Source of the DNA: Bdellovibrionales bacterium
Lineage (GTDB): Bacteria > Bdellovibrionota > Bdellovibrionia > Bdellovibrionales > UBA1609
Direction of reading: 5' to 3'
Length of the DNA: 64,000 bases
NCBI GenBank assembly: GCA_965261545.1
Contig: CBDHDF010000007.1
Coordinates: 512,001-576,000, forward strand
Shown: positions 1 through 64,000 of the stretch, one piece after another
How the letters are laid out: the number at the start of each line of letters is the position of its first letter
How positions within the stretch are numbered: position 1 is the first letter of the stretch
The notes under the pieces: model-generated
The model's database searches: none
What the model was told of the DNA's origin: nothing
What the model saw: the letters and a program-made list of their open reading frames with translations, nothing else
Made by a program: the position numbers and the translations under genes

Positions 1-1
1 C

Positions 2-910
2 ATGGTGGCGCGCTCCTTTGCTAAACCCTTTGGGGGTCGCATGGGCCCATGGTTTCAAGAAAATTGGCCAGAAGGGGCTTCTCAATCCCAAGGCGAGCGA
101 ACCGACCCCCTCCTCCCACCTCGCAATAATACGGATGGCAGTGTTCCCAATCCCGAAGATAGAACTCGCCTCCCCAATTATTCTAGATTTCCAGGAGACC
201 TGCTGGGCTTGCAGTCCAGTCTCGCTCTGGCGGGATTGCAAGGAATGAATAGATCCAATCTGGGGGGGCTCAGGTTGAGCTATGGGGCCTATGGTCCTAT
301 TGCCGAAAACTTTGAACATGCAGCCTCCAATGATATTCTCCCCTGGGACTCCCAAAGCAACCAAGCCCCTCCCATTCGCAGGTATGAACTGGCGGCCATA
401 GCTCCCGACCTTTTCGACATCACCTACTACTCCATTGAACCCAACTTCAACAGCAACTACCTTCCCAAGCTACGTGCCAACCGAGGCCCCTTGAGAATTC
501 CCACCTCCATCACTATAAGAGGAGACCTAGGCACAAGAAAGCCTGAAAACACAAACTCTGTGAGTGTTCAATCCCAAATTCTCAGTGGTGTGGGCCTTCA
601 AAGACCAGAGGCCTTTTACTTTGTGAGAGATAAGACCCATTTACTCACCTCATGGCTCCCCAACAAAGAAGACTATCGATACGATGCCTTTAGCCAGGGT
701 CAACCTGTCACCGACTTTGGGAGGTGCCGACAGCCCGATGATACTCTTAATCTCAAAGTTCCTGGCTCCTGTGTGGCCGGGGGAGGACGCACAGGTTACT
801 CCGTCAAGTTTATCTCCAGGGATGCCCTTCTCAACGGAAGATTTCCCATCGGCGGACCCAATATTGTAGGCCCCATTGCCAACCCTCCTCCCGAAGATGA
901 AGGCTGGTAA
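2..910 (+). CDS. C-terminal part of a hypothetical protein (possibly Tad/TadG-like pilus-associated protein)
   Basis: 302-aa open frame running in from the window edge; the family guess rests only on recalled resemblance to Bdellovibrio proteins. Confidence 0.45.
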   Translation: MVARSFAKPFGGRMGPWFQENWPEGASQSQGERTDPLLPPRNNTDGSVPNPEDRTRLPNYSRFPGDLLGLQSSLALAGLQGMNRSNLGGLRLSYGAYGPIAENFEHAASNDILPWDSQSNQAPPIRRYELAAIAPDLFDITYYSIEPNFNSNYLPKLRANRGPLRIPTSITIRGDLGTRKPENTNSVSVQSQILSGVGLQRPEAFYFVRDKTHLLTSWLPNKEDYRYDAFSQGQPVTDFGRCRQPDDTLNLKVPGSCVAGGGRTGYSVKFISRDALLNGRFPIGGPNIVGPIANPPPEDEGW

Positions 911-1156
911 GCCCAGGCCTTGATTTCAAAATAATGTGTCGCGTCATCTTCTCCTGTTATCCGACCACCAGCGTATAAGGTTTGACTTTTGTTTTCTTTT
1001 TCGAGATAAATAAGCCATGAATTTTTATGACTTTTGGACTTTCATGTGGGCCCTTATAAAATTAACCTTCATAAAATCAAGAAACACAAAACCAAAATCT
1101 TTCTCTCCTATCACCTGTTCTTCACTCAAACAACTCCATCCTAATTATTTGCCTCC

Positions 1157-3103
1157 ATGTCCTGCGTAAAAATTCATCTTCCAGACAACTCCATCAAAGA
1201 ATTTGACCATGAACCCACTGTTTTAGAAGTGGCCAAGAGCCTTGGTCCACGACTGGCCCGTGACACCGTGGCCGGCCAACTCAACGGCACCCCTCAAGTG
1301 GTAGACCTGCGCACTCTCCTTCCCCATAATACGAAACTACGCATTGTCACCCATCGTGACCCCGAAGGTTTGGAAGTCATTCGCCATAGTGCCGCCCATA
1401 TTATGGCCGAAGCCGTTCAAGAGCTGTGGCCCAATATCAAAGTGACCCTGGGTCCCATCATTGAAAATGGCTTTTTCTACGACTTTGATTCCCCACAGCC
1501 CTTCACACCCGAAGACTTGGCAAAAATAGAAAAGAAAATGGCTGAAATTATTCAACGGGGAGAATTGATTCAAAGAAAGTTTTGGCCCACCGAGAAGGCC
1601 CTGTCTATCTTTGGCGAAATGGAAGAAAACTTTAAAGTAGAAATTATCAAAGACCTGGGCGTCTCAGAGGTGAGTGTTTACACCCAAGGCAAGTGGATGG
1701 ATCTATGTCGTGGCCCCCATTTACAAAAGACCAACCAAGTGACAGCCTTTAAGGTGCTGAGCACTGCGGGGGCCTACTGGCGAGGCGATGAAACCAAACC
1801 CATGCTTCAGAGAATCTACGCCACCGCCTTTCACGACAAAAAAGCTCTCAAGCAACATCTCCACAACTTGGAAGAGGCAAAGAAGCGTGACCACCGGAGG
1901 GTGGGCCGTGATCTCGGACTTTTTTACTTTCACCCCTCAGCTCCTGGCGCGCCTTTTTTTACGGGAAAGGGTACAGTGATCTACAATGAACTCCAAAATT
2001 TTATCCGTGAAAAGTACCAGGAATACGACTACCAGGAGGTCATCACACCCCAGGTCTTTGATGTGGATATCTACCATAAGTCGGGACATTACGAAAATTA
2101 CCGGGAAAACATGTATTTTACAGAGATTCATCAAAGAAATTTCTCTATCAAGCCGATGAATTGTCCAGGCCATTGTCTTCTCTACTCGGCAGATCAAAAA
2201 TCCTACCGAGACCTCCCTTGGAGGGTCGCTGATTTTGGACGACTTCACCGAAATGAAAGAACGGGGGTTCTCCACGGTTTGACGAGAGTGACTTCCTTTT
2301 CCCAGGATGACGCCCATGTGTTTTGCACCCTGGGCCAACTGTCATCGGAGATACCTTCTTTTATGAAGTTTTTAAATGAAGTTTATACCCAATTGGGAAT
2401 GGATGATTATAAAATCTTTTTTTCCACCCGTCCCGAAAAACGCATGGGTGATGACAAAATTTGGGATCAATCTGAGGAAATTTTGGAGTCGGCCTTGAAA
2501 GCTTCAGGGGTGGAGTACCAAATCAATGCCGGCGACGGAGCTTTTTATGGTCCCAAGCTCGATATTATGTTTGTGGATGCCTTGAAAAGGTCCTGGCAAC
2601 TGGGGACCCTACAATGTGATTTTAACATGCCCCAAGCCTTTGACCTTAAATACATAGGGGAGGACAATACCTCTCACCATCCTGTGATGTTGCACAGAGC
2701 TGTTTTAGGAAGCTTAGAGAGATTTATAGGAGTTTACTTAGAGCACAGAGCGGGGCAACTGCCCCTATGGCTAAGCCCCACCCAAGTGGTTCTCATGAGC
2801 TTGACGGACCACCAGTTGGAGGGCTGTCGATCTTTTGAGGAAAATCTCAAGGCCAAGGGGATTCGCGTTTTTCTTGATGGGAGAGCAGAGAAACTAGGTT
2901 GGAAAGTTCGGGAAGCTCAGCTTCAAAAAATTCCCTATATGTTGACATTCGGCCCTCGAGAAGTAGAAACAAACACTCTATCTGTGCGCCTCTTGGATGG
3001 AACCACCAAACAGGGCCTTTGCAAAGAGGAGTTTGTTAAAAACCTTGTTCATGAAATAAACACTCGTCAACAACAGGTGAATGGCTGGATGATGAGGTCA
3101 TGA
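1157..3103 (+). CDS. thrS: threonine--tRNA ligase
   Basis: TGS domain, RHSAAH, DLCRGPH, KPMNCPGH, GAFYGPK and HRAVLGSLERF motifs. Confidence 0.98.
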   Translation: MSCVKIHLPDNSIKEFDHEPTVLEVAKSLGPRLARDTVAGQLNGTPQVVDLRTLLPHNTKLRIVTHRDPEGLEVIRHSAAHIMAEAVQELWPNIKVTLGPIIENGFFYDFDSPQPFTPEDLAKIEKKMAEIIQRGELIQRKFWPTEKALSIFGEMEENFKVEIIKDLGVSEVSVYTQGKWMDLCRGPHLQKTNQVTAFKVLSTAGAYWRGDETKPMLQRIYATAFHDKKALKQHLHNLEEAKKRDHRRVGRDLGLFYFHPSAPGAPFFTGKGTVIYNELQNFIREKYQEYDYQEVITPQVFDVDIYHKSGHYENYRENMYFTEIHQRNFSIKPMNCPGHCLLYSADQKSYRDLPWRVADFGRLHRNERTGVLHGLTRVTSFSQDDAHVFCTLGQLSSEIPSFMKFLNEVYTQLGMDDYKIFFSTRPEKRMGDDKIWDQSEEILESALKASGVEYQINAGDGAFYGPKLDIMFVDALKRSWQLGTLQCDFNMPQAFDLKYIGEDNTSHHPVMLHRAVLGSLERFIGVYLEHRAGQLPLWLSPTQVVLMSLTDHQLEGCRSFEENLKAKGIRVFLDGRAEKLGWKVREAQLQKIPYMLTFGPREVETNTLSVRLLDGTTKQGLCKEEFVKNLVHEINTRQQQVNGWMMRS

Positions 3104-3168
3104 AAAAATAATGAAAAAAAATAACATAGAAAACATAAAAAGAAAAATTTCAAAACGAGGAGGAGTTT

Positions 3169-3960
3169 ATTAGAAGTCCAAAAAAAGGGCGTGGCAAGCC
3201 TATAAACAGAGGTGAAAAATATCGTATGAACCATGATGTGCATGCTCCAGAGGTTCGCCTTATTGATGAGCAAGGAGCCATGATGGGAGTGATGTCAAGC
3301 CACCAGGCCCTGAAAATAGCTGAAGATCGTAACCTCGACCTTATTGAGGTGGCCCCCAAAGCCACTCCCCCCACCTGCAAAATCATGGATTATGGCAAGT
3401 GGAAATACGAAAATAAGAAAAAAGAAAAGATCTCCAAGAAAAAACAAACAGTCATCGCCATTAAGGAAATCCAAGTTCGCCCAAGAACAGAGGATCACGA
3501 TCTTAACACCAAGTTAAAACACGCCCGCCGGTTCTTGGAAGAGGGCAGCAAAGTCAAAATTAACCTACGATTTTCAGGGCGTGAAATGGCCCACCAAGAA
3601 CTAGGCTTTAACTTGTTAAATAAAATCACCAAAATACTCGCTCGCTTGTCCACTGTGGAAACTCCTCCCAAGAGGGAAGGGCGCCAAATCTTTGTTCTTC
3701 TTGCACCTGATCCTGCCAAAATGAAAGAGCTTCAAAAGATGGAAAACAGCTTAATAGAGGACAGTTTAGAGGAAAATCATAATGCCCTTACTGAACATGA
3801 CAAACTCAATCAGGGAGCCCATGACAAATCAACTCAAAAAAGTGAAAAAACTTCTCCATCCGTAGGAGAAAAATCTCCATCTGTAGGAAAGGACACCATA
3901 GCCGATGCCCTCAAAGAGGCAACAACCTTAGTCTCTGCACCACCGAATGAGTCGAGATAA
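3169..3960 (+). CDS. infC: translation initiation factor IF-3 (probable ATT start, C-terminal extension)
   Basis: EVRLID...PPTCKIMDYGKWKYE and FSGREMAH motifs; follows thrS; in-frame ATT at 3169 just after a GAGGAGGAG RBS. Confidence 0.95.
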   Translation: MRSPKKGRGKPINRGEKYRMNHDVHAPEVRLIDEQGAMMGVMSSHQALKIAEDRNLDLIEVAPKATPPTCKIMDYGKWKYENKKKEKISKKKQTVIAIKEIQVRPRTEDHDLNTKLKHARRFLEEGSKVKINLRFSGREMAHQELGFNLLNKITKILARLSTVETPPKREGRQIFVLLAPDPAKMKELQKMENSLIEDSLEENHNALTEHDKLNQGAHDKSTQKSEKTSPSVGEKSPSVGKDTIADALKEATTLVSAPPNESR

Positions 3961-3993
3961 CTGGAACTCCAAAAGCCATAGTCGCCGAGGTAA

Positions 3994-4974
3994 ATGATGT
4001 GGAGTGCTGTTTTTCCAGGTCAAGGAAGTCAATTTGTGGGAATGGGGAAATTTTTTTTCGATAACTTTTCGTCAACGCGAGAGAAATTTGAAGAAGCCAG
4101 TGACACTTTAAGCTTGGATTTCAAAAAATTATGTTTCACAGGACCCGAAAAAGAACTCATTCTCACCTCTCAAGCCCAGCCGGCCCTGTTGCTAACTTCC
4201 GTGGCGGCCCACGAAGTGATCCAAGAAACAACAGCTATTTCCTTTCACTCCGCCGCTGGCCACTCCGTGGGAGAATATGCAGCCCTTGTCACTGGTGGAA
4301 GCCTCCAATTTCACCAAGCCCTTCAAGCCGTGAGAAAGCGAGGAGAGTTTATGCAATCGGCAGTTCCTCCAGGAAAGGGGGGCATGCTCGCTATACTGGG
4401 CCTTGAAGCCTCCCAAGTGAACGAACTCTGCCAATGGGCTGAAAAAGAGTCGGGCCTCTCCCCCCTAGAACCCGCCAATTTCAACTCTCCCACCCAAGTC
4501 GTCGTCAGTGGAACCACCCCTCTTGTGAAGTGGGTTCAAGAAAATGCATCACGCTTCTTAAGTCAACTCAACAAATCTACCAAACGAGTCAAATTCATCC
4601 CCCTCAAGGTCTCAGCCCCCTTTCACTGCTCCATGATGGAGCCTGCTGAAAAGAAAATGGCCCTTGTCCTAGAGAAAATGGAGTTTAAAAAGCCCCTCTA
4701 TCCCATTATTCAAAATCACACAGCCACTCCAACAACAGACCCCTCTCAACTGCGCACTCACCTCATTGCCCAAATTTCAGCTCCAGTTTTATGGGTCGAT
4801 TGCGTTAAAAAAATAAAAGAAACAGGAACGAAAAACTGCCTCGAACTCGGCCCAGGCAAAACCCTGGGGGGACTTATAAAAGCCATTGACAAGGAAAACA
4901 TAAAGACATTCCATATATCCTCTCTAAAAGACTTAAAAACTATTGAAGGACAAGTGAAGAAGGACAAGCCATGA
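3994..4974 (+). CDS. fabD: malonyl CoA-ACP transacylase
   Basis: FPGQGSQ, GHSVGEY and VSAPFHC motifs. Confidence 0.97.
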   Translation: MMWSAVFPGQGSQFVGMGKFFFDNFSSTREKFEEASDTLSLDFKKLCFTGPEKELILTSQAQPALLLTSVAAHEVIQETTAISFHSAAGHSVGEYAALVTGGSLQFHQALQAVRKRGEFMQSAVPPGKGGMLAILGLEASQVNELCQWAEKESGLSPLEPANFNSPTQVVVSGTTPLVKWVQENASRFLSQLNKSTKRVKFIPLKVSAPFHCSMMEPAEKKMALVLEKMEFKKPLYPIIQNHTATPTTDPSQLRTHLIAQISAPVLWVDCVKKIKETGTKNCLELGPGKTLGGLIKAIDKENIKTFHISSLKDLKTIEGQVKKDKP

Positions 4975-5726
4975 ATTTAAAGGGTAAAAATGTTTTAATC
5001 ACCGGAGGAAGCCGAGGCATAGGGGCTGGCATTGTCACTTTTCTCGCTCAACAAGGGGCTCGCATTGCCTTCACCTACACCTCTCGCCTCGAAGCCGCTC
5101 AAAGTATTCTTCAAAGTCTGCCGAATCAATGTCAGAGCCAAGGCCAAAACCATGCCCTTTTTCAAATGGATATTTCCAATGAAAGTTCCGTTTGTGAAAC
5201 CGTCGCTAAGATTCTCGCCGAATTTAGCCCCCTCCACGGTCTTGTCAACAATGCGGGAATCACCAAAGACCAACTGCTCCTTAAAATGAAAACCGCTGAC
5301 TTTGACGAGGTCATTCAAACCAATCTGAGGGGAACTTACCTGTGCACCAAATCTGTGCTCAAATCTATGATAAAGGCTCGCCAAGGATCCATTATCAACC
5401 TCACCAGTGTCATTGGGCAAAAGGGAAACCTTGGCCAATCCAACTATGCCGCCAGCAAAGCGGGCATTGAAGGCTTTTCAAAATCCATCGCCCAAGAGGT
5501 CGGCCGCCGCCATATTCGAGTCAATTGCGTCGCCCCAGGATTTATTGAAACAGAGATGACCCACGAGTTGAGTGAAAACCACAGGACCGACATCCTCCAA
5601 TCTATCCCCCTCGGACGCATGGGCCAAGTCTCTGATATTTCCCAAGTGGTGGCCTTCTTACTCAGTGATGGAGCAACTTATATCACCGGCCAAACTATCT
5701 CTGTCAATGGTGGCCTATATATGTAA
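4971..5726 (+). CDS. fabG: 3-oxoacyl-ACP reductase
   Basis: TGGSRGIG, NNAGIT and YAASKAG motifs; fab operon context. Confidence 0.97.
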   Translation: MNLKGKNVLITGGSRGIGAGIVTFLAQQGARIAFTYTSRLEAAQSILQSLPNQCQSQGQNHALFQMDISNESSVCETVAKILAEFSPLHGLVNNAGITKDQLLLKMKTADFDEVIQTNLRGTYLCTKSVLKSMIKARQGSIINLTSVIGQKGNLGQSNYAASKAGIEGFSKSIAQEVGRRHIRVNCVAPGFIETEMTHELSENHRTDILQSIPLGRMGQVSDISQVVAFLLSDGATYITGQTISVNGGLYM

Positions 5727-5981
5727 ATATTTGAAAGTAAATATTTGAAATTTAATATTATTGAGCGTAGGGTCATCAAATCCCTTGACAAACTAACTAA
5801 AAGCATAGAAAGAGGCTACGCAAGAAAGACAAGCAAGGCAAGAAAACAAAGAGACCTTGCCATTTAAAAAAGTTATGTAAGCAGTATGTATATATGTATA
5901 ATAGCAAATGGATGTAAAATTGGAATGTAACAGTTCAACACCCATCACCTAGGGTGAAGAACAAATGGGAGAAAATTCACA

Positions 5982-6275
5982 GTGTCTATTCAACCTAAAG
6001 TTAAAAAAATTATTGAAGAACAACTGGGAGTGGATTCAGAGCGCATTAAACCAGAAGCCTCCTTTATCGAAGACCTAGGAGCTGATAGCCTCGATATCGT
6101 AGAGTTGGTCATGGCTATGGAAGAAGAATTTGACCTTGAAATACCCGATGAAGATGCCGAAAACCTCAAAACTGTTCAAGATGTCTCCGACTATATCAAC
6201 ACCCATGCCCCCACAGACACGGAATCCCTTGATGAGGACGATGAAGAAGACGACGAAGACCTTGACGAACCCTAA
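5982..6275 (+). CDS. acpP: acyl carrier protein with acidic tail
   Basis: [14 protein letters not shown] motif; GTG start. Confidence 0.97.
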
Positions 6276-6366
6276 CTTGTCACGATTGCAAAGCAACTTC
6301 ATACACATCACACTTATACACATATGATACACAGCATATTTACATGCGTCACATATTAGGAATAGG

Positions 6367-7638
6367 ATGATGCCTGAAAATACTTACACTCGCCAAGGCA
6401 AGACTCTCCGCCGGGTTGTGGTCACAGGAGTTTCGGCCATATCACCCCTCGCCTCAAACATAAAAGACACTTGGAGCAAGTTACTCAAAGGGAAATCTGG
6501 AATCCGAAATATTTCCTCTTTTGACTCCAGCCGCTTGAGTGTGCATATCGCTGGTGAAGCTCAAGATTTTCAACCCGATGACTACATTTCTAAAAAAGAA
6601 CAAAAGAAGATGGGGCGCTTTATCCACCTCTCCTTGGCATGCGCTCAAATGGCCCTCAAGGATTCAAACCTCGAAGTCAATGACTCCATAGCTTCACGTA
6701 TGGGCGTTCTTATAGGCAATGGCATCGGAGACCTGCCATTAATAGAAAAGCAAGTCCAATCTCTTATGGCCCATGGCCCTCGCCGGATCAGCCCCTTTTT
6801 CATCCCTTCGGTTCTTATCAATCTTGCAGCGGGGCAAGTGAGTATAGCCTTGGGCCTCAAAGGACCTAACTACTCTGTCACCTCCGCTTGTGCCTCGGGA
6901 AACCACTCCATTGGAGAAGCCTCTCGTTACATTGCCCACGGCCAATGTGATATTATGCTGGCCGGGTCATCAGAATCCACCGTAAGTGAGTTGGGCATTG
7001 GTGGTTTTGCCGCCATGAAGGCTCTTTCCCGACGCAATGACGAGCCCGAAAAGGCAAGCCGACCATGGGATCAAGATCGAGATGGATTCATTCTCAGCGA
7101 AGGAGCCGCCATTCTGGTTCTCGAAGATTTTGAGCATGCCTCTCGCCGTGGAGCCCCTATCTATGGGGAACTCACAGGCTATGGAGCCTCCTCTGATGCT
7201 TATCACTTGACAGCCCCCTCCCCCGAAGGAGAAGGCGCCGCCCTCGCCATGCACCGCTGCCTGGAGCAAGCAGGACTCAACCCCGAAGACATCGACTATA
7301 TCAATGCCCATGGCACGAGCACTCCCACAGGTGATGCCGTGGAAACCATGGCTATCAAAAAAATCTTTGGAGGCCACGCCAAAAAACTATGGATCAGCAG
7401 CACAAAAAGTATGACTGGCCATGCTCTAGGGGCGGCAGGAGCTATTGAGAGCGTTTTCAGTGTTATGAGCCTCAAACACAATGTCGTGCCTCCCACTATC
7501 AATCTGGACCAACCCAGTCCCTCCTGTAACCTCGACTATGTTCCCCATGTGGCCCGAGAAGGAAAGCTCCAGCATGTACTCAACAATAGCTTTGGCTTCG
7601 GGGGGACCAACGCATGCTTAATTTTCTCAAAGATTTAG
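6367..7638 (+). CDS. fabF: beta-ketoacyl-ACP synthase II
   Basis: SACASG, NAHGTST, KSMTGH and NSFGFGGTN motifs. Confidence 0.97.
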   Translation: MMPENTYTRQGKTLRRVVVTGVSAISPLASNIKDTWSKLLKGKSGIRNISSFDSSRLSVHIAGEAQDFQPDDYISKKEQKKMGRFIHLSLACAQMALKDSNLEVNDSIASRMGVLIGNGIGDLPLIEKQVQSLMAHGPRRISPFFIPSVLINLAAGQVSIALGLKGPNYSVTSACASGNHSIGEASRYIAHGQCDIMLAGSSESTVSELGIGGFAAMKALSRRNDEPEKASRPWDQDRDGFILSEGAAILVLEDFEHASRRGAPIYGELTGYGASSDAYHLTAPSPEGEGAALAMHRCLEQAGLNPEDIDYINAHGTSTPTGDAVETMAIKKIFGGHAKKLWISSTKSMTGHALGAAGAIESVFSVMSLKHNVVPPTINLDQPSPSCNLDYVPHVAREGKLQHVLNNSFGFGGTNACLIFSKI

Positions 7639-7641
7639 CCC

Positions 7642-8124
7642 ATGAAAGCTTTAGCACCGATGAAACTTTTTATCGCCAGTGACCACGGAGGCTTTTCCCT
7701 CAAAACTCACCTTCAAAAGGGCTTTCCCCTTGTGGAATGGATGGACCTAGGATGTGACTCTCAAGACTCTGTGGACTACCCCTACTATGCAGACAAACTT
7801 GTGTCACACATCCAAGAACAAGACAAAAAAGAAAAAAGCTCTCTCACTTCACTCCAAGTCCCCCAGGGAGTGCTTATCTGTGGGTCAGGGCAAGGCATGG
7901 CCATGCGAGCTAATAAACACCACCACATACGAGCTGCTCTTTGCTGGAATGAAATCTCGGCCTCTCTAGCACGCCAACACAACAACGCCAATATCCTATG
8001 TCTCGGAGGCCGCATCTTGTTCCCACCCCTCAGTGAGAAAATATTGAAAATATTTTTAGATACTCCCTTTGAAGGGGGCCGACACCAAAGAAGAATCAAC
8101 CAAGTGAAAGCACCCACCTCTTGA
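7642..8124 (+). CDS. rpiB: ribose-5-phosphate isomerase B
   Basis: ASDHGG, SVDYP, ICGSGQG, HNNAN and FEGGRH motifs. Confidence 0.95.
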   Translation: MKALAPMKLFIASDHGGFSLKTHLQKGFPLVEWMDLGCDSQDSVDYPYYADKLVSHIQEQDKKEKSSLTSLQVPQGVLICGSGQGMAMRANKHHHIRAALCWNEISASLARQHNNANILCLGGRILFPPLSEKILKIFLDTPFEGGRHQRRINQVKAPTS

Positions 8125-8193
8125 CAAAACTAAAGCCCTCAACGGCCTCACAAGTCCCATTTCCTTAACAAGTGGGGTTGATTGAATCTTTAC

Positions 8194-8991
8194 TTATTTT
8201 TGATGAATGGTGTGCTGCTCCCAACGAATTTGGATGGGCATGGATTTAAGCCTATTGACCACAATAGAGGCTTTGACCGGAGAAACCTTCAGTAACTCCA
8301 ACTCTCCATTGCGAACACCACCCATAATTTCACCAATATCCCACATAAACTGTGGATCGAGCAAGCTCTCTCGAATGGCTTCCAAAATATCTCCACTGTC
8401 GATACCACCAATGTAGATATTAAACCACATCACACCTTCGAGTCCCACTGAAACTTCAGAGTTGCCATACTCATTGATATCTAAGAAACCTTCCGAAGCT
8501 TCCTGAACAGGTGGCTCTGCCACCAAAGGCTCTGCCACTCCCTCCCTGTTTTCGCCTCCATGACCATCACCTCGCTCACTCCCATGAAATTCCTGTTCAA
8601 GGTGTTCATCCTCAGAGTTTTCACGCCCTAGGCTCTCACAATCAAGATTCTCATCCTCCTCAAGGTTCTCATTCTCAGGGCTCTCACTCTCAAGGTATTC
8701 ATGCTCAAGGCTCTCGCATTCAGAATTCTGTTCATACTCAAGGTCATCCTCTATAGAATCATAACCCATGGGCATAGCTGCAGTGATTTCTTCCCTAAGA
8801 ACCTCCTCAAGATTTTGCTGAGGGCCTCCTTCTTTAAAGCTTTCTTCTTTAAAGCTTTCTTCTTGAAGACTCTCTTTATGGGCTCGCAGGGAACCATCAA
8901 GTTCCACAAACAATGTGGCCCCACAGCCTTGGCATGTCGTCAAACCAAAGTCTTCTTCAATAATAGATTGACAATTGGGACAGTTAGATAT
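8194..8991 (-). CDS. hypothetical protein with N-terminal CxxC...CxxC zinc ribbon and acidic linker
   Basis: Frame stays open upstream of the called TTG (8943) through CPNC to an ATA at 8991 preceded by GGGGAG. Confidence 0.7.
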   Translation of the reverse strand: MSNCPNCQSIIEEDFGLTTCQGCGATLFVELDGSLRAHKESLQEESFKEESFKEGGPQQNLEEVLREEITAAMPMGYDSIEDDLEYEQNSECESLEHEYLESESPENENLEEDENLDCESLGRENSEDEHLEQEFHGSERGDGHGGENREGVAEPLVAEPPVQEASEGFLDINEYGNSEVSVGLEGVMWFNIYIGGIDSGDILEAIRESLLDPQFMWDIGEIMGGVRNGELELLKVSPVKASIVVNRLKSMPIQIRWEQHTIHQK

Positions 8992-9068
8992 GTGGTCTCC
9001 CCGTAGACTCCGTAGTGTGACTGAGCCTCCTTGAATCTCCCTAGATCTCTATACTATATGAGGAGACC

Positions 9069-10076
9069 TTGAAATACAACATTCTCTCTCTTACAACAGG
9101 TGATATCGACGGCATTGGAACAGAAGTCACAGCCAAGGCCCTTATTCACCTTGGGCCCGACCCCCAAATACGATACATTCTTTGCCGATCCCCCCACTGC
9201 CCTCAAAGCCACTTAAATCTTCTCAAAAAGCAATTCCACCTGGCAACAGTTCCAACTTGGGAAGATGCTTTCCATAGGCTCCATGAAACTTCCACTCCCC
9301 CCCACCATATCCTAGATCTTGTTATGCCTGAGCCACCCACCTTCTGGTTTGAAAAATCCGTGAACCTGTGCCTTGAAAAAAAGATAAGTGGCATTGTTAC
9401 GGGCCCCCTTTCCAAGATAGAAATGATGAAGTCAACCCCCCCTTTTCTAGGGCATACGGAGTTACTAAAGGCAAAAGTCATCAACTCCCACCCCTTTATG
9501 GCCTTTGTAGGCAAGAAATTCAATGTCCTATCCATCACAGGTCATATACCCTTTCAAAGTATCACCAAAATTCTCAGTGAGAGTCTTATCCTTAAGGGCC
9601 TCCAAAGTGCCAATGAACTGCGCCTGTCCCTCCCCTCCCATTTTAAGGAAAAGCCCCTGGGCGTCCTCGGGCTCAACCCCCACGCTGGAGAGGAGGGAAT
9701 CCTTGGCAATTTTGAAGAACAGGTCCTCAAACCCCTCCTTAAAAAAGTTCAGAAAAACCACCCTATTCCCCTTCGAGGCCCCCTTGTCCCCGATGCCGCT
9801 TTCTTAAGTAAATACTGGAGCCAATACTCTATCTACCTTTGCCTTTACCACGATCAAGGGCTCATTCCCTTCAAAATAATTCATGGACAAGATTCTGGTG
9901 CCCATATTACCATGGGGCTTCCCTTTGTTAGAACAAGCGTTGACCACGGCACAGCCAAAGAGCTTTTTAACTTAAATAAAGCCAACCCCAACTCAATGAT
10001 AGATGCTCTTAAGTGGGCTAAGTATCTTTTAGAGGGAAAAAAATTGAAGACTAAAGGTGAAGAGCAAAGACAATGA
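9069..10076 (+). CDS. pdxA: 4-hydroxythreonine-4-phosphate dehydrogenase PdxA family
   Basis: GDIDGIG, GHTE, GLNPHAGE, YHDQGLIPFK and RTSVDHGTA motifs. Confidence 0.93.
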   Translation: MKYNILSLTTGDIDGIGTEVTAKALIHLGPDPQIRYILCRSPHCPQSHLNLLKKQFHLATVPTWEDAFHRLHETSTPPHHILDLVMPEPPTFWFEKSVNLCLEKKISGIVTGPLSKIEMMKSTPPFLGHTELLKAKVINSHPFMAFVGKKFNVLSITGHIPFQSITKILSESLILKGLQSANELRLSLPSHFKEKPLGVLGLNPHAGEEGILGNFEEQVLKPLLKKVQKNHPIPLRGPLVPDAAFLSKYWSQYSIYLCLYHDQGLIPFKIIHGQDSGAHITMGLPFVRTSVDHGTAKELFNLNKANPNSMIDALKWAKYLLEGKKLKTKGEEQRQ

Positions 10077-10105
10077 TGAAGGTCAAAAGCAATGATAGAT
10101 GAGGT

Positions 10106-10130
10106 CAATGCCGTTTCCTTAAGAAAAATC
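10106..10130 (+). mobile_element. IS4-family left-end fragment (25 bp)
   Basis: CAATGCCGTTTCCTTAAGAAAAATC, identical to the starts of the copies at 10551 and 22901. Confidence 0.85.
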
Positions 10131-10152
10131 GGGACTGTAAAAATAATTGTGT
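10131..10152. mobile_element. IS256-family terminal repeat fragment (22 bp)
   Basis: GGGACTGTAAAAATAATTGTGT, identical to the IS256 end at 28081. Confidence 0.85.
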
Positions 10153-11244
10153 GTCGAGTAGGGAAGGAGGTTTCCCCCCTTCCCAGAACCCAACGCGCGC
10201 AATTCACGCATTAGGCTCCTCTGATTATAGGTTCACTGCTTGGTTGGTGGGATAGGTACACCAACTCGCACTCGCGTGGGAGTCTTCTAGCATTCCTTAT
10301 TAGACATTCCATTGGAATTGCTGGTAGGGGCGCCTAAGCCTTGGTATGGGTAACGGGAAACGCTTCAACAATCGGTTGTAAGCCTCCCAGTTGATCCGGT
10401 GCCTTTGCGTCCTCCTCATAAGCCACTTTTTCCATATTCTGATGACCACTCGGTAGAACCGCTTTATATTGCGGTAGTTTCCGGAGACACCATAATAGGC
10501 GTAGTGACCGTAGAGAAATTGCTGCAAACGGTTTGGCTTGATGCTTGATGCAATGCCGTTTCCTTAAGAAAAATCTCTTGAAATTATTAGATAAATCGAC
10601 AAGAATAAGACTTGTTTTATTTTACACCCAACCCTCAACCAAGGAGTAAGTCACATGCAATCCAATATTGATCTCGAAAGCCCCCAAATGACGAGTTCGC
10701 GTCACAGATGACCATTTTATTCTACCAAAACTTGATTCTTCCTTCAAGCCAGAGCACCTTGTCGATCCAGAAAAACAAAAAAGGAATCGAAAATTTAATC
10801 CTCAAATTTTCTTTTTTACTATTATCTATCTTATTTCCGGAACAAATTACGAAGGCTACCAAATCGCTCTTAAGACGGTATGGACTCATTTTGGTGACCT
10901 GCTTCTCATGCCAGTCAAAAGCAGTCTCAGCAAGATACGTCAAAGTATTTCTTACCTATTTTTTAAAAATATCTTTGAATCTCTGATTACAGACTACGAA
11001 CCATTGAGAAAAACGTTTCATGGCTTTTATATCTATGCCATAGATGGCGACCAATTAGCACTTCCTCGCTCTAAAGATCTTTTAAAGGAGGGTTATTGTG
11101 GGTACCCTTGCCCAAATGAGATGGAAACTCATTTCTTACGTATGTATCTATCTCATGCTTATGACGTTTTATCGGGTGTGACAAAGAATCTTTGCTATTC
11201 TCCCGCTCTCAACGAAATCGCCAATGCTATTCAAATGATAGGTA

Positions 11245-13389
11245 GTTCCTGTCCAGGGAAGAAAGTTAAGTAGTTTTAAGTATTTACATGCCTTCCCTTT
11301 AGATTTTATGCTTTAAAATGGAGTCCATCAAACATAATCCGTGTAAATTCAGTTACTTACATAAAACGGAAAAATAAAATAAGTTCCCCCCCCTCTCTTG
11401 ACGAACCTTTCACAGCCCCTCCCTTTCAGTGACTTATGTGGCTATCAACTGGTTACTTGATATGAGAGGAAGAGTTGGATCAACCTGTGTTTCCACCGTG
11501 GTGATTTCAAACCTCCTTCAGGGAAATAACATTACGTTGCGCATCAACTTCAAAAAATACTTGACGTGTTTTTTCAGAGAAATAATTTTTGATATTTTAT
11601 TCTTCATTTATTTTTTATGTAGGTTTTAGGAGGCGTGGGAACCTCTCTATGAGGTAGAATTCTTATCCATGTTCTCCGAGAACCTCTCTGATTTTTTTCT
11701 TCTTAAAAGACATCCTTGCTCACTTTTTTCCCTCAAAAAAACGTATGTTAATATAAAAATTAAAGAGAAACTTTCACCAAAGGGGGGACTATGCGCCATT
11801 TGAAGAAGACACAGTTGGGACTCTTTTCCCAATATCCTAACCACCAACTCAGTACAGAATTGCAGCAAATTAATAACATCATTGATCGCCATCCAGAGTT
11901 TGCCCATATGGTTCATGAAGACCTTGTTAAAGAAAAGAAAGATTCTGGTGATATTGGTATGACATCGGAGCAAGTTCTCAAGGTGGCTATTCTTAAATCC
12001 ATAAGAGGTCTTTCCTATCGTGCGTTAGCCTTTAATCTTGTCGATTCAGTATCCACCAGAGCTTTTCTGGGCCTTGAATTGGAAGAAAATTACGCTCACT
12101 CCACCTTACAGGACTTGATTGTTCAAATAAGTGAAGAAACTTGGGGAATTATTAGCGCCTCTTTAGTTTCAGATGCAAGAGATCAAAAGATTGAGCCGTG
12201 TAAGAAAATGAGATTGGACAGTACAGTGACGAAATCAAATATTCATCATCCAACGGATGCATCGCTTTTATATGACTGCATAAGAGTTACAGAAAGAGAA
12301 TTTAAAAAAGTTCGTAAAAATGTCATGAAAGATTTTTGGCGACTTATTTCAAGAGAAGATCTTAAGAGAGCAAAAACCTTTCTTTACAAAATTAATAATT
12401 CCAAAAATGATGCGGAAAGACTACCTTGCTATAAGGAGCTTTTAAAAATCGCTACCAAATTGAACAAAGGATTACCTGATACCATCAGAAAGATAAAAAA
12501 AGAACAAAAATGTGTGAAGATGAATGCTTTGAAAAAGAGTCTAAAACAGTTAGAAAATGTTGCCTTCTACCTGGAAAAAATCATCTTTCAAACTCAAAAA
12601 AGAGTTATTGAGGGGAAAAAAGTATCTTCTGAAAAAAAGGTCCTATCCATCTTTGAACCGCATACAGACATTATTGTAAAGGGGCAAAGAGAAGTCGAGT
12701 TTGGGCATAAAATCTTTCTGACCTCAGGGCAAAGCAACATGATTTTAGATTGTCAGATCCCTGATGGCAACCCCGCAGACTCTGATATGTTTTTAAAAGT
12801 TATGAATTCAGTGACACAAACCTATGGGGCTTGCCCTGTAAAAGTAAGTGCAGATGGTGGGTTTGCTTCAAAAGAAAATCTTGAAGAGGCCAAAGAGATG
12901 GGGGCTAAAGATGTTTGCTTCCCAGAAAAAAAAGGAATGAAAATATTAAAGATGGTTAAAAGTGCTTGGGTCTTTAAAAATCTTCTCAATTGGAGAGCCG
13001 GAATAGAGGCTGTTATTTCATTCCTTAAGAGATGTTTTGGTATGAGAGTTGCTTACTGGAAAGGGCATGATGGTTTTAAGAGGTATGTAAAGAATGCCGT
13101 TTGTGCCTATAATTTTGTTGTCTTGGCAAGACATGAATTATCAACTGTCACCTAAATTTATCCATTAGGAATAACAGCAATGGACCAGGTCGAAGGTGCT
13201 AAAATCTTCCAAAGGTAGGGGTGCGTCTTCAAATCGAAAAAACTAGGGCGCAAGTCGCTTAAAGACCTTTTTCCCCTTAATCTGTAGAGTTTGTGTGGCA
13301 AATCTCCAACTCTCACTCCCCCATTGAGGCATTGGGAGGCTCAATGGGGAGTGTCAGAGAACAAAAAATGGGCCTTTCTGGACAGAAAC
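11245..13389 (+). mobile_element. ISNCY/IS5-like element copy 1 (2145 bp)
   Basis: 12-bp TIR GTTYCTGTCCAG; 6-bp TSD TAGGTA. Confidence 0.9.
11791..13155 (+). CDS. ISNCY (IS5-like DDE) transposase, intact
   Basis: RLDSTVTKSNIHHPTD, EFGHK, ADGGF and WRAGIEAVIS motifs. Confidence 0.92.
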   Translation: MRHLKKTQLGLFSQYPNHQLSTELQQINNIIDRHPEFAHMVHEDLVKEKKDSGDIGMTSEQVLKVAILKSIRGLSYRALAFNLVDSVSTRAFLGLELEENYAHSTLQDLIVQISEETWGIISASLVSDARDQKIEPCKKMRLDSTVTKSNIHHPTDASLLYDCIRVTEREFKKVRKNVMKDFWRLISREDLKRAKTFLYKINNSKNDAERLPCYKELLKIATKLNKGLPDTIRKIKKEQKCVKMNALKKSLKQLENVAFYLEKIIFQTQKRVIEGKKVSSEKKVLSIFEPHTDIIVKGQREVEFGHKIFLTSGQSNMILDCQIPDGNPADSDMFLKVMNSVTQTYGACPVKVSADGGFASKENLEEAKEMGAKDVCFPEKKGMKILKMVKSAWVFKNLLNWRAGIEAVISFLKRCFGMRVAYWKGHDGFKRYVKNAVCAYNFVVLARHELSTVT

Positions 13390-14553
13390 TAGGTAGTTTT
13401 GAGAGTAATAGCATAACTCTCTACATAGGCTTTATTTATCTACAGAGATTATTAAGGCCCATGCTCAAGCCAGTAACTTCTTTATTGCGCGTTGTAAGCG
13501 AGGCTCTACTTTTATCCCCATCGTAAATTTATTTAATGGCCCAGGTTGGTATTCACAAATGGTTATTGAGGGGGTGGTCATTCATCTCTATAAGTATAAA
13601 AACCCAAAGACTGGGGAGTTCTCTGTTTTGGCCACTAATCTTCCGCATGGCTCCTTGGACAAGAAGGATATGGTTGCTCTTTACTCTCGTCGTTGGGAAA
13701 TAGAAACGACATTTCGTGATTTTACATCGACAATGAAAATGGAGCAGTGGCACTCAACAAGCCTTAATGGAATATTGCAAGAGCTGTATTCTTATTTTTG
13801 GCTCTTCAATTATACAAAGATTCAAATGAGCATAAATGAGGATGAAGACAGTGTGAATCAGTTGGTAAAAAATGACTACAAAAAACCTAACTTTAAACTG
13901 ATTCTTGATTTCATAATGGATAGCATCCCCCTTTTTGTTGCGGGGCTCTATCAGAAATTTAGGAAGCAGATAAAGTTGCTGATGAAGATTTCAATGGAGA
14001 AGAGGAGGCACTTCAAAAGAAGCTATGAAAGGTCTATCAAAAGGGCTGGGAGTTCTTTTAAAAGAAATAGCTTAACGCAGAGGCAGAGGGGTGTGGTGGC
14101 TTAAGGAAACGGCATTGATGCTTGATGGGAGCGTGACGATGTCGTTTACACCAGAGGCTAACGGATGCTAGCCCCCTGTCCAAACGACTTTTCATCGTGC
14201 CTCGAAAAACAACCCAGTTTCCTTTCTGTGATCTCCGCCATGTATGACTGAAACCTAAGAAGTCAAACGACTGGATTTTTCTCACATCCCTCTCGTATTC
14301 CTTGAGGTTCGTGCGGGAAATGCGGTACGGAGGAGGGCGGAAATCTACAATCCGAGACTTCTCGGGATGCATTGTTAAGCCAAATCGAGTAAGTCTTTTT
14401 GGCAACACCTCGTAGATTCGCCGTGCGTCCTCTTCCCTCTGGAATCCCATCACGAAGTCATCGCAGTATCGAGCCATAAACCCGTATCCTTTGAGTCGTG
14501 GTTTGACATCCTTCTCAAACCATTCATCTAAGACATAATGGAGAAATACGTTA

Positions 14554-14642
14554 GGAGGTGTAAATAAATAACTTTTATTTTTTTCACTTGTCTTTACTAG
14601 GAAAGTTAACATCATACAGCAAAGTTATTTTTTTACACCTCC
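14554..14642. mobile_element. 89-bp MITE
   Basis: 22-bp TIR GGAGGTGTAAAwAAATAACTTT with 1 mismatch; TTA duplication; removal restores RT codons PLLANVF. Confidence 0.88.
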
Positions 14643-14675
14643 TTAGCCAGGAGCGGAGAACAAACTCCCCGGACA

Positions 14676-16166
14676 CGAATTGGGTCAAAAATAACGACAC
14701 CAAGACGCATCACATTAAAACACCTTCGTGGTGCCCGGGTTATGGTCCTCCACCTGGCTGGCTCATTATTCCGACACCGAGTTCCCACTTTTCTCTTTTT
14801 GAGTCAAAAATGTGCGTTGAGGAGACTCCCTCACTCAATAAGACACCGGTTGTTACGCCTTCTAAAACAGATCAGCCGAGCTACCCCTCTGTTGATCCTC
14901 TCAGTAAGATTGATCTTTGGAAACAAACAATCAACGAGGGGGTCTTCAGTGAGGGAGTCGGCTGTTAATGCTTACTTAACTGCAATTTCAGGCTTATATC
15001 AACAAAGTTCTAAGGCTAAAAAAGGGGAGTTGCTAGATCATGCGGAACTGGTCACAAACCTCTCTAGGAAGCGACTCATAAGGAGATTAAACGAGATTCA
15101 ACAAAATAATGGCTCTGTGCCACTCAAGCGGTCAGGGAGGCCTCTGGCTTATTCTCAAGAGGAGTTACGACCCCACATCAAATATTTGTGGGAACAAATG
15201 GAAAAAATCTCGGCTGTACGAATAAAAGCCGCTCTACCGGATTGGCTCCCCAATTATGAGTCGTGTCCTCCCCACTTAAAGCTTCAGTTAGAAAAAATGA
15301 GTGCCAGCACCTTGAAGCGTTATCTGAAGGAAATTCGCTTGGCTTCATTGGTCTCTAAGGGATTGTCCACAACCTGTCCTGCCCAATATATGAAAAATAA
15401 GGTTCCCATCAATACACTGGACTCCAAGGTCACAAGGCCTGGTTATATACAAACAGATACGGTTGCTCACTGTGGAACCAGTGCCCAAGGCCCTTTTATC
15501 AGCTCTCTTACAGTGACCGACATTAACACCACATGGACAGAGTGTCGGGCTATGTTTACCAAGAAAGGGACGGAGGTGAGAAGGCAAATCAACAACATTA
15601 ACCAAGCTATACCTTTTAAACTACTGGCCATGAACTCAGACTCAGGAAGTGAGTTCTTAAACAAGCCTGTCCTTCAATTCACCCAATTATCTAACATCAA
15701 GTTCACTCGTTCTCGCCCCTACAAAAAGAATGACAACTGCTACATTGAGCAAAAAAACTTCACCCACGTCAGAGAATTGTTTGGCTATGAGAGGTTTGAA
15801 GATCCAAGGCTAGTTCCTTTAATGAATGACATTTATAAAAACCACTGGAGTCCCCTCCAGAACTTCTTTCTCCCCACATTTAAACTTCAGGAAAAGGTAC
15901 GAGTGGGAGCCAGAATCAAGAAAAAGTATGGCACCCCTAAGACTCCCTATCAGAGAGTTATTGAAAGTGGGGTATTAAACCATGAGGAGGATGAAGCACT
16001 GAGGAGGCGTAAAGCTGAACTCAACCCCTTTGAGCTAAAGAGGGGACTTGAACTAAAACTTAAAGAGTTTTTCAAATTAGTACGACAGGAAAATATCAAG
16101 GAGGTGGCATAAGATGAGCAAAATGACAAACCGCTCCTTGGTGTCGTTTACTTATGACCCAATACG
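14676..16166 (+). mobile_element. IS-like element with rve-type integrase/transposase
   Basis: Imperfect ~26-bp TIR ATTGGGTCA...AACGACACCAA at both ends; no TSD found; truncates the intron. Confidence 0.75.
14949..16112 (+). CDS. DDE integrase-catalytic (rve) transposase
   Basis: DTVAHCG, SDSGSEF and FTRSRPYKKNDNCYIEQKN motifs; GTG start after GAGGGG preferred over the ORF-track start at 14742. Confidence 0.88.
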   Translation: MRESAVNAYLTAISGLYQQSSKAKKGELLDHAELVTNLSRKRLIRRLNEIQQNNGSVPLKRSGRPLAYSQEELRPHIKYLWEQMEKISAVRIKAALPDWLPNYESCPPHLKLQLEKMSASTLKRYLKEIRLASLVSKGLSTTCPAQYMKNKVPINTLDSKVTRPGYIQTDTVAHCGTSAQGPFISSLTVTDINTTWTECRAMFTKKGTEVRRQINNINQAIPFKLLAMNSDSGSEFLNKPVLQFTQLSNIKFTRSRPYKKNDNCYIEQKNFTHVRELFGYERFEDPRLVPLMNDIYKNHWSPLQNFFLPTFKLQEKVRVGARIKKKYGTPKTPYQRVIESGVLNHEEDEALRRRKAELNPFELKRGLELKLKEFFKLVRQENIKEVA

Positions 16167-16361
16167 ATAATTTTGCGGATTTCAGGAAATTATCCTCCCA
16201 AGAGAACTTGGAAGTCTCAAGTTCTCTTAATTTCTTGAGCCACCAAACGGGAGAGCAAACCAAACAGAAAGAATCAGTCATCCTTTTCTCACTCACTTCA
16301 CCTCGACACACCTTTAATCAAAATATCACTCTCAACAACTTAAACTACGACTCCCGGGGTC

Positions 16362-16441
16362 GCCACCTTGAGTTCCTAGCACTCACATCAGGCGTGGACC
16401 TGTGCTTTAAAGAAGCATCAAGGGGGCGATACGATTAAATC
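16362..16441 (+). repeat. ~80-bp repeat, left arm of an inverted pair
   Basis: GCCACCTTG(A)GTTCCTAGCACTCACATC...GTGCTTTAAAG matches the reverse complement of 17811-17890. Confidence 0.85.
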
Positions 16442-16474
16442 AACAGGGAAAATTTTTTTGACGAGCGCTAGGAC

Positions 16475-17701
16475 CTACCTCCCAAGGTTATGAGATGGCC
16501 ACACTTCCTCTAACTGTGTGGGGTCTGTCACTCCCAGCTTATTGTGATGGTAAATACTCACATTTCCGGTACCACAATCTCCGAAGTCATCGCAACTAAG
16601 TGTGCCGAGAAGACCTCGGAAATTCCTTATCCCTCGAATCTCCCTACGTAGTTCCTTTCGGTGGATATACAACTTGTCGTTGGCTACTTGCCCCACGGAT
16701 TTGATGGCCTTCAACAACAAGGTTGCTGCATCGTAGGCGTGCACCCAGTAAGGCGTCCCCGGAGAATCGCCGTATGTGGCTGTAAAAGTAGACAGCACTT
16801 CTTTTACGCTCTTTCCAGTGGCTTGATTGGTGTTTTCAACAGAAATTCGCTCTGGACCGGCAAGGTAGATTCCCAAGGACTCGGGCACTTCTAAAAACTC
16901 TCTTAAAAGGAGGGCGGCACCCGTAACAAGTTTTACGCTTTTTAAAGCTTCCACGGAGCGTACTTGTCGCACAAAAGGAATTCCTTCTTTGTTAAATATT
17001 GGGAAAAAAACTCCGTCCGGTTGCAATGCCGCCAATCTCACCAAAATATGGCTCATATCCATATCACCTTTCCCAACTCTGACCATCAGGAGGACTTCTC
17101 CTCCCAGTGAATTAAATTCATGGCGAAACGCCATGGTCAAGCCCAGGGTGTACGGATCCCCATCATCCAAGGTGGCCATACGCCGCAAATCCAAATGGTG
17201 ATAGGCAAACTCGGCAAGGGTCTTGGCTTGGTGAAGGTCGTTATTGGAGGTGCGAAAATAACCCGGGTGATAGTTCGGGCTTGGGCTGCCTGCAAGGTCG
17301 GAAGTTAATGCCGGCGAGGTGTTGGATGGAGAGATCATCACCAAACCGGCCTGACTGATCAAGGGTGAAGCCGCTACGGCAGCACCCGAGCAAGATGTGC
17401 CAATCACACCGACAACCTGTGAGTTGGCGATGATTTGCTTGGCACCGACGTGCCCACCTTCTGCAGAGCACATGGCATCCACAGGCTCCCCCAATTCAAC
17501 TTTAAATCCGTGAATGGGGCCAAAATCTTGAATAGCCAACTCAATGCTGTGTCGAGAACTCTTCCCAGTGCCAGTAAAAACAGTGTGAGCAAGCAGCGAA
17601 CGTATTTGCACACCTTCTCCATGGTCAATTTCCACGAAAGACTTACCCCAAGAAACTGAGAATCCCATAAACAACCCAATGAAAATAAAAATATATCGCA
17701 T
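16475..17701 (-). CDS. branched-chain amino acid ABC transporter substrate-binding protein (LivK/LivJ-like)
   Basis: Signal peptide; VIGTSCSG, ISPSNTSPALT and HAYDA motifs; AGGAGG RBS before ATG at 17701. Confidence 0.9.
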   Translation of the reverse strand: MRYIFIFIGLFMGFSVSWGKSFVEIDHGEGVQIRSLLAHTVFTGTGKSSRHSIELAIQDFGPIHGFKVELGEPVDAMCSAEGGHVGAKQIIANSQVVGVIGTSCSGAAVAASPLISQAGLVMISPSNTSPALTSDLAGSPSPNYHPGYFRTSNNDLHQAKTLAEFAYHHLDLRRMATLDDGDPYTLGLTMAFRHEFNSLGGEVLLMVRVGKGDMDMSHILVRLAALQPDGVFFPIFNKEGIPFVRQVRSVEALKSVKLVTGAALLLREFLEVPESLGIYLAGPERISVENTNQATGKSVKEVLSTFTATYGDSPGTPYWVHAYDAATLLLKAIKSVGQVANDKLYIHRKELRREIRGIRNFRGLLGTLSCDDFGDCGTGNVSIYHHNKLGVTDPTQLEEVWPSHNLGR

Positions 17702-17810
17702 TATAAAACCTCCTGATTGATTTTGCTGTACCATTTTCTATACTATATTTTTTACCGTCAAGCCACTGAACGCATGTTATGGGCATACCAAGTTATGAGT
17801 TTAGAAGCAA

Positions 17811-17890
17811 GATTTATCGTAACGACTCACCCCCTTCATGCTCTTTAAAGCACGGGTCGCCTGGATGTGAGTGCTAGGAACCAAGGTGGC
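17811..17890 (-). repeat. ~80-bp repeat, right arm of an inverted pair
   Basis: Reverse-complement match to 16362-16441 with a few indels. Confidence 0.85.
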
Positions 17891-18147
17891 AAGGAACGAA
17901 TCTATATAAGTATCTTTGGTCTGTGCTTAAATAATCTCATTGGCAACGATCCTAGACTTATTAGAAAGATCAAAAGATCCGAAGACACTATTAGAAAATA
18001 ATATTATTATATTTAATTTAATTAATAATCAATGTCGTATACAATAAATATGTAACTGTTCAGGTGGCGGCAGAGTTCAAGGGGTAAAACTATTCATTTT
18101 ACAAAAGATACATAAATATTATATTTTCATCAAAACATCATCCGGAT

Positions 18148-19473
18148 ATGATGAGGAGATTCGTGAAAAATCCACCCTTCTTAAAACTGAAAACTCTTCC
18201 AACCCTTACAGCCGCCTACATTTTTACCTTTCTATGCCTGGGATGCAATAAAAATCTTCCTCACAAAAATGAAATATTTTCGAGTTCTTCACCTATTTGT
18301 TCACAACTTGTAGTAGACAATGAATTTTTAGTTCATTGGAAAAATGGCAGCGTGACCTTAGAAAAGTTTGACAGTATAGACACTTTTAAAAACTCATTGC
18401 TCAAGAGTCGCTCCAAAGATATTCTGTGGGCTGAGCCCAACTACTATGTTTCTCTCTCCCCATCAAAGCCTCCCTCTCAAAGGGTTTGCAATGAAGAACA
18501 CGTCAACAACTGGGGCATTCAAAGTATTGAAGCTCCTTCAGGCTGGCAGCGAGGAGCGCGAGGGCAGAATGTTGTTGTCGCTGTCATTGACTCTGGCATT
18601 GATCCTCACCACCTACAATTATCTTCCAATATTTTTGTGAACCAAGGAGAAACTGGCATAGACGAAGATGGCTCTAATAAAAGTCACAACGGAATCGACG
18701 ACGACGATAATGGTTATATTGATGATGTCCGGGGTTATAATTTCGTCAACTCTTCACCCTATCCTATCGACAATCTTGGACACGGAACCCTTGTGGCGGG
18801 AATTATTGCAGCCCAACATGATGACAATGAATACAACATTCAAAGGGTTCAAGGAGTTGCCCCAAAAGCACAAATACTCCCCCTCAAGTTTATCGAAGGA
18901 AACACAGGAGGAGAAACATTTGCCATTATTGAGGCCATCGACTATGCCATTCTCATGGGGGTCCAAGTGATTAACGCCAGTTGGGGCGGCCCTCTTTGTT
19001 CAATCACCCTAAGGAGTCGTATTGAATCTCTCATAGGTGAAAATATTCTCTTTATCTCTGCCGCAGGAAACTCCGGCCATGACATTGACAATATTCCCTC
19101 CTACCCTGCCTCCTTTCAACTCCTCCCACAAATCACGGTAGGGGCCATCGACCCCTACGAAGACAAAGCTATTTTCTCTAATTATGGAGAAACCTCTGTT
19201 CACATTTTTGCTCCAGGTCAAGATATTGTCAGCACAATTCCCATGCACTTTGGAGCCACTACGGCTTGTTCAGATGGCACCAGTATGGCCACTCCATTTG
19301 TTGCTGGAGTCGCAGCGGCCCTCTGGAGCCATGAACCTGAGGCCTCCATCATGGAAATTAAAAGCTCCATTCTCAACTCAGTCTCCAAAGACAGCAGATA
19401 CCAAAACTCCACAAGGGGACGCCTCAACATGAACAAGGCCCTTGACGAATTAAACCGCTTCATGGAAGACTAA
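18148..19473 (+). CDS. S8 family serine peptidase (possible lipoprotein)
   Basis: VIDSG, HGTLVAG and GTSMATP catalytic motifs; LGC lipobox-like sequence. Confidence 0.93.
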   Translation: MMRRFVKNPPFLKLKTLPTLTAAYIFTFLCLGCNKNLPHKNEIFSSSSPICSQLVVDNEFLVHWKNGSVTLEKFDSIDTFKNSLLKSRSKDILWAEPNYYVSLSPSKPPSQRVCNEEHVNNWGIQSIEAPSGWQRGARGQNVVVAVIDSGIDPHHLQLSSNIFVNQGETGIDEDGSNKSHNGIDDDDNGYIDDVRGYNFVNSSPYPIDNLGHGTLVAGIIAAQHDDNEYNIQRVQGVAPKAQILPLKFIEGNTGGETFAIIEAIDYAILMGVQVINASWGGPLCSITLRSRIESLIGENILFISAAGNSGHDIDNIPSYPASFQLLPQITVGAIDPYEDKAIFSNYGETSVHIFAPGQDIVSTIPMHFGATTACSDGTSMATPFVAGVAAALWSHEPEASIMEIKSSILNSVSKDSRYQNSTRGRLNMNKALDELNRFMED

Positions 19474-19481
19474 AAGTGACT

Positions 19482-19727
19482 TTACTCCACAATCTCAAGA
19501 ACGCTGCGCTTTTGCAGCTTTGTGCTGGCAGCGTTGAGAATGGTTCTCATAGAGCGAGCTGTCCGCCCTTGTTTGCCAATCACCTTCCCTAAGTCGTCCT
19601 TAGCCACCTTCAACTCGACAACGGTGGTTTGCTCTCCAACCACCTCACTCACCTCAACATCACTGGGATTATCCACAAGAGACTTCGCCATAAACTCAAC
19701 AAGATCTTTCAAACTACTGGGTTCCAT
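19482..19727 (-). CDS. khpA: KH-domain RNA-binding protein
   Basis: [13 protein letters not shown] motif; lies downstream of rpsP. Confidence 0.93.
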
Positions 19728-20015
19728 ACCCACTCCTCCTTCAACCAAAGATTCAATTAGTTAGAACGACAACTAAAACCATGAGAGTTCTCTAAAGGAC
19801 GCCAAGATAACAGTAGCCCCGAATGCCACTCACTGGTTTATTCTAAACAGGATTATTTATAAACTCAACTTGTATTTGCCCCCACTGAACTCCTAAGCTT
19901 CCAACTTGAAACGAAGCAGCACTTTGAAATTGTAGTGACTGTGGCCTTCCCTAATTCCTTCATGCTAGAGGAGGTAGAATCAAGACCTTGACTCCCTCGC
20001 TCCACCATGGCGGCT

Positions 20016-20324
20016 CTATTCCTTAGAGTCGGCCTTGGACTCCATTGTGGAGTCAGTTCTGGACTCTATCTTGGACTCCTTTGTGGAGTTTACCTTGACC
20101 ATCAAACTTCTGACACGTCGAGTTGGCTGGGCCCCCTTAGCCATCCAAGACTTTACCCGGTCCATATCAAGGCTTAAGCCTTTATTTATATCTTTCACAA
20201 AGGGGTTAAAGTGCCCCACCACATCAATATGCTTCCCTGTGGCGGCTCTCCTAGAGTCTGCAACTGTAACTCGATACTTGGGATAATGAGTGGACCCAAT
20301 GCGAGCGAGACGAATGACAACCAT
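20016..20324 (-). CDS. rpsP: 30S ribosomal protein S16
   Basis: MVVIRLAR...YRVTVADSR...GAQPT. Confidence 0.95.
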   Translation of the reverse strand: MVVIRLARIGSTHYPKYRVTVADSRRAATGKHIDVVGHFNPFVKDINKGLSLDMDRVKSWMAKGAQPTRRVRSLMVKVNSTKESKIESRTDSTMESKADSKE

Positions 20325-20858
20325 TTTGCTCCTTTTCAATCAAATGCCAAAATTCATCAGCAAGACCTATTTGAATACACTGAAGCCAAGAAATGAGTCA
20401 AGTAGATTTATGAGATACCTGAAATCCCTAAAAGTTGTAACTAGGTTTAATGTATTGCGTTAATTTTCCTCTTTTCCTATGGAATTTGCTGCGAAAGGTC
20501 CTCTTCGTCCCCATTGGATAGATGAGGCATAGTGGTAGCCACAGCCACCGTCACATTTGAAACAGATAAAAAACATCATTTTGTCTTGGAAAGCCCATCT
20601 ATTTGGAAGGCTGAAAAAATATCCTTTTGTTTTTTAGACAGCTCTCCAAGCATCAGATCACCTGTAGCTAATTCATAAAATTTTAATCGGTCCAGCATTT
20701 TGTAAATTTCTATTTTAGACATTTTTTTATATAACTTCTTATCTTTCATAACAGTAATACCCGAGTTTGACAGCAGCATCCGCGTCAAGCTCGCCAGATC
20801 AAAATTAGAGGTAATAGAGGGGTAAAATCAGTATTTTTGAAAACCGTGTAGTGAACTA

Positions 20859-22757
20859 CCTGAAATCCCTAAAAGTTGTAACTAGGTGTAGGGCTTAAGT
20901 CCTGATTATTGTCTGAGAAGGCCTTCACTTTGATTAAGAGATTGTCATCTCTTCAAAAGCATAGTTACAATATTAACGATGTCATACACTTTTGAGCAAA
21001 AAAATAAGGGAAAAACCTATGTCTATAAAGTTGAAAGCTTTTGGGACAAGGAAAAAAAGCAGGCCAGGCAAAAACGCATCTACCTTGGAAGAAAGGATGA
21101 GTTTACAGGTCAAATTAAGACCAAAAGAAAAAAGATTCCCATAGGCTCCTATAATGTGGGAGCCTTATTTTTCTTAGAGAAAATATGCGAACAACTAAAT
21201 CTTCTAAAAACATTGTCTAAAATTTATCCAGATAATTACGAACATTATTTGCATTTAGCTTTTTTTAAAATAATCAAAAGAGAGCCCTTTTATCTTTACG
21301 ATATGTGGTGTCAAGAAGCTTATGTTTCAAAGAAAAATTTTATGTCGTCACAAAAAATAAGCAATCTCTTATGTGATCTTGGGAGAGATCAAAAAAAGAT
21401 AGAATCTTTCTTTAGCGAATGGATAAGTCAAGTGAAGGGTTCTGGTACGGTAATGTTTGACATCACATCCTTTTCTTCCTACTCTATGAATAATGAATTT
21501 TTAGAGAAAGGTTACAACAGAGATGGAGAGAATCTCGAACAGATAAACTTAGGTCTGATAAGTAGGAAATCTGAAGACAATAAAACTCATACGCCTATAG
21601 CGTACAGAATCTATCCTGGAAGTATACCGGATGTCAAAACTTTATCGAATATTATTGAGATCATAACAAGTTATAAATTAGATTTAGATTGTTTAGTTAT
21701 GGATAAGGGTTTTTCTAGTGTAGAAAATATTAAGGGACTGCATCGTAAGGAATTGAAGTATTTGATACCCATGAGTTTTAGAACAAAACTCTCAAGAGAG
21801 CTTGCTGTGGCTTTAAATGAGAAAATAAAATCTCCATCATGCTCTTTTACTTTTAATGAGGAAATTTATTCGCATTGCAAAGAATCAATAAAAATCGGAG
21901 GATTTGATTGTACGGCTCATATTTTCTTAGACAAAGAAAGAAGGGTTTATGAGGAATCTGTGTTAATGAAAGAGTTGCTTGATTTTATGAAACTCTTTCT
22001 TGAGAAAGATTTGAAATCAGAAGAACAAGCTAGTTCCTATATGAAAGAAACTTTAGGAAATAAAAAAAGGTTTCTCAATATCTCTGATTGCACTCCATTT
22101 AAGATTTCTTTAAATGAAGAAAATATTAATGAAGAATCTTCTACGCTGGGTATTATGATATTAATTACAAATAGTCATGATTTAAAGAAAACAGATATAT
22201 TGAGTTTATATCGAAACAAAGATATCATTGAGAAAGTATTTTTCTCATTCAAGCATGATATTAATGGAAGGAGAAGTCGAGTTCATTCTCTCATGAATAT
22301 GAGGGGAAGCATCTTTATTAATTTTCTCTCTTTAATTTTAATTTCACATATTGATACTGTTATGAAAGATAAGAAGTTATATAAAAAAATGTCTAAAATA
22401 GAAATTTACAAAATGATGGACCGATTAAAATTTTATGAATTAGCTACAGGTGATCTGATGCTTGGAGAGCTGTCTAAAAAACAAAAGGATATTTTTTCAG
22501 CCTTCCAAATAGATGGGCTTCCCAAGACAAAATGATGTTTTTTATCTGTTTCAAATGTGACGGTGGCTGTGGCTACCACTATGCCTCATCTATCCAATGG
22601 AGACGAAGAGGACCTTTCGCAGCAAATTTTTATGAATCATATTAAATATATTAATACTATTAAACCTCTCAAACCGTTGACAGCAGCCAATTCCATAGGA
22701 AGAGAGGAAAGTTAACGCAATACATTAAACCTAGTTACAACTTTTAGGGATTTCAGG
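20859..22757 (+). mobile_element. IS1634-family element type A, complete (1899 bp)
   Basis: 29-bp TIR; TSD GAACTA. Confidence 0.93.
20979..22535 (+). CDS. IS1634-family transposase (type A)
   Basis: FDITS, GYNRDG, MDKGF and YRNKDIIEKVF motifs. Confidence 0.92.
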   Translation: MSYTFEQKNKGKTYVYKVESFWDKEKKQARQKRIYLGRKDEFTGQIKTKRKKIPIGSYNVGALFFLEKICEQLNLLKTLSKIYPDNYEHYLHLAFFKIIKREPFYLYDMWCQEAYVSKKNFMSSQKISNLLCDLGRDQKKIESFFSEWISQVKGSGTVMFDITSFSSYSMNNEFLEKGYNRDGENLEQINLGLISRKSEDNKTHTPIAYRIYPGSIPDVKTLSNIIEIITSYKLDLDCLVMDKGFSSVENIKGLHRKELKYLIPMSFRTKLSRELAVALNEKIKSPSCSFTFNEEIYSHCKESIKIGGFDCTAHIFLDKERRVYEESVLMKELLDFMKLFLEKDLKSEEQASSYMKETLGNKKRFLNISDCTPFKISLNEENINEESSTLGIMILITNSHDLKKTDILSLYRNKDIIEKVFFSFKHDINGRRSRVHSLMNMRGSIFINFLSLILISHIDTVMKDKKLYKKMSKIEIYKMMDRLKFYELATGDLMLGELSKKQKDIFSAFQIDGLPKTK

Positions 22758-24769
22758 GAACTATTATTCTGGTAAGTGGAAAAAAGGCCGCTCATATCAT
22801 AAGGACTCCCGACTTGGTAGGTACTGAAGTAGCCTTGGAGGTGTCGCTACTCCCACCACGGCCTTGAATAAAGCATGGGCGTTGCCTTTGATCTCTGTAC
22901 CAATGCCGTTTCCTTAAGAAAAATCTCTTGAAATCATTAGATAAATCGACAAGAATAAGACTTGTTTTATTTTACACCCAACCCTCAACCAAGGAGTAAG
23001 TCACATGCAATCCAATATTGATCTCGAAAGCCCCCAAATGACGAGTTCGCGTCACAGATGACCATTTTATTCTACCAAAACTTGATTCTTCCTTCAAGCC
23101 AGAGCACCTTGTCGATCCAGAAAAACAAAAAAGGAATCGAAAATTTAATCCTCAAATTTTCTTTTTTACCATTATCTATCTTATTTCCGGAACAAATTAC
23201 GAAGGCTACCAAATCGCTCTTAAGACGGTATGGACTCATTTTGGTGACCTGCTTCTCATGCCAGTCAAAAGCAGTCTCAGCAAGATACGTCAAAGTATTT
23301 CTTACCTATTTTTTAAAAATATCTTTGAATCTCTGATTACAGACTACGAACCATTGAGAAAAACGTTTCATGGCTTTTATATCTATGCCATAGATGGCGA
23401 CCAATTAGCACTTCCTCGCTCTAAAGATCTTTTAAAGGAGGGTTATTGTGGGTACCCTTGCCCAAATGAGATGGAAACTCATTTCTTACGTATGTATCTA
23501 TCTCATGCTTATGACGTTTTATCGGGTGTGACAAAGAATCTTTGCTATTCTCCCGCTCTCAACGAAATCGCCAATGCTATTCAAATGATAGGTAGTTTCT
23601 GTCCAGAAAGGCCCATTTTTTGTTCTCTGACACTCCCCATTGAGCCTCCCAATGCCTCAATGGGGGAGTGAGAGTTGGAGATTTGCCACACAAACTCTAC
23701 AGATTAAGGGGAAAAAGGTCTTTAAGCGACTTGCGCCCTAGTTTTTTCGATTTGAAGACGCACCCCTACCTTTGGAAGATTTTAGCACCTTCGACCTGGT
23801 CCATTGCTGTTATTCCTAATGGATAAATTTAGGTGACAGTTGATAATTCATGTCTTGCCAAGACAACAAAATTATAGGCACAAACGGCATTCTTTACATA
23901 CCTCTTAAAACCATCATGCCCTTTCCAGTAAGCAACTCTCATACCAAAACATCTCTTAAGGAATGAAATAACAGCCTCTATTCCGGCTCTCCAATTGAGA
24001 AGATTTTTAAAGACCCAAGCACTTTTAACCATCTTTAATATTTTCATTCCTTTTTTTTCTGGGAAGCAAACATCTTTAGCCCCCATCTCTTTGGCCTCTT
24101 CAAGATTTTCTTTTGAAGCAAACCCACCATCTGCACTTACTTTTACAGGGCAAGCCCCATAGGTTTGTGTCACTGAATTCATAACTTTTAAAAACATATC
24201 AGAGTCTGCGGGGTTGCCATCAGGGATCTGACAATCTAAAATCATGTTGCTTTGCCCTGAGGTCAAAAAGATTTTATGCCCAAACTCGACTTCTCTTTGC
24301 CCCTTTACAATAATGTCTGTATGCGGTTCAAAGATGGATAGGACCTTTTTTTCAGAAGATACTTTTTTCCCCTCAATAACTCTTTTTTGAGTTTGAAAGA
24401 TGATTTTTTCCAGGTAGAAGGCAACATTTTCTAACTGTTTTAGACTCTTTTTCAAAGCATTCATCTTCACACATTTTTGTTCTTTTTTTATCTTTCTGAT
24501 GGTATCAGGTAATCCTTTGTTCAATTTGGTAGCGATTTTTAAAAGCTCCTTATAGCAAGGTAGTCTTTCCGCATCATTTTTGGAATTATTAATTTTGTAA
24601 AGCAAGGTTTTTGCTCTCTTAAGATCTTCTCTTGAAATAAGTCGCCAAAAATCTTTCATGACATTTTTACGAACTTTTTTAAATTCTCTTTCTGTAACTC
24701 TTATGCAGTCATATAAAAGCGATGCATCCGTTGGATGATGAATATTTGATCACTCATGTTGATACCCCC

Positions 24770-26815
24770 TTAGTAACGTAGCTTTTTAATTGATCCGGAC
24801 TTAAGTTTTTTAAAGTCAGATATGGTTTTTTTCTTATCTGGAAAGAGATAAGCCTTTGTTTTCTCGTGTTTTTTGACAATGATCCTCCCTTGTTTAATAT
24901 GGTGATAAATCCAATGAACTTTAACATCAATAAGTGCTGCAATTTGAGATGTTGTGAGGCTTCCCTCGACTTTGGTCGGAAAAGAGTGCTTTCGATTCCG
25001 ATAGATTTTATTGTTTAGTCTATAGGACTTCACAGTATTTCTGAGAAAAGTGGTATCCATTGGTGATCTGAATCCTTTTTGGGTCAATAGTTTGGCAATA
25101 TCTTCATCAGACACCCCAAGCTTGACCTGCTGCGCAATTATTTTCTTTATCGTTTCAGAAGATGACAGTTCATCAAAAGATCCAACTTTGATTGGAATGC
25201 TAGCTTCTGTTGTATCTCCTCCAATCCAAACAATTCTCAGTGCAACCATATCTCTTTTCTTTCTGTGAATGACAACCTTTTCAACCAATGTTCTAAGAAT
25301 TTTCTTTTTCATGTCTTTGGTCAATATCTTATCCTCCCATAGCGAAGGTAGTTTTTGATTCAAATCTGAAAATTCTCTTTTCATTTTTTGAGAGATCACA
25401 GTTGGAATACGCTGTTCATTCTTAACCCTCTCTAGGTGATCTTCGGCTTTTTTAAGTATTACTAAAGCCTCTTCCCATTGTGTTTCTAATTCATCTGCAA
25501 CAAGTCTATTCTCAGGGTCTACTTTGCGATACCTCTTTTCTACCAGTTGAGCTTCATACCTTAAACGCTGAATTTGCTGAATGTGTGATTTGTAAACCTC
25601 TTGGTCAATTTTTGACTTATTTTCTAAAGCCTTGGCATACAAGTCTAGCTCGACAGGGGAAAGAACCTTAAAAAAAGTGTTTACTACATAATCATCGATT
25701 GGATCTGTAGGAATGAATTGGCAAGTAGGTTCCCGATGTTGTTGGCGTAGATAGTTGCATAAGTATCGAGTTGCTGTTTTATACTGCACTGACATTTTGT
25801 GGCCACATTCTCCACAATAGACTATCCCATGTAAGAGGGCCTTACCAGGGCGAGGTATGCCTCTTGTTTTATTACGAGTATATTCAGTGTAGTTGTCTTT
25901 TAGAATTTCTTGTATTTTTAAGAATGTATTCCAATCGATATATTTAGGATATTTATCTTTCACAACAATTTTCCATTCATTAAGTGGAAGCTTTGTACGC
26001 TTAAGTTTTCCAGCTAAGTCTTTTCTACGGTATTCAGCTTTGCCATATACAAAAGTTCCGCTATAAGCTGGATTCTTCAAAATAGAAAGTATGGCTGCCT
26101 TGGATGTTTTTTTCCAATGAATACTTTTTACAAAATCAACTCTTGGAAGTAAGAGGTTGTTATCGTTAAAAAATCGCGACACCTTACCGGCTGATTTCAG
26201 TTTTAAGAATATAGTAAATACTAAATTTATGCGATCTTGTAAATCTTTATTTGGATCTTTTAGCACTTTACCTTGTTCTGTTCGAATAAAACCAACTGGT
26301 AATTTAAGAGCTAAATCTCCTCGCTTGGCTTTGTTGAGAAGACCTGCTGTTAATCTATTGCGTATCGTAAATAATTCCATTTCTGAGAGTTGACCTTTAA
26401 ACCCGAGTAACATTCTTCCATTAACATTAGAAGGGTTATAAATAGACTCTCTATCAGCAATGAGGCAATTCTTAAAAGCACACAGATCAAGTAATTGGTA
26501 CCAGTCCGTACAGTTTCTAGATAGACGAGTGACATCGTACGATAGAATAATACCAATTTTTTCCAAGGTCACTTCTGCAAGGATATTCTTGAAGCCTTCT
26601 CTAAACTGTATACTACTTCCTGTGATCCCCAAATCATCATCGACAATTTCAATACTATCTTCTTGCCAACCTAATTCAGTAGCTCTTTGCCTGAGTGAGT
26701 ATTGAAGGTCGAGACTTTCTTTGTTTTTGATGGCTTGCTGAGGGGTCGACTGTCTGATGTATATTATGGCTTTTCTCTTTAAGTGAATAGGTGTAATCAA
26801 TTCCGATGTTTTCAT
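24770..26815 (-). CDS. large serine recombinase (resolvase, recombinase, zinc ribbon, coiled coil, C-terminal HTH)
   Basis: YIRQST catalytic motif, TRLSRN, ILKNPAYSG and CGECG motifs; GAGGAG RBS before ATG at 26815. Confidence 0.95.
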   Translation of the reverse strand: MKTSELITPIHLKRKAIIYIRQSTPQQAIKNKESLDLQYSLRQRATELGWQEDSIEIVDDDLGITGSSIQFREGFKNILAEVTLEKIGIILSYDVTRLSRNCTDWYQLLDLCAFKNCLIADRESIYNPSNVNGRMLLGFKGQLSEMELFTIRNRLTAGLLNKAKRGDLALKLPVGFIRTEQGKVLKDPNKDLQDRINLVFTIFLKLKSAGKVSRFFNDNNLLLPRVDFVKSIHWKKTSKAAILSILKNPAYSGTFVYGKAEYRRKDLAGKLKRTKLPLNEWKIVVKDKYPKYIDWNTFLKIQEILKDNYTEYTRNKTRGIPRPGKALLHGIVYCGECGHKMSVQYKTATRYLCNYLRQQHREPTCQFIPTDPIDDYVVNTFFKVLSPVELDLYAKALENKSKIDQEVYKSHIQQIQRLRYEAQLVEKRYRKVDPENRLVADELETQWEEALVILKKAEDHLERVKNEQRIPTVISQKMKREFSDLNQKLPSLWEDKILTKDMKKKILRTLVEKVVIHRKKRDMVALRIVWIGGDTTEASIPIKVGSFDELSSSETIKKIIAQQVKLGVSDEDIAKLLTQKGFRSPMDTTFLRNTVKSYRLNNKIYRNRKHSFPTKVEGSLTTSQIAALIDVKVHWIYHHIKQGRIIVKKHEKTKAYLFPDKKKTISDFKKLKSGSIKKLRY

Positions 26816-26912
26816 ATATAATCTCCTCAATGGCTAAAGTTAAGTCTTTGATGACTTGCTTTTGAATTTCTTTTGGCAGTCTTGGCCAGACATCTTTTGG
26901 TGTAATTGACAT
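26676..26912 (-). CDS. small accessory ORF overlapping the recombinase start
   Basis: GAGGAG-like RBS (GAAGAG) and ATG; overlaps both neighbouring ORFs in operon fashion. Confidence 0.5.
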   Translation of the reverse strand: MSITPKDVWPRLPKEIQKQVIKDLTLAIEEIIYENIGIDYTYSLKEKSHNIHQTVDPSASHQKQRKSRPSILTQAKSY

Positions 26913-27207
26913 AGTTGCTCTTCCAGTTGTTGAGTCAGTGAAATTAGCTCCTGAATTGCAACTATACCAAGTTTGCTTGGGGCCTGCCTATCGTAGAGAT
27001 TGGGGTTCAGATTGGTAGAAGCCAATGGTATGCGTAGCGTCATGTGGTTCTTGTATTGAACAAAAGCAAAAGTAGATTTTTTCTGATTTTTAGGTATGGA
27101 AATCACCTTGAATGACTTCCTATAAAGGGGATGGGAGGGGTCCGTGACCCTTAGCTCTCTAAAACCTCTGTCGTTGACGGGGGTATTAAGTAATGGACTC
27201 GTTTGAT
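26840..27207 (-). CDS. accessory protein (Y4bD/DUF5372-like) lacking its own start; start codon lies at the other end of the element
   Basis: Frame is open to the att core; VTDPSHPLY motif lies upstream of the first GTG (27106); family name is from recall. Confidence 0.7.
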
Positions 27208-28080
27208 TTCGTCACTGTACTGTCCAATCTCATTTTCTTACACGGCTCAATCTTTTGATCTCTTGCATCTGAAACTAAAGAGGCGCTAATAATTCCCCAA
27301 GTTTCTTCACTTATTTGAACAATCAAGTCCTGTAAGGTGGAGTGAGCGTAATTTTCTTCCAATTCAAGGCCCAGAAAAGCTCTGGTGGATACTGAATCGA
27401 CAAGATTAAAGGCTAACGCACGATAGGAAAGACCTCTTATGGATTTAAGAATAGCCACCTTGAGAACTTGCTCCGATGTCATACCAATATCACCAGAATC
27501 TTTCTTTTCTTTAACAAGGTCTTCATGAACCATATGGGCAAACTCTGGATGGCGATCAATGATGTTATTAATTTGCTGCAATTCTGTACTGAGTTGGTGG
27601 TTAGGATATTGGGAAAAGAGTCCCAACTGTGTCTTCTTCAAATGGCGCATAGTCCCCCCTTTGGTGAAAGTTTCTCTTTAATTTTTATATTAACATACGT
27701 TTTTTTGAGGGAAAAAAGTGAGCAAGGATGTCTTTTAAGAAGAAAAAAATCAGAGAGGTTCTCGGAGAACATGGATAAGAATTCTACCTCATAGAGAGGT
27801 TCCCACGCCTCCTAAAACCTACATAAAAAATAAATGAAGAATAAAATATCAAAAATTATTTCTCTGAAAAAACACGTCAAGTATTTTTTGAAGTTGATGC
27901 GCAACGTAATGTTATTTCCCTGAAGGAGGTTTGAAATCACCACGGTGGAAACACAGGTTGATCCAACTCTTCCTCTCATATCAAGTAACCAGTTGATAGC
28001 CACATAAGTCACTGAAAGGGAGGGGCTGTGAAAGGTTCGTCAAGAGAGGGGGGGGGGGGAACTTATTTTATTTTTCCGTT

Positions 28081-29969
28081 GGGACTGTAAAAATAATTGT
28101 GTAACTGCAATTTTTTTCTTAAATCTTAAAGCCACTTATGTGGCTCCACTCCTGGTAAAAAGCACAGTCCCATATTATTCGTCAATGTATAATTGACATT
28201 TTTTCCTTCAAGCGATTTTGTCAGTCACAATGCATTATAAGTTAATGGGGAGGTGGACATCTTCGCTGGTCTATATAATTGGCCTCTTTAGTTACTCTGG
28301 ACTTTTGATTGTATTATGGAGCCGTAATGGGATCATATCAGAACTGGAAAGAACTCAAATAAATAATTATCATCTTGGTTGAAAAAAAATCAGCAATGGC
28401 TCTCTCAAAAAAATGGAAATTCCAATCTCATCAAAGGGTTCATGTGTTTAGGTTCCCATACTATATTACCCCCTTTTTTTTATTTTTTTTAACTTAGGAT
28501 ATTCGAGAAATACCAGAATTGGGATGAAATATGAAAAAAAATGGGAACCCAAATCTGCACCAAGAGGGCATGTATTTAGGTTCCCATACTATATTACCCT
28601 AACCATAGTCTCGGTATTCCAGTACTTCTGTCAACGCCTTAGAGGGGCTTTTAAGCCCCCTTATAAGGCAGGTGGTGGACCTTATTAAAAAACTTAGTTG
28701 TCAAAACGGTCACCGTATTCAATGGCAAACCTGTTCATGGCTGGCTTCCAGTTGTGTAATGGTCGTGTCCATCGCTTAGAGGCCATTTTTATCGCTAAAT
28801 ATACAACTTTTAAAGCCGACCGATCACTGGGAAATATCTTACGATTTCTGATCGCCTTGCGGATCACGCTATTTAACGACTCTATGGCGTTTGTGGTATA
28901 AAAAATCTTTCTGATTTCATCCGGATAATCGAAAATAGTGATGAGATTGTCCCAATTCCTACGCCAAGACTTTTCAATATTCGGATACTTTGAAGACCAC
29001 TTGGTACAAAATTCCTCAAGGGCCTTTTCAGCTTCTGTCAGAGTCGTAGAGCCATAAATGGACTTGAGGTCTTGGGCGACAGCTTTCATATCCTTGGAAG
29101 GGACATAGCGAAGGGAATTGCGGACCATATGGACAATGCACAGTTGTACTTTAGACTTGGGAAAAGCCGCTGAAATGGCTTGAGGAAAACCTGTAAGACC
29201 ATCTACAGAAAATATAAATACGTCTTTCAACCCTCGATTTTGCAGCTCAGTCAAAACACTCAACCAAAACTTTGAACCCTCATTTTCAGAAATCCATAGG
29301 CCCAACAAGTCTTTCTGACCCTCCTCTGTAATACCAAGAGCTAGGTAAATCGCCTTATTAATAACTCTCTTGTCTTGATGGACCTTCACCACGATACAGT
29401 CCAAAAATACGATAGGGTAAGTGCTATCCAAGGGGCGGTTCTGCCAAGCCGTAACTTCATCAATAACAGCATCCGTCACGTTGGCTATCACTGAGTGGGA
29501 TATCTCTGCACCATGGTAAAGGTCTTTGATAGCTCCTTGAATATCCCTGGTCGTCATTCCCCTCGCATAGAGGGTCAGAATACTGTCTTCAAAGCCCTCA
29601 AGACGAGTCTTGCCTTTGGGAATGACTTGGGGCTCAAAGGAGGCACTTCGGTCACGGGGGACCTGAAGCTCCACCTCGCCTTTCTCTCCCTTTATGGTCT
29701 TTCTACTGTAACCATTGCGAGTGTTGGATTTGCGGGTCTCAGACTTCTCATGCCTCTCATAACCTAGGTGATCGTCCATTTCCGCATTAAGAGCTGTCTC
29801 TAAAACAACCTTCATCAGTTGACCCGTTATGTCGGATAAATCCTTTTGGGTCTTGACGCTCTTCGCTAGTTCCTTGCCTATTGTCTTGATATCCATTCTG
29901 CCTTCTCCTTTCAGGATGATAGTTCATCCTAATATGATTCGGCAGTTACACAAAATAGTTTACAGGCTC
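28081..29969 (-). mobile_element. IS256-family element (1889 bp)
   Basis: Imperfect 28-bp TIR; 8-bp TSD TTTCCGTT. Confidence 0.93.
28694..29896 (-). CDS. IS256-family transposase, intact
   Basis: RNGY, VPRDR, VFLD, VDGLTGF, QLCIVH and YTTNAIES motifs. Confidence 0.96.
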   Translation of the reverse strand: MDIKTIGKELAKSVKTQKDLSDITGQLMKVVLETALNAEMDDHLGYERHEKSETRKSNTRNGYSRKTIKGEKGEVELQVPRDRSASFEPQVIPKGKTRLEGFEDSILTLYARGMTTRDIQGAIKDLYHGAEISHSVIANVTDAVIDEVTAWQNRPLDSTYPIVFLDCIVVKVHQDKRVINKAIYLALGITEEGQKDLLGLWISENEGSKFWLSVLTELQNRGLKDVFIFSVDGLTGFPQAISAAFPKSKVQLCIVHMVRNSLRYVPSKDMKAVAQDLKSIYGSTTLTEAEKALEEFCTKWSSKYPNIEKSWRRNWDNLITIFDYPDEIRKIFYTTNAIESLNSVIRKAIRNRKIFPSDRSALKVVYLAIKMASKRWTRPLHNWKPAMNRFAIEYGDRFDN

Positions 29970-31549
29970 TTTCCGTTTTATGTAAGTAACTGAATTTACA
30001 CGGATTATGTTTGATGGACTCCATTTTAAAGCATAAAATCTAAAGGGAAGGCATGTAAATACTTAAAACTACTTAACTTTCTTCCCTGGACAGGAACTAG
30101 GTAGTTTTGAGAGTAATAGCATAACTCTCTACGATAGGCTTTATTTATCTACAGAGATTATTAAGGCCCATGCTCAAGCCAGTAACTTCTTTATTGCGCG
30201 TTGTAAGCGAGGCTCTACTTTTATCCCCATCGTAAATTTATTTAATGGCCCAGGTTGGTATTCACAAATGGTTATTGAGGGGGTGGTCATTCATCTCTAT
30301 AAGTATAAAAACCCAAAGACTGGGGAGTTCTCTGTTTTGGCCACTAATCTTCCGCATGGCTCCTTGGACAAGAAGGATATGGTTGCTCTTTACTCTCGTC
30401 GTTGGGAAATAGAAACGACATTTCGTGATTTTACATCGACAATGAAAATGGAGCAGTGGCACTCAACAAGCCTTAATGGAATATTGCAAGAGCTGTATTC
30501 TTATTTTTGGCTCTTCAATTATACAAAGATTCAAATGAGCATAAATGAGGATGAAGACAGTGTGAATCAGTTGGTAAAAAATGACTACAAAAAACCTAAC
30601 TTTAAACTGATTCTTGATTTCATAATGGATAGCATCCCCCTTTTTGTTGCGGGGCTCTATCAGAAATTTAGGAAGCAGATAAAGTTGCTGATGAAGATTT
30701 CAATGGAGAAGAGGAGGCACTTCAAAAGAAGCTATGAAAGGTCTATCAAAAGGGCTGGGAGTTCTTTTAAAAGAAATAGCTTAACGCAGAGGCAGAGGGG
30801 TGTGGTGGCTTAAGGAAACGGCATTGATCTCTGTACGAATCCAGACCTCTCGATCACCGACCTGTACAGGTACTGCCTCAACCTTAAGTAAATCTTGCAT
30901 GGCTTCAGCGACAGTGAGAGGGCGAGTCTTAATATCCCCACTTTCTACTGCTGAACTTTTTAGAGTAGCGTACCCTTGTGGGGTTTTAACCTTTCTAATG
31001 TACATATCTACATTAACTACAAAATAAAGAGAAAAATCAATAAAAATGTCTCATGTCATATATATAGAATATTGAATCACTTTAAAACTCCACTACATTA
31101 TTTTCTGTAAAAGAGCTAATTTCGGGCTGAAATGTCGATAGGTTTGAGTAGAGCACTTTTGACACATATGCTGCTGTCAAACTCGGGGAGCCTATGGGAA
31201 TCTTTTTTCTTTTGGTCTTAATTTGACCTGTAAGCTCATCCTTTCTTCCAAGGTAGATGCGTTTTTGCCTGGCCTGCTTTTTTTCCTTGTCCCAAAAGCT
31301 TTCAACTTTATAGACATAGGTTTTTCCCTTATTTTTTTGCTCAAAAGTGTATGACATCGTTAATATTGTAACTATGCTTTTGAAGAGATGACAATCTCTT
31401 AATCAAAGTGAAGGCCTTCTCAGACAATAATCAGGACTTAAATCCTACACCTAGTTACAACTTTTAGGGATTTCAGGGAGATAATACGAAGCTTCTTTTT
31501 TTGGCATTTATACATTTATGGAAGTTTAAAAAAGGAAAATCCGGGAAGT

Positions 31550-32887
31550 TTAAAAGGGGAAACCTCCTCGCCCCATGCCACCTTTTATTCCACCTTTCAT
31601 CATCTTGGACATAAGACGCTTGGTTTGTTCAAAGTTCTTGATAAATTGATTCACATCTCTCACTTCTGTTCCACTCCCCTTGGCGATGCGAAGTCTTCTT
31701 GATCCATTGAGAATTTGGTGATGACGACGCTCCTTAGGTGTCATCGAAGAAATAATGGCTTCGATTTTAGTCACCTCCTTGTCGGGTGGAGTCATATTTT
31801 TTACTTGCTTCATAAGCTGGCCAGCTCCTGGGAGCATCTTCAAAATACTTTCCATTCCCCCCATTTTTTTTATCATCTTAATTTGCTTAAGAAAGTCCTC
31901 CACTGTGAACTGATTTTTGGCCATTTTCTTGGCAGCGGCCGTGGCCTCTTTTTCACTCACCAGGCCATCCACTCTCTCCACAAGACTGAGAACATCCCCC
32001 ATATCAAGAATTCTCGATGCAAGACGGTCGGGGTGAAAAACTTCAAGAGCTTCCACTTTCTCTCCCACACCTAAAAATTTAATGGGCACTCCTGTGGATT
32101 GGCGAATACTGAGTGCGGCACCACCGCGCGCATCCCCATCCACCTTGGTGAGAATAAGCCCTGTCAACCCCAAGAGTTTATGAAAGCCCTCTGCCACATT
32201 GACAGACTGCTGACCCAACATCGCATCTGCCACAAGAAGGATTTCCGATGGAGACCAGACCTTTCGAAGACGGCCCAATTCGGACATGAGGGCATCGTCT
32301 ATTTGCAAGCGCCCCGCTGTATCCACAATAACCACATCAATCATGTTGTCCCTAGCCCAGACCTTAGCCTCCTCTAACAAATCTTCTGGCTTTTTCTGAG
32401 GATCGGAGTCAAAAACAGGAAGCTGGTTTTCCAAACCCAGTTGTTTCAGCTGCTCAATGGCCGCAGGCCGATAGACATCCACGGGAACAAGCCCTGGTTT
32501 TTTTTTAAATTTCTTTCGTATGTGAAGGGCCAGTTTGGCTGAAGACGTGGTTTTTCCCGTGCCTTGAAGCCCCACGAGAAAGATCACACCTGGGTCTCCT
32601 CGAAAGTTGAGTTCCACAGCTTCACCGCCAAGGATGTGAACCAGTTCATCATGGACAATTTTTACAAATTGCTGCCCGGCATTAAGCCCCGAGAGAACTT
32701 CGTGCCCCATGGCCTTTTCTTTCACTTGGCGGGTAAATTCCTTAACAACTTTGAAGTTCACATCAGCTTCGAGCAAGTTAAAGCGGATATCTTTAATGAC
32801 TTGTGCGATATTGGCCTCTGTGATTTTTCCCTGCCCACGGATTTTTTTCAAACTCGATAGTAGCTTATCTGAGAGTTGGTCAAACAT
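31550..32887 (-). CDS. ffh: signal recognition particle protein
   Basis: GLQGTGKTT, DTAGR, TKVDGDARGG and Met-rich M domain. Confidence 0.97.
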   Translation of the reverse strand: MFDQLSDKLLSSLKKIRGQGKITEANIAQVIKDIRFNLLEADVNFKVVKEFTRQVKEKAMGHEVLSGLNAGQQFVKIVHDELVHILGGEAVELNFRGDPGVIFLVGLQGTGKTTSSAKLALHIRKKFKKKPGLVPVDVYRPAAIEQLKQLGLENQLPVFDSDPQKKPEDLLEEAKVWARDNMIDVVIVDTAGRLQIDDALMSELGRLRKVWSPSEILLVADAMLGQQSVNVAEGFHKLLGLTGLILTKVDGDARGGAALSIRQSTGVPIKFLGVGEKVEALEVFHPDRLASRILDMGDVLSLVERVDGLVSEKEATAAAKKMAKNQFTVEDFLKQIKMIKKMGGMESILKMLPGAGQLMKQVKNMTPPDKEVTKIEAIISSMTPKERRHHQILNGSRRLRIAKGSGTEVRDVNQFIKNFEQTKRLMSKMMKGGIKGGMGRGGFPF

Positions 32888-33037
32888 AATAGAAGCTCCA
32901 TTTGTGATATTTATTCATGTGTAGTTATTTATTCATTATTCATGTGTGGTATACGCATAGCAACTTGGTCCCTTCCCACGAGATAACAAAGCCGCTACAC
33001 AGTTTCATGTACTTTTTTATTCTATCTTGCAACAGCC

Positions 33038-33466
33038 TCAGTGACAACGGTGACAATACTTAATATTTTGAATATGAGCCACCACTAAAATGAGACTTCC
33101 TGAAATAGTCATCAATGTACTGGTTTTATCCATAGCCACTTCATGGAGCCAAAGAGAGGCTGTAAGAATAAAAAAGCCAAGGACGGCGAGAATGAGAGGA
33201 AACACTCGTTTGTGATGTCGGTAACCACTCCTAAAAGCCATCGTTGCCAGAAATATCAGGGGAGCAAACCCAATCATATGCATTTCATTTTCAAATTTAA
33301 ATAACGGAATGGCGAGGGCTAAAAAGGGTGTGCAAAGGCAGTGAATAAGACAAAAGGTAGACAACCCAATGGCCCCAAAGTCCCAGCGATGATGATGGGA
33401 CTGGCCCCCATGTTGCCCATGAGAGTGATGTTGCTGGTGCTGATAATTTTTGTAAGATTTGCTCAT
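33038..33466 (-). CDS. MerC-domain membrane protein with His-rich N-terminus
   Basis: STFCLIHCLCTP motif, four hydrophobic segments, terminal AH..N. Confidence 0.8.
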   Translation of the reverse strand: MSKSYKNYQHQQHHSHGQHGGQSHHHRWDFGAIGLSTFCLIHCLCTPFLALAIPLFKFENEMHMIGFAPLIFLATMAFRSGYRHHKRVFPLILAVLGFFILTASLWLHEVAMDKTSTLMTISGSLILVVAHIQNIKYCHRCH

Positions 33467-33595
33467 GGAAAAGTTGAAAAGCCCTCTACAGCAAGATGGT
33501 GAAAAACGGTGAAAAAAGGGGACCCCTCCCTATAGTCCATAGCTATCGCCTGCGCAAGCGAAATTGACGCACCAAATAAATTCCTCTACCTTTAT

Positions 33596-35077
33596 TTGCC
33601 CCTAGCTTCTCCTAGAACCTATGATGTTCATATGTCCTCATTAAAAATTCATGGTTACATAGAGCCTCACAGAGTCATTTCTTTTGCGAACTATCAGCAA
33701 GTTTTGGATGGGCCCCAGCCCCCCATGGTGGTGGCCATTTGTGAACCTGAGTTCAAGAACTCAAGAACAACAAATCTTAAAAGAGAAGGCAAATGTAAAA
33801 CCACAGATTCTTGCTCTCCCCAGGTGGAGTGGGCGGAGTTGATAGAATTTCTTAAACAGCTCTTCCAAAAACAATCCCCCGTTCTCCCCTCCACAGAAGT
33901 CATACTTGCAAGTCATCTTTTCGATGCTTCTTCCATACAGTTTTTCATAAATCACTTTCATATTTTTAGAATTCTTCCCTTTCGCCTTTCAAATAAAGAA
34001 CTTCAAGAAATTTTAGATCAAGCCCTTCAGCATTACAAAAACAAAGAATCTAAGATCAATAATCATACATATGGTATGCATGGCACACACAAAATGAAAA
34101 GCAACCTCTTAAAAGAAAATTTTACATCAAGAAAGAAGGATATAAATCCTGTCAAAAAAAATGAATTTTATGAAAAGTACTGGGAAGAAACTTCGAAGAT
34201 GGCAGAAATAGGTCTCATAGGAAGCAGCATTGCCCATGAACTCAACAGCCCCTTAGGGGGAATGATATCCTTTATCCAATTGATGAAAATGAATAATTCT
34301 CATCACCACATTCACAATAATGATTTGTTAGCCGATTTATTAAAAATGGAAAATGATGGAAATACATGTAAAAAGACAATAGAAAATCTACTTTATTTTT
34401 CTAAACCACCTCAATATTTCAATTTTTCCAAGACTGAGACTTTGTCCTCAGAGATATTGTCCACAGAGATATTAAAGTGGGAGAAGAGCACACCTGACAA
34501 GAGTTTTTGCTCAAAAAACTCAGAAGATTGGACCTTTGACCTCCAAGACTTTGATCTCAAAGAGGTTGTGCAGCAAAGTCTCCAAATTATGGAACTAGAA
34601 AAGAAAAATCATAACTTTAAATGGTTCTTACATATTCCTGACCAAGAAATGAAGATCAAAGGGCAGCCCCACCTTTTGACTCAAGCAATTTATAATCTCT
34701 TAAGAAATGCAAAAGACTCCATTGAAATGAAAGCAAAGATAGAACCTATAAGAATAAATTCTATATATGAGGGAAGAATTAGGGTTGTTGTAGAGACACA
34801 AGAAGATAAATTTATTATTAATATTATAGATAATGGAATTAAGCACAAATACAGTGACTACCAAAACTTTGTTCAGTCTTTTTTAAAACTTCCAATTTAT
34901 CCCACGAACCACCATGAAGCACCTTTACAAAGGTATGACTTTTTAAAGAGTCTAAGCCTCATGGTTGCCCACCAAATCATTCTTGAACACGACGGTCAAC
35001 TAAGCCTTTCCCCCTATTCTAATGTCGAGACAAATGTCAAAATTTCTTTAAAGCGTCTAGGTCAAACAAGCCCGTAG
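33596..35077 (+). CDS. sensor histidine kinase-like protein with degenerate ATPase domain
   Basis: H-box IAHELNSPL and N-box NLLRNAKD present; G boxes eroded. Confidence 0.8.
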   Translation: MPLASPRTYDVHMSSLKIHGYIEPHRVISFANYQQVLDGPQPPMVVAICEPEFKNSRTTNLKREGKCKTTDSCSPQVEWAELIEFLKQLFQKQSPVLPSTEVILASHLFDASSIQFFINHFHIFRILPFRLSNKELQEILDQALQHYKNKESKINNHTYGMHGTHKMKSNLLKENFTSRKKDINPVKKNEFYEKYWEETSKMAEIGLIGSSIAHELNSPLGGMISFIQLMKMNNSHHHIHNNDLLADLLKMENDGNTCKKTIENLLYFSKPPQYFNFSKTETLSSEILSTEILKWEKSTPDKSFCSKNSEDWTFDLQDFDLKEVVQQSLQIMELEKKNHNFKWFLHIPDQEMKIKGQPHLLTQAIYNLLRNAKDSIEMKAKIEPIRINSIYEGRIRVVVETQEDKFIINIIDNGIKHKYSDYQNFVQSFLKLPIYPTNHHEAPLQRYDFLKSLSLMVAHQIILEHDGQLSLSPYSNVETNVKISLKRLGQTSP

Positions 35078-35307
35078 ACAAGTTTTACACTAGAAAATTT
35101 GACACTATGATATTCAACTTCCTACAATAGGTCGATAAAGCCACTAAAAATTATTCATTAATCTTGGCCTTTAAACATAACAAAGACATGTATAAAATCT
35201 AGGTAAAAGAATATCGCCAAAAGGCCTAAAAAGAAGCATGAAAAAAGAATCTGCACCTACCCTTTGCAGGTGCCAAGGGACTTTTTTCACTTCTGGGGAA
35301 GGAACGA

Positions 35308-36789
35308 GTGAACCACCACCAAAAAATCCTCATTGTGGAAAGTCAGTCTCACTTAAGAACCAAGCTCTTTCGTTTATTAAACCGTAAGGGTTTTCAGGTG
35401 ATTACAGCTCACTCTCAGAGCCAGGCTCAATCTTTGGCCGGAAGAGACCTTCGTTGGGATATTGCTATTATCAATGGGGACCTTTTAGGTCACTGGGAAT
35501 CTCCAGACCACCAAAGTTCTATCAATGAGACCAATAAATTTTTATGCCATTTAGAATCTATAAATCCTGAACTTGGCGTCATTGTTCTTTTTGATTCTCA
35601 AAAGAATTTTGAAAAAGTTTCAACAAAAGGTTATCATATTATTCACTCACCTTTTTTTATGGAAAAGATTGTACAGACTGTGGAAAATATGATCTCAAAA
35701 ATATTACCACAACCCTCGTCTTCATCTTCTCAAGCTTCTTCACCTTCTCAAAAGAAAAATTCTCAACTCCAATTACAGGAAAAATATAAATTCGAAGATA
35801 TCATCGGGCAAAGTCTTCAAATAAAAAAACTTTTAGAACTTGTTGAGAAAATTTCTGATTCAGACTCAACAGTCTTAGTTACTGGAGAAAGTGGTACGGG
35901 GAAAGAATTGGTTGCAAAAGCCATTCACTTTAATTCCCCAAGATCCAAATCCGCTTTTGTACCCATCAATTGTGGAGCCATTCCTAGTGAGCTTTTAGAA
36001 AGTGAGCTCTTTGGGCACGTCAAAGGAGCATTTACCAACGCCATTTCCAATCGCATGGGCCGCTTTGAGCTTGCCGAGGGAGGTACCATATTTTTTGATG
36101 AGATTGGCGATATGAGCCCCCACTTACAGGTCAAGCTTCTAAGGGTGTTGCAAGAAAGAACTTTTGAGCCCATTGGAAGCACAAAGACCCTAGAGGCGAA
36201 TGTAAGAGTCATTGCTGCCACCAATATTCATTTAGAAAAGGCTGTTCAAGAAAGAAAATTTAGAGAGGATCTCTACTATCGTCTGAATGTGATTCCTGTC
36301 AATATTCCATCTCTCAAAGAAAGACAAGAAGACATACCTATCTTATTTCATCATTTTATGCAAAAGTTCAACAAAAATCGCAGTAAGAAAATAACAGGCA
36401 TCACACCTGAAGCTCTTCAAGTTCTTTGTCAACACAAATGGCCAGGCAACATTAGAGAGCTAGAAAACCTTATTGAACGATTGAGCATTCTCAAAGGAGG
36501 TGGTTTGATTGAACTCAGTGACTTACCTTCAAACTACAGATATGCCATGTCTTCCATCAAATCTCCCTTGGCAAACTCTCATATAGAAATGTCTGAAGTA
36601 GGAGTGTCCGAAGTAGACATGGATTTTAATTCCGCCGTAGATGCCTATGAAAATGCACTTATCATGCGAGCCTTGGAAAAAACAGGGTGGAATAGAAACC
36701 AAGCTGCGATACTCTTAAAGCTAAATCGTACAACACTTGTTGAAAAAATTAAGAAAAAAGGCTTAAAGCCTTCTGATAAATTATCGTAA
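35308..36789 (+). CDS. sigma-54-dependent transcriptional regulator (NtrC-like, atypical receiver)
   Basis: GESGTGKE, GAFTNA, FDEIG, WPGNIREL and Fis-type HTH. Confidence 0.93.
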   Translation: MNHHQKILIVESQSHLRTKLFRLLNRKGFQVITAHSQSQAQSLAGRDLRWDIAIINGDLLGHWESPDHQSSINETNKFLCHLESINPELGVIVLFDSQKNFEKVSTKGYHIIHSPFFMEKIVQTVENMISKILPQPSSSSSQASSPSQKKNSQLQLQEKYKFEDIIGQSLQIKKLLELVEKISDSDSTVLVTGESGTGKELVAKAIHFNSPRSKSAFVPINCGAIPSELLESELFGHVKGAFTNAISNRMGRFELAEGGTIFFDEIGDMSPHLQVKLLRVLQERTFEPIGSTKTLEANVRVIAATNIHLEKAVQERKFREDLYYRLNVIPVNIPSLKERQEDIPILFHHFMQKFNKNRSKKITGITPEALQVLCQHKWPGNIRELENLIERLSILKGGGLIELSDLPSNYRYAMSSIKSPLANSHIEMSEVGVSEVDMDFNSAVDAYENALIMRALEKTGWNRNQAAILLKLNRTTLVEKIKKKGLKPSDKLS

Positions 36790-36817
36790 GAATATGATCA
36801 GGAGGAAATAATTATAT

Positions 36818-38017
36818 ATGAAGAAGGCAAAACGAGTTATCATTGCAGCAGGTGGCTCCGGTGGACATATCTATCCAGCCCTTGCTCTTGCCCATGCCTT
36901 TCTAAAGCTTTACCCTGAGACTCAGGTTCATTTTTGGGGTTCCCATGGGGGAATGGAAAACCGCATTGTTCCACAAAATGGATTTTCATTAAAGACCATT
37001 CCCATAGGTCGCCTTCAAAGTAATGTCTCTTATTTAGAAAGATTAACAACCGTATTTCTTTTGCCTTTAGCTCTTTTAAGAGCCTTATTGTTCTTACTAA
37101 ACTACCGGCCCCATTTGGTTCTAGGCGTGGGGGGGCATGCCTCGGGTCCTTTGCTTTTAGTTTCTTCTCTATTAAGAACTTTTCAAATTTTTCATATTTC
37201 CAATGCTATATGGGAGCCCAATGCCATGCCAGGTCTCACCAACCGCTGGCTATCTCGTTTTGTTCAAAAAAATCTTATCGTTTTTAAAGAAGCAGAAAAA
37301 TATTTAAAGACTTCTTCGGTCTCAATCTCTACTATTCACTTCGTAGGTATGCCCGTTCGCGAAGAAATTAAAACATCTCAAGCCAAAATCAAAATGCATA
37401 AGAAATTTCGAATTTTTATCTTCGGTGGAAGCCAGGGGTCCGTAGCTATCAATGAGGTTATCGGTCGCACTTTTCAAAACCAAGGGGCTACGGAAGAAAA
37501 TCAATGCCAAGAGAAAAATGAATGGAAAAAAAACCTTCAAGTTGTTCACCAAACAGGAATAAAAAATTTTGATAAATTCAATAATATATATCCATCAAAC
37601 ATGAATATCGAAGTTGTTCCCTATATTGATAACATGGGAGAACGCTATGCCTGGGCTGACTTAGTGATTTGCCGAAGCGGCACAGGGACCCTTTTTGAAC
37701 TCGCCGCTAGCGGCTGTCCTTCTATTTTGATTCCTCTACCAACGGCGGCGAATGATCACCAAAAGAAAAATGCTGAAGTTTTTCATAAGTCTGGAGCGGC
37801 CATTATGATTTTGCAAAATGACTTCAATGAGTTAACTCTCAAAAAAGCCATTATTGAACTTCAGACCAACTTCGAGAAGAGGAATCTCATGTCTAGAAAG
37901 GCTCACCAATTCCACAAGCCCCATGCCGCAGAAAATATTGTTAAGATTCTAAATGAAAATATAGATGATGAAACCAAAGGTGATGAGAAGAATAATAAAA
38001 ATAAGGTGTTACATTAA
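36818..38017 (+). CDS. murG: undecaprenyldiphospho-muramoylpentapeptide N-acetylglucosaminyltransferase
   Basis: GGSGGHIYPA, GGSQG and HQKKNA motifs. Confidence 0.95.
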   Translation: MKKAKRVIIAAGGSGGHIYPALALAHAFLKLYPETQVHFWGSHGGMENRIVPQNGFSLKTIPIGRLQSNVSYLERLTTVFLLPLALLRALLFLLNYRPHLVLGVGGHASGPLLLVSSLLRTFQIFHISNAIWEPNAMPGLTNRWLSRFVQKNLIVFKEAEKYLKTSSVSISTIHFVGMPVREEIKTSQAKIKMHKKFRIFIFGGSQGSVAINEVIGRTFQNQGATEENQCQEKNEWKKNLQVVHQTGIKNFDKFNNIYPSNMNIEVVPYIDNMGERYAWADLVICRSGTGTLFELAASGCPSILIPLPTAANDHQKKNAEVFHKSGAAIMILQNDFNELTLKKAIIELQTNFEKRNLMSRKAHQFHKPHAAENIVKILNENIDDETKGDEKNNKNKVLH

Positions 38018-38083
38018 TTCAGGAGATTATTTTAAAAAGAATAACATTTGGCGTTACCCTATTGCTTTAAGATGAGTTTATGA

Positions 38084-38527
38084 GTGGGGATAGTGACAAA
38101 CCCCATGGGGTTTGTTAAAATAACGAGAGTGTATAATTTAGATTTAAATCTCATATTTTCTCTTTTGATTGCCTTTCAGGTTAAGCACTTTGTGGCCGAT
38201 TACCCCCTTCAATATGACTATATGATGCAGAAAATTGATATGACTTGGAGGTTTCTTATTCCTCTCGGCGTTCACTGTGCCATTCATGCTCTATTAACTT
38301 TGGCGATTTGTTTGTATTTTGCTCCCCACTTGTGGTGGTTATCGATATTAGATTTTGTGATTCATTTTATTATGGATCGTATCAAATCGGGGCCGAAGTA
38401 TTTAGGTCGCTTTGATGATCCTGTCAAGCATAGCTTTTGGATTTGCTTGGGGCTGGATCAAATGATCCATCATTTAACTCACTATTTCATTGTGTGGTAC
38501 ATTTACACAAATATACATTTCTTGTAG
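38084..38527 (+). CDS. DUF3307-like membrane protein
   Basis: KHFVADYPLQ, HFIMD and GLDQMIH motifs. Confidence 0.8.
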   Translation: MGIVTNPMGFVKITRVYNLDLNLIFSLLIAFQVKHFVADYPLQYDYMMQKIDMTWRFLIPLGVHCAIHALLTLAICLYFAPHLWWLSILDFVIHFIMDRIKSGPKYLGRFDDPVKHSFWICLGLDQMIHHLTHYFIVWYIYTNIHFL

Positions 38528-38528
38528 A

Positions 38529-39923
38529 TCACTGATTGCCTATGTAGTGAACAATGGACCAATCCAATTTTTTTTTTGTTCCATCTTTTTGAAGAATTAC
38601 AGGTTGACTGAGACTGAGAAACAAACCTGATGAACTCAAATAGGGAGGAGACTGGAGCTCCCCACTTAAATAGACAGCGTTTATAGCCTGGCCATTTTGA
38701 GGATTGATAATACACAGTTTACTCTTTCCACAGGGAGACCAGAGAAACCAGTCTCCAGTATTTTGGGTGAGTGGACGGGTGGGGTGGTGGGATAAGCGCA
38801 TGGCTTGGATGAGGTTGGAGGTGGTGTGATGCTCTGTTTTCAAAACCCATTTCTTCTTTCCAGAGTGGCGGTCTATGGCCTGAAGGTAGGAATTTTTATC
38901 TAGAGCCACAATGAGTTCGTGTTTAGGAATATAGGTCAATGAGGCATTGATGGTTGTTTTCAGTGGGTGCTGCCAAATCTTATGGCCTGTCTTAGCATGC
39001 AAAGCGAATATCAATCCTTTTTTATCAGCGAGATAAAGGGCTTCTCCAACCACAGTCACCACAGTGTGTATGGGTGCTTCCATGGGAGTTGACCACGCCA
39101 AATCGCCACTGTGGCTATCAAAAGCCAAAACTTTATGGGTGCTATTGACAACAATGAGATCAAGCTGGGGATGAGCTGCTATGGAATGGCCTGTGGGTTG
39201 AAATTCGTGTTTAGAGATCCACAGTAATTTTCCCGATCCTGGGTGGATCTTGGTAAGTTGAGCCTTTATTTTTTCTTTTGTGTGGAATTGAGTTAAGGCA
39301 TAGAGCCCATCTTTGAATAAGAGGGGTCGGGCTGAAAGGGGGGTGCGCAAGGCAAGAAACCACTGCATCTTGCCTGTTGTTTTGTGGAGGGAGTAGATAT
39401 GGCCAGATGAAGAGGAAACAAAGGCAGAGTTTTTAGAAAAATCAGGTAAAAATAAATGAGAGGAGTCTTTTTGGGGTAGAGAAAAATTCCACAATTCCGT
39501 ACCATTTGTGTTAGAGGCAATGAGCCACTGGGGGTATATAAGATAGATTTGTTTATGAGCGAGAACCCAAGAGGTGGGGGGCTTCTTATCTCCATGAAGG
39601 ACTTTGGCCATTTTAAGTTTTACGCTCCCAAGAAATTTGGGAGAGGCCATTTGTCGATTTAAATAGGGAGCCGCGGAGAAACGATGGGCTTTGGTGTTCT
39701 TCCCGGTGCTCTCTCCGGCAATATCCTCCTCCCAAGGGAGAGGTTTTTCAGGAGGTTGGGGAAATATCAGGTGTTGGAAATTTGTGTGATGAAGATTGCT
39801 AGAAAGGGAGTCTGGAGAAAATAAAAGGGGGTTGAGCTTTAAAACAAAAAACATCACTCCCACAAAGTAGACGGGAAACATAAAGGAGCCAAATCTCCTT
39901 AGAGGACTGGATGGGTTTTTCAT
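38529..39923 (-). CDS. PQQ-binding-like beta-propeller repeat protein
   Basis: Repeated A.D...G...W motifs; N-terminal hydrophobic segment. Confidence 0.8.
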   Translation of the reverse strand: MKNPSSPLRRFGSFMFPVYFVGVMFFVLKLNPLLFSPDSLSSNLHHTNFQHLIFPQPPEKPLPWEEDIAGESTGKNTKAHRFSAAPYLNRQMASPKFLGSVKLKMAKVLHGDKKPPTSWVLAHKQIYLIYPQWLIASNTNGTELWNFSLPQKDSSHLFLPDFSKNSAFVSSSSGHIYSLHKTTGKMQWFLALRTPLSARPLLFKDGLYALTQFHTKEKIKAQLTKIHPGSGKLLWISKHEFQPTGHSIAAHPQLDLIVVNSTHKVLAFDSHSGDLAWSTPMEAPIHTVVTVVGEALYLADKKGLIFALHAKTGHKIWQHPLKTTINASLTYIPKHELIVALDKNSYLQAIDRHSGKKKWVLKTEHHTTSNLIQAMRLSHHPTRPLTQNTGDWFLWSPCGKSKLCIINPQNGQAINAVYLSGELQSPPYLSSSGLFLSLSQPVILQKDGTKKKLDWSIVHYIGNQ

Positions 39924-41158
39924 GGCTCCTCCTTGGAAAGTTGATTCTTTTGATCAGGATTTGCTAAAGGGTCGGCCAGATAATCAACAAAATCAACCAG
40001 AGAGTCAACCTGACATATATTTTCAAACTCAAACTCCCTGGTGTCATTGGAACTCAATATTTTTTGGGTTACAAAATAGCTAGTAACTCCAGTGAAATCA
40101 TGTTTACCCTCATACTTTTTACAAAGAGTTTTGGCTTTGTGAAAGTTCAATAGGGGGTGACAGGAACTCATGGATCCACTTTCATGAGTGCTAATAATGG
40201 ACTGTTTAAAGTGGATAAAGTTATATTGCTCACAATGAATGTTTGCGCTGTAAGAGCTCAAACGTAGAGGGAATTTTTTAGGTAAAATGGTTTCACTCCA
40301 TAGGGGTAAGATTTGGATAACACCAAAAATAAACATGGTGGAAAGAGTCCACCATGGATGAGTTTCTGTCCCCCTATAGAAGGGTTGATAAATATAATCT
40401 CGACCCTTTGCCTTTTCTTCGTAAAAGTTGATGGCGAGATAAAGCAGGCACAACATTTGAATAGATGCCACAAAGGGTGAAATGTATATCCAATAGAATA
40501 GGTGATAAGAAGCAAAAAGAAAGAAACTGAGGAGAAATTTCTTTGACCTCTTGGAAATCAATCCAAAGGGAAGTGTCAACTCAATGGCCACACAGGCTGC
40601 GGCAACCCACTCCACAGCTTTTATGGGCCAATCTGTAAGATGAATCGAAAGCCAAGATCCAGTAAACCAATCAGATTGAATCTTAAGCATTCCAGAGGCA
40701 AAGTACATAGAAATAATGAGAGTTGTGATCGTGTTTTTCTTATGTGGTACAAAGAAGAAGCAAAATTCAATAAAAAATAAGAAGCAATGAATATTATCTG
40801 CCAATGTGTTATCGCTTAAGTAGAAAACCCATTTTGTTGTAAAACTTATTAGCAAAAGCCACCACCCAATGACCATGGTGAACCTGAAGCAAAGTAGAAA
40901 AAGAGCGAGAAGAGCAAGAACTCCATAGGCTGTAGTGATGTGGTGAGTGTAGGGGGAGAAAAAAGTTTGCCAGTTTTCACAAAAAGGTAGGAGACTCCAA
41001 CAAATAGGAGCTTCCTGTGGGCTGGTAGAGGACCACTGAGACCACTGGGACCATTGGAGAGCTGTCACAAAATGGATAAAGCTAAGAAATATCCCCAAAG
41101 TAGTGAGAGATTTGGAACTCTTTATTTCTTCGTGGTGGGGTTTAAGCCATTGTATCAT
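39920..41158 (-). CDS. multi-pass membrane protein (HTTM-like)
   Basis: Many hydrophobic segments; YFASGMLK...W..G motif. Confidence 0.65.
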   Translation of the reverse strand: MIQWLKPHHEEIKSSKSLTTLGIFLSFIHFVTALQWSQWSQWSSTSPQEAPICWSLLPFCENWQTFFSPYTHHITTAYGVLALLALFLLCFRFTMVIGWWLLLISFTTKWVFYLSDNTLADNIHCFLFFIEFCFFFVPHKKNTITTLIISMYFASGMLKIQSDWFTGSWLSIHLTDWPIKAVEWVAAACVAIELTLPFGLISKRSKKFLLSFFLFASYHLFYWIYISPFVASIQMLCLLYLAINFYEEKAKGRDYIYQPFYRGTETHPWWTLSTMFIFGVIQILPLWSETILPKKFPLRLSSYSANIHCEQYNFIHFKQSIISTHESGSMSSCHPLLNFHKAKTLCKKYEGKHDFTGVTSYFVTQKILSSNDTREFEFENICQVDSLVDFVDYLADPLANPDQKNQLSKEEP

Positions 41159-41712
41159 GCCGGAGTTCCTTGGGTTCGTCGGTAATCAAGAGCGTAATCC
41201 AAAGCTGAGAGTAGGCTGAGAAAAACGGTTCCCCATAGGATGATATAGCTCAGCATTTCGAGCCAGGACGAACCTATGTGTTTTCCAAAAAGCATAAGGG
41301 GCACGGCGATCATTTGAATGGCTGTCTTAGCTTTTCCCATGGACTTGGCAGCAATGACAATGTGGTTGGCCGCAGCCACAGAGCGGAGACCACCAATGAG
41401 AATATCTCGGGAGATGATAATAAAAATCATAAAAATATCAACAGAACCCAACTCATGGAGACATAAGAGAGCGGATAGCATTAAAATTTTGTCGGCAATG
41501 GCATCCATAAATTTACCTAAGTTACTTTCACAGTTGTAAATGCGAGCGTAGTGGCCATCCAGCCAATCTGTGGAAGCAGCCACAATAAACAAACACATAC
41601 CGAAGAGAAACCGGTGGGGAAGCCCCTCGTGAAGTATCATAAATAAAAAGGGGGCGAGTATCATACGCGTGTAGGTGATCCACATAGGTAGTGAACTTTT
41701 ATAATCACTCAT
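41155..41712 (-). CDS. pgsA: CDP-diacylglycerol--glycerol-3-phosphate 3-phosphatidyltransferase
   Basis: DWLDGHYAR...GKFMDAIADK motif. Confidence 0.93.
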   Translation of the reverse strand: MSDYKSSLPMWITYTRMILAPFLFMILHEGLPHRFLFGMCLFIVAASTDWLDGHYARIYNCESNLGKFMDAIADKILMLSALLCLHELGSVDIFMIFIIISRDILIGGLRSVAAANHIVIAAKSMGKAKTAIQMIAVPLMLFGKHIGSSWLEMLSYIILWGTVFLSLLSALDYALDYRRTQGTPA

Positions 41713-41752
41713 CGTATCCCTTTCTACGCAATATTCTGTACCATGACCACAT

Positions 41753-41828
41753 ATGAGCTATGATTTATCACATGAGCTATGACAATTCACAAGAACTATA
41801 ACAATCACAAGAGCTTATGACAATTCAC
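41753..41828 (+). repeat. four degenerate ~19-bp tandem repeats
   Basis: Consensus AwGAGCTATGACAATTCAC. Confidence 0.75.
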
Positions 41829-41927
41829 AGGAACCCACATCATTATACTGTCAAAGACGGTGGAAATGTCAAAGGAAGGGATTGAAGGGGTGAGTGAAGT
41901 ATGTCATGATCTCATGGAATCAGATCA

Positions 41928-42914
41928 TTGGAGGTTAGCAAAGTGGATCGTAATTTAGCTCTTGAATTAGTGAGAGTGACAGAGGCCGCAGCTTTAGCGA
42001 GCGCAAGGTATATGGGGCGAGGTGATGAAACTGCGGCTGACCAAGCGGCTGTGGATGCCATGCGCAGAGCCTTTCAGAAGGTCTATATCAATGGCACTGT
42101 CGTGATTGGAGAGGGAGAGCGAGATCAGGCCCCTATGCTTTATATTGGAGAAAAGGTGGGTTTGGGAGGAGAATTATCTCCTGAAGTCGATATTGCCTTA
42201 GACCCCTTGGAGGGCACCACGATGTGTGCCAAGGGTGAAGTGGGTGCCATTTCAGTGATTGCTGTTGCCAAAAAAGGAGGCTTTCTTCATGCTCCCGATA
42301 TCTACATGGGTAAAATGGCCTGTGGCCCTCGTTGTAAGAACCACCTTAGCTTTGAAAAATCTCCTGCAAAGAATATTCAAACCGTGAGCGAGGTGTTGGA
42401 CAAACCTCTTTCGGATGTGACTGTTGTTATCTTAGATCGCCCTCGTCACAAGACTTTAGTTCAGGAGGTTCGAAAAACAGGGGCCCGCATTCGCTTTGTA
42501 AATGATGGGGATGTCTCTGCGGGAATTGCCACTTGCGGAGATCGATCTGGTGTGGATTTACTTTTAGGTATTGGGGGGGCTCCTGAGGGTGTTATCACCG
42601 CAGCAGCTATAAAGTGTTTGGGAGGTGACTTTCAAGGTCAGTTGGTTTTTTCCAAGGACGAAGAAAAAGAACGAGCTCTTCAAATGGGTATTCAAGATTT
42701 AAACAAAGTTTACACCATGGAAGAATTGGCCCATGGCCACGTTATGTTTTGTGGCACAGGTGTGACCGATGGGCCTCTGCTCAAAGGCGTGAGGACGATT
42801 CATAGCCATCGAGCCCAGACTCATTCCATTGTGATGCGCTCAGAAACTGGGACCACCAGGAATATTGAAGCGGAACACAACTTTAATATCAAGCCTCTTA
42901 TTGAGACTTTTTAA
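41928..42914 (+). CDS. glpX: class II fructose-1,6-bisphosphatase
   Basis: VIGEGERD, DPLEGT and GIGGAPEGV motifs; true start may be the GTG a few codons in. Confidence 0.96.
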   Translation: MEVSKVDRNLALELVRVTEAAALASARYMGRGDETAADQAAVDAMRRAFQKVYINGTVVIGEGERDQAPMLYIGEKVGLGGELSPEVDIALDPLEGTTMCAKGEVGAISVIAVAKKGGFLHAPDIYMGKMACGPRCKNHLSFEKSPAKNIQTVSEVLDKPLSDVTVVILDRPRHKTLVQEVRKTGARIRFVNDGDVSAGIATCGDRSGVDLLLGIGGAPEGVITAAAIKCLGGDFQGQLVFSKDEEKERALQMGIQDLNKVYTMEELAHGHVMFCGTGVTDGPLLKGVRTIHSHRAQTHSIVMRSETGTTRNIEAEHNFNIKPLIETF

Positions 42915-43102
42915 ATACTTGGACACCTTTTAAATTAAGTACTTATTTTTCTGATTAGGCCTTTAACTCCGGAAATTCACAGGATTAGCTTTAATATAGG
43001 TATATAAAAGGCGGTCAAAAACCTGAGTAGGCCAATATCTTCGCTTAAACCCAATCCTTACAATTCTAAACTACTGCCACCATCTTTCGGCGAGAATTGC
43101 TG

Positions 43103-43222
43103 TGACATGATTAATGTTATACCTATGCTTTTGAGGAGATGGCAATTTCTTAATCAAACTGAGGGCCTTCTCAGGCAATAATCAAGACTTAAGTCCTATG
43201 CCTAGTAACTTTGGATTTCAGG
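43103..43222 (-). mobile_element. degenerate remnant of the IS1634 type A left end
   Basis: Similar to 31352-31477 with multiple substitutions. Confidence 0.7.
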
Positions 43223-43362
43223 GTTGAACTTCAACCATTCCTCTCTTTACAGGGTTGCCAAAGCCATCTGGGAAATGAGTCAATACGGCCTCCCCATCCA
43301 CGCCCATGAATGTTATGTATAAAAATAGAATTTATTAATAAATCCAGTATTATTAAATCTGC

Positions 43363-43887
43363 TTAAATACCTGCCTCGTGACGCTCTTTGTCATCCACGA
43401 GGCTGAGGATGCCTCCCTTGAGGTTGGGGCGATAGGCTAAGTAACGAATATCGTAGTTAAAGTCATTTCCATGGAGCCCAGGGGTTTGCCACTCAGGCCC
43501 CATTCGGATGGCATCCACAGGGCAAGCCTCCTCACAGAATCCACAATAGACACATCGGAGGATATCGATGTCATAACGGATGGGATATTTCTCCACGGAG
43601 GGGTCATCGTGTTCGGCGGCCGTGATGGTAATGCACTGGGCGGGGCAGTGGGTGGCACATAGCATGCAAGCCGTGCAACGAATGGAGCCATCTTTTTTCA
43701 CAGTTAAGATATGGTTGCCTTTAAAGCGAGGACCGTAGTTATACTTTTCCTCGGGATAATTGAGAGTGGGCATTTTTTTTCGGTGAAAGAAGTTTTTAAT
43801 AAGCTTGCCCATGGTGAGCCTAAGTCCCTGGACAATTCCTGGGAAATACCAAAGGGAGGAAGCTGATTTTCTTTTGACCGCACTCAT
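43363..43887 (-). CDS. nuoI: NADH-quinone oxidoreductase subunit I
   Basis: Two 4Fe-4S motifs, CTACMLCATHCP and CVYCGFCEEACP. Confidence 0.95.
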   Translation of the reverse strand: MSAVKRKSASSLWYFPGIVQGLRLTMGKLIKNFFHRKKMPTLNYPEEKYNYGPRFKGNHILTVKKDGSIRCTACMLCATHCPAQCITITAAEHDDPSVEKYPIRYDIDILRCVYCGFCEEACPVDAIRMGPEWQTPGLHGNDFNYDIRYLAYRPNLKGGILSLVDDKERHEAGI

Positions 43888-43917
43888 ATTAGATCCTTTC
43901 TCATATTATATCCTTTT

Positions 43918-45627
43918 TTATATTGTGTCCTTTCTGTGGACAAATTCATTAGAAATGGGAGTGGTTTGAAGATAAGGGGGAAAACTTAGCTCCCGGCCTC
44001 CAAGGAGTTGGCTAGCTTCACTGAGAGTGAGGGCACCTGCCACAACAGTGGTGATCGCTTTGATTTTCTGGTGGCGTCCTTCAAAGTTTATAAAAGTTCC
44101 CTCCTTTTCCACAAAGGTTTTCATGGGAATTTGCCATGTTTTTGATAAAACTTGAGAAACCTTATCCCTAGAAATCTCAGCCCTAGAAACCACATCTATA
44201 TCTGTCACAGCATCTGTAGAAGGTTTGTTTGTGGAGGGTAGGGGGGTTGCTGAAAGCCATATCATGGAGTTCGCCTTGGAAAATTCTTTGATTCGGTCAT
44301 TGAGATCGGGAAACACCGAGGGATTTTCAGGTCCAGCAACAATGAGTCCCTTGATTTTTTTGTTTTCTAATTTTGGGGAAAGCTTGGACATATGGGATTT
44401 ATCCCCAGAAAGACCTCTTTCCTCAAGAGCGGATTGAAGCCCCTTGGTATTGGGGTTTTTATCACCACGGAGAAGAAGTCCATCAAACTCATCCCATTGT
44501 TCGGGATTGTTTACCCAGTGGTAAATATTTTGAGATCTGAGTTCGCCTGTAAAAAAATCCAAAATGTCTTTGTACTCCTCAGAGGTGTATTGCCCCGTAA
44601 GGACCAAAGCCAAAGCATCTGACCCTTCTTCTTCCAAGAGCTTGCGAAGCCAAACTCCTGATTCTTTGGCGGCCATTCCACTAGAGAGCTCTGTCCACTG
44701 TGAGTCTCCATGGGGACTCCATTGAGCTTTTGTGAGCCGGTGGTCTTTGTTGACAAACTTATAAACCTCCCGTCCCTTATCGCACATCCAGTGTCCGTTA
44801 ACATCTTGGTTAAAAACGGGTTGGACCCTAAAAAAACCTTCTTTGTTGAAAAAAGTGCGGATATGACAGCCCGTGGAACAGCCGGGGCAAATGGTTTCAG
44901 CATCTTTTAGATACCATACCCTTTGACGAAAACGAAAATCCTTGGAGGTGAGGGCTCCCACAGGGCAAATATCCACCGTGTTGAGAGCATAGTCGTTTTC
45001 TAGGGGGTTATCCTTAAAAGTGCCTATTTCACTACGGTCTCCGCGATTGAAAATTCCTAACTCGTGGGTCTTGGAAACTTCTTCAGTGAATCGAACACAT
45101 CGCGAGCATAAAATACACCTCTCGGTGTCTAAGACAATTTTAGAGCCGAGGTCCACCACCTTGCGTTTTTTGATCTTGGATTCAGCCATTTCGGGGTCGT
45201 ATTGGCCAAATTTCATATATTGTTGCTGGAGGCCACATTCCCCGGCTTGATCGCAAATGGGGCAGTCCAAGGGATGGTTGATAAGGTGAAAGTCCATACC
45301 CCAACGGACAGTTTCTTTGACCTGTTGGCTTTGGTTTGTGATGACCATGCCATCTTTGATTTCTGTGTTGCAGGCAATTTGCAACCGAGGCACTCCCTCA
45401 ATTTCAACCATGCAGAGCCGACAAACTCCCGCGACAGAGAGGCCGGGGTGCCAACAATAGTGGGCAATATCTGTTTCCAATTTTTTATAGGCTTCTATAA
45501 TAGTGGTGCCTGGGCTTACTTCTATGGGGTGGCCGTTGATGGTGCATCCAATAATGGGAGGTATATTAGGCGCAGCCTTAGGTATATTAGGTGCACCAGT
45601 CTTAGGTATGTTAGACACATTAGGCAT
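43918..45627 (-). CDS. nuoG: NADH-quinone oxidoreductase subunit G (short form)
   Basis: HYCWHP, CRLC, HPLDCPICD and CILCSRC motifs. Confidence 0.93.
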   Translation of the reverse strand: MPNVSNIPKTGAPNIPKAAPNIPPIIGCTINGHPIEVSPGTTIIEAYKKLETDIAHYCWHPGLSVAGVCRLCMVEIEGVPRLQIACNTEIKDGMVITNQSQQVKETVRWGMDFHLINHPLDCPICDQAGECGLQQQYMKFGQYDPEMAESKIKKRKVVDLGSKIVLDTERCILCSRCVRFTEEVSKTHELGIFNRGDRSEIGTFKDNPLENDYALNTVDICPVGALTSKDFRFRQRVWYLKDAETICPGCSTGCHIRTFFNKEGFFRVQPVFNQDVNGHWMCDKGREVYKFVNKDHRLTKAQWSPHGDSQWTELSSGMAAKESGVWLRKLLEEEGSDALALVLTGQYTSEEYKDILDFFTGELRSQNIYHWVNNPEQWDEFDGLLLRGDKNPNTKGLQSALEERGLSGDKSHMSKLSPKLENKKIKGLIVAGPENPSVFPDLNDRIKEFSKANSMIWLSATPLPSTNKPSTDAVTDIDVVSRAEISRDKVSQVLSKTWQIPMKTFVEKEGTFINFEGRHQKIKAITTVVAGALTLSEASQLLGGRELSFPPYLQTTPISNEFVHRKDTI

Positions 45628-46921
45628 TGAAAATATCTCCTCGGGTCGTCGATTTGACTTGGGATCGCCCCTCTTTCACAAAATATTCAAACTCATGGCG
45701 AAACTTTTGCACAAAACTCAAAGCGGGAAGAGCTGCCGCATCGGAAAGGGCACAAATGGTTTTTCCCATCATGTGATTGGATATTTTTTCAATAAGGTCA
45801 AGGTCTTGAAGTCGTCCCTCTCCGTTGACAATGCTTGTGACCACTTTGTGAAGCCATCCTGTTCCTTCCCGGCAAGGAGTGCATTGGCCACAGGATTCGT
45901 GGTGGTAAAAGTGCATCAACACTTTAAGGAGATCCACCATGCAATTAGAGTCGTCAATGACAATGATAGCTCCAGAGCCCAACATACTTCCCATATCCTG
46001 GAGACACTCGTAATCCATGGTGGCTTTCATGGATTCTTCGTAGGTGAGCACAGGAGCTGAAGATCCCCCTGGAATCACGGCTTTCAGTTTTCGTCCAGGT
46101 TTCATTCCCCCACATTCTTTTTCAATCAGGTCTTTGAGTGGGTAACCCAAGGGGACTTCGTAGTTGCCAGGTTTGACCACGCTGCCACTGACAGAAAAAA
46201 GCTTTGTCCCCGCCGATTTTTCAGTCCCTATTTTTTTGTAGACCGAGGCTCCATCTCGTATGATGTATTTGACTGCTGCTAAGGTTTCCACATTGTTAAT
46301 AATGGTGGGTTGCCCCAAGTAGCCCTTAATGGCTGGGAAGGGAGGTTTGAGTTTGGGTTGTCCCTTTTTTCCTTCAAGAGATGATAAAAGCCCCGTTTCC
46401 TCACCACATATATAGGCGCCGGCCCCACTGTATACATCCATATCGTGGTCAAAGCCACTGTCGAGAATATTTTTTCCTAAAAAACCTGCTTCGTAAGCTT
46501 CACCAATGGCTTTTTTCACAACTTTCAGGGGTTTTTGAAATTCTCCACGAATGTAAATATAGGATTTGTGGGAGTGAATGGCAAAAGCGGAGATAATCAT
46601 GCCCTCAATCAACTGGTGAGGGGCTCTTTCCATCATCATTCGATCCTTAAAAGTTCCAGGCTCTCCCTCGTCGGCATTGCAGATAAGATATCTATAGGTT
46701 CCATTTTTGGCGATGGGAGGAAGAAAGTTCCACTTGACCCCCGTGGGAAAGCCAGCCCCACCACGACCTCGAAGTCCCGAAGCTTTCACCTCGTCAATGA
46801 TACTTTGGGGATCCATTTTGAGAGCTTGGGCAAGGACTTTGTATCCATCATATTTTTGATAGCCCTGGAGTTCGCAGAATTCAGTTTTGTCGTAGTACTT
46901 TGAAAGTAGTTTATGTTCCAC
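45620..46921 (-). CDS. nuoF: NADH-quinone oxidoreductase subunit F
   Basis: GRGGAGF, GAGAYICGEET and ESCGQCTPCREG motifs. Confidence 0.97.
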   Translation of the reverse strand: MEHKLLSKYYDKTEFCELQGYQKYDGYKVLAQALKMDPQSIIDEVKASGLRGRGGAGFPTGVKWNFLPPIAKNGTYRYLICNADEGEPGTFKDRMMMERAPHQLIEGMIISAFAIHSHKSYIYIRGEFQKPLKVVKKAIGEAYEAGFLGKNILDSGFDHDMDVYSGAGAYICGEETGLLSSLEGKKGQPKLKPPFPAIKGYLGQPTIINNVETLAAVKYIIRDGASVYKKIGTEKSAGTKLFSVSGSVVKPGNYEVPLGYPLKDLIEKECGGMKPGRKLKAVIPGGSSAPVLTYEESMKATMDYECLQDMGSMLGSGAIIVIDDSNCMVDLLKVLMHFYHHESCGQCTPCREGTGWLHKVVTSIVNGEGRLQDLDLIEKISNHMMGKTICALSDAAALPALSFVQKFRHEFEYFVKEGRSQVKSTTRGDIFNA

Positions 46922-47005
46922 TTTTATGCTCCAGTTTATGTTCCATTTTTAGGCTCCTTATGCCCTTTTAGTTTCTTTTTATGTCCATATTAGTGCACTA
47001 TGTCA

Positions 47006-47482
47006 TCATTGACGCATGGATTCCAGCAGTTCCACAGCCTTTTCATGGGTGAGGTTTTCATGGTAGTCATCGTTGACCTGCATCATAGGAGCGGTGTCAC
47101 AAGAAGCTAGGCACTCGACCTGAGAAACCTTAATAAAGCCATCTTTGCTGACTTCACCCAATTTCACTCCATATTTTTGGCAGATATGGTAGGTGAGTTC
47201 GCGCCCTCCATTCATGGCGCAGGAAATATTGGTACACACTTGAACATGAACCTTTCCCACGGGCTGGGTGTTGAACATGGTGTAGAAGTTGAGAACTTCT
47301 TGGATCCATGCCGAGGGAATATCCATAAACTGACTGAGGGCTTCCACACACTCAGGACTGACCCACCCCCCATGGTCTTTTTGCACCCGAAAGAGGCTAG
47401 GGATAATTGCCGAACGCTTGGTCTCATAACGATTCATTTCACTTTTGATAAATTGAGCTGTTTCATCGGAAATTTTAAACAT
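47006..47482 (-). CDS. nuoE: NADH-quinone oxidoreductase subunit E
   Basis: CTNISC and ECLASC motifs. Confidence 0.95.
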   Translation of the reverse strand: MFKISDETAQFIKSEMNRYETKRSAIIPSLFRVQKDHGGWVSPECVEALSQFMDIPSAWIQEVLNFYTMFNTQPVGKVHVQVCTNISCAMNGGRELTYHICQKYGVKLGEVSKDGFIKVSQVECLASCDTAPMMQVNDDYHENLTHEKAVELLESMRQ

Positions 47483-47565
47483 ATTCTTTTTTCACCTCTC
47501 GGTCTTTTCGATTTGTTTTCTTCAGCAACCCAGTGCGCCGTCCACCAATAAGTTCATGCCTCTCT

Positions 47566-49248
47566 TCAGCGATCCAATTCGCCGGCAATCAAGTTCATGC
47601 TTCCCAAAATGGAGATGACATTAGCGACAAGTCCCCCCGTGATTTGGTCGGGAAAGGACTGATAAATGGCAAAGCAGGGAGGGCGCACTTTCAAGCGATA
47701 GGGATTGGCTGTCCCATCACTGACCAAGTAAAAGCCAAGTTCCCCGTTGGCGGCCTCGGTGAAGTCGTAGGTCTCTCCTTCGGGAGGACGCAAGCCGTTG
47801 ATGACCAACATAAAGTGATTCATCAAACCTTCAATGTTACCGTAAACATCTTTTTTCTCAGGTAAAACAATATTTTTGTCGCGAATGGTATAATCGCCAC
47901 CAGGAACATTGTTAGCCACTTGTTCAATAATTTTCAACGATTCTTTCATTTCTTCCACACGCACCAAATAGCGATCAAAAACATCGCCAGAAGTTCCGGT
48001 GGGTATTTTAAAATCCAAAGTTTCATAGCCGTAATAGGGGGCGGCCTTTCGTAGATCCAGGGCCACCCCCGCTGCACGGAGACAGGGTCCTGTGTAGCCC
48101 CAGTCAATGGCTTCATCGGCAGTGATGGCACCCACCCCCTCCGTTCTTTGAATCCATATTTTATTTCCAGAAAGGAGAGTTTCAATTTCTGAAATCCCCA
48201 CATGCATTTCTTTGCAAAACTCCAAAACATTGTTAAACCAACCCTCGGGGGCATCCTGAGCCATTCCTCCCACGCGGGTCATCGAGACAGTCAGACGGGC
48301 ACCACAGAGTTTTTCAAAGAGAGTGTAGACTTTTTCCCGGTAGGTGAAGAGGTGGAAAAAACCTGTCAAAGCACCGAGATCCACGGCATTGGCGGCAATG
48401 CAAACAATATGGTCAATAATTCTTGAAAGCTCACAGAGGATAATTCGCATGGCTTGAGCTCGAATGGGAATCTCCACGCCTAGCATTTTTTCCACGGCTT
48501 TGCAGTAGCCCACGTTATTCATGGGGGCCGAGCAGTAGTTGAGTCGGTCAGTGTAGGGAATCACTTGGTTGTAGGGGTGGGTTTCTGCCATTTTTTCAAA
48601 GCAACGGTGCAAAAAACCCAGTTCCACATTGGCTCTTTTTACAGTTTCACCGTCGAGTTCGCACATGATCCGAAGGGTGCCGTGGGTGGCGGGGTGAGAG
48701 GGGCCAATATTGAGGGGCATCAACTGTTTGTTGGGATTGGGGGTGTAGTTTTCCTCTCCCTCAAAGTGAATGGGAAGGGATTCTGTGCAATGTTGCTGAA
48801 GGTCTGCGGGGTAGTCCTTGCGCAGGGGGTGTCCTTGAAACTGATGGTGGGTTAAAATGCGAGTCATGTTGGGGTGGCCTTCAAACTCAACTCCGAACAT
48901 GTCGTAGACTTCACGCTCAAACCAGTTGGCGGCACGCCAAACGGGAATGGCCGTGGGTACGGTTTCTCCTTCGGCCACAGAGGTTTTGATGCGAACACGC
49001 ATTCCATTTCTCGTTGAAAATAACTCATAGGCCATATCAAAGCGTTGAGGTCGGTGGGGGTAGTCGGTGGCTGTAATATGTAGGAGCATGTCAATTTTTT
49101 TTGTCACCTTGAGGTGCCTGAGAACATCGATGAGCTTGGACTTTTCTACGTAAATGACATCATTTCCGTAGGCATGGGTATATTGGAAAGAATGAGATGG
49201 ATACTTTTGATTTAAATCTTGTTGTATTTGGCCAATCCCACCACTCAT
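47566..49248 (-). CDS. nuoCD: NADH-quinone oxidoreductase fused subunit C/D
   Basis: [25 protein letters not shown] and terminal GELDR. Confidence 0.95.
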
Positions 49249-49826
49249 TTATGCCCTCCTGCTTTATACCCTTCTGTAGACGCCCCTTTTTCTCTTTTCG
49301 CTGCTTTTTTATACTCTCCAGGGATCCATGTGTCCTTCCAGGGACGGGGAGCTTGGTCGGCAATCATTTTTTGTAAAAGCATCACCCCATCCAATACAGC
49401 CTCAGGGGTGGGGGGGCAACCGGGGACGTAAACATCCACCGGAATCACCTTATCCACACCTTGGAGAACATGATAGGATCGGTAAAAGCCACCAGAGCTA
49501 GCACAGGCTCCCATGGAGATAACGTATTTGGGTTCCAGCATTTGCTCATAAATCCGCAAAATGACGGGGGTCATTTTTTCGGTGATGGTTCCGGCCACAA
49601 TCATCAAGTCCGCTTGTCTCGGAGAAAATCGGACCACCTCAGCTCCAAATCGAGCCAAATCATAGCGAGGTCCCATGATGGACATCATTTCAATACCACA
49701 ACATGCCGTTCCGAAGGGCATGGGCCAAAGAGAATTCTTGCGGCCCCATGCCACAATGGCCTCCAGTTGCGTAGTAAAAGCAAAGGACTGGGATGGTTCG
49801 ACCATATATTTTTGTGTATTCTTCAT
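49245..49826 (-). CDS. nuoB: NADH-quinone oxidoreductase subunit B
   Basis: TACCGIEM and PGCPPTPE motifs. Confidence 0.97.
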
Positions 49827-50275
49827 GGCTGCGTATTTCCTTATGAATACTTAATATTTTGTATGGCTTTGTTTTCTTACGACTACGTATTCCTATGACT
49901 GTGTATTTTGTGTGGCTGTGTACTATATAGCTGCGTTTTCTTAATGGCTATACTTTCTATATGGCTGTTGTTCTCCACGATATCTCTTCTTATAAATCAA
50001 CCTATTCCATACAGGAATGAGATTCAAGCTTCTTTGCAATATAAATAGTTATTATGTTCCCCTGTTGAGAAGCTATCACAAAGACTAGTTTTCTTAAGGG
50101 TATCTAGTTTTCCATTGAAAGCAAGCCAAGGCAACTCATAAAATTTCTATAACTTGTAACGACTTCGACCTATGTCATCTTTTCATTAAGAGATGTCATT
50201 TTGAATGGCTGCCTCAAAATGCTTTTCTTTGAATTCATGGCTGGGTGAGTGGTTACCGAAACCTAAGGAGGGGAT

Positions 50276-51862
50276 ATGAAGCGTTTGTTATTATGGGTTA
50301 TACTATCATTTTTTGGTTTAAGTCCATCTGCTTTTGCCGGAGATTACTTAGTTAAAATTGATGGAGGACTTAAGCCATCGTCGGCATCTGATATGAATCT
50401 CATATCTCATATTCAAGGGATGAGTGCCAGTGCGGTTCATGTCAAGGCTTTGCCCTTGGAAAATTGGGTGAAGGTTTCTACGCCTGAAGGCGAGGAACTG
50501 GATTTACAAAGGTTGCAAGCTCATCCGTATATTCAGTATGTTCAAAAAAATTATAAATATGGAATTTTCCAAAATCCATATATTGCTCAACAAACTGAGA
50601 TCATCAAAGAAAAATTCTCAAATTTAGCTCCCCGGTTTAAAGGGATTCAGGAAGATTGTCCCTTTCATCCCATCATTTGCGCTATTCTTGGCATTGGAGA
50701 GGGTGGCGGTTTTCCTGGATTTCCTGGTGGGGGAGAAAATGGCCTCAAAGATAATCCTGATATCCCCGCTAGCAACCCAACACAAGTGGGTGCGGATCCC
50801 TTATTTGATAAGCAGTGGGGAATGAAAGACGTCCAAGTGACCGAGGCCCATAAAGTTCACCAAGGAAGCCCTGAGGTTGTGGTGGCGATCATTGATACAG
50901 GTGTTGACTATACCCACGAAGACCTTGTGAATAACCTTTGGAGAAATCCTGGTGAGATGGGTGAAGATGCCAATGGTAAAGATAAGTCCACCAACGGAGT
51001 CGATGATGATGGCAACGGTTATGTAGATGATGTCATTGGTTGGGATTTTGTTGACAATGATAACAAGCCCTACGATTTAAAGGGGGCAAACCTTCTTCAA
51101 GGCGGAAACCCTGGTCATGGCACCCATTGTGCTGGGAATGCAGCCGCTCAAGGAAATAATCAACTTGGAGTGAAGGGCGTGGCTCCCAATGTAAAAATCA
51201 TGCCCCTTCGGTTTATCAGTGCTGATGGACAGGGAACCACAGAAGCGGCTGTGGCGGCGATTCGTTATGCCATTGACAATGGAGCCACGGTGACTTCCAA
51301 CTCTTGGGGAGTGACGGTTTCCCGTGAGGAAGCTGCAAAGGATAAGCTTCTCAAAGAGGCTTTAGACTACTCTCAAGAAAAGGGAGTGTTGTTTGTGGCC
51401 GCTGCAGGCAATGGAAATAAAATGGGAGTGGGCTTCGACAATGATTCATCACAAACTCCCGCTTATCCAGCCTCTTTTGAACACGATATTATCGTGAGTG
51501 TGGCAGCAACAGATATTAAACAAGAGAGAGGTTCTTTTTCAAATTGGGGTGCGACTTCTGTGGATATTGCGGCACCAGGTGTTGAAATTCTCTCCACAGC
51601 TGTGGGTAACCTCTATCAAGATAAGGTCAAGGTGCCTTTGATGGGGGAAGCGCCTTGGGCTGGAACTTCAATGGCCACTCCCTTTGTCTCAGGTGCTGCG
51701 GCTCTTTATATTTCCGCAAACCCTAGTGCTGATTGGAGATCTGTGAAGGATAGGATTTTGTCCACCGCCACGCCGACGCCTTCTATGCAGGGCAAAGCGG
51801 TTTCCAACGGACGGCTCAATGTCGGAGATTTAATGACGCAGCCACCACAGCTACAGCCATAG
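50276..51862 (+). CDS. secreted S8 family serine peptidase
   Basis: Signal peptide; IIDTG, HGTHCAG and GTSMATP motifs. Confidence 0.95.
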   Translation: MKRLLLWVILSFFGLSPSAFAGDYLVKIDGGLKPSSASDMNLISHIQGMSASAVHVKALPLENWVKVSTPEGEELDLQRLQAHPYIQYVQKNYKYGIFQNPYIAQQTEIIKEKFSNLAPRFKGIQEDCPFHPIICAILGIGEGGGFPGFPGGGENGLKDNPDIPASNPTQVGADPLFDKQWGMKDVQVTEAHKVHQGSPEVVVAIIDTGVDYTHEDLVNNLWRNPGEMGEDANGKDKSTNGVDDDGNGYVDDVIGWDFVDNDNKPYDLKGANLLQGGNPGHGTHCAGNAAAQGNNQLGVKGVAPNVKIMPLRFISADGQGTTEAAVAAIRYAIDNGATVTSNSWGVTVSREEAAKDKLLKEALDYSQEKGVLFVAAAGNGNKMGVGFDNDSSQTPAYPASFEHDIIVSVAATDIKQERGSFSNWGATSVDIAAPGVEILSTAVGNLYQDKVKVPLMGEAPWAGTSMATPFVSGAAALYISANPSADWRSVKDRILSTATPTPSMQGKAVSNGRLNVGDLMTQPPQLQP

Positions 51863-51876
51863 ATCGCGCCAAGCCA

Positions 51877-52845
51877 TTGAGTCACCGTGACCTATCCCGC
51901 TCTTCATTGAATCAGTTCCATGATTTGCTATGTGAACTTTGCGAGGGGGTTAAGGCCAAGGATGTTCGCTCCTTGGCTCGCCTTCTTACACAGGTGGAGC
52001 GTGAAGGTGGATGCTCTTTGGTCAACCCCGATCTGCTCGACCCTCCCCATGGGAGCTTAAGGATAGGTGTGACGGGGCCTCCAGGGGCTGGTAAGTCCAC
52101 TCTTGTGGGTGAGCTGATTCGATCCTTTCGAGCTAAAAATTGGAGCGTGGGGGTCCTCGCTGTTGATCCCTCCAGCTCTTTCAGCCATGGTGCCATCTTA
52201 GGCGACCGCATTAGGTACTCGGATCACTTCCTCGATAAAAATGTTTTTATCCGATCCTTAGGGACAAGGGGTAGCTTGGGGGGCTTAAGTGCCTCTACTT
52301 ATCTTATGCTGAGAGCTTATGATCTTTTTGCCTTTGATATTGTTCTCATAGAGACTGTGGGAGTGGGGCAAACTGAGTTAGAAATTGTTAATGTGGCGGA
52401 TCAGGTGGGAGTGGTTCTTGTTCCGGAGTCGGGTGACTCCATACAAATGATAAAAGCGGGTCTTCTCGAAATTGCAAACTTTTATATTGTTAATAAATCA
52501 GATCGTCCAGGAGCAGCTTCTTTGGCCCGAGAGGTGGAGGCCCACTGGGGCTCCGAGGGGGGGGCAGATTCGGACTCACTAAGAATAAAAAAAGTATTTA
52601 AGACCGTGGCCACAGAGGGGAAGGGCCTTGAAGGAATCGTTCAACTGTGTGAGCAGCTCAAGCTCCAAGTCCAAGATATGAAGAGGCAAAGAAACTCCCC
52701 CCATAGGCTTAGCAAAGAGGCTCAAGCTCTTCTGCGAGCTAGATATGAAGAACGCTTGATAGAGAAGGTGACTGGTATTCAAAGTCTTAAGGAGTTTCAA
52801 GAGTTGGTCCTTAGGACCCATGATGGTGCTGCCTCTACCTGGTGA
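51877..52845 (+). CDS. meaB: methylmalonyl-CoA mutase-associated GTPase
   Basis: GPPGAGKST, AVDPSS, LGDRIR, ETVGVGQ and NKSD motifs. Confidence 0.92.
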   Translation: MSHRDLSRSSLNQFHDLLCELCEGVKAKDVRSLARLLTQVEREGGCSLVNPDLLDPPHGSLRIGVTGPPGAGKSTLVGELIRSFRAKNWSVGVLAVDPSSSFSHGAILGDRIRYSDHFLDKNVFIRSLGTRGSLGGLSASTYLMLRAYDLFAFDIVLIETVGVGQTELEIVNVADQVGVVLVPESGDSIQMIKAGLLEIANFYIVNKSDRPGAASLAREVEAHWGSEGGADSDSLRIKKVFKTVATEGKGLEGIVQLCEQLKLQVQDMKRQRNSPHRLSKEAQALLRARYEERLIEKVTGIQSLKEFQELVLRTHDGAASTW

Positions 52846-52858
52846 TGCTATGCTGCCT

Positions 52859-53260
52859 TTATTTAAAGAATTCGGCGCCAAATTTCCAACCATGATCGGC
52901 AAAGCTCCAATAGTCGCCATTTCCGAATATAATGTGATCCACAATAGGTATCTCTACCAATTGGCTGGCCTGAATAATTTGTCGTGTGAATTGAATATCC
53001 TGTGGCGAGGGTTCGGGATTTCCACTGGGGTGATTATGGGCGATGAGCAAAGAAGAAGAGTTATTTGTAATTGCAAAGCGAAAGATATCCCTAGGGTGAA
53101 CCATGCATTGGTCCACAGTTCCCCGAAACAAACAGCACCTAGCAAGGGTTTTCTTATTTGAGCTAAGAGCAATGCTCCAAAACTCTTCCACATCCTTGGA
53201 AAAACAAGATTTTAGTTGACTGTATGCATCTAGGCTCGTTGTAATGGTGCCCATATCCAT
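52859..53260 (-). CDS. RadC-like JAB domain protein
   Basis: VHPRDIF, HNHPSG...PS.QD and DHII motifs. Confidence 0.88.
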   Translation of the reverse strand: MDMGTITTSLDAYSQLKSCFSKDVEEFWSIALSSNKKTLARCCLFRGTVDQCMVHPRDIFRFAITNNSSSLLIAHNHPSGNPEPSPQDIQFTRQIIQASQLVEIPIVDHIIFGNGDYWSFADHGWKFGAEFFK

Positions 53261-53393
53261 GCTTGAACCTTATGCAATGTGGTGCCAAAATCCCTCTCCT
53301 CTAGAGTTGTGAATGAGTTTAGAAAGGGCCGTATTCCGAATGGTTTATTTTTGTTCGGCATAAAGACACAAATGATTAAGCGAGAGGAGTTAG

Positions 53394-55994
53394 ATGATGA
53401 AAATTTCTTTAAAGTGGCTACAAGATTACATAGATGTGCAAGAGTTTTTTTCAAAACCTGATGAGCTTGGGGAGATTCTTACTCACGGAGGTTTGGAGCT
53501 TGAAAATATCCAAAGAGAATCCGAAAGATTAGACAGTGTGGTGGTGGGGCATATCTGTAGCCTGGAGCAACATCCCCAAGCCGACCGCCTCACTCTCTGC
53601 CAAGTGGATGTGGGAGAGAAAAATCTTCGGCCCATTATTTGTGGAGCAACGAACCACAAGCAAGGGGACAAAGTAGTGGTGGCACTCCCTGGAGCCAAGC
53701 TCTCCTGTGGACTTCATATTAAAAAATCAAAGATTCGTGGGATCGAAAGCCTTGGAATGCTTTGCTCAGAGTCTGAGTTGGGATTTACGGAAAAAAGCGA
53801 GGGCATTTGCATCCTGCCTTCAGAGGCGCCCGTGGGAACATCCTATGCAGAGTATACTCGCCTTGATGATGTCATTTTGGAGTTAAATGTCACCCCTAAC
53901 CGTGCGGACTGTCTCAGTCACGTTGGCTTGGCCCGTGAGTTGGGGGCCCTCCTTGGCCTTGAGGTGCAAAGCCCCAAAGTTCACTTTGAGATGGGGGGGC
54001 ACTCCGTAGAAGAGGCGGCAGAACTTGAGCTTCTTAGCGTGGATCTGTGTCCTCGATACGCAGGGTGCTTAATAAAGGGAGTTAAAGTTGGAGAGTCCCC
54101 AGACTGGATGAAGGCCCGACTGGAAGCTGTGGGAATCCACTCCATCAACAATGTGGTGGATGTCACCAATTATGTCATGATGGAATTGGGCCAACCCCTT
54201 CACGCCTTTGATATTCGCTTCATAGAGGGGCAGAAGATACTTGTGGAACGATCGAAAAAGGGAGAAGAGTTCACCAGCTTGGATGGGACAAAGATTGAAC
54301 TCACAGGAAGTGAACTCGCTATTCGTGATAAAAAGAAAGTCATTGCTCTTGCTGGTATCATCGGTGGCCTCAATTCGGGAGTTGTCCAAGAAACCACAGA
54401 TATTTTTATTGAGTCGGCTCACTTCACTCCAAAAACAGTTCGCTCCACGTCAAGGCGCTTGGGTTTCCAAACAGATTCCGCCTATCGTTTTGCCCGGGGA
54501 ACGGATCCCCAGGGTGTTAAATACGCCCTACAACGAAGTTGCCATCTTATCCAAAAGATGGCCGGGGGAGAAGTGAGCTGCGACTTTTACGATGAATATC
54601 CCGAGCCAATTGTATCTACGCCCGTTGCGGTGAGATATCAAACTCTGGAGGATCGTCTAGGTTACCCTGTTTCCAAAGAGGACTTTCATTTATGGATGAA
54701 GTCCTTGGGCTGTGAATTCGTGAAAACAGAGGATTTCAGTACGACCTTAAGACCACCTTCCTACAGGTGGGATCTCAAAATAGAAATGGATTTTGTCGAA
54801 GAATATGCCAGGCTCAAGGGATATAACAAAATTCCCGAACACTTGCCCGCCCTGGTGGACCCTCCCAGCGAGCACCACAGCTTCTACAAGACAGATAGAG
54901 TTTTAACACAGTGGATGTGTGAACAGGGATATTTTCAAGCTGTGAACTATCATTTCATAGGAGAATCCTTTTTGAAGAGCTTTCTTGGGGATATTTCCAA
55001 ACTTTTCTTCTATGCTCATGGCGGTGGTAGTGCTCATGGCTGTGATGGTGGCACTCGTGATTGTGTTGGTGATTATAGCCATCATACTCATAGTCATGGT
55101 TTGGAATGGGGTCCTATCCTTGTAAAAAATCCACTCAGTGAAGACACCAATGCGATGAGAACAATGTTATTGCCGGGGTTGATGAAAAACCTGCTTTATA
55201 ACTATCGCCATGGCTCCCACTATGGAAGACTCTTTGAGTTGGGAAAAACCTTTGCTCGGAGAACAGACAGTGCTTTCAGCCACCAAGCTTCCGCCATAAA
55301 GACTTCCACAGAGCAGGGTTTCTCCAGCCAAGCTTCCACAGAGAAAAGTCTCTTTGCCGAAAATCACCACCTTGCCTTGCTTGCCTGGGGACAAAGAGAA
55401 ACCCTGTGGCAAAAATCGTCCCAACGTCCTGTCATTTACGACCTCAAGTCCTCCATGGAGTCCTTGTTTTCACGCCTTCGAAGCTCTTCTTTTCAATGGA
55501 GAGATATACACTCTCCGCCAGACTTTCTTCACTCTGGCCAATGTGCAAGTTTATTCTTTGAAGGGCAAACAGTGGGTTTTATAGGGACTCTTCACCCCCG
55601 CCTTAAGGAGGAATACAAGCTTCGTCATGATGTTGCTATGGGAGAGTTTTACGTTGAAGGACTCATGCGTGGGCAGCCCCGTAAACCTAAACTCAAGGAG
55701 CTTTCTAAATATCCCGCTGTGGAGCGAGACTTTGCCTTTGTTTTGCCCGATGATTTAAAGGTTGGTGATGTCATCAGGCATATCCAGAAGTCTGCGGGAA
55801 AAGAACTTCAATCTGTGGTTGTTTTTGATGACTACCGTGGCTCCAGTGTTGACAGACAAGATGGTCACCACTCTGTGGCCTTTCGACTTATCTACCAAGA
55901 CCCCACAGAAACTCTCTCTGAAAAGCGACTTTCAGAGCTTCACCAGAAGCTTATTTCAGCAGTGACCAAGAAATTTTCCATTTCAACAAGGTAA
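53394..55994 (+). CDS. pheT: phenylalanine--tRNA ligase beta subunit
   Basis: ISLKWL, TPNRADC, GQPLHAFD and SKYPAVERD motifs. Confidence 0.97.
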   Translation: MMKISLKWLQDYIDVQEFFSKPDELGEILTHGGLELENIQRESERLDSVVVGHICSLEQHPQADRLTLCQVDVGEKNLRPIICGATNHKQGDKVVVALPGAKLSCGLHIKKSKIRGIESLGMLCSESELGFTEKSEGICILPSEAPVGTSYAEYTRLDDVILELNVTPNRADCLSHVGLARELGALLGLEVQSPKVHFEMGGHSVEEAAELELLSVDLCPRYAGCLIKGVKVGESPDWMKARLEAVGIHSINNVVDVTNYVMMELGQPLHAFDIRFIEGQKILVERSKKGEEFTSLDGTKIELTGSELAIRDKKKVIALAGIIGGLNSGVVQETTDIFIESAHFTPKTVRSTSRRLGFQTDSAYRFARGTDPQGVKYALQRSCHLIQKMAGGEVSCDFYDEYPEPIVSTPVAVRYQTLEDRLGYPVSKEDFHLWMKSLGCEFVKTEDFSTTLRPPSYRWDLKIEMDFVEEYARLKGYNKIPEHLPALVDPPSEHHSFYKTDRVLTQWMCEQGYFQAVNYHFIGESFLKSFLGDISKLFFYAHGGGSAHGCDGGTRDCVGDYSHHTHSHGLEWGPILVKNPLSEDTNAMRTMLLPGLMKNLLYNYRHGSHYGRLFELGKTFARRTDSAFSHQASAIKTSTEQGFSSQASTEKSLFAENHHLALLAWGQRETLWQKSSQRPVIYDLKSSMESLFSRLRSSSFQWRDIHSPPDFLHSGQCASLFFEGQTVGFIGTLHPRLKEEYKLRHDVAMGEFYVEGLMRGQPRKPKLKELSKYPAVERDFAFVLPDDLKVGDVIRHIQKSAGKELQSVVVFDDYRGSSVDRQDGHHSVAFRLIYQDPTETLSEKRLSELHQKLISAVTKKFSISTR

Positions 55995-56051
55995 GATCGT
56001 TGTGTGGAGGCAAATGGATGGACTTTAAATGGGTTCAACACCTGTCTGAAT
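55942..56051 (+). repeat. 110-bp target duplication (second copy at 57964-58073)
   Basis: Identical direct repeats abut both TIRs of the IS at 56052-57963. Confidence 0.92.
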
Positions 56052-57963
56052 CCCGAGTTTGACAGCAGCATCTGCGTTAAAATGCGAAATTTCCAGAAAT
56101 TGGGGTTGTACTGAAATATAATGGTAGCTGCTGGAAAAATTAAAATTGACGTAAAAAAAGTGTAGAAAACAAAATAGGATTTTATCGTTTTAAATATTGA
56201 TATATCATAGAAATATGTAGAAAATATCCTCATGTACATCCAAACGACTAAAAACTCAAAAGGTCAGTGCTACTACCACCTTGTGGAGTCCTACAGAGAA
56301 AAAGGCAAATCCAAAAAACGCATGCTCATGTCCTTAGGTAAGGCTGGAGAAGGAGGAGAGGATAAGATTAATAGTTTGGCGCAGGCCGTATCCCGCCACC
56401 GAGAGCTTCTCACTGTGAGTCAATTGGCTAAGGAGCTTTACATCGAAGAGACTTTCATTTTGGGTCCCTTGCTGATTTTACAAAAGTTGTTTGATCAACT
56501 GGGTATCAATAAGACCCTCAAAGACATAAAAGATTCTCATGAGAAAGTTCAATTTGATTTATGTAAGGTGATTTTTACCTTAGTTGCCAGCCGATTTATT
56601 GCTCCTAGTTCCAAGTTAAAGGTTTTTGAGTATTGGCAAAAATCTTTTTACCCAGACATGATTAAGGGTGATTTGAGTCTCCAGCATATTTATCGGTCTA
56701 TGGACTTACTTGCCTCCCATAAGGATGAAATAGAGAACTCGCTTTATTGGGTGGGGCGAGATTTATTTAATTTTCAAGTAGATATTGTGTTGTATGATTT
56801 AACAACCTTACGCTTCGAGAGTACAAGAACAGACTTAGGGAAACTTCGTCAATTTGGCTATAGTAAAGAGAGACGATCAGACTGCACCCAAGTTGTCTTT
56901 GGTTTGTTGGTGAATCGGGATGGCATCCCTTTAGGTTTTGAGGTTTTCCCTGGAATACTTTTGAAGGCAAGACGCTTTCAGATATTGTTGATAAAATGAG
57001 AAAAAAGTTTAATGTACGCCGTTTCATTTTTGTGGCTGATAGGGGGCTTTTATCAAAGGCTAATACTGACAAACTCAGTGAGGATCAAAGCGAGTTTATT
57101 GTTGGTATGAAGCTTGGATCTTTAAAAAAAGAAAAGAAACAAGAGGTCTATGATTTAAATCGTTTTAGCTGGGTATATGAGAATGAGCTTGCTGTTTACG
57201 AAACAGACCATGGGGGGCATAGATGTATTGTGACTTGGTCTAGGAAAAGAGCAGAGAGGGATAAAAAATCTAGAGAATCCCTTCTTGAAAAGATCGAAGG
57301 AAAACTATCTTCTAAAGGTGTTCAGTCTAGTACTTTTGTTTCCAATAAAGGTTATAAGAAATATGTAAAGATGGCTGACGACAAAAATAAAAAACCTGAA
57401 TTAAATGCAGAACAAATAGAATTAGATGAAAAAATTGATGGTTTTTTTGCCGTCCTTACAAATGTCAAAGACTTGACGGCAGATGAGATTATTATCAACT
57501 ACAAAGAATTGTGGAAAATTGAAGATGCTTTTGGTGAGTTAAAAGGGACTTTGAAAACACGTCCTGTTTTCCATTGGACAGACCAGAGGATTATTGGACA
57601 TTTAACTCTATGCTTTTTAACTTATCTTTGTGAGGCCCACCTTACAAAATGTTTAAGAGATAAGAAGATGAACCTAAAAAGCCCAGCCATAGGCATTGGT
57701 CATGTTAAAGAGCGACCTTTAACTGTTGTAGAGGCCATGAGGGAACTCAAGGAAGTTAGGGCTATCCCTGTTAAAATTCGTGATCAAGTCATTTGGACCC
57801 GCACAGATATCACTGGCAATGCCAACTCCTTATTTAAAGCCGCAGGCGTCCCCATCCCTCCCAGAATCCTTAATGCCCACAAGTGTGGATAAACAAAATA
57901 CAACTATATGCGTTAATCCTTTAATATCATTCGTTTGACGCAGATGCTGCTGTCAAACTCGGG
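56052..57963 (+). mobile_element. IS1634-family element type B, copy 1
   Basis: TIR CCCGAGTTTGACAGCAGCATCTGCGT; 1912 bp. Confidence 0.93.
56232..57892 (+). pseudogene. IS1634 type B transposase with a 1-bp frameshift
   Basis: CCTGG-AATAC near 56953 versus CCTGGTAATAC in intact copy 2. Confidence 0.85.
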
Positions 57964-58152
57964 ACCAGAAGCTTATTTCAGCAGTGACCAAGAAATTTTC
58001 CATTTCAACAAGGTAAGATCGTTGTGTGGAGGCAAATGGATGGACTTTAAATGGGTTCAACACCTGTCTGAATTTTCATTGAAATATCTATAAACTATTG
58101 AAATTTTAGATATTCCTGCTAACCTGTTCCTTGTTATCAGTGAGGAGGTGAC

Positions 58153-58464
58153 ATGACTCATCCAAACTCAAGTCGCATTACAACCACAAAGGCGGATATT
58201 GTTGAAAGCGTCTACCAAAGAATAGGCTTTTCTAAGCAGGAGGCTATCGATCTTGTGGAAATGGTTTTTGAAGCTCTTAAAGAGTCACTGTGCGAGGGTG
58301 AAAAAGTGAAGATATCTGGGTTTGGTAATTTTTCTGTCAAGGAAAAGCAATCCCGGCGAGGAAGAAATCCACAAACAGGCGAGCAAATCATCATCGATGC
58401 CCGTCGAGTTCTGACCTTTAAGCCAAGTCAAGTTCTAAAGGCAGTACTTAACAATGAAGAGTGA
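58153..58464 (+). CDS. ihfA: integration host factor subunit alpha
   Basis: VKISGFGNF and GRNPQTGE motifs; pheT-ihfA-merR context. Confidence 0.93.
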   Translation: MTHPNSSRITTTKADIVESVYQRIGFSKQEAIDLVEMVFEALKESLCEGEKVKISGFGNFSVKEKQSRRGRNPQTGEQIIIDARRVLTFKPSQVLKAVLNNEE

Positions 58465-58482
58465 GCAAGGAGGTCACGGCCC

Positions 58483-59004
58483 ATGGAAGGTTTCATGAGC
58501 GAAGGGGTTACATTGGAAATGGGGAACAGGTACTCACCTCTACCTCCCCCCCATGGAAATTTTCGTCCCAGCCCCCCACCTCTCAGCGTAGATGAAAGTC
58601 TTCTTAAGAGTTTAAGAGGTATTCCCAACAAAATGGTCTTTAAAATTGGAGAGGTTGCGGAGATGTTGGAAGTCAAGTCCTCTGTTTTGAGATACTGGGA
58701 AACTGAGTTTGAAATGCTCAAGCCCCAGAAGTCAAAATACAACCAACGGATGTATTCACGAAAAAATGTAGAACTCTTGTTTATCATCAAAAAGCTTCTC
58801 TACAAAGATCGATTTTCCATTGAGGGGGCTCGATCTGTTCTTAAGAAAACGCAGCAAGAGACAAAAAAAGCCATGGGCTTGCGCTTGCAAAGCCAAAACT
58901 ACAGCCAGAGTCAACATGGATATCTTGAACAACATCTTGAAGAAATTAAAAGCAAGACTCGCCGCCTCCTTGGTGAGATACGGCGGGTTAAGTTAAAATT
59001 TTAA
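58483..59004 (+). CDS. MerR-family transcriptional regulator
   Basis: FKIGEVAE...VLRYWETEF motif. Confidence 0.92.
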   Translation: MEGFMSEGVTLEMGNRYSPLPPPHGNFRPSPPPLSVDESLLKSLRGIPNKMVFKIGEVAEMLEVKSSVLRYWETEFEMLKPQKSKYNQRMYSRKNVELLFIIKKLLYKDRFSIEGARSVLKKTQQETKKAMGLRLQSQNYSQSQHGYLEQHLEEIKSKTRRLLGEIRRVKLKF

Positions 59005-59107
59005 GTGACGGGAGGGGCAGCCAATAAGTGACCAGTGGCGATCATAATTAAATTACCTGAAATCCGCAAAATTATGACTAGGTGTTAGACTTAAGCCTAG
59101 ATTTTCT

Positions 59108-61020
59108 CCCGAGTTTGACAGCAGCATCTGCGTCAAACGAATGATATTAAAGGATTAACGCATATAGTTGTATTTTGTTTATCCACACTTGTGGGCATTA
59201 AGGATTCTGGGAGGGATGGGGACGCCTGCGGCTTTAAATAAGGAGTTGGCATTGCCAGTGATATCTGTGCGGGTCCAAATGACTTGATCACGAATTTTAA
59301 CAGGGATAGCCCTAACTTCCTTGAGTTCCCTCATGGCCTCTACAACAGTTAAAGGTCGCTCTTTAACATGACCAATGCCTATGGCTGGGCTTTTTAGGTT
59401 CATCTTCTTATCTCTTAAACATTTTGTAAGGTGGGCCTCACAAAGATAAGTTAAAAAGCATAGAGTTAAATGTCCAATAATCCTCTGGTCTGTCCAATGG
59501 AAAACAGGACGTGTTTTCAAAGTCCCTTTTAACTCACCAAAAGCATCTTCAATTTTCCACAATTCTTTGTAGTTGATAATAATCTCATCTGCCGTCAAGT
59601 CTTTGACATTTGTAAGGACGGCAAAAAAACCATCAATTTTTTCATCTAATTCTATTTGTTCTGCATTTAATTCAGGTTTTTTATTTTTGTCGTCAGCCAT
59701 CTTTACATATTTCTTATAACCTTTATTGGAAACAAAAGTACTAGACTGAACACCTTTAGAAGATAGTTTTCCTTCGATCTTTTCAAGAAGGGATTCTCTA
59801 GATTTTTTATCTCTCTCTGCTCTTTTCCTAGACCAAGTCACAATACATCTATGCCCCCCATGGTCTGTTTCGTAAACAGCAAGCTCATTCTCATATACCC
59901 AGCTAAAACGATTTAAATCATAGACCTCTTGTTTCTTTTCTTTTTTTAAAGATCCAAGCTTCATACCAACAATAAACTCGCTTTGATCCTCACTGAGTTT
60001 GTCAGTATTAGCCTTTGATAAAAGCCCCCTATCAGCCACAAAAATGAAACGGCGTACATTAAACTTTTTTCTCATTTTATCAACAATATCTGAAAGCGTC
60101 TTGCCTTCAAAAGTATTACCAGGGAAAACCTCAAAACCTAAAGGGATGCCATCCCGATTCACCAACAAACCAAAGACAACTTGGGTGCAGTCTGATCGTC
60201 TCTCTTTACTATAGCCAAATTGACGAAGTTTCCCTAAGTCTGTTCTTGTACTCTCGAAGCGTAAGGTTGTTAAATCATACAACACAATGTCTACTTGGAA
60301 ATTAAATAAATCTCGCCCCACCCAATAAAGCGAGTTCTCTATTTCATCCTTATGGGAGGCAAGTAAGTCCATAGACCGATAAATATGCTGGAGACTCAAA
60401 TCACCCTTAATCATGTCTGGGTAAAAAGATTTTTGCCAATACTCAAAAACCTTTAACTTGGAACTAGGAGCAATAAATCGGCTGGCAACTAAGGTAAAAA
60501 TCACCTTACATAAATCAAATTGAACTTTCTCATGAGAATCTTTTATGTCTTTGAGGGTCTTATTGATACCCAGTTGATCAAACAACTTTTGTAAAATCAG
60601 CAAGGGACCCAAAATGAAAGTCTCTTCGATGTAAAGCTCCTTAGCCAATTGACTCACAGTGAGAAGCTCTCGGTGGCGGGATACGGCCTGCGCCAAACTA
60701 TTAATCTTATCCTCTCCTCCTTCTCCAGCCTTACCTAAGGACATGAGCATGCGTTTTTTGGATTTGCCTTTTTCTCTGTAGGACTCCACAAGGTGGTAGT
60801 AGCACTGACCTTTTGAGTTTTTAGTCGTTTGGATGTACATGAGGATATTTTCTACATATTTCTATGATATATCAATATTTAAAACGATAAAATCCTATTT
60901 TGTTTTCTACACTTTTTTTACGTCAATTTTAATTTTTCCAGCAGCTACCATTATATTTCAGTACAACCCCAATTTCTGGAAATTTCGCATTTTAACGCAG
61001 ATGCTGCTGTCAAACTCGGG
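59108..61020 (-). mobile_element. IS1634-family element type B, copy 2
   Basis: Same TIRs; 57-bp direct repeats at 59051-59107 and 61021-61077. Confidence 0.93.
59179..60840 (-). CDS. IS1634-family transposase (type B), intact
   Basis: YDLTT, GYSKE, ADRG and YKELWKIEDAF motifs. Confidence 0.94.
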   Translation of the reverse strand: MYIQTTKNSKGQCYYHLVESYREKGKSKKRMLMSLGKAGEGGEDKINSLAQAVSRHRELLTVSQLAKELYIEETFILGPLLILQKLFDQLGINKTLKDIKDSHEKVQFDLCKVIFTLVASRFIAPSSKLKVFEYWQKSFYPDMIKGDLSLQHIYRSMDLLASHKDEIENSLYWVGRDLFNFQVDIVLYDLTTLRFESTRTDLGKLRQFGYSKERRSDCTQVVFGLLVNRDGIPLGFEVFPGNTFEGKTLSDIVDKMRKKFNVRRFIFVADRGLLSKANTDKLSEDQSEFIVGMKLGSLKKEKKQEVYDLNRFSWVYENELAVYETDHGGHRCIVTWSRKRAERDKKSRESLLEKIEGKLSSKGVQSSTFVSNKGYKKYVKMADDKNKKPELNAEQIELDEKIDGFFAVLTNVKDLTADEIIINYKELWKIEDAFGELKGTLKTRPVFHWTDQRIIGHLTLCFLTYLCEAHLTKCLRDKKMNLKSPAIGIGHVKERPLTVVEAMRELKEVRAIPVKIRDQVIWTRTDITGNANSLFKAAGVPIPPRILNAHKCG

Positions 61021-61148
61021 AATTACCTGAAATCCGCAAAATTATGACTAGGTGTTAGACTTAAGCCTAGATTTTCTCTTCAAATCGAACATAATGAGGT
61101 TTTATCTCTCCTAAACATTGACGATGCGACGCATCCATAGTCATAATT

Positions 61149-61670
61149 ATGACTATGTCTTTCATATATGAGCAAAAAATCAAGGGTAAGGTCTACCTCT
61201 ATAAGTCCACGAGCTACTGGGATAAAGAGAAAAAGCAGCCTCGTCAAAAAAGGGTGTATCTTGGTAAAAAGGATGAGGCCACGGGGGAACTCATTCCTAC
61301 AACTCGGTGTTCCATTCCCACAGGCTCTTGGGATGTTGGCTCTCTTCACTTGTTAAAAAAGATTAGCAAAAAGCTAAATTTAGTACAAGCACTTAAAAAG
61401 ATTTTTCCCGAAGATTATGAAGAAATTCTTTATTTATCTTTTTTCAAAGTTATTAAGAAAGAGCCTTATTATTTGTATCCCCTCTGGTGCGAAGACTCTT
61501 ATGTTTCTGGTGAAAACTATTTAGATTCACGGTCAATAAGTAAATTCTTATTCACGGTTGGTCGTAATGAAGAAGCAATTGAGAATTTTTTTCTTGAATG
61601 GATTAAAAGGAATAAATCTGCTTCTCAAGCTGTGATGTTTGATATTACATCTATTTCTTCTTATGGTTCT
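61149..61670 (+). pseudogene. truncated IS1634-family transposase (type D, related to A)
   Basis: N-terminus similar to type A, ending after FDITSISSYGS; left end CCTGAAATCC at 59056 and 61026. Confidence 0.85.
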
Positions 61671-61682
61671 GGTGTAAAATTG

Positions 61683-61875
61683 GTTACGGTAGGAATGCGT
61701 GTTGCCACGCACCCCCCGCACAGATCCGGACGTGCTCGTTAAAGCATCCGGCTCCTACTTCAGGTGGTACCGCATAGCGAACCTATCTGTTGGCCACGGG
61801 TGGCGTATGGATATACGAGGCCAGAATAGACGAATCATTCTATCCAACCTCTTCCACGAGAATCTCCGTCCACGC
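61683..61875 (-). mobile_element. 3' remnant of a second group II intron
   Basis: Domain V GAGCCGGATGCTTTAACGAGCACGTCCGGATC, domain VI ending CCTACCGTAAC; maturase tail ...IRHPWPTDRF. Confidence 0.88.
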
Positions 61876-62017
61876 TGTTATACGATACTTTATTCTGACT
61901 AGAATTCGCCTTTATTTTTTATTTTTCTTTGACCATCCCTAGAGAATTATTACATTCCCTTGACTAAGTCTTGTCATAACCTCCCCATGAGTTTAATACT
62001 CTGCATCAGGAGGTGTT

Positions 62018-62467
62018 ATGATTTTAGCTACTTTTGTATCAACGGATGACCTTGTAAAAGAAGGTAAGAATTACAATTGGAAGAGGCCATGTAAGTGCCA
62101 AAATCCCGGCTGTAAAAGTGAGAAGCTCTGGGGCCATGGCTATGTGAAGAGATACTTTTTTGCATGCTCTGAAGCGGTCTACCTCAAGCGCTGGCGGTGT
62201 CCTCACTGCCACAGTGTTATAACGACAAGACCCAAGTCGTTCTGGCGTCGTTTTCAAGAGACAAAGTCTCGTATTTTCGAAGCATTACGACATCGTCTGA
62301 ACCCCAAGATTCCCAAGGCATGGCCCCTTTGGACAACGAGGCAAAGAGCGGGGCACTGGCTGAAAAAACTTCTTAATCACGCTAAGGCTTATAATCTGAT
62401 GAAAGAAAAAGATCCACTTAGCACAGTGGCCTTTTATCAAGAGAAAAACCTGGACATTTTTGGTTAA
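62018..62467 (+). CDS. Cys-rich accessory protein of a multi-gene transposon (DUF6431-like)
   Basis: CQNPGC...WGHG...RWRCPHC; precedes a transposase; putative TGT end at 61876. Confidence 0.7.
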   Translation: MILATFVSTDDLVKEGKNYNWKRPCKCQNPGCKSEKLWGHGYVKRYFFACSEAVYLKRWRCPHCHSVITTRPKSFWRRFQETKSRIFEALRHRLNPKIPKAWPLWTTRQRAGHWLKKLLNHAKAYNLMKEKDPLSTVAFYQEKNLDIFG

Positions 62468-62602
62468 CGAAGTTTGCCAGTGCTCCCATTTATTTTCAAC
62501 CTACCGTTTCTTGTCATTAACAAAGAGTCAGGAAGTTGTGTATCTCTTATTTCAAGAAAGATTTCCAATAACGGAAATTAAATCAAAGAAAGAGAGGTCA
62601 AA

Positions 62603-63141
62603 ATGGCTGATAAGGACAAGAAAATGGAGGTTGCCACCTTTAGATTCGGAGTGATTTCTGAATTTGTTACAGGGTTGCGCCTTGAATATGGAGAAAAAGA
62701 GAGATTGCTTACGGAAAAATCTTCCAAGAGCTATCGTGTTCCCTACTCATCATCGACTCGTGTGAGTCGTTCCACCATAAAAAAATGGATTGCAGACTAC
62801 AAGGGATCGGGCAATAGATTAGAGGGGCTTATGCCATCGGATCGCAAGGATCAAGGTCAATTTAGAAGTCTTGATGAATCTCTCCAAGTGGTCATTAAAG
62901 AGATCATGAAGGCAAAGGGACATTTTACAGGCATAGCCCTTGTCAATGCTCTACGTCAGCGCGGCTCTATTGGTACCAATGAAGAGATCAATATGAGTGT
63001 GCTTTATAGATTTTTAAAGCATCACAAATTGCAACAAAAAGAGTCCACAGATCGTAGGTCCTTTGAAGCTTCGTCTCCCAATGAAATGTGGCAGTCAGAT
63101 GTTCTTCATGGCCCCATTGTGGTTGGCAAAAAGAGAAAGAA
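62603..63141 (+). pseudogene. Mu/IS481-like DDE transposase truncated by IS1634 type A
   Basis: FRFGVI, HTH and PNEMWQSD motifs; broken at 63142. Confidence 0.85.
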
Positions 63142-64000
63142 CCTGAAATCCCTAAAAGTTGTAACTAGGTGTAGGGCTTAAGTCCTGATTATTGTCTGAG
63201 AAGGCCTTCACTTTGATTAAGAGATTGTCATCTCTTCAAAAGCATAGTTACAATATTAACGATGTCATACACTTTTGAGCAAAAAAATAAGGGAAAAACC
63301 TATGTCTATAAAGTTGAAAGCTTTTGGGACAAGGAAAAAAAGCAGGCCAGGCAAAAACGCATCTACCTTGGAAGAAAGGATGAGTTTACAGGTCAAATTA
63401 AGACCAAAAGAAAAAAGATTCCCATAGGCTCCTATAATGTGGGAGCCTTATTTTTCTTAGAGAAAATATGCGAACAACTAAATCTTCTAAAAACATTGTC
63501 TAAAATTTATCCAGATAATTACGAACATTATTTGCATTTAGCTTTTTTTAAAATAATCAAAAGAGAGCCCTTTTATCTTTACGATATGTGGTGTCAAGAA
63601 GCTTATGTTTCAAAGAAAAATTTTATGTCGTCACAAAAAATAAGCAATCTCTTATGTGATCTTGGGAGAGATCAAAAAAAGATAGAATCTTTCTTTAGCG
63701 AATGGATAAGTCAAGTGAAGGGTTCTGGTACGGTAATGTTTGACATCACATCCTTTTCTTCCTACTCTATGAATAATGAATTTTTAGAGAAAGGTTACAA
63801 CAGAGATGGAGAGAATCTCGAACAGATAAACTTAGGTCTGATAAGTAGGAAATCTGAAGACAATAAAACTCATACGCCTATAGCGTACAGAATCTATCCT
63901 GGAAGTATACCGGATGTCAAAACTTTATCGAATATTATTGAGATCATAACAAGTTATAAATTAGATTTAGATTGTTTAGTTATGGATAAGGGTTTTTCTA
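63142..64000 (+). mobile_element. IS1634-family type A copy running off the window (transposase from 63262)
   Basis: Matches the sequence starting at 20859. Confidence 0.93.

Follow-up and report, generated by a model that had tools for sequence, protein, structure and literature searches.

Circle-junction promoters, such as those of Tn4451, IS911-like elements and ICEclc, arise when the joining of the element ends assembles the -35 and -10 boxes or places them upstream. The joined ends of the Tn4451/TnpX circle reportedly carry an expression signal of this type, in work by Lyras and Rood dating from 2000. Passages of PMC13023037 describe junction promoters created by the excised circle for Tn4451/Tn4453 (TnpX), ICEclc (Pcirc) and ICEKp1 (P3'end). 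In the SSV-type "suicidal" tyrosine integrases, which occur in viruses and plasmids of archaea (SSV1, pTN3 and pT26-2), it is the gene itself that is whole only in the circular form, as set out in passages of a review (PMC8371274) that gives self-disrupting recombinases as known in archaea only.

The locus studied here is a 2.46-kb mobile element lying on the minus strand at 24745-27207 of the window (the whole 64,000-nucleotide stretch of DNA that was analysed), with a copy of a 6-bp core at each end. It comprises a 121-codon ORF that lacks a start, followed by the gene of a 681-aa large serine recombinase (LSR), the stop of which is followed by a Shine-Dalgarno-like run and then by an ATG 9 nt ahead of the core. 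The minus-strand coordinates given in the initial annotation were all verified on the sequence, and the features are as follows:

23829..24744, minus strand: C-terminal part (DDE_Tnp_1) of an interrupted IS transposase gene, making up the right target half-site
24745..24750, minus strand: right core copy ATCAAA, with the putative crossover dinucleotide AA at 24746-24745
24755..24757, minus strand: ATG, candidate start of the small protein once the ends are joined
24758..24769, minus strand: right arm anchor GGGGGTATCAAC, which mirrors the left arm; presumed recombinase-binding motif
24769-24765, minus strand: G-run in the right arm, Shine-Dalgarno-like, ending 7 nt before the ATG
24770..26815, minus strand: LSR, 681 aa, with its ATG at 26815 and GAGGAG 7 nt upstream
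24772-24770, minus strand: stop TAA of the LSR
26840..27205, minus strand: body of the small ORF, 121 codons plus the stop, start-less before GTG 27106
26842-26840, minus strand: stop of the small ORF
27104..27106, minus strand: first in-frame GTG of the integrated ORF, which would give an 88-aa product
27190-27181, minus strand: left arm anchor CTTAATACCC, mirror of the right anchor, within the coding leader
27201-27191, minus strand: left arm spacer of 11 nt, within the coding leader
27202..27207, minus strand: left core copy ATCAAA, with the putative crossover AA at 27203-27202
27212..27214, minus strand: TGA in the frame of the small ORF, in host DNA, 2 codons ahead of the core
27208..27650, minus strand: N-terminal part (DUF772) of the IS transposase gene, left half of the target site

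In the integrated form, the small ORF has an open frame that begins at the first codon past the TGA, and GTG 27106 is its first in-frame ATG, GTG or TTG. Translation from the right-end ATG would cover 18 codons before a TAA inside the IS. A scripted joining of the ends through one core places this ATG in frame with the small ORF, so that 3 right-end codons and the 121 others make 124 aa. Both the 18-codon peptide and the 124-aa frame had been predicted in the initial annotation, and both were borne out. A junction-built coding sequence is not known to have been described in this family, and the literature searched yielded no description of a junction-completed gene of this kind.

From this arrangement and the lines of evidence given below, we propose, with a probability of about three in four, that the locus is a minimal two-gene LSR element that carries its attachment site within the 5' end of the first gene, and that the small protein is a marker of the excised state. 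Codons 2 to 4 of the small gene, along with its ATG and Shine-Dalgarno-like run, would be supplied by the right end and the remainder by the left end, with the crossover AA closing codon 4 and opening codon 5. As long as the element is integrated, no usable start would be available to the small ORF and only the LSR would be made, from its own Shine-Dalgarno sequence and ATG. Joining of the ends, in an excised circle or a head-to-tail tandem, would complete the small gene, which, standing 12 nt behind the LSR stop, would be translatable off the same transcript. As the gene would be complete only on end-joining, its small SH3-like product would mark the excised state. What junction promoters do at the level of transcription on IS and Tn4451 circles, such a switch would do at the level of translation.

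The recombinase has the domains of an LSR, namely Resolvase (PF00239, E 6.8e-20, residues 21-172 of a 686-aa ORF), Recombinase (PF07508, E 2.7e-18) and Zn_ribbon_recom (PF13408, E 3.1e-09). The Y-x-R-x-S motif of the nucleophile-serine catalytic domain is kept in all 28 aligned recombinases. The attachment site is likewise of the type expected of an LSR (an imperfect inverted repeat of about 50 bp flanking a 2-bp crossover): joined in silico, it forms an imperfect palindrome with the final AA of the core at its centre, and over 37 distinct arm pairs the arms show mirror symmetry at -30..-12 and -3..-1.

Junction counts made with 30-mers, and also with 56-mers, over the genome assembly returned (30-mers) 10 attL, 9 attR and 46 empty sites, with no joined ends (attP). 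All junctions occupy the same site within an IS transposase gene, every copy has exact element ends, and eight full-length copies are about 100% identical. The exact ends, together with an arrangement that recurs in every evaluable relative (see below), point to more than chance. The small protein was searched in the genomes of 40 relatives and matched in none (0/40), which indicates that the element is not vertically shared. The joined-end joint was also absent from Logan contigs of 4 runs of one sample, a type of assembly that drops rare forms; the same contigs do contain the element and its IS flanks as well as the empty-site joint. A promoter scan of the integrated sequence gave 8 promoter-like sites for 8.8 expected by chance. 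We infer that circles form and that their junction is translated.

The small protein is predicted (AF2, pLDDT 81) to be an SH3-like barrel plus a helix, remotely related to DUF5372. The best matches of the PDB fold search are generic SH3-like barrels (PsaE, NdhS, KOW and Tudor; E 0.04-0.2), with none at E<=0.001. The "DUF5372-like" label proposed in the initial annotation holds at the level of the family, since 29 of 53 relatives match PF17342 at E<=1 (best 6.3e-07, a remote relationship), but not for the window protein, which matches nothing in Pfam even at E<=10; the literature searched contained no mention of DUF5372. The lack of a Pfam match, the lack of a start codon and the fact that annotation pipelines often leave the small ORF uncalled would suit a decaying remnant in which the missing start reflects gene death. 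We find this reading scarcely credible, because E<=0.001 is reached by 232 representative relatives, 128/128 loci keep the ORF open and in phase, the AF2 fold is confident, the full copies in the genome are identical and, in the most conserved motif of the family (D-P-x-H-P-L), the wobble positions vary while the residues stay.

The initial annotation had set as a check that homologous elements be circularised in silico, with an in-frame joint expected about one time in three by chance. Of 160 loci examined, 90 had both anchors located, the other 70 being cut by contig ends or truncated. Both the ATG and the core were kept out of the anchors, and an 11-2-11 geometry was assumed for positioning the joint. 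The crossover dinucleotide was equal at both ends in 83 of the 90 loci (AA, GA, TT, TA, AT, AG or CT). In all of these 83 evaluable loci, which come from several phyla and form 36 clusters at 70% identity (not independent trials, as the geometry is inherited), the right-end start is in frame and the ORF is open to the motif, far above one in three. Locus L051 is out of frame through a 1-nt insertion. A Shine-Dalgarno-like run, scored with a loose motif set, precedes the start in all 83 loci.

The ATG directly follows the anchor in 75 loci (35 clusters). In the 8 others, which form 1 cluster, the triplet at this place is AAA, AAG or AAT, and an in-frame ATG (6 loci) or GTG (2 loci) occurs 21 nt upstream, with a GGAGG-like run. 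In this clade, AT or AG matches at both ends of each of the 8 loci, and the 9-nt and 12-nt flank registers are constant. The comparison shows a relocation of the start codon, in compensation for the lost ATG. Furthermore, the left anchor and the conserved D codon are separated by one of 7 lengths (45-69 nt), all of them multiples of 3 (128/128 loci), indicating that the leader is coding.

These data bear on the alternative that the Shine-Dalgarno-like run and the ATG are nothing but a recombinase-binding site, with integrated copies producing the protein off an internal or non-canonical start, which in the window would be GTG 27106. The G-run and TATCAA(G/C) are indeed mirrored in both arms, as expected of attachment-site sequence, and hence the conservation of the G-run is by itself no argument for translation. 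Moreover, an AGGAAG stands upstream of GTG 27106, so that a truncated product is conceivable in the window; in about 25 database relatives the gene call starts immediately ahead of the motif; and 21 of the 83 integrated copies have an ATG, GTG or TTG within the element ahead of the motif, mostly the GTG of a Val just upstream, so that some relatives could make a shorter protein while integrated. We nevertheless regard this alternative as unlikely, for the following reasons. First, the ATG is invariant on the right arm alone (37/37 distinct arm pairs, 2.0 bits per base), whereas the left-arm positions that mirror it are nearly unconstrained (0.46, 0.29 and 0.60 bits). Second, one clade has exchanged this ATG for the in-frame start upstream. 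Third, the leader remains open, with indels only in multiples of 3. Fourth, the 88-aa product of GTG 27106 would be devoid of strand 1 and of D24, P25, H27, P28 and L29, the D-P-x-H-P-L residues that are invariant or near-invariant in the family. Fifth, the Val encoded by GTG 27106 is not a conserved start position among the relatives.

The integrated copies also speak for a gene left without its start: 45 of the 83 have no in-frame ATG, GTG or TTG between the upstream stop and the motif, and only 4 have a start and a Shine-Dalgarno sequence in the flank. The database relatives have predicted N-termini scattered from 2 to 123 residues ahead of the motif, as expected if gene callers choose chance starts in the flanks. 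That gene callers extend many relatives into the flanks could also be read as a sign that the small ORF is translated while integrated, as a fusion to, or by read-through from, the interrupted host gene; the frame of the small ORF extends unbroken to the end of the element which, in the window, has the same direction as the IS transposase gene. The chances of this reading appear very slim, in view of the in-frame TGA that precedes the core by 2 codons, the different frame of the interrupted transposase gene, which stops 5 codons into the element, the antisense insertion of most relatives in group II intron reverse transcriptase genes, and the 45 copies mentioned above, together with several that have a stop abutting the crossover. 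A frameshift or fusion from the IS transposase was rejected on account of the in-frame TGA and the antisense relatives.

Returning to a small protein made from joined ends, its predicted complex with the LSR scored 0.60, as compared to 0.00 for the best of 3 controls. Among solved complexes, 116 of 157 attain the mark, as do 2 of 215 mismatched pairs; at values of 0.60 or below, however, just 18 of the 157 solved complexes attain it, and so do both passing mismatches. The prediction runs agree in at least 77% of contacts, with a partner pLDDT of at least 62. This model hints that the small protein may bind the LSR. We guess that it acts on the recombinase, probably as an LSR cofactor. A recombination directionality factor (RDF), a protein that binds the integrase and reverses the course of recombination, would block re-integration if made only after excision, and an integration-side or targeting cofactor therefore fits better. 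Our best guess is that the small protein would favour or target re-integration, and would then be switched off by integration.

More tentatively, and at somewhat less than even odds, these elements may represent a widespread bacterial family in which an attachment site placed in the translation-initiation region operates as an excision sensor. The SH3-like DUF5372-type protein, made only from the circle, would bind the LSR and license or target re-integration, in a reversal of the phage RDF logic, and the elements would be hyperparasites homing to conserved motifs in the genes of other mobile elements, namely those of group II intron reverse transcriptases and, in the window, that of an IS transposase.

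If the proposal is true, the switch would be purely translational and gated by recombination, one DNA site being at the same time a recombinase substrate, a ribosome-binding site and a coding sequence, and the element would sense its inserted or free state without any regulator. It would extend the ideas of the junction promoter and of the archaeal split integrase to a family of bacterial serine recombinases that spans many phyla, and explain why annotation pipelines miss the small gene. It might also provide a new type of cofactor and a compact state-sensing module for LSRs, which are key tools in genome engineering. The 10 filled and 46 empty identical sites of this genome constitute a convenient natural test system.

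As regards known systems, the family of the small protein remotely resembles the DUF5372 (PF17342) proteins of rhizobial plasmids through the family-level matches and the recombinase-gene neighbours (in the plasmid annotation of S. fredii pSF83666a, a DUF5372 gene adjoins recombinase genes), but differs from them in that the window protein reaches no Pfam threshold. Similarly to the RDFs of phage large serine integrases (PMC12286644), the small protein is encoded by the element next to an LSR, to which it is weakly predicted to bind; unlike them, it has no likeness in sequence or fold to a known RDF in the Pfam and PDB fold searches. With the SSV-type elements, the locus shares an attachment site inside an element gene that is whole only as a circle. 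In their case the split gene is the integrase, an archaeal tyrosine recombinase, whereas here the element is bacterial, the recombinase is a serine recombinase with an intact ORF in the integrated copy, and the attachment site falls after the LSR stop and in the accessory gene, which is split 11 nt (3 codons + 2 nt) after the ATG. Finally, as in Tn4451 and ICEclc, the joined ends create an expression signal that the integrated form is missing, and TnpX is also a large serine recombinase. In those elements, joining assembles a promoter or brings one upstream, and it is the recombinase gene that is regulated. Here, by contrast, the ribosome-binding site, the start and the first codons are parted from the body of an accessory gene, so that the proposed switch would be translational, and the recombinase gene stays intact in both states.

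The attachment site of the element lies inside the 5' end of its small gene, which has no start of its own when integrated, and the opposite end of the element bears a conserved start codon in the correct frame. The element interrupts an IS transposase gene, the upstream piece of which matches the Pfam model DUF772 and the downstream piece DDE_Tnp_1. Re-reading of the window sequence bore out every anatomical detail of the initial annotation, namely the coordinates, the core, the startless ORF and the mere 18 codons that the right-end ATG reads in the integrated state. The features are as follows.

Features of the element in the window
27207 down to 24745, minus strand: element of 2,463 bp with the 6-bp core ATCAAA at each end
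Codon after the host TGA (27214-27212), across the core, to the stop at 26842-26840, minus strand: small ORF
ATG at 26815 to stop at 24772-24770, minus strand: large serine recombinase of 681 aa, with Resolvase, Recombinase and Zn_ribbon_recom domains
Recombinase stop (24772-24770), directly AGGGGGTATCAAC, ATG at 24757-24755 and, 7 nt on, the core, minus strand: right end

The recombinase ATG lies 24 nt beyond the small-ORF stop and 7 nt downstream of a GAGGAG run. The region is rich in mobile DNA; two further long ORFs, at 20979-22535 (plus strand, 518 aa) and at 28694-29896 (minus strand, 400 aa), resemble the transposases that other insertion sequences encode.

The initial annotation had claimed that excision joins a ribosome-binding site and an ATG at one end to the coding body at the other, and the family agrees: in homologues circularised in silico, the right-end start is in frame with the small ORF, with no intervening stop, and has a Shine-Dalgarno-like run (loose motif set) ahead of it in all 83 loci that could be evaluated. 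Grouped at 70% identity of their small proteins, these loci fall into 36 clusters, which share ancestry and so are not independent trials. They come from a scan of species-representative genomes (129 pattern matches, of which 97 were confirmed, giving 79 loci) and one of metagenomes (at least 600 matches, at least 410 confirmed, at least 80 loci). The right anchor was a 12-nt motif and the left anchor its 10-nt mirror image, neither of which contains an ATG or the core. The joint was placed by an assumed spacing, in which 11 nt separate each anchor from a central dinucleotide, the sole check being that the dinucleotides match. Both anchors were present in 90 of the 160 loci examined (the window included, the metagenome loci being the matches listed), and in 83 of these 90 the crossover dinucleotide is equal at the left and right ends of the same element. 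Since it differs between elements (AA, GA, TT, TA, AT, AG or CT) yet is equal within each, it provides an internal check on the position of the joint.

The seven loci with both anchors and unequal dinucleotides can be dealt with singly. L077, L098 and L181 appear to be truncated copies on which the right anchor is spurious, and L163, L172 and L137 represent elements already counted, seen as flank variants or at contig edges. In L051, a 1-nt insertion in the left arm between crossover and anchor (880-960) puts the joined ends out of frame; the copy could be defunct or misassembled. The frame test left aside 70 loci that have one end missing from the contig or weak anchors. Behind the recombinase stop, almost every locus with a complete recombinase has, in this order, a GGAGG-like run, TATCAA(G/C), ATG, six bases and CGAA. 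At the left end, the small ORF is always open as far as a conserved A-ACG-A, upstream of which the sequences diverge; in several copies a stop abuts this motif. One subgroup (L031:3563-4076, also L133, L144, L148 and L187) has an additional G+C-rich stretch of about 500 nt, which separates the recombinase stop from the ATG-bearing right arm.

We compared the two arms in 37 distinct pairs, obtained from 40 by removing the uncertain L051, L055 and L089. The arms mirror one another at positions -30 to -12 and -3 to -1. Because the G-run is mirrored in both, its Shine-Dalgarno-like look may be a second use of attachment-site sequence. The right-arm ATG (-11 to -9) is invariant, at 2.0 bits per base, and its mirror positions in the left arm carry 0.46, 0.29 and 0.60 bits. 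An ATG immediately follows the anchor in 75 loci (35 clusters). In one cluster of eight metagenome loci (L132, L141, L152, L158, L162, L169, L171 and L178), whose right ends lie some 2415 nt past the motif, AAA, AAG or AAT stands in place of this ATG, and a start lies 21 nt upstream in the same frame with a GGGAGGA run, being ATG in six loci and GTG in two. Such a relocation is hard to explain other than by selection for an in-frame start on the right end. In this cluster, an apparent second, degenerate copy of the arm motif carries the upstream ATG or GTG and overlaps the recombinase stop; the elements of the cluster target another conserved gene.

The reading frame also extends through the leader, as the left anchor, a DNA feature, and the conserved Asp codon, a protein feature, are separated by seven distances (45 to 69 nt), divisible by three in all 128 loci whose anchor is good. 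Among the 83 integrated copies, 45 have no in-frame ATG, GTG or TTG from the upstream stop to the motif, eight have an in-frame ATG in the flank, and four have any start with a Shine-Dalgarno-like run there. A start codon lies inside the element in 21 copies, mostly the GTG of a Val just ahead of the motif, and these relatives may make a shorter product while integrated. In the window, the earliest ATG, GTG or TTG of the small ORF is the GTG at 27106, the sole candidate start of the integrated copy. Missing from its product would be L29, which is invariant, D24, P25, H27 and P28, which nearly are, and the first strand of the barrel predicted by AlphaFold2.

The element is a discrete, site-specific unit that has been active recently. 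Eight full copies of about 100% identity are present in the genome, besides partial ones, and counts of 30-mers gave 10 left junctions, 9 right junctions and 46 empty target sites (5, 9 and 37 with 56-mers). Joined ends numbered zero in the genome assembly with either word length and were absent from the contigs of the sequencing runs of one sample that carry element DNA. The same IS site flanks the left ends of all copies and 9 of 10 right ends. When the ends are joined in silico, GGGGGTAT...ATACCCCC results, an imperfect palindrome with the last AA of the core at its centre, which is the shape expected of a serine-integrase attachment site. At 27227, 20 nt upstream of the core, the IS has a variant (G for T) that is seen in 5 of the 10 filled sites and in 2 of the 46 empty ones. 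Occupancy of both IS variants points to two or more integrations, or to a conversion, and part of the copy number may come from hitch-hiking as the carrier IS is copied. Damaged copies lie on two contigs of the source genome (G000:C11:326875-327970 and 329986-331391; C11:191226-193742; C10:8446-8588); among them, one lacks about 19 nt of the left end, a second has an interruption near position 1160, the right flank of a third differs, and a fourth is a left-end stub of 143 nt. Across 24600-27350, the ratio of the depth of the element to that of the empty-site joint varied among four sequencing runs of one sample (X1-X4), being 29.7 to 59 in X1 and 39.3 to 139.6 in X3, contig depths being a poor measure; mixed strains or changing occupancy could account for the difference between runs.

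An exhaustive HMMER search with the small protein retrieved 232 representatives at E<=0.001. The label "DUF5372-like" stands as a remote family relationship, because 29 of 53 aligned members match PF17342 (DUF5372) at E<=1 (best E 6.3e-07); the window protein itself matched no Pfam model. DUF5372 is not mentioned in the full-text literature searched, which covers a minority of subscription journals. Common to the relatives are a leader, (R/Q)-T-x3-L-(N/D)-T-P, and a motif, E-V-T-D-P-x-H-P-L-(F/Y)-G; the sequence called ahead of the leader varies from no residues at all to over 100 that are unrelated, and the N-termini as called do not behave like real ones. On annotated rhizobial plasmids (matches H1-H13 and locus L191), the homologous small ORF is mostly unannotated ("none" at 6 of the 13 best places), in keeping with a gene whose missing start codon stops annotation pipelines from calling it. 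In an AlphaFold2 model built with the family alignment (mean pLDDT 81), the leader (residues 1-18) is disordered, residues 19-62 form four strands and residues 83-100 a helix; for this fold Foldseek returned nothing at E<=0.001, generic SH3-like barrels alone being seen. A predicted complex of the recombinase and the small protein scored 0.60, versus 0.00 for the best of three controls, with at least 77% of contacts agreeing between runs and a partner pLDDT of at least 62. Of 157 solved complexes 116 reach the mark used, and of 215 mismatched pairs 2 do; with a score of 0.60 or under, just 18 of the 157 reach it, along with both of the mismatches that passed. The prediction hints that the small protein may bind the recombinase.

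We propose that the recombinase, intact and with its own start, would excise the element; that on the circle the small gene, then 12 nt after the recombinase stop, would be translated from the same message; and that integration would split it again. A classical RDF produced only after excision would block re-integration, which favours a cofactor that promotes or aims integration, or prevents re-excision. Our guess is that the small protein may be such a cofactor.

Most relatives lie antisense within group II intron reverse-transcriptase genes, splitting the RVT_1 model between positions ~78 and 80. Flank ORF pieces match RVT_N, RVT_1, GIIM, Intron_maturas2 or HNH in 27 of the 30 scanned (for example L033:8490-9164 and 4898-6019, and L060:949-2169 and 4634-5215, from L031-L109), one matches SNF2 and two match nothing. 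The family appears to target motifs that are conserved in other mobile elements. The copy in the window, which interrupts an IS transposase gene, is a divergent member (about 40% identity) that differs in its target and has a shorter leader.

In the serine-recombinase, group II intron and circular-intermediate literature, with a minority of subscription journals covered, we found no published description of this arrangement. Junction promoters that raise the transposase only on the circle are the parallel that we propose for a small-protein switch, and Tn4451 is reportedly a junction-promoter case, in work by Lyras and Rood from 2000. Such promoters are established for ICEclc and ICEKp1 (PMC13023037). 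The SSV-type "suicidal" tyrosine integrases have genes that are split by their own attachment site, and a review calls them exclusive to archaea (PMC8371274). Unlike in the systems described there, the split gene here is an accessory gene, which is cut 11 nt (three codons plus 2 nt) past its ATG, the enzyme is a serine recombinase and the hosts are bacteria.
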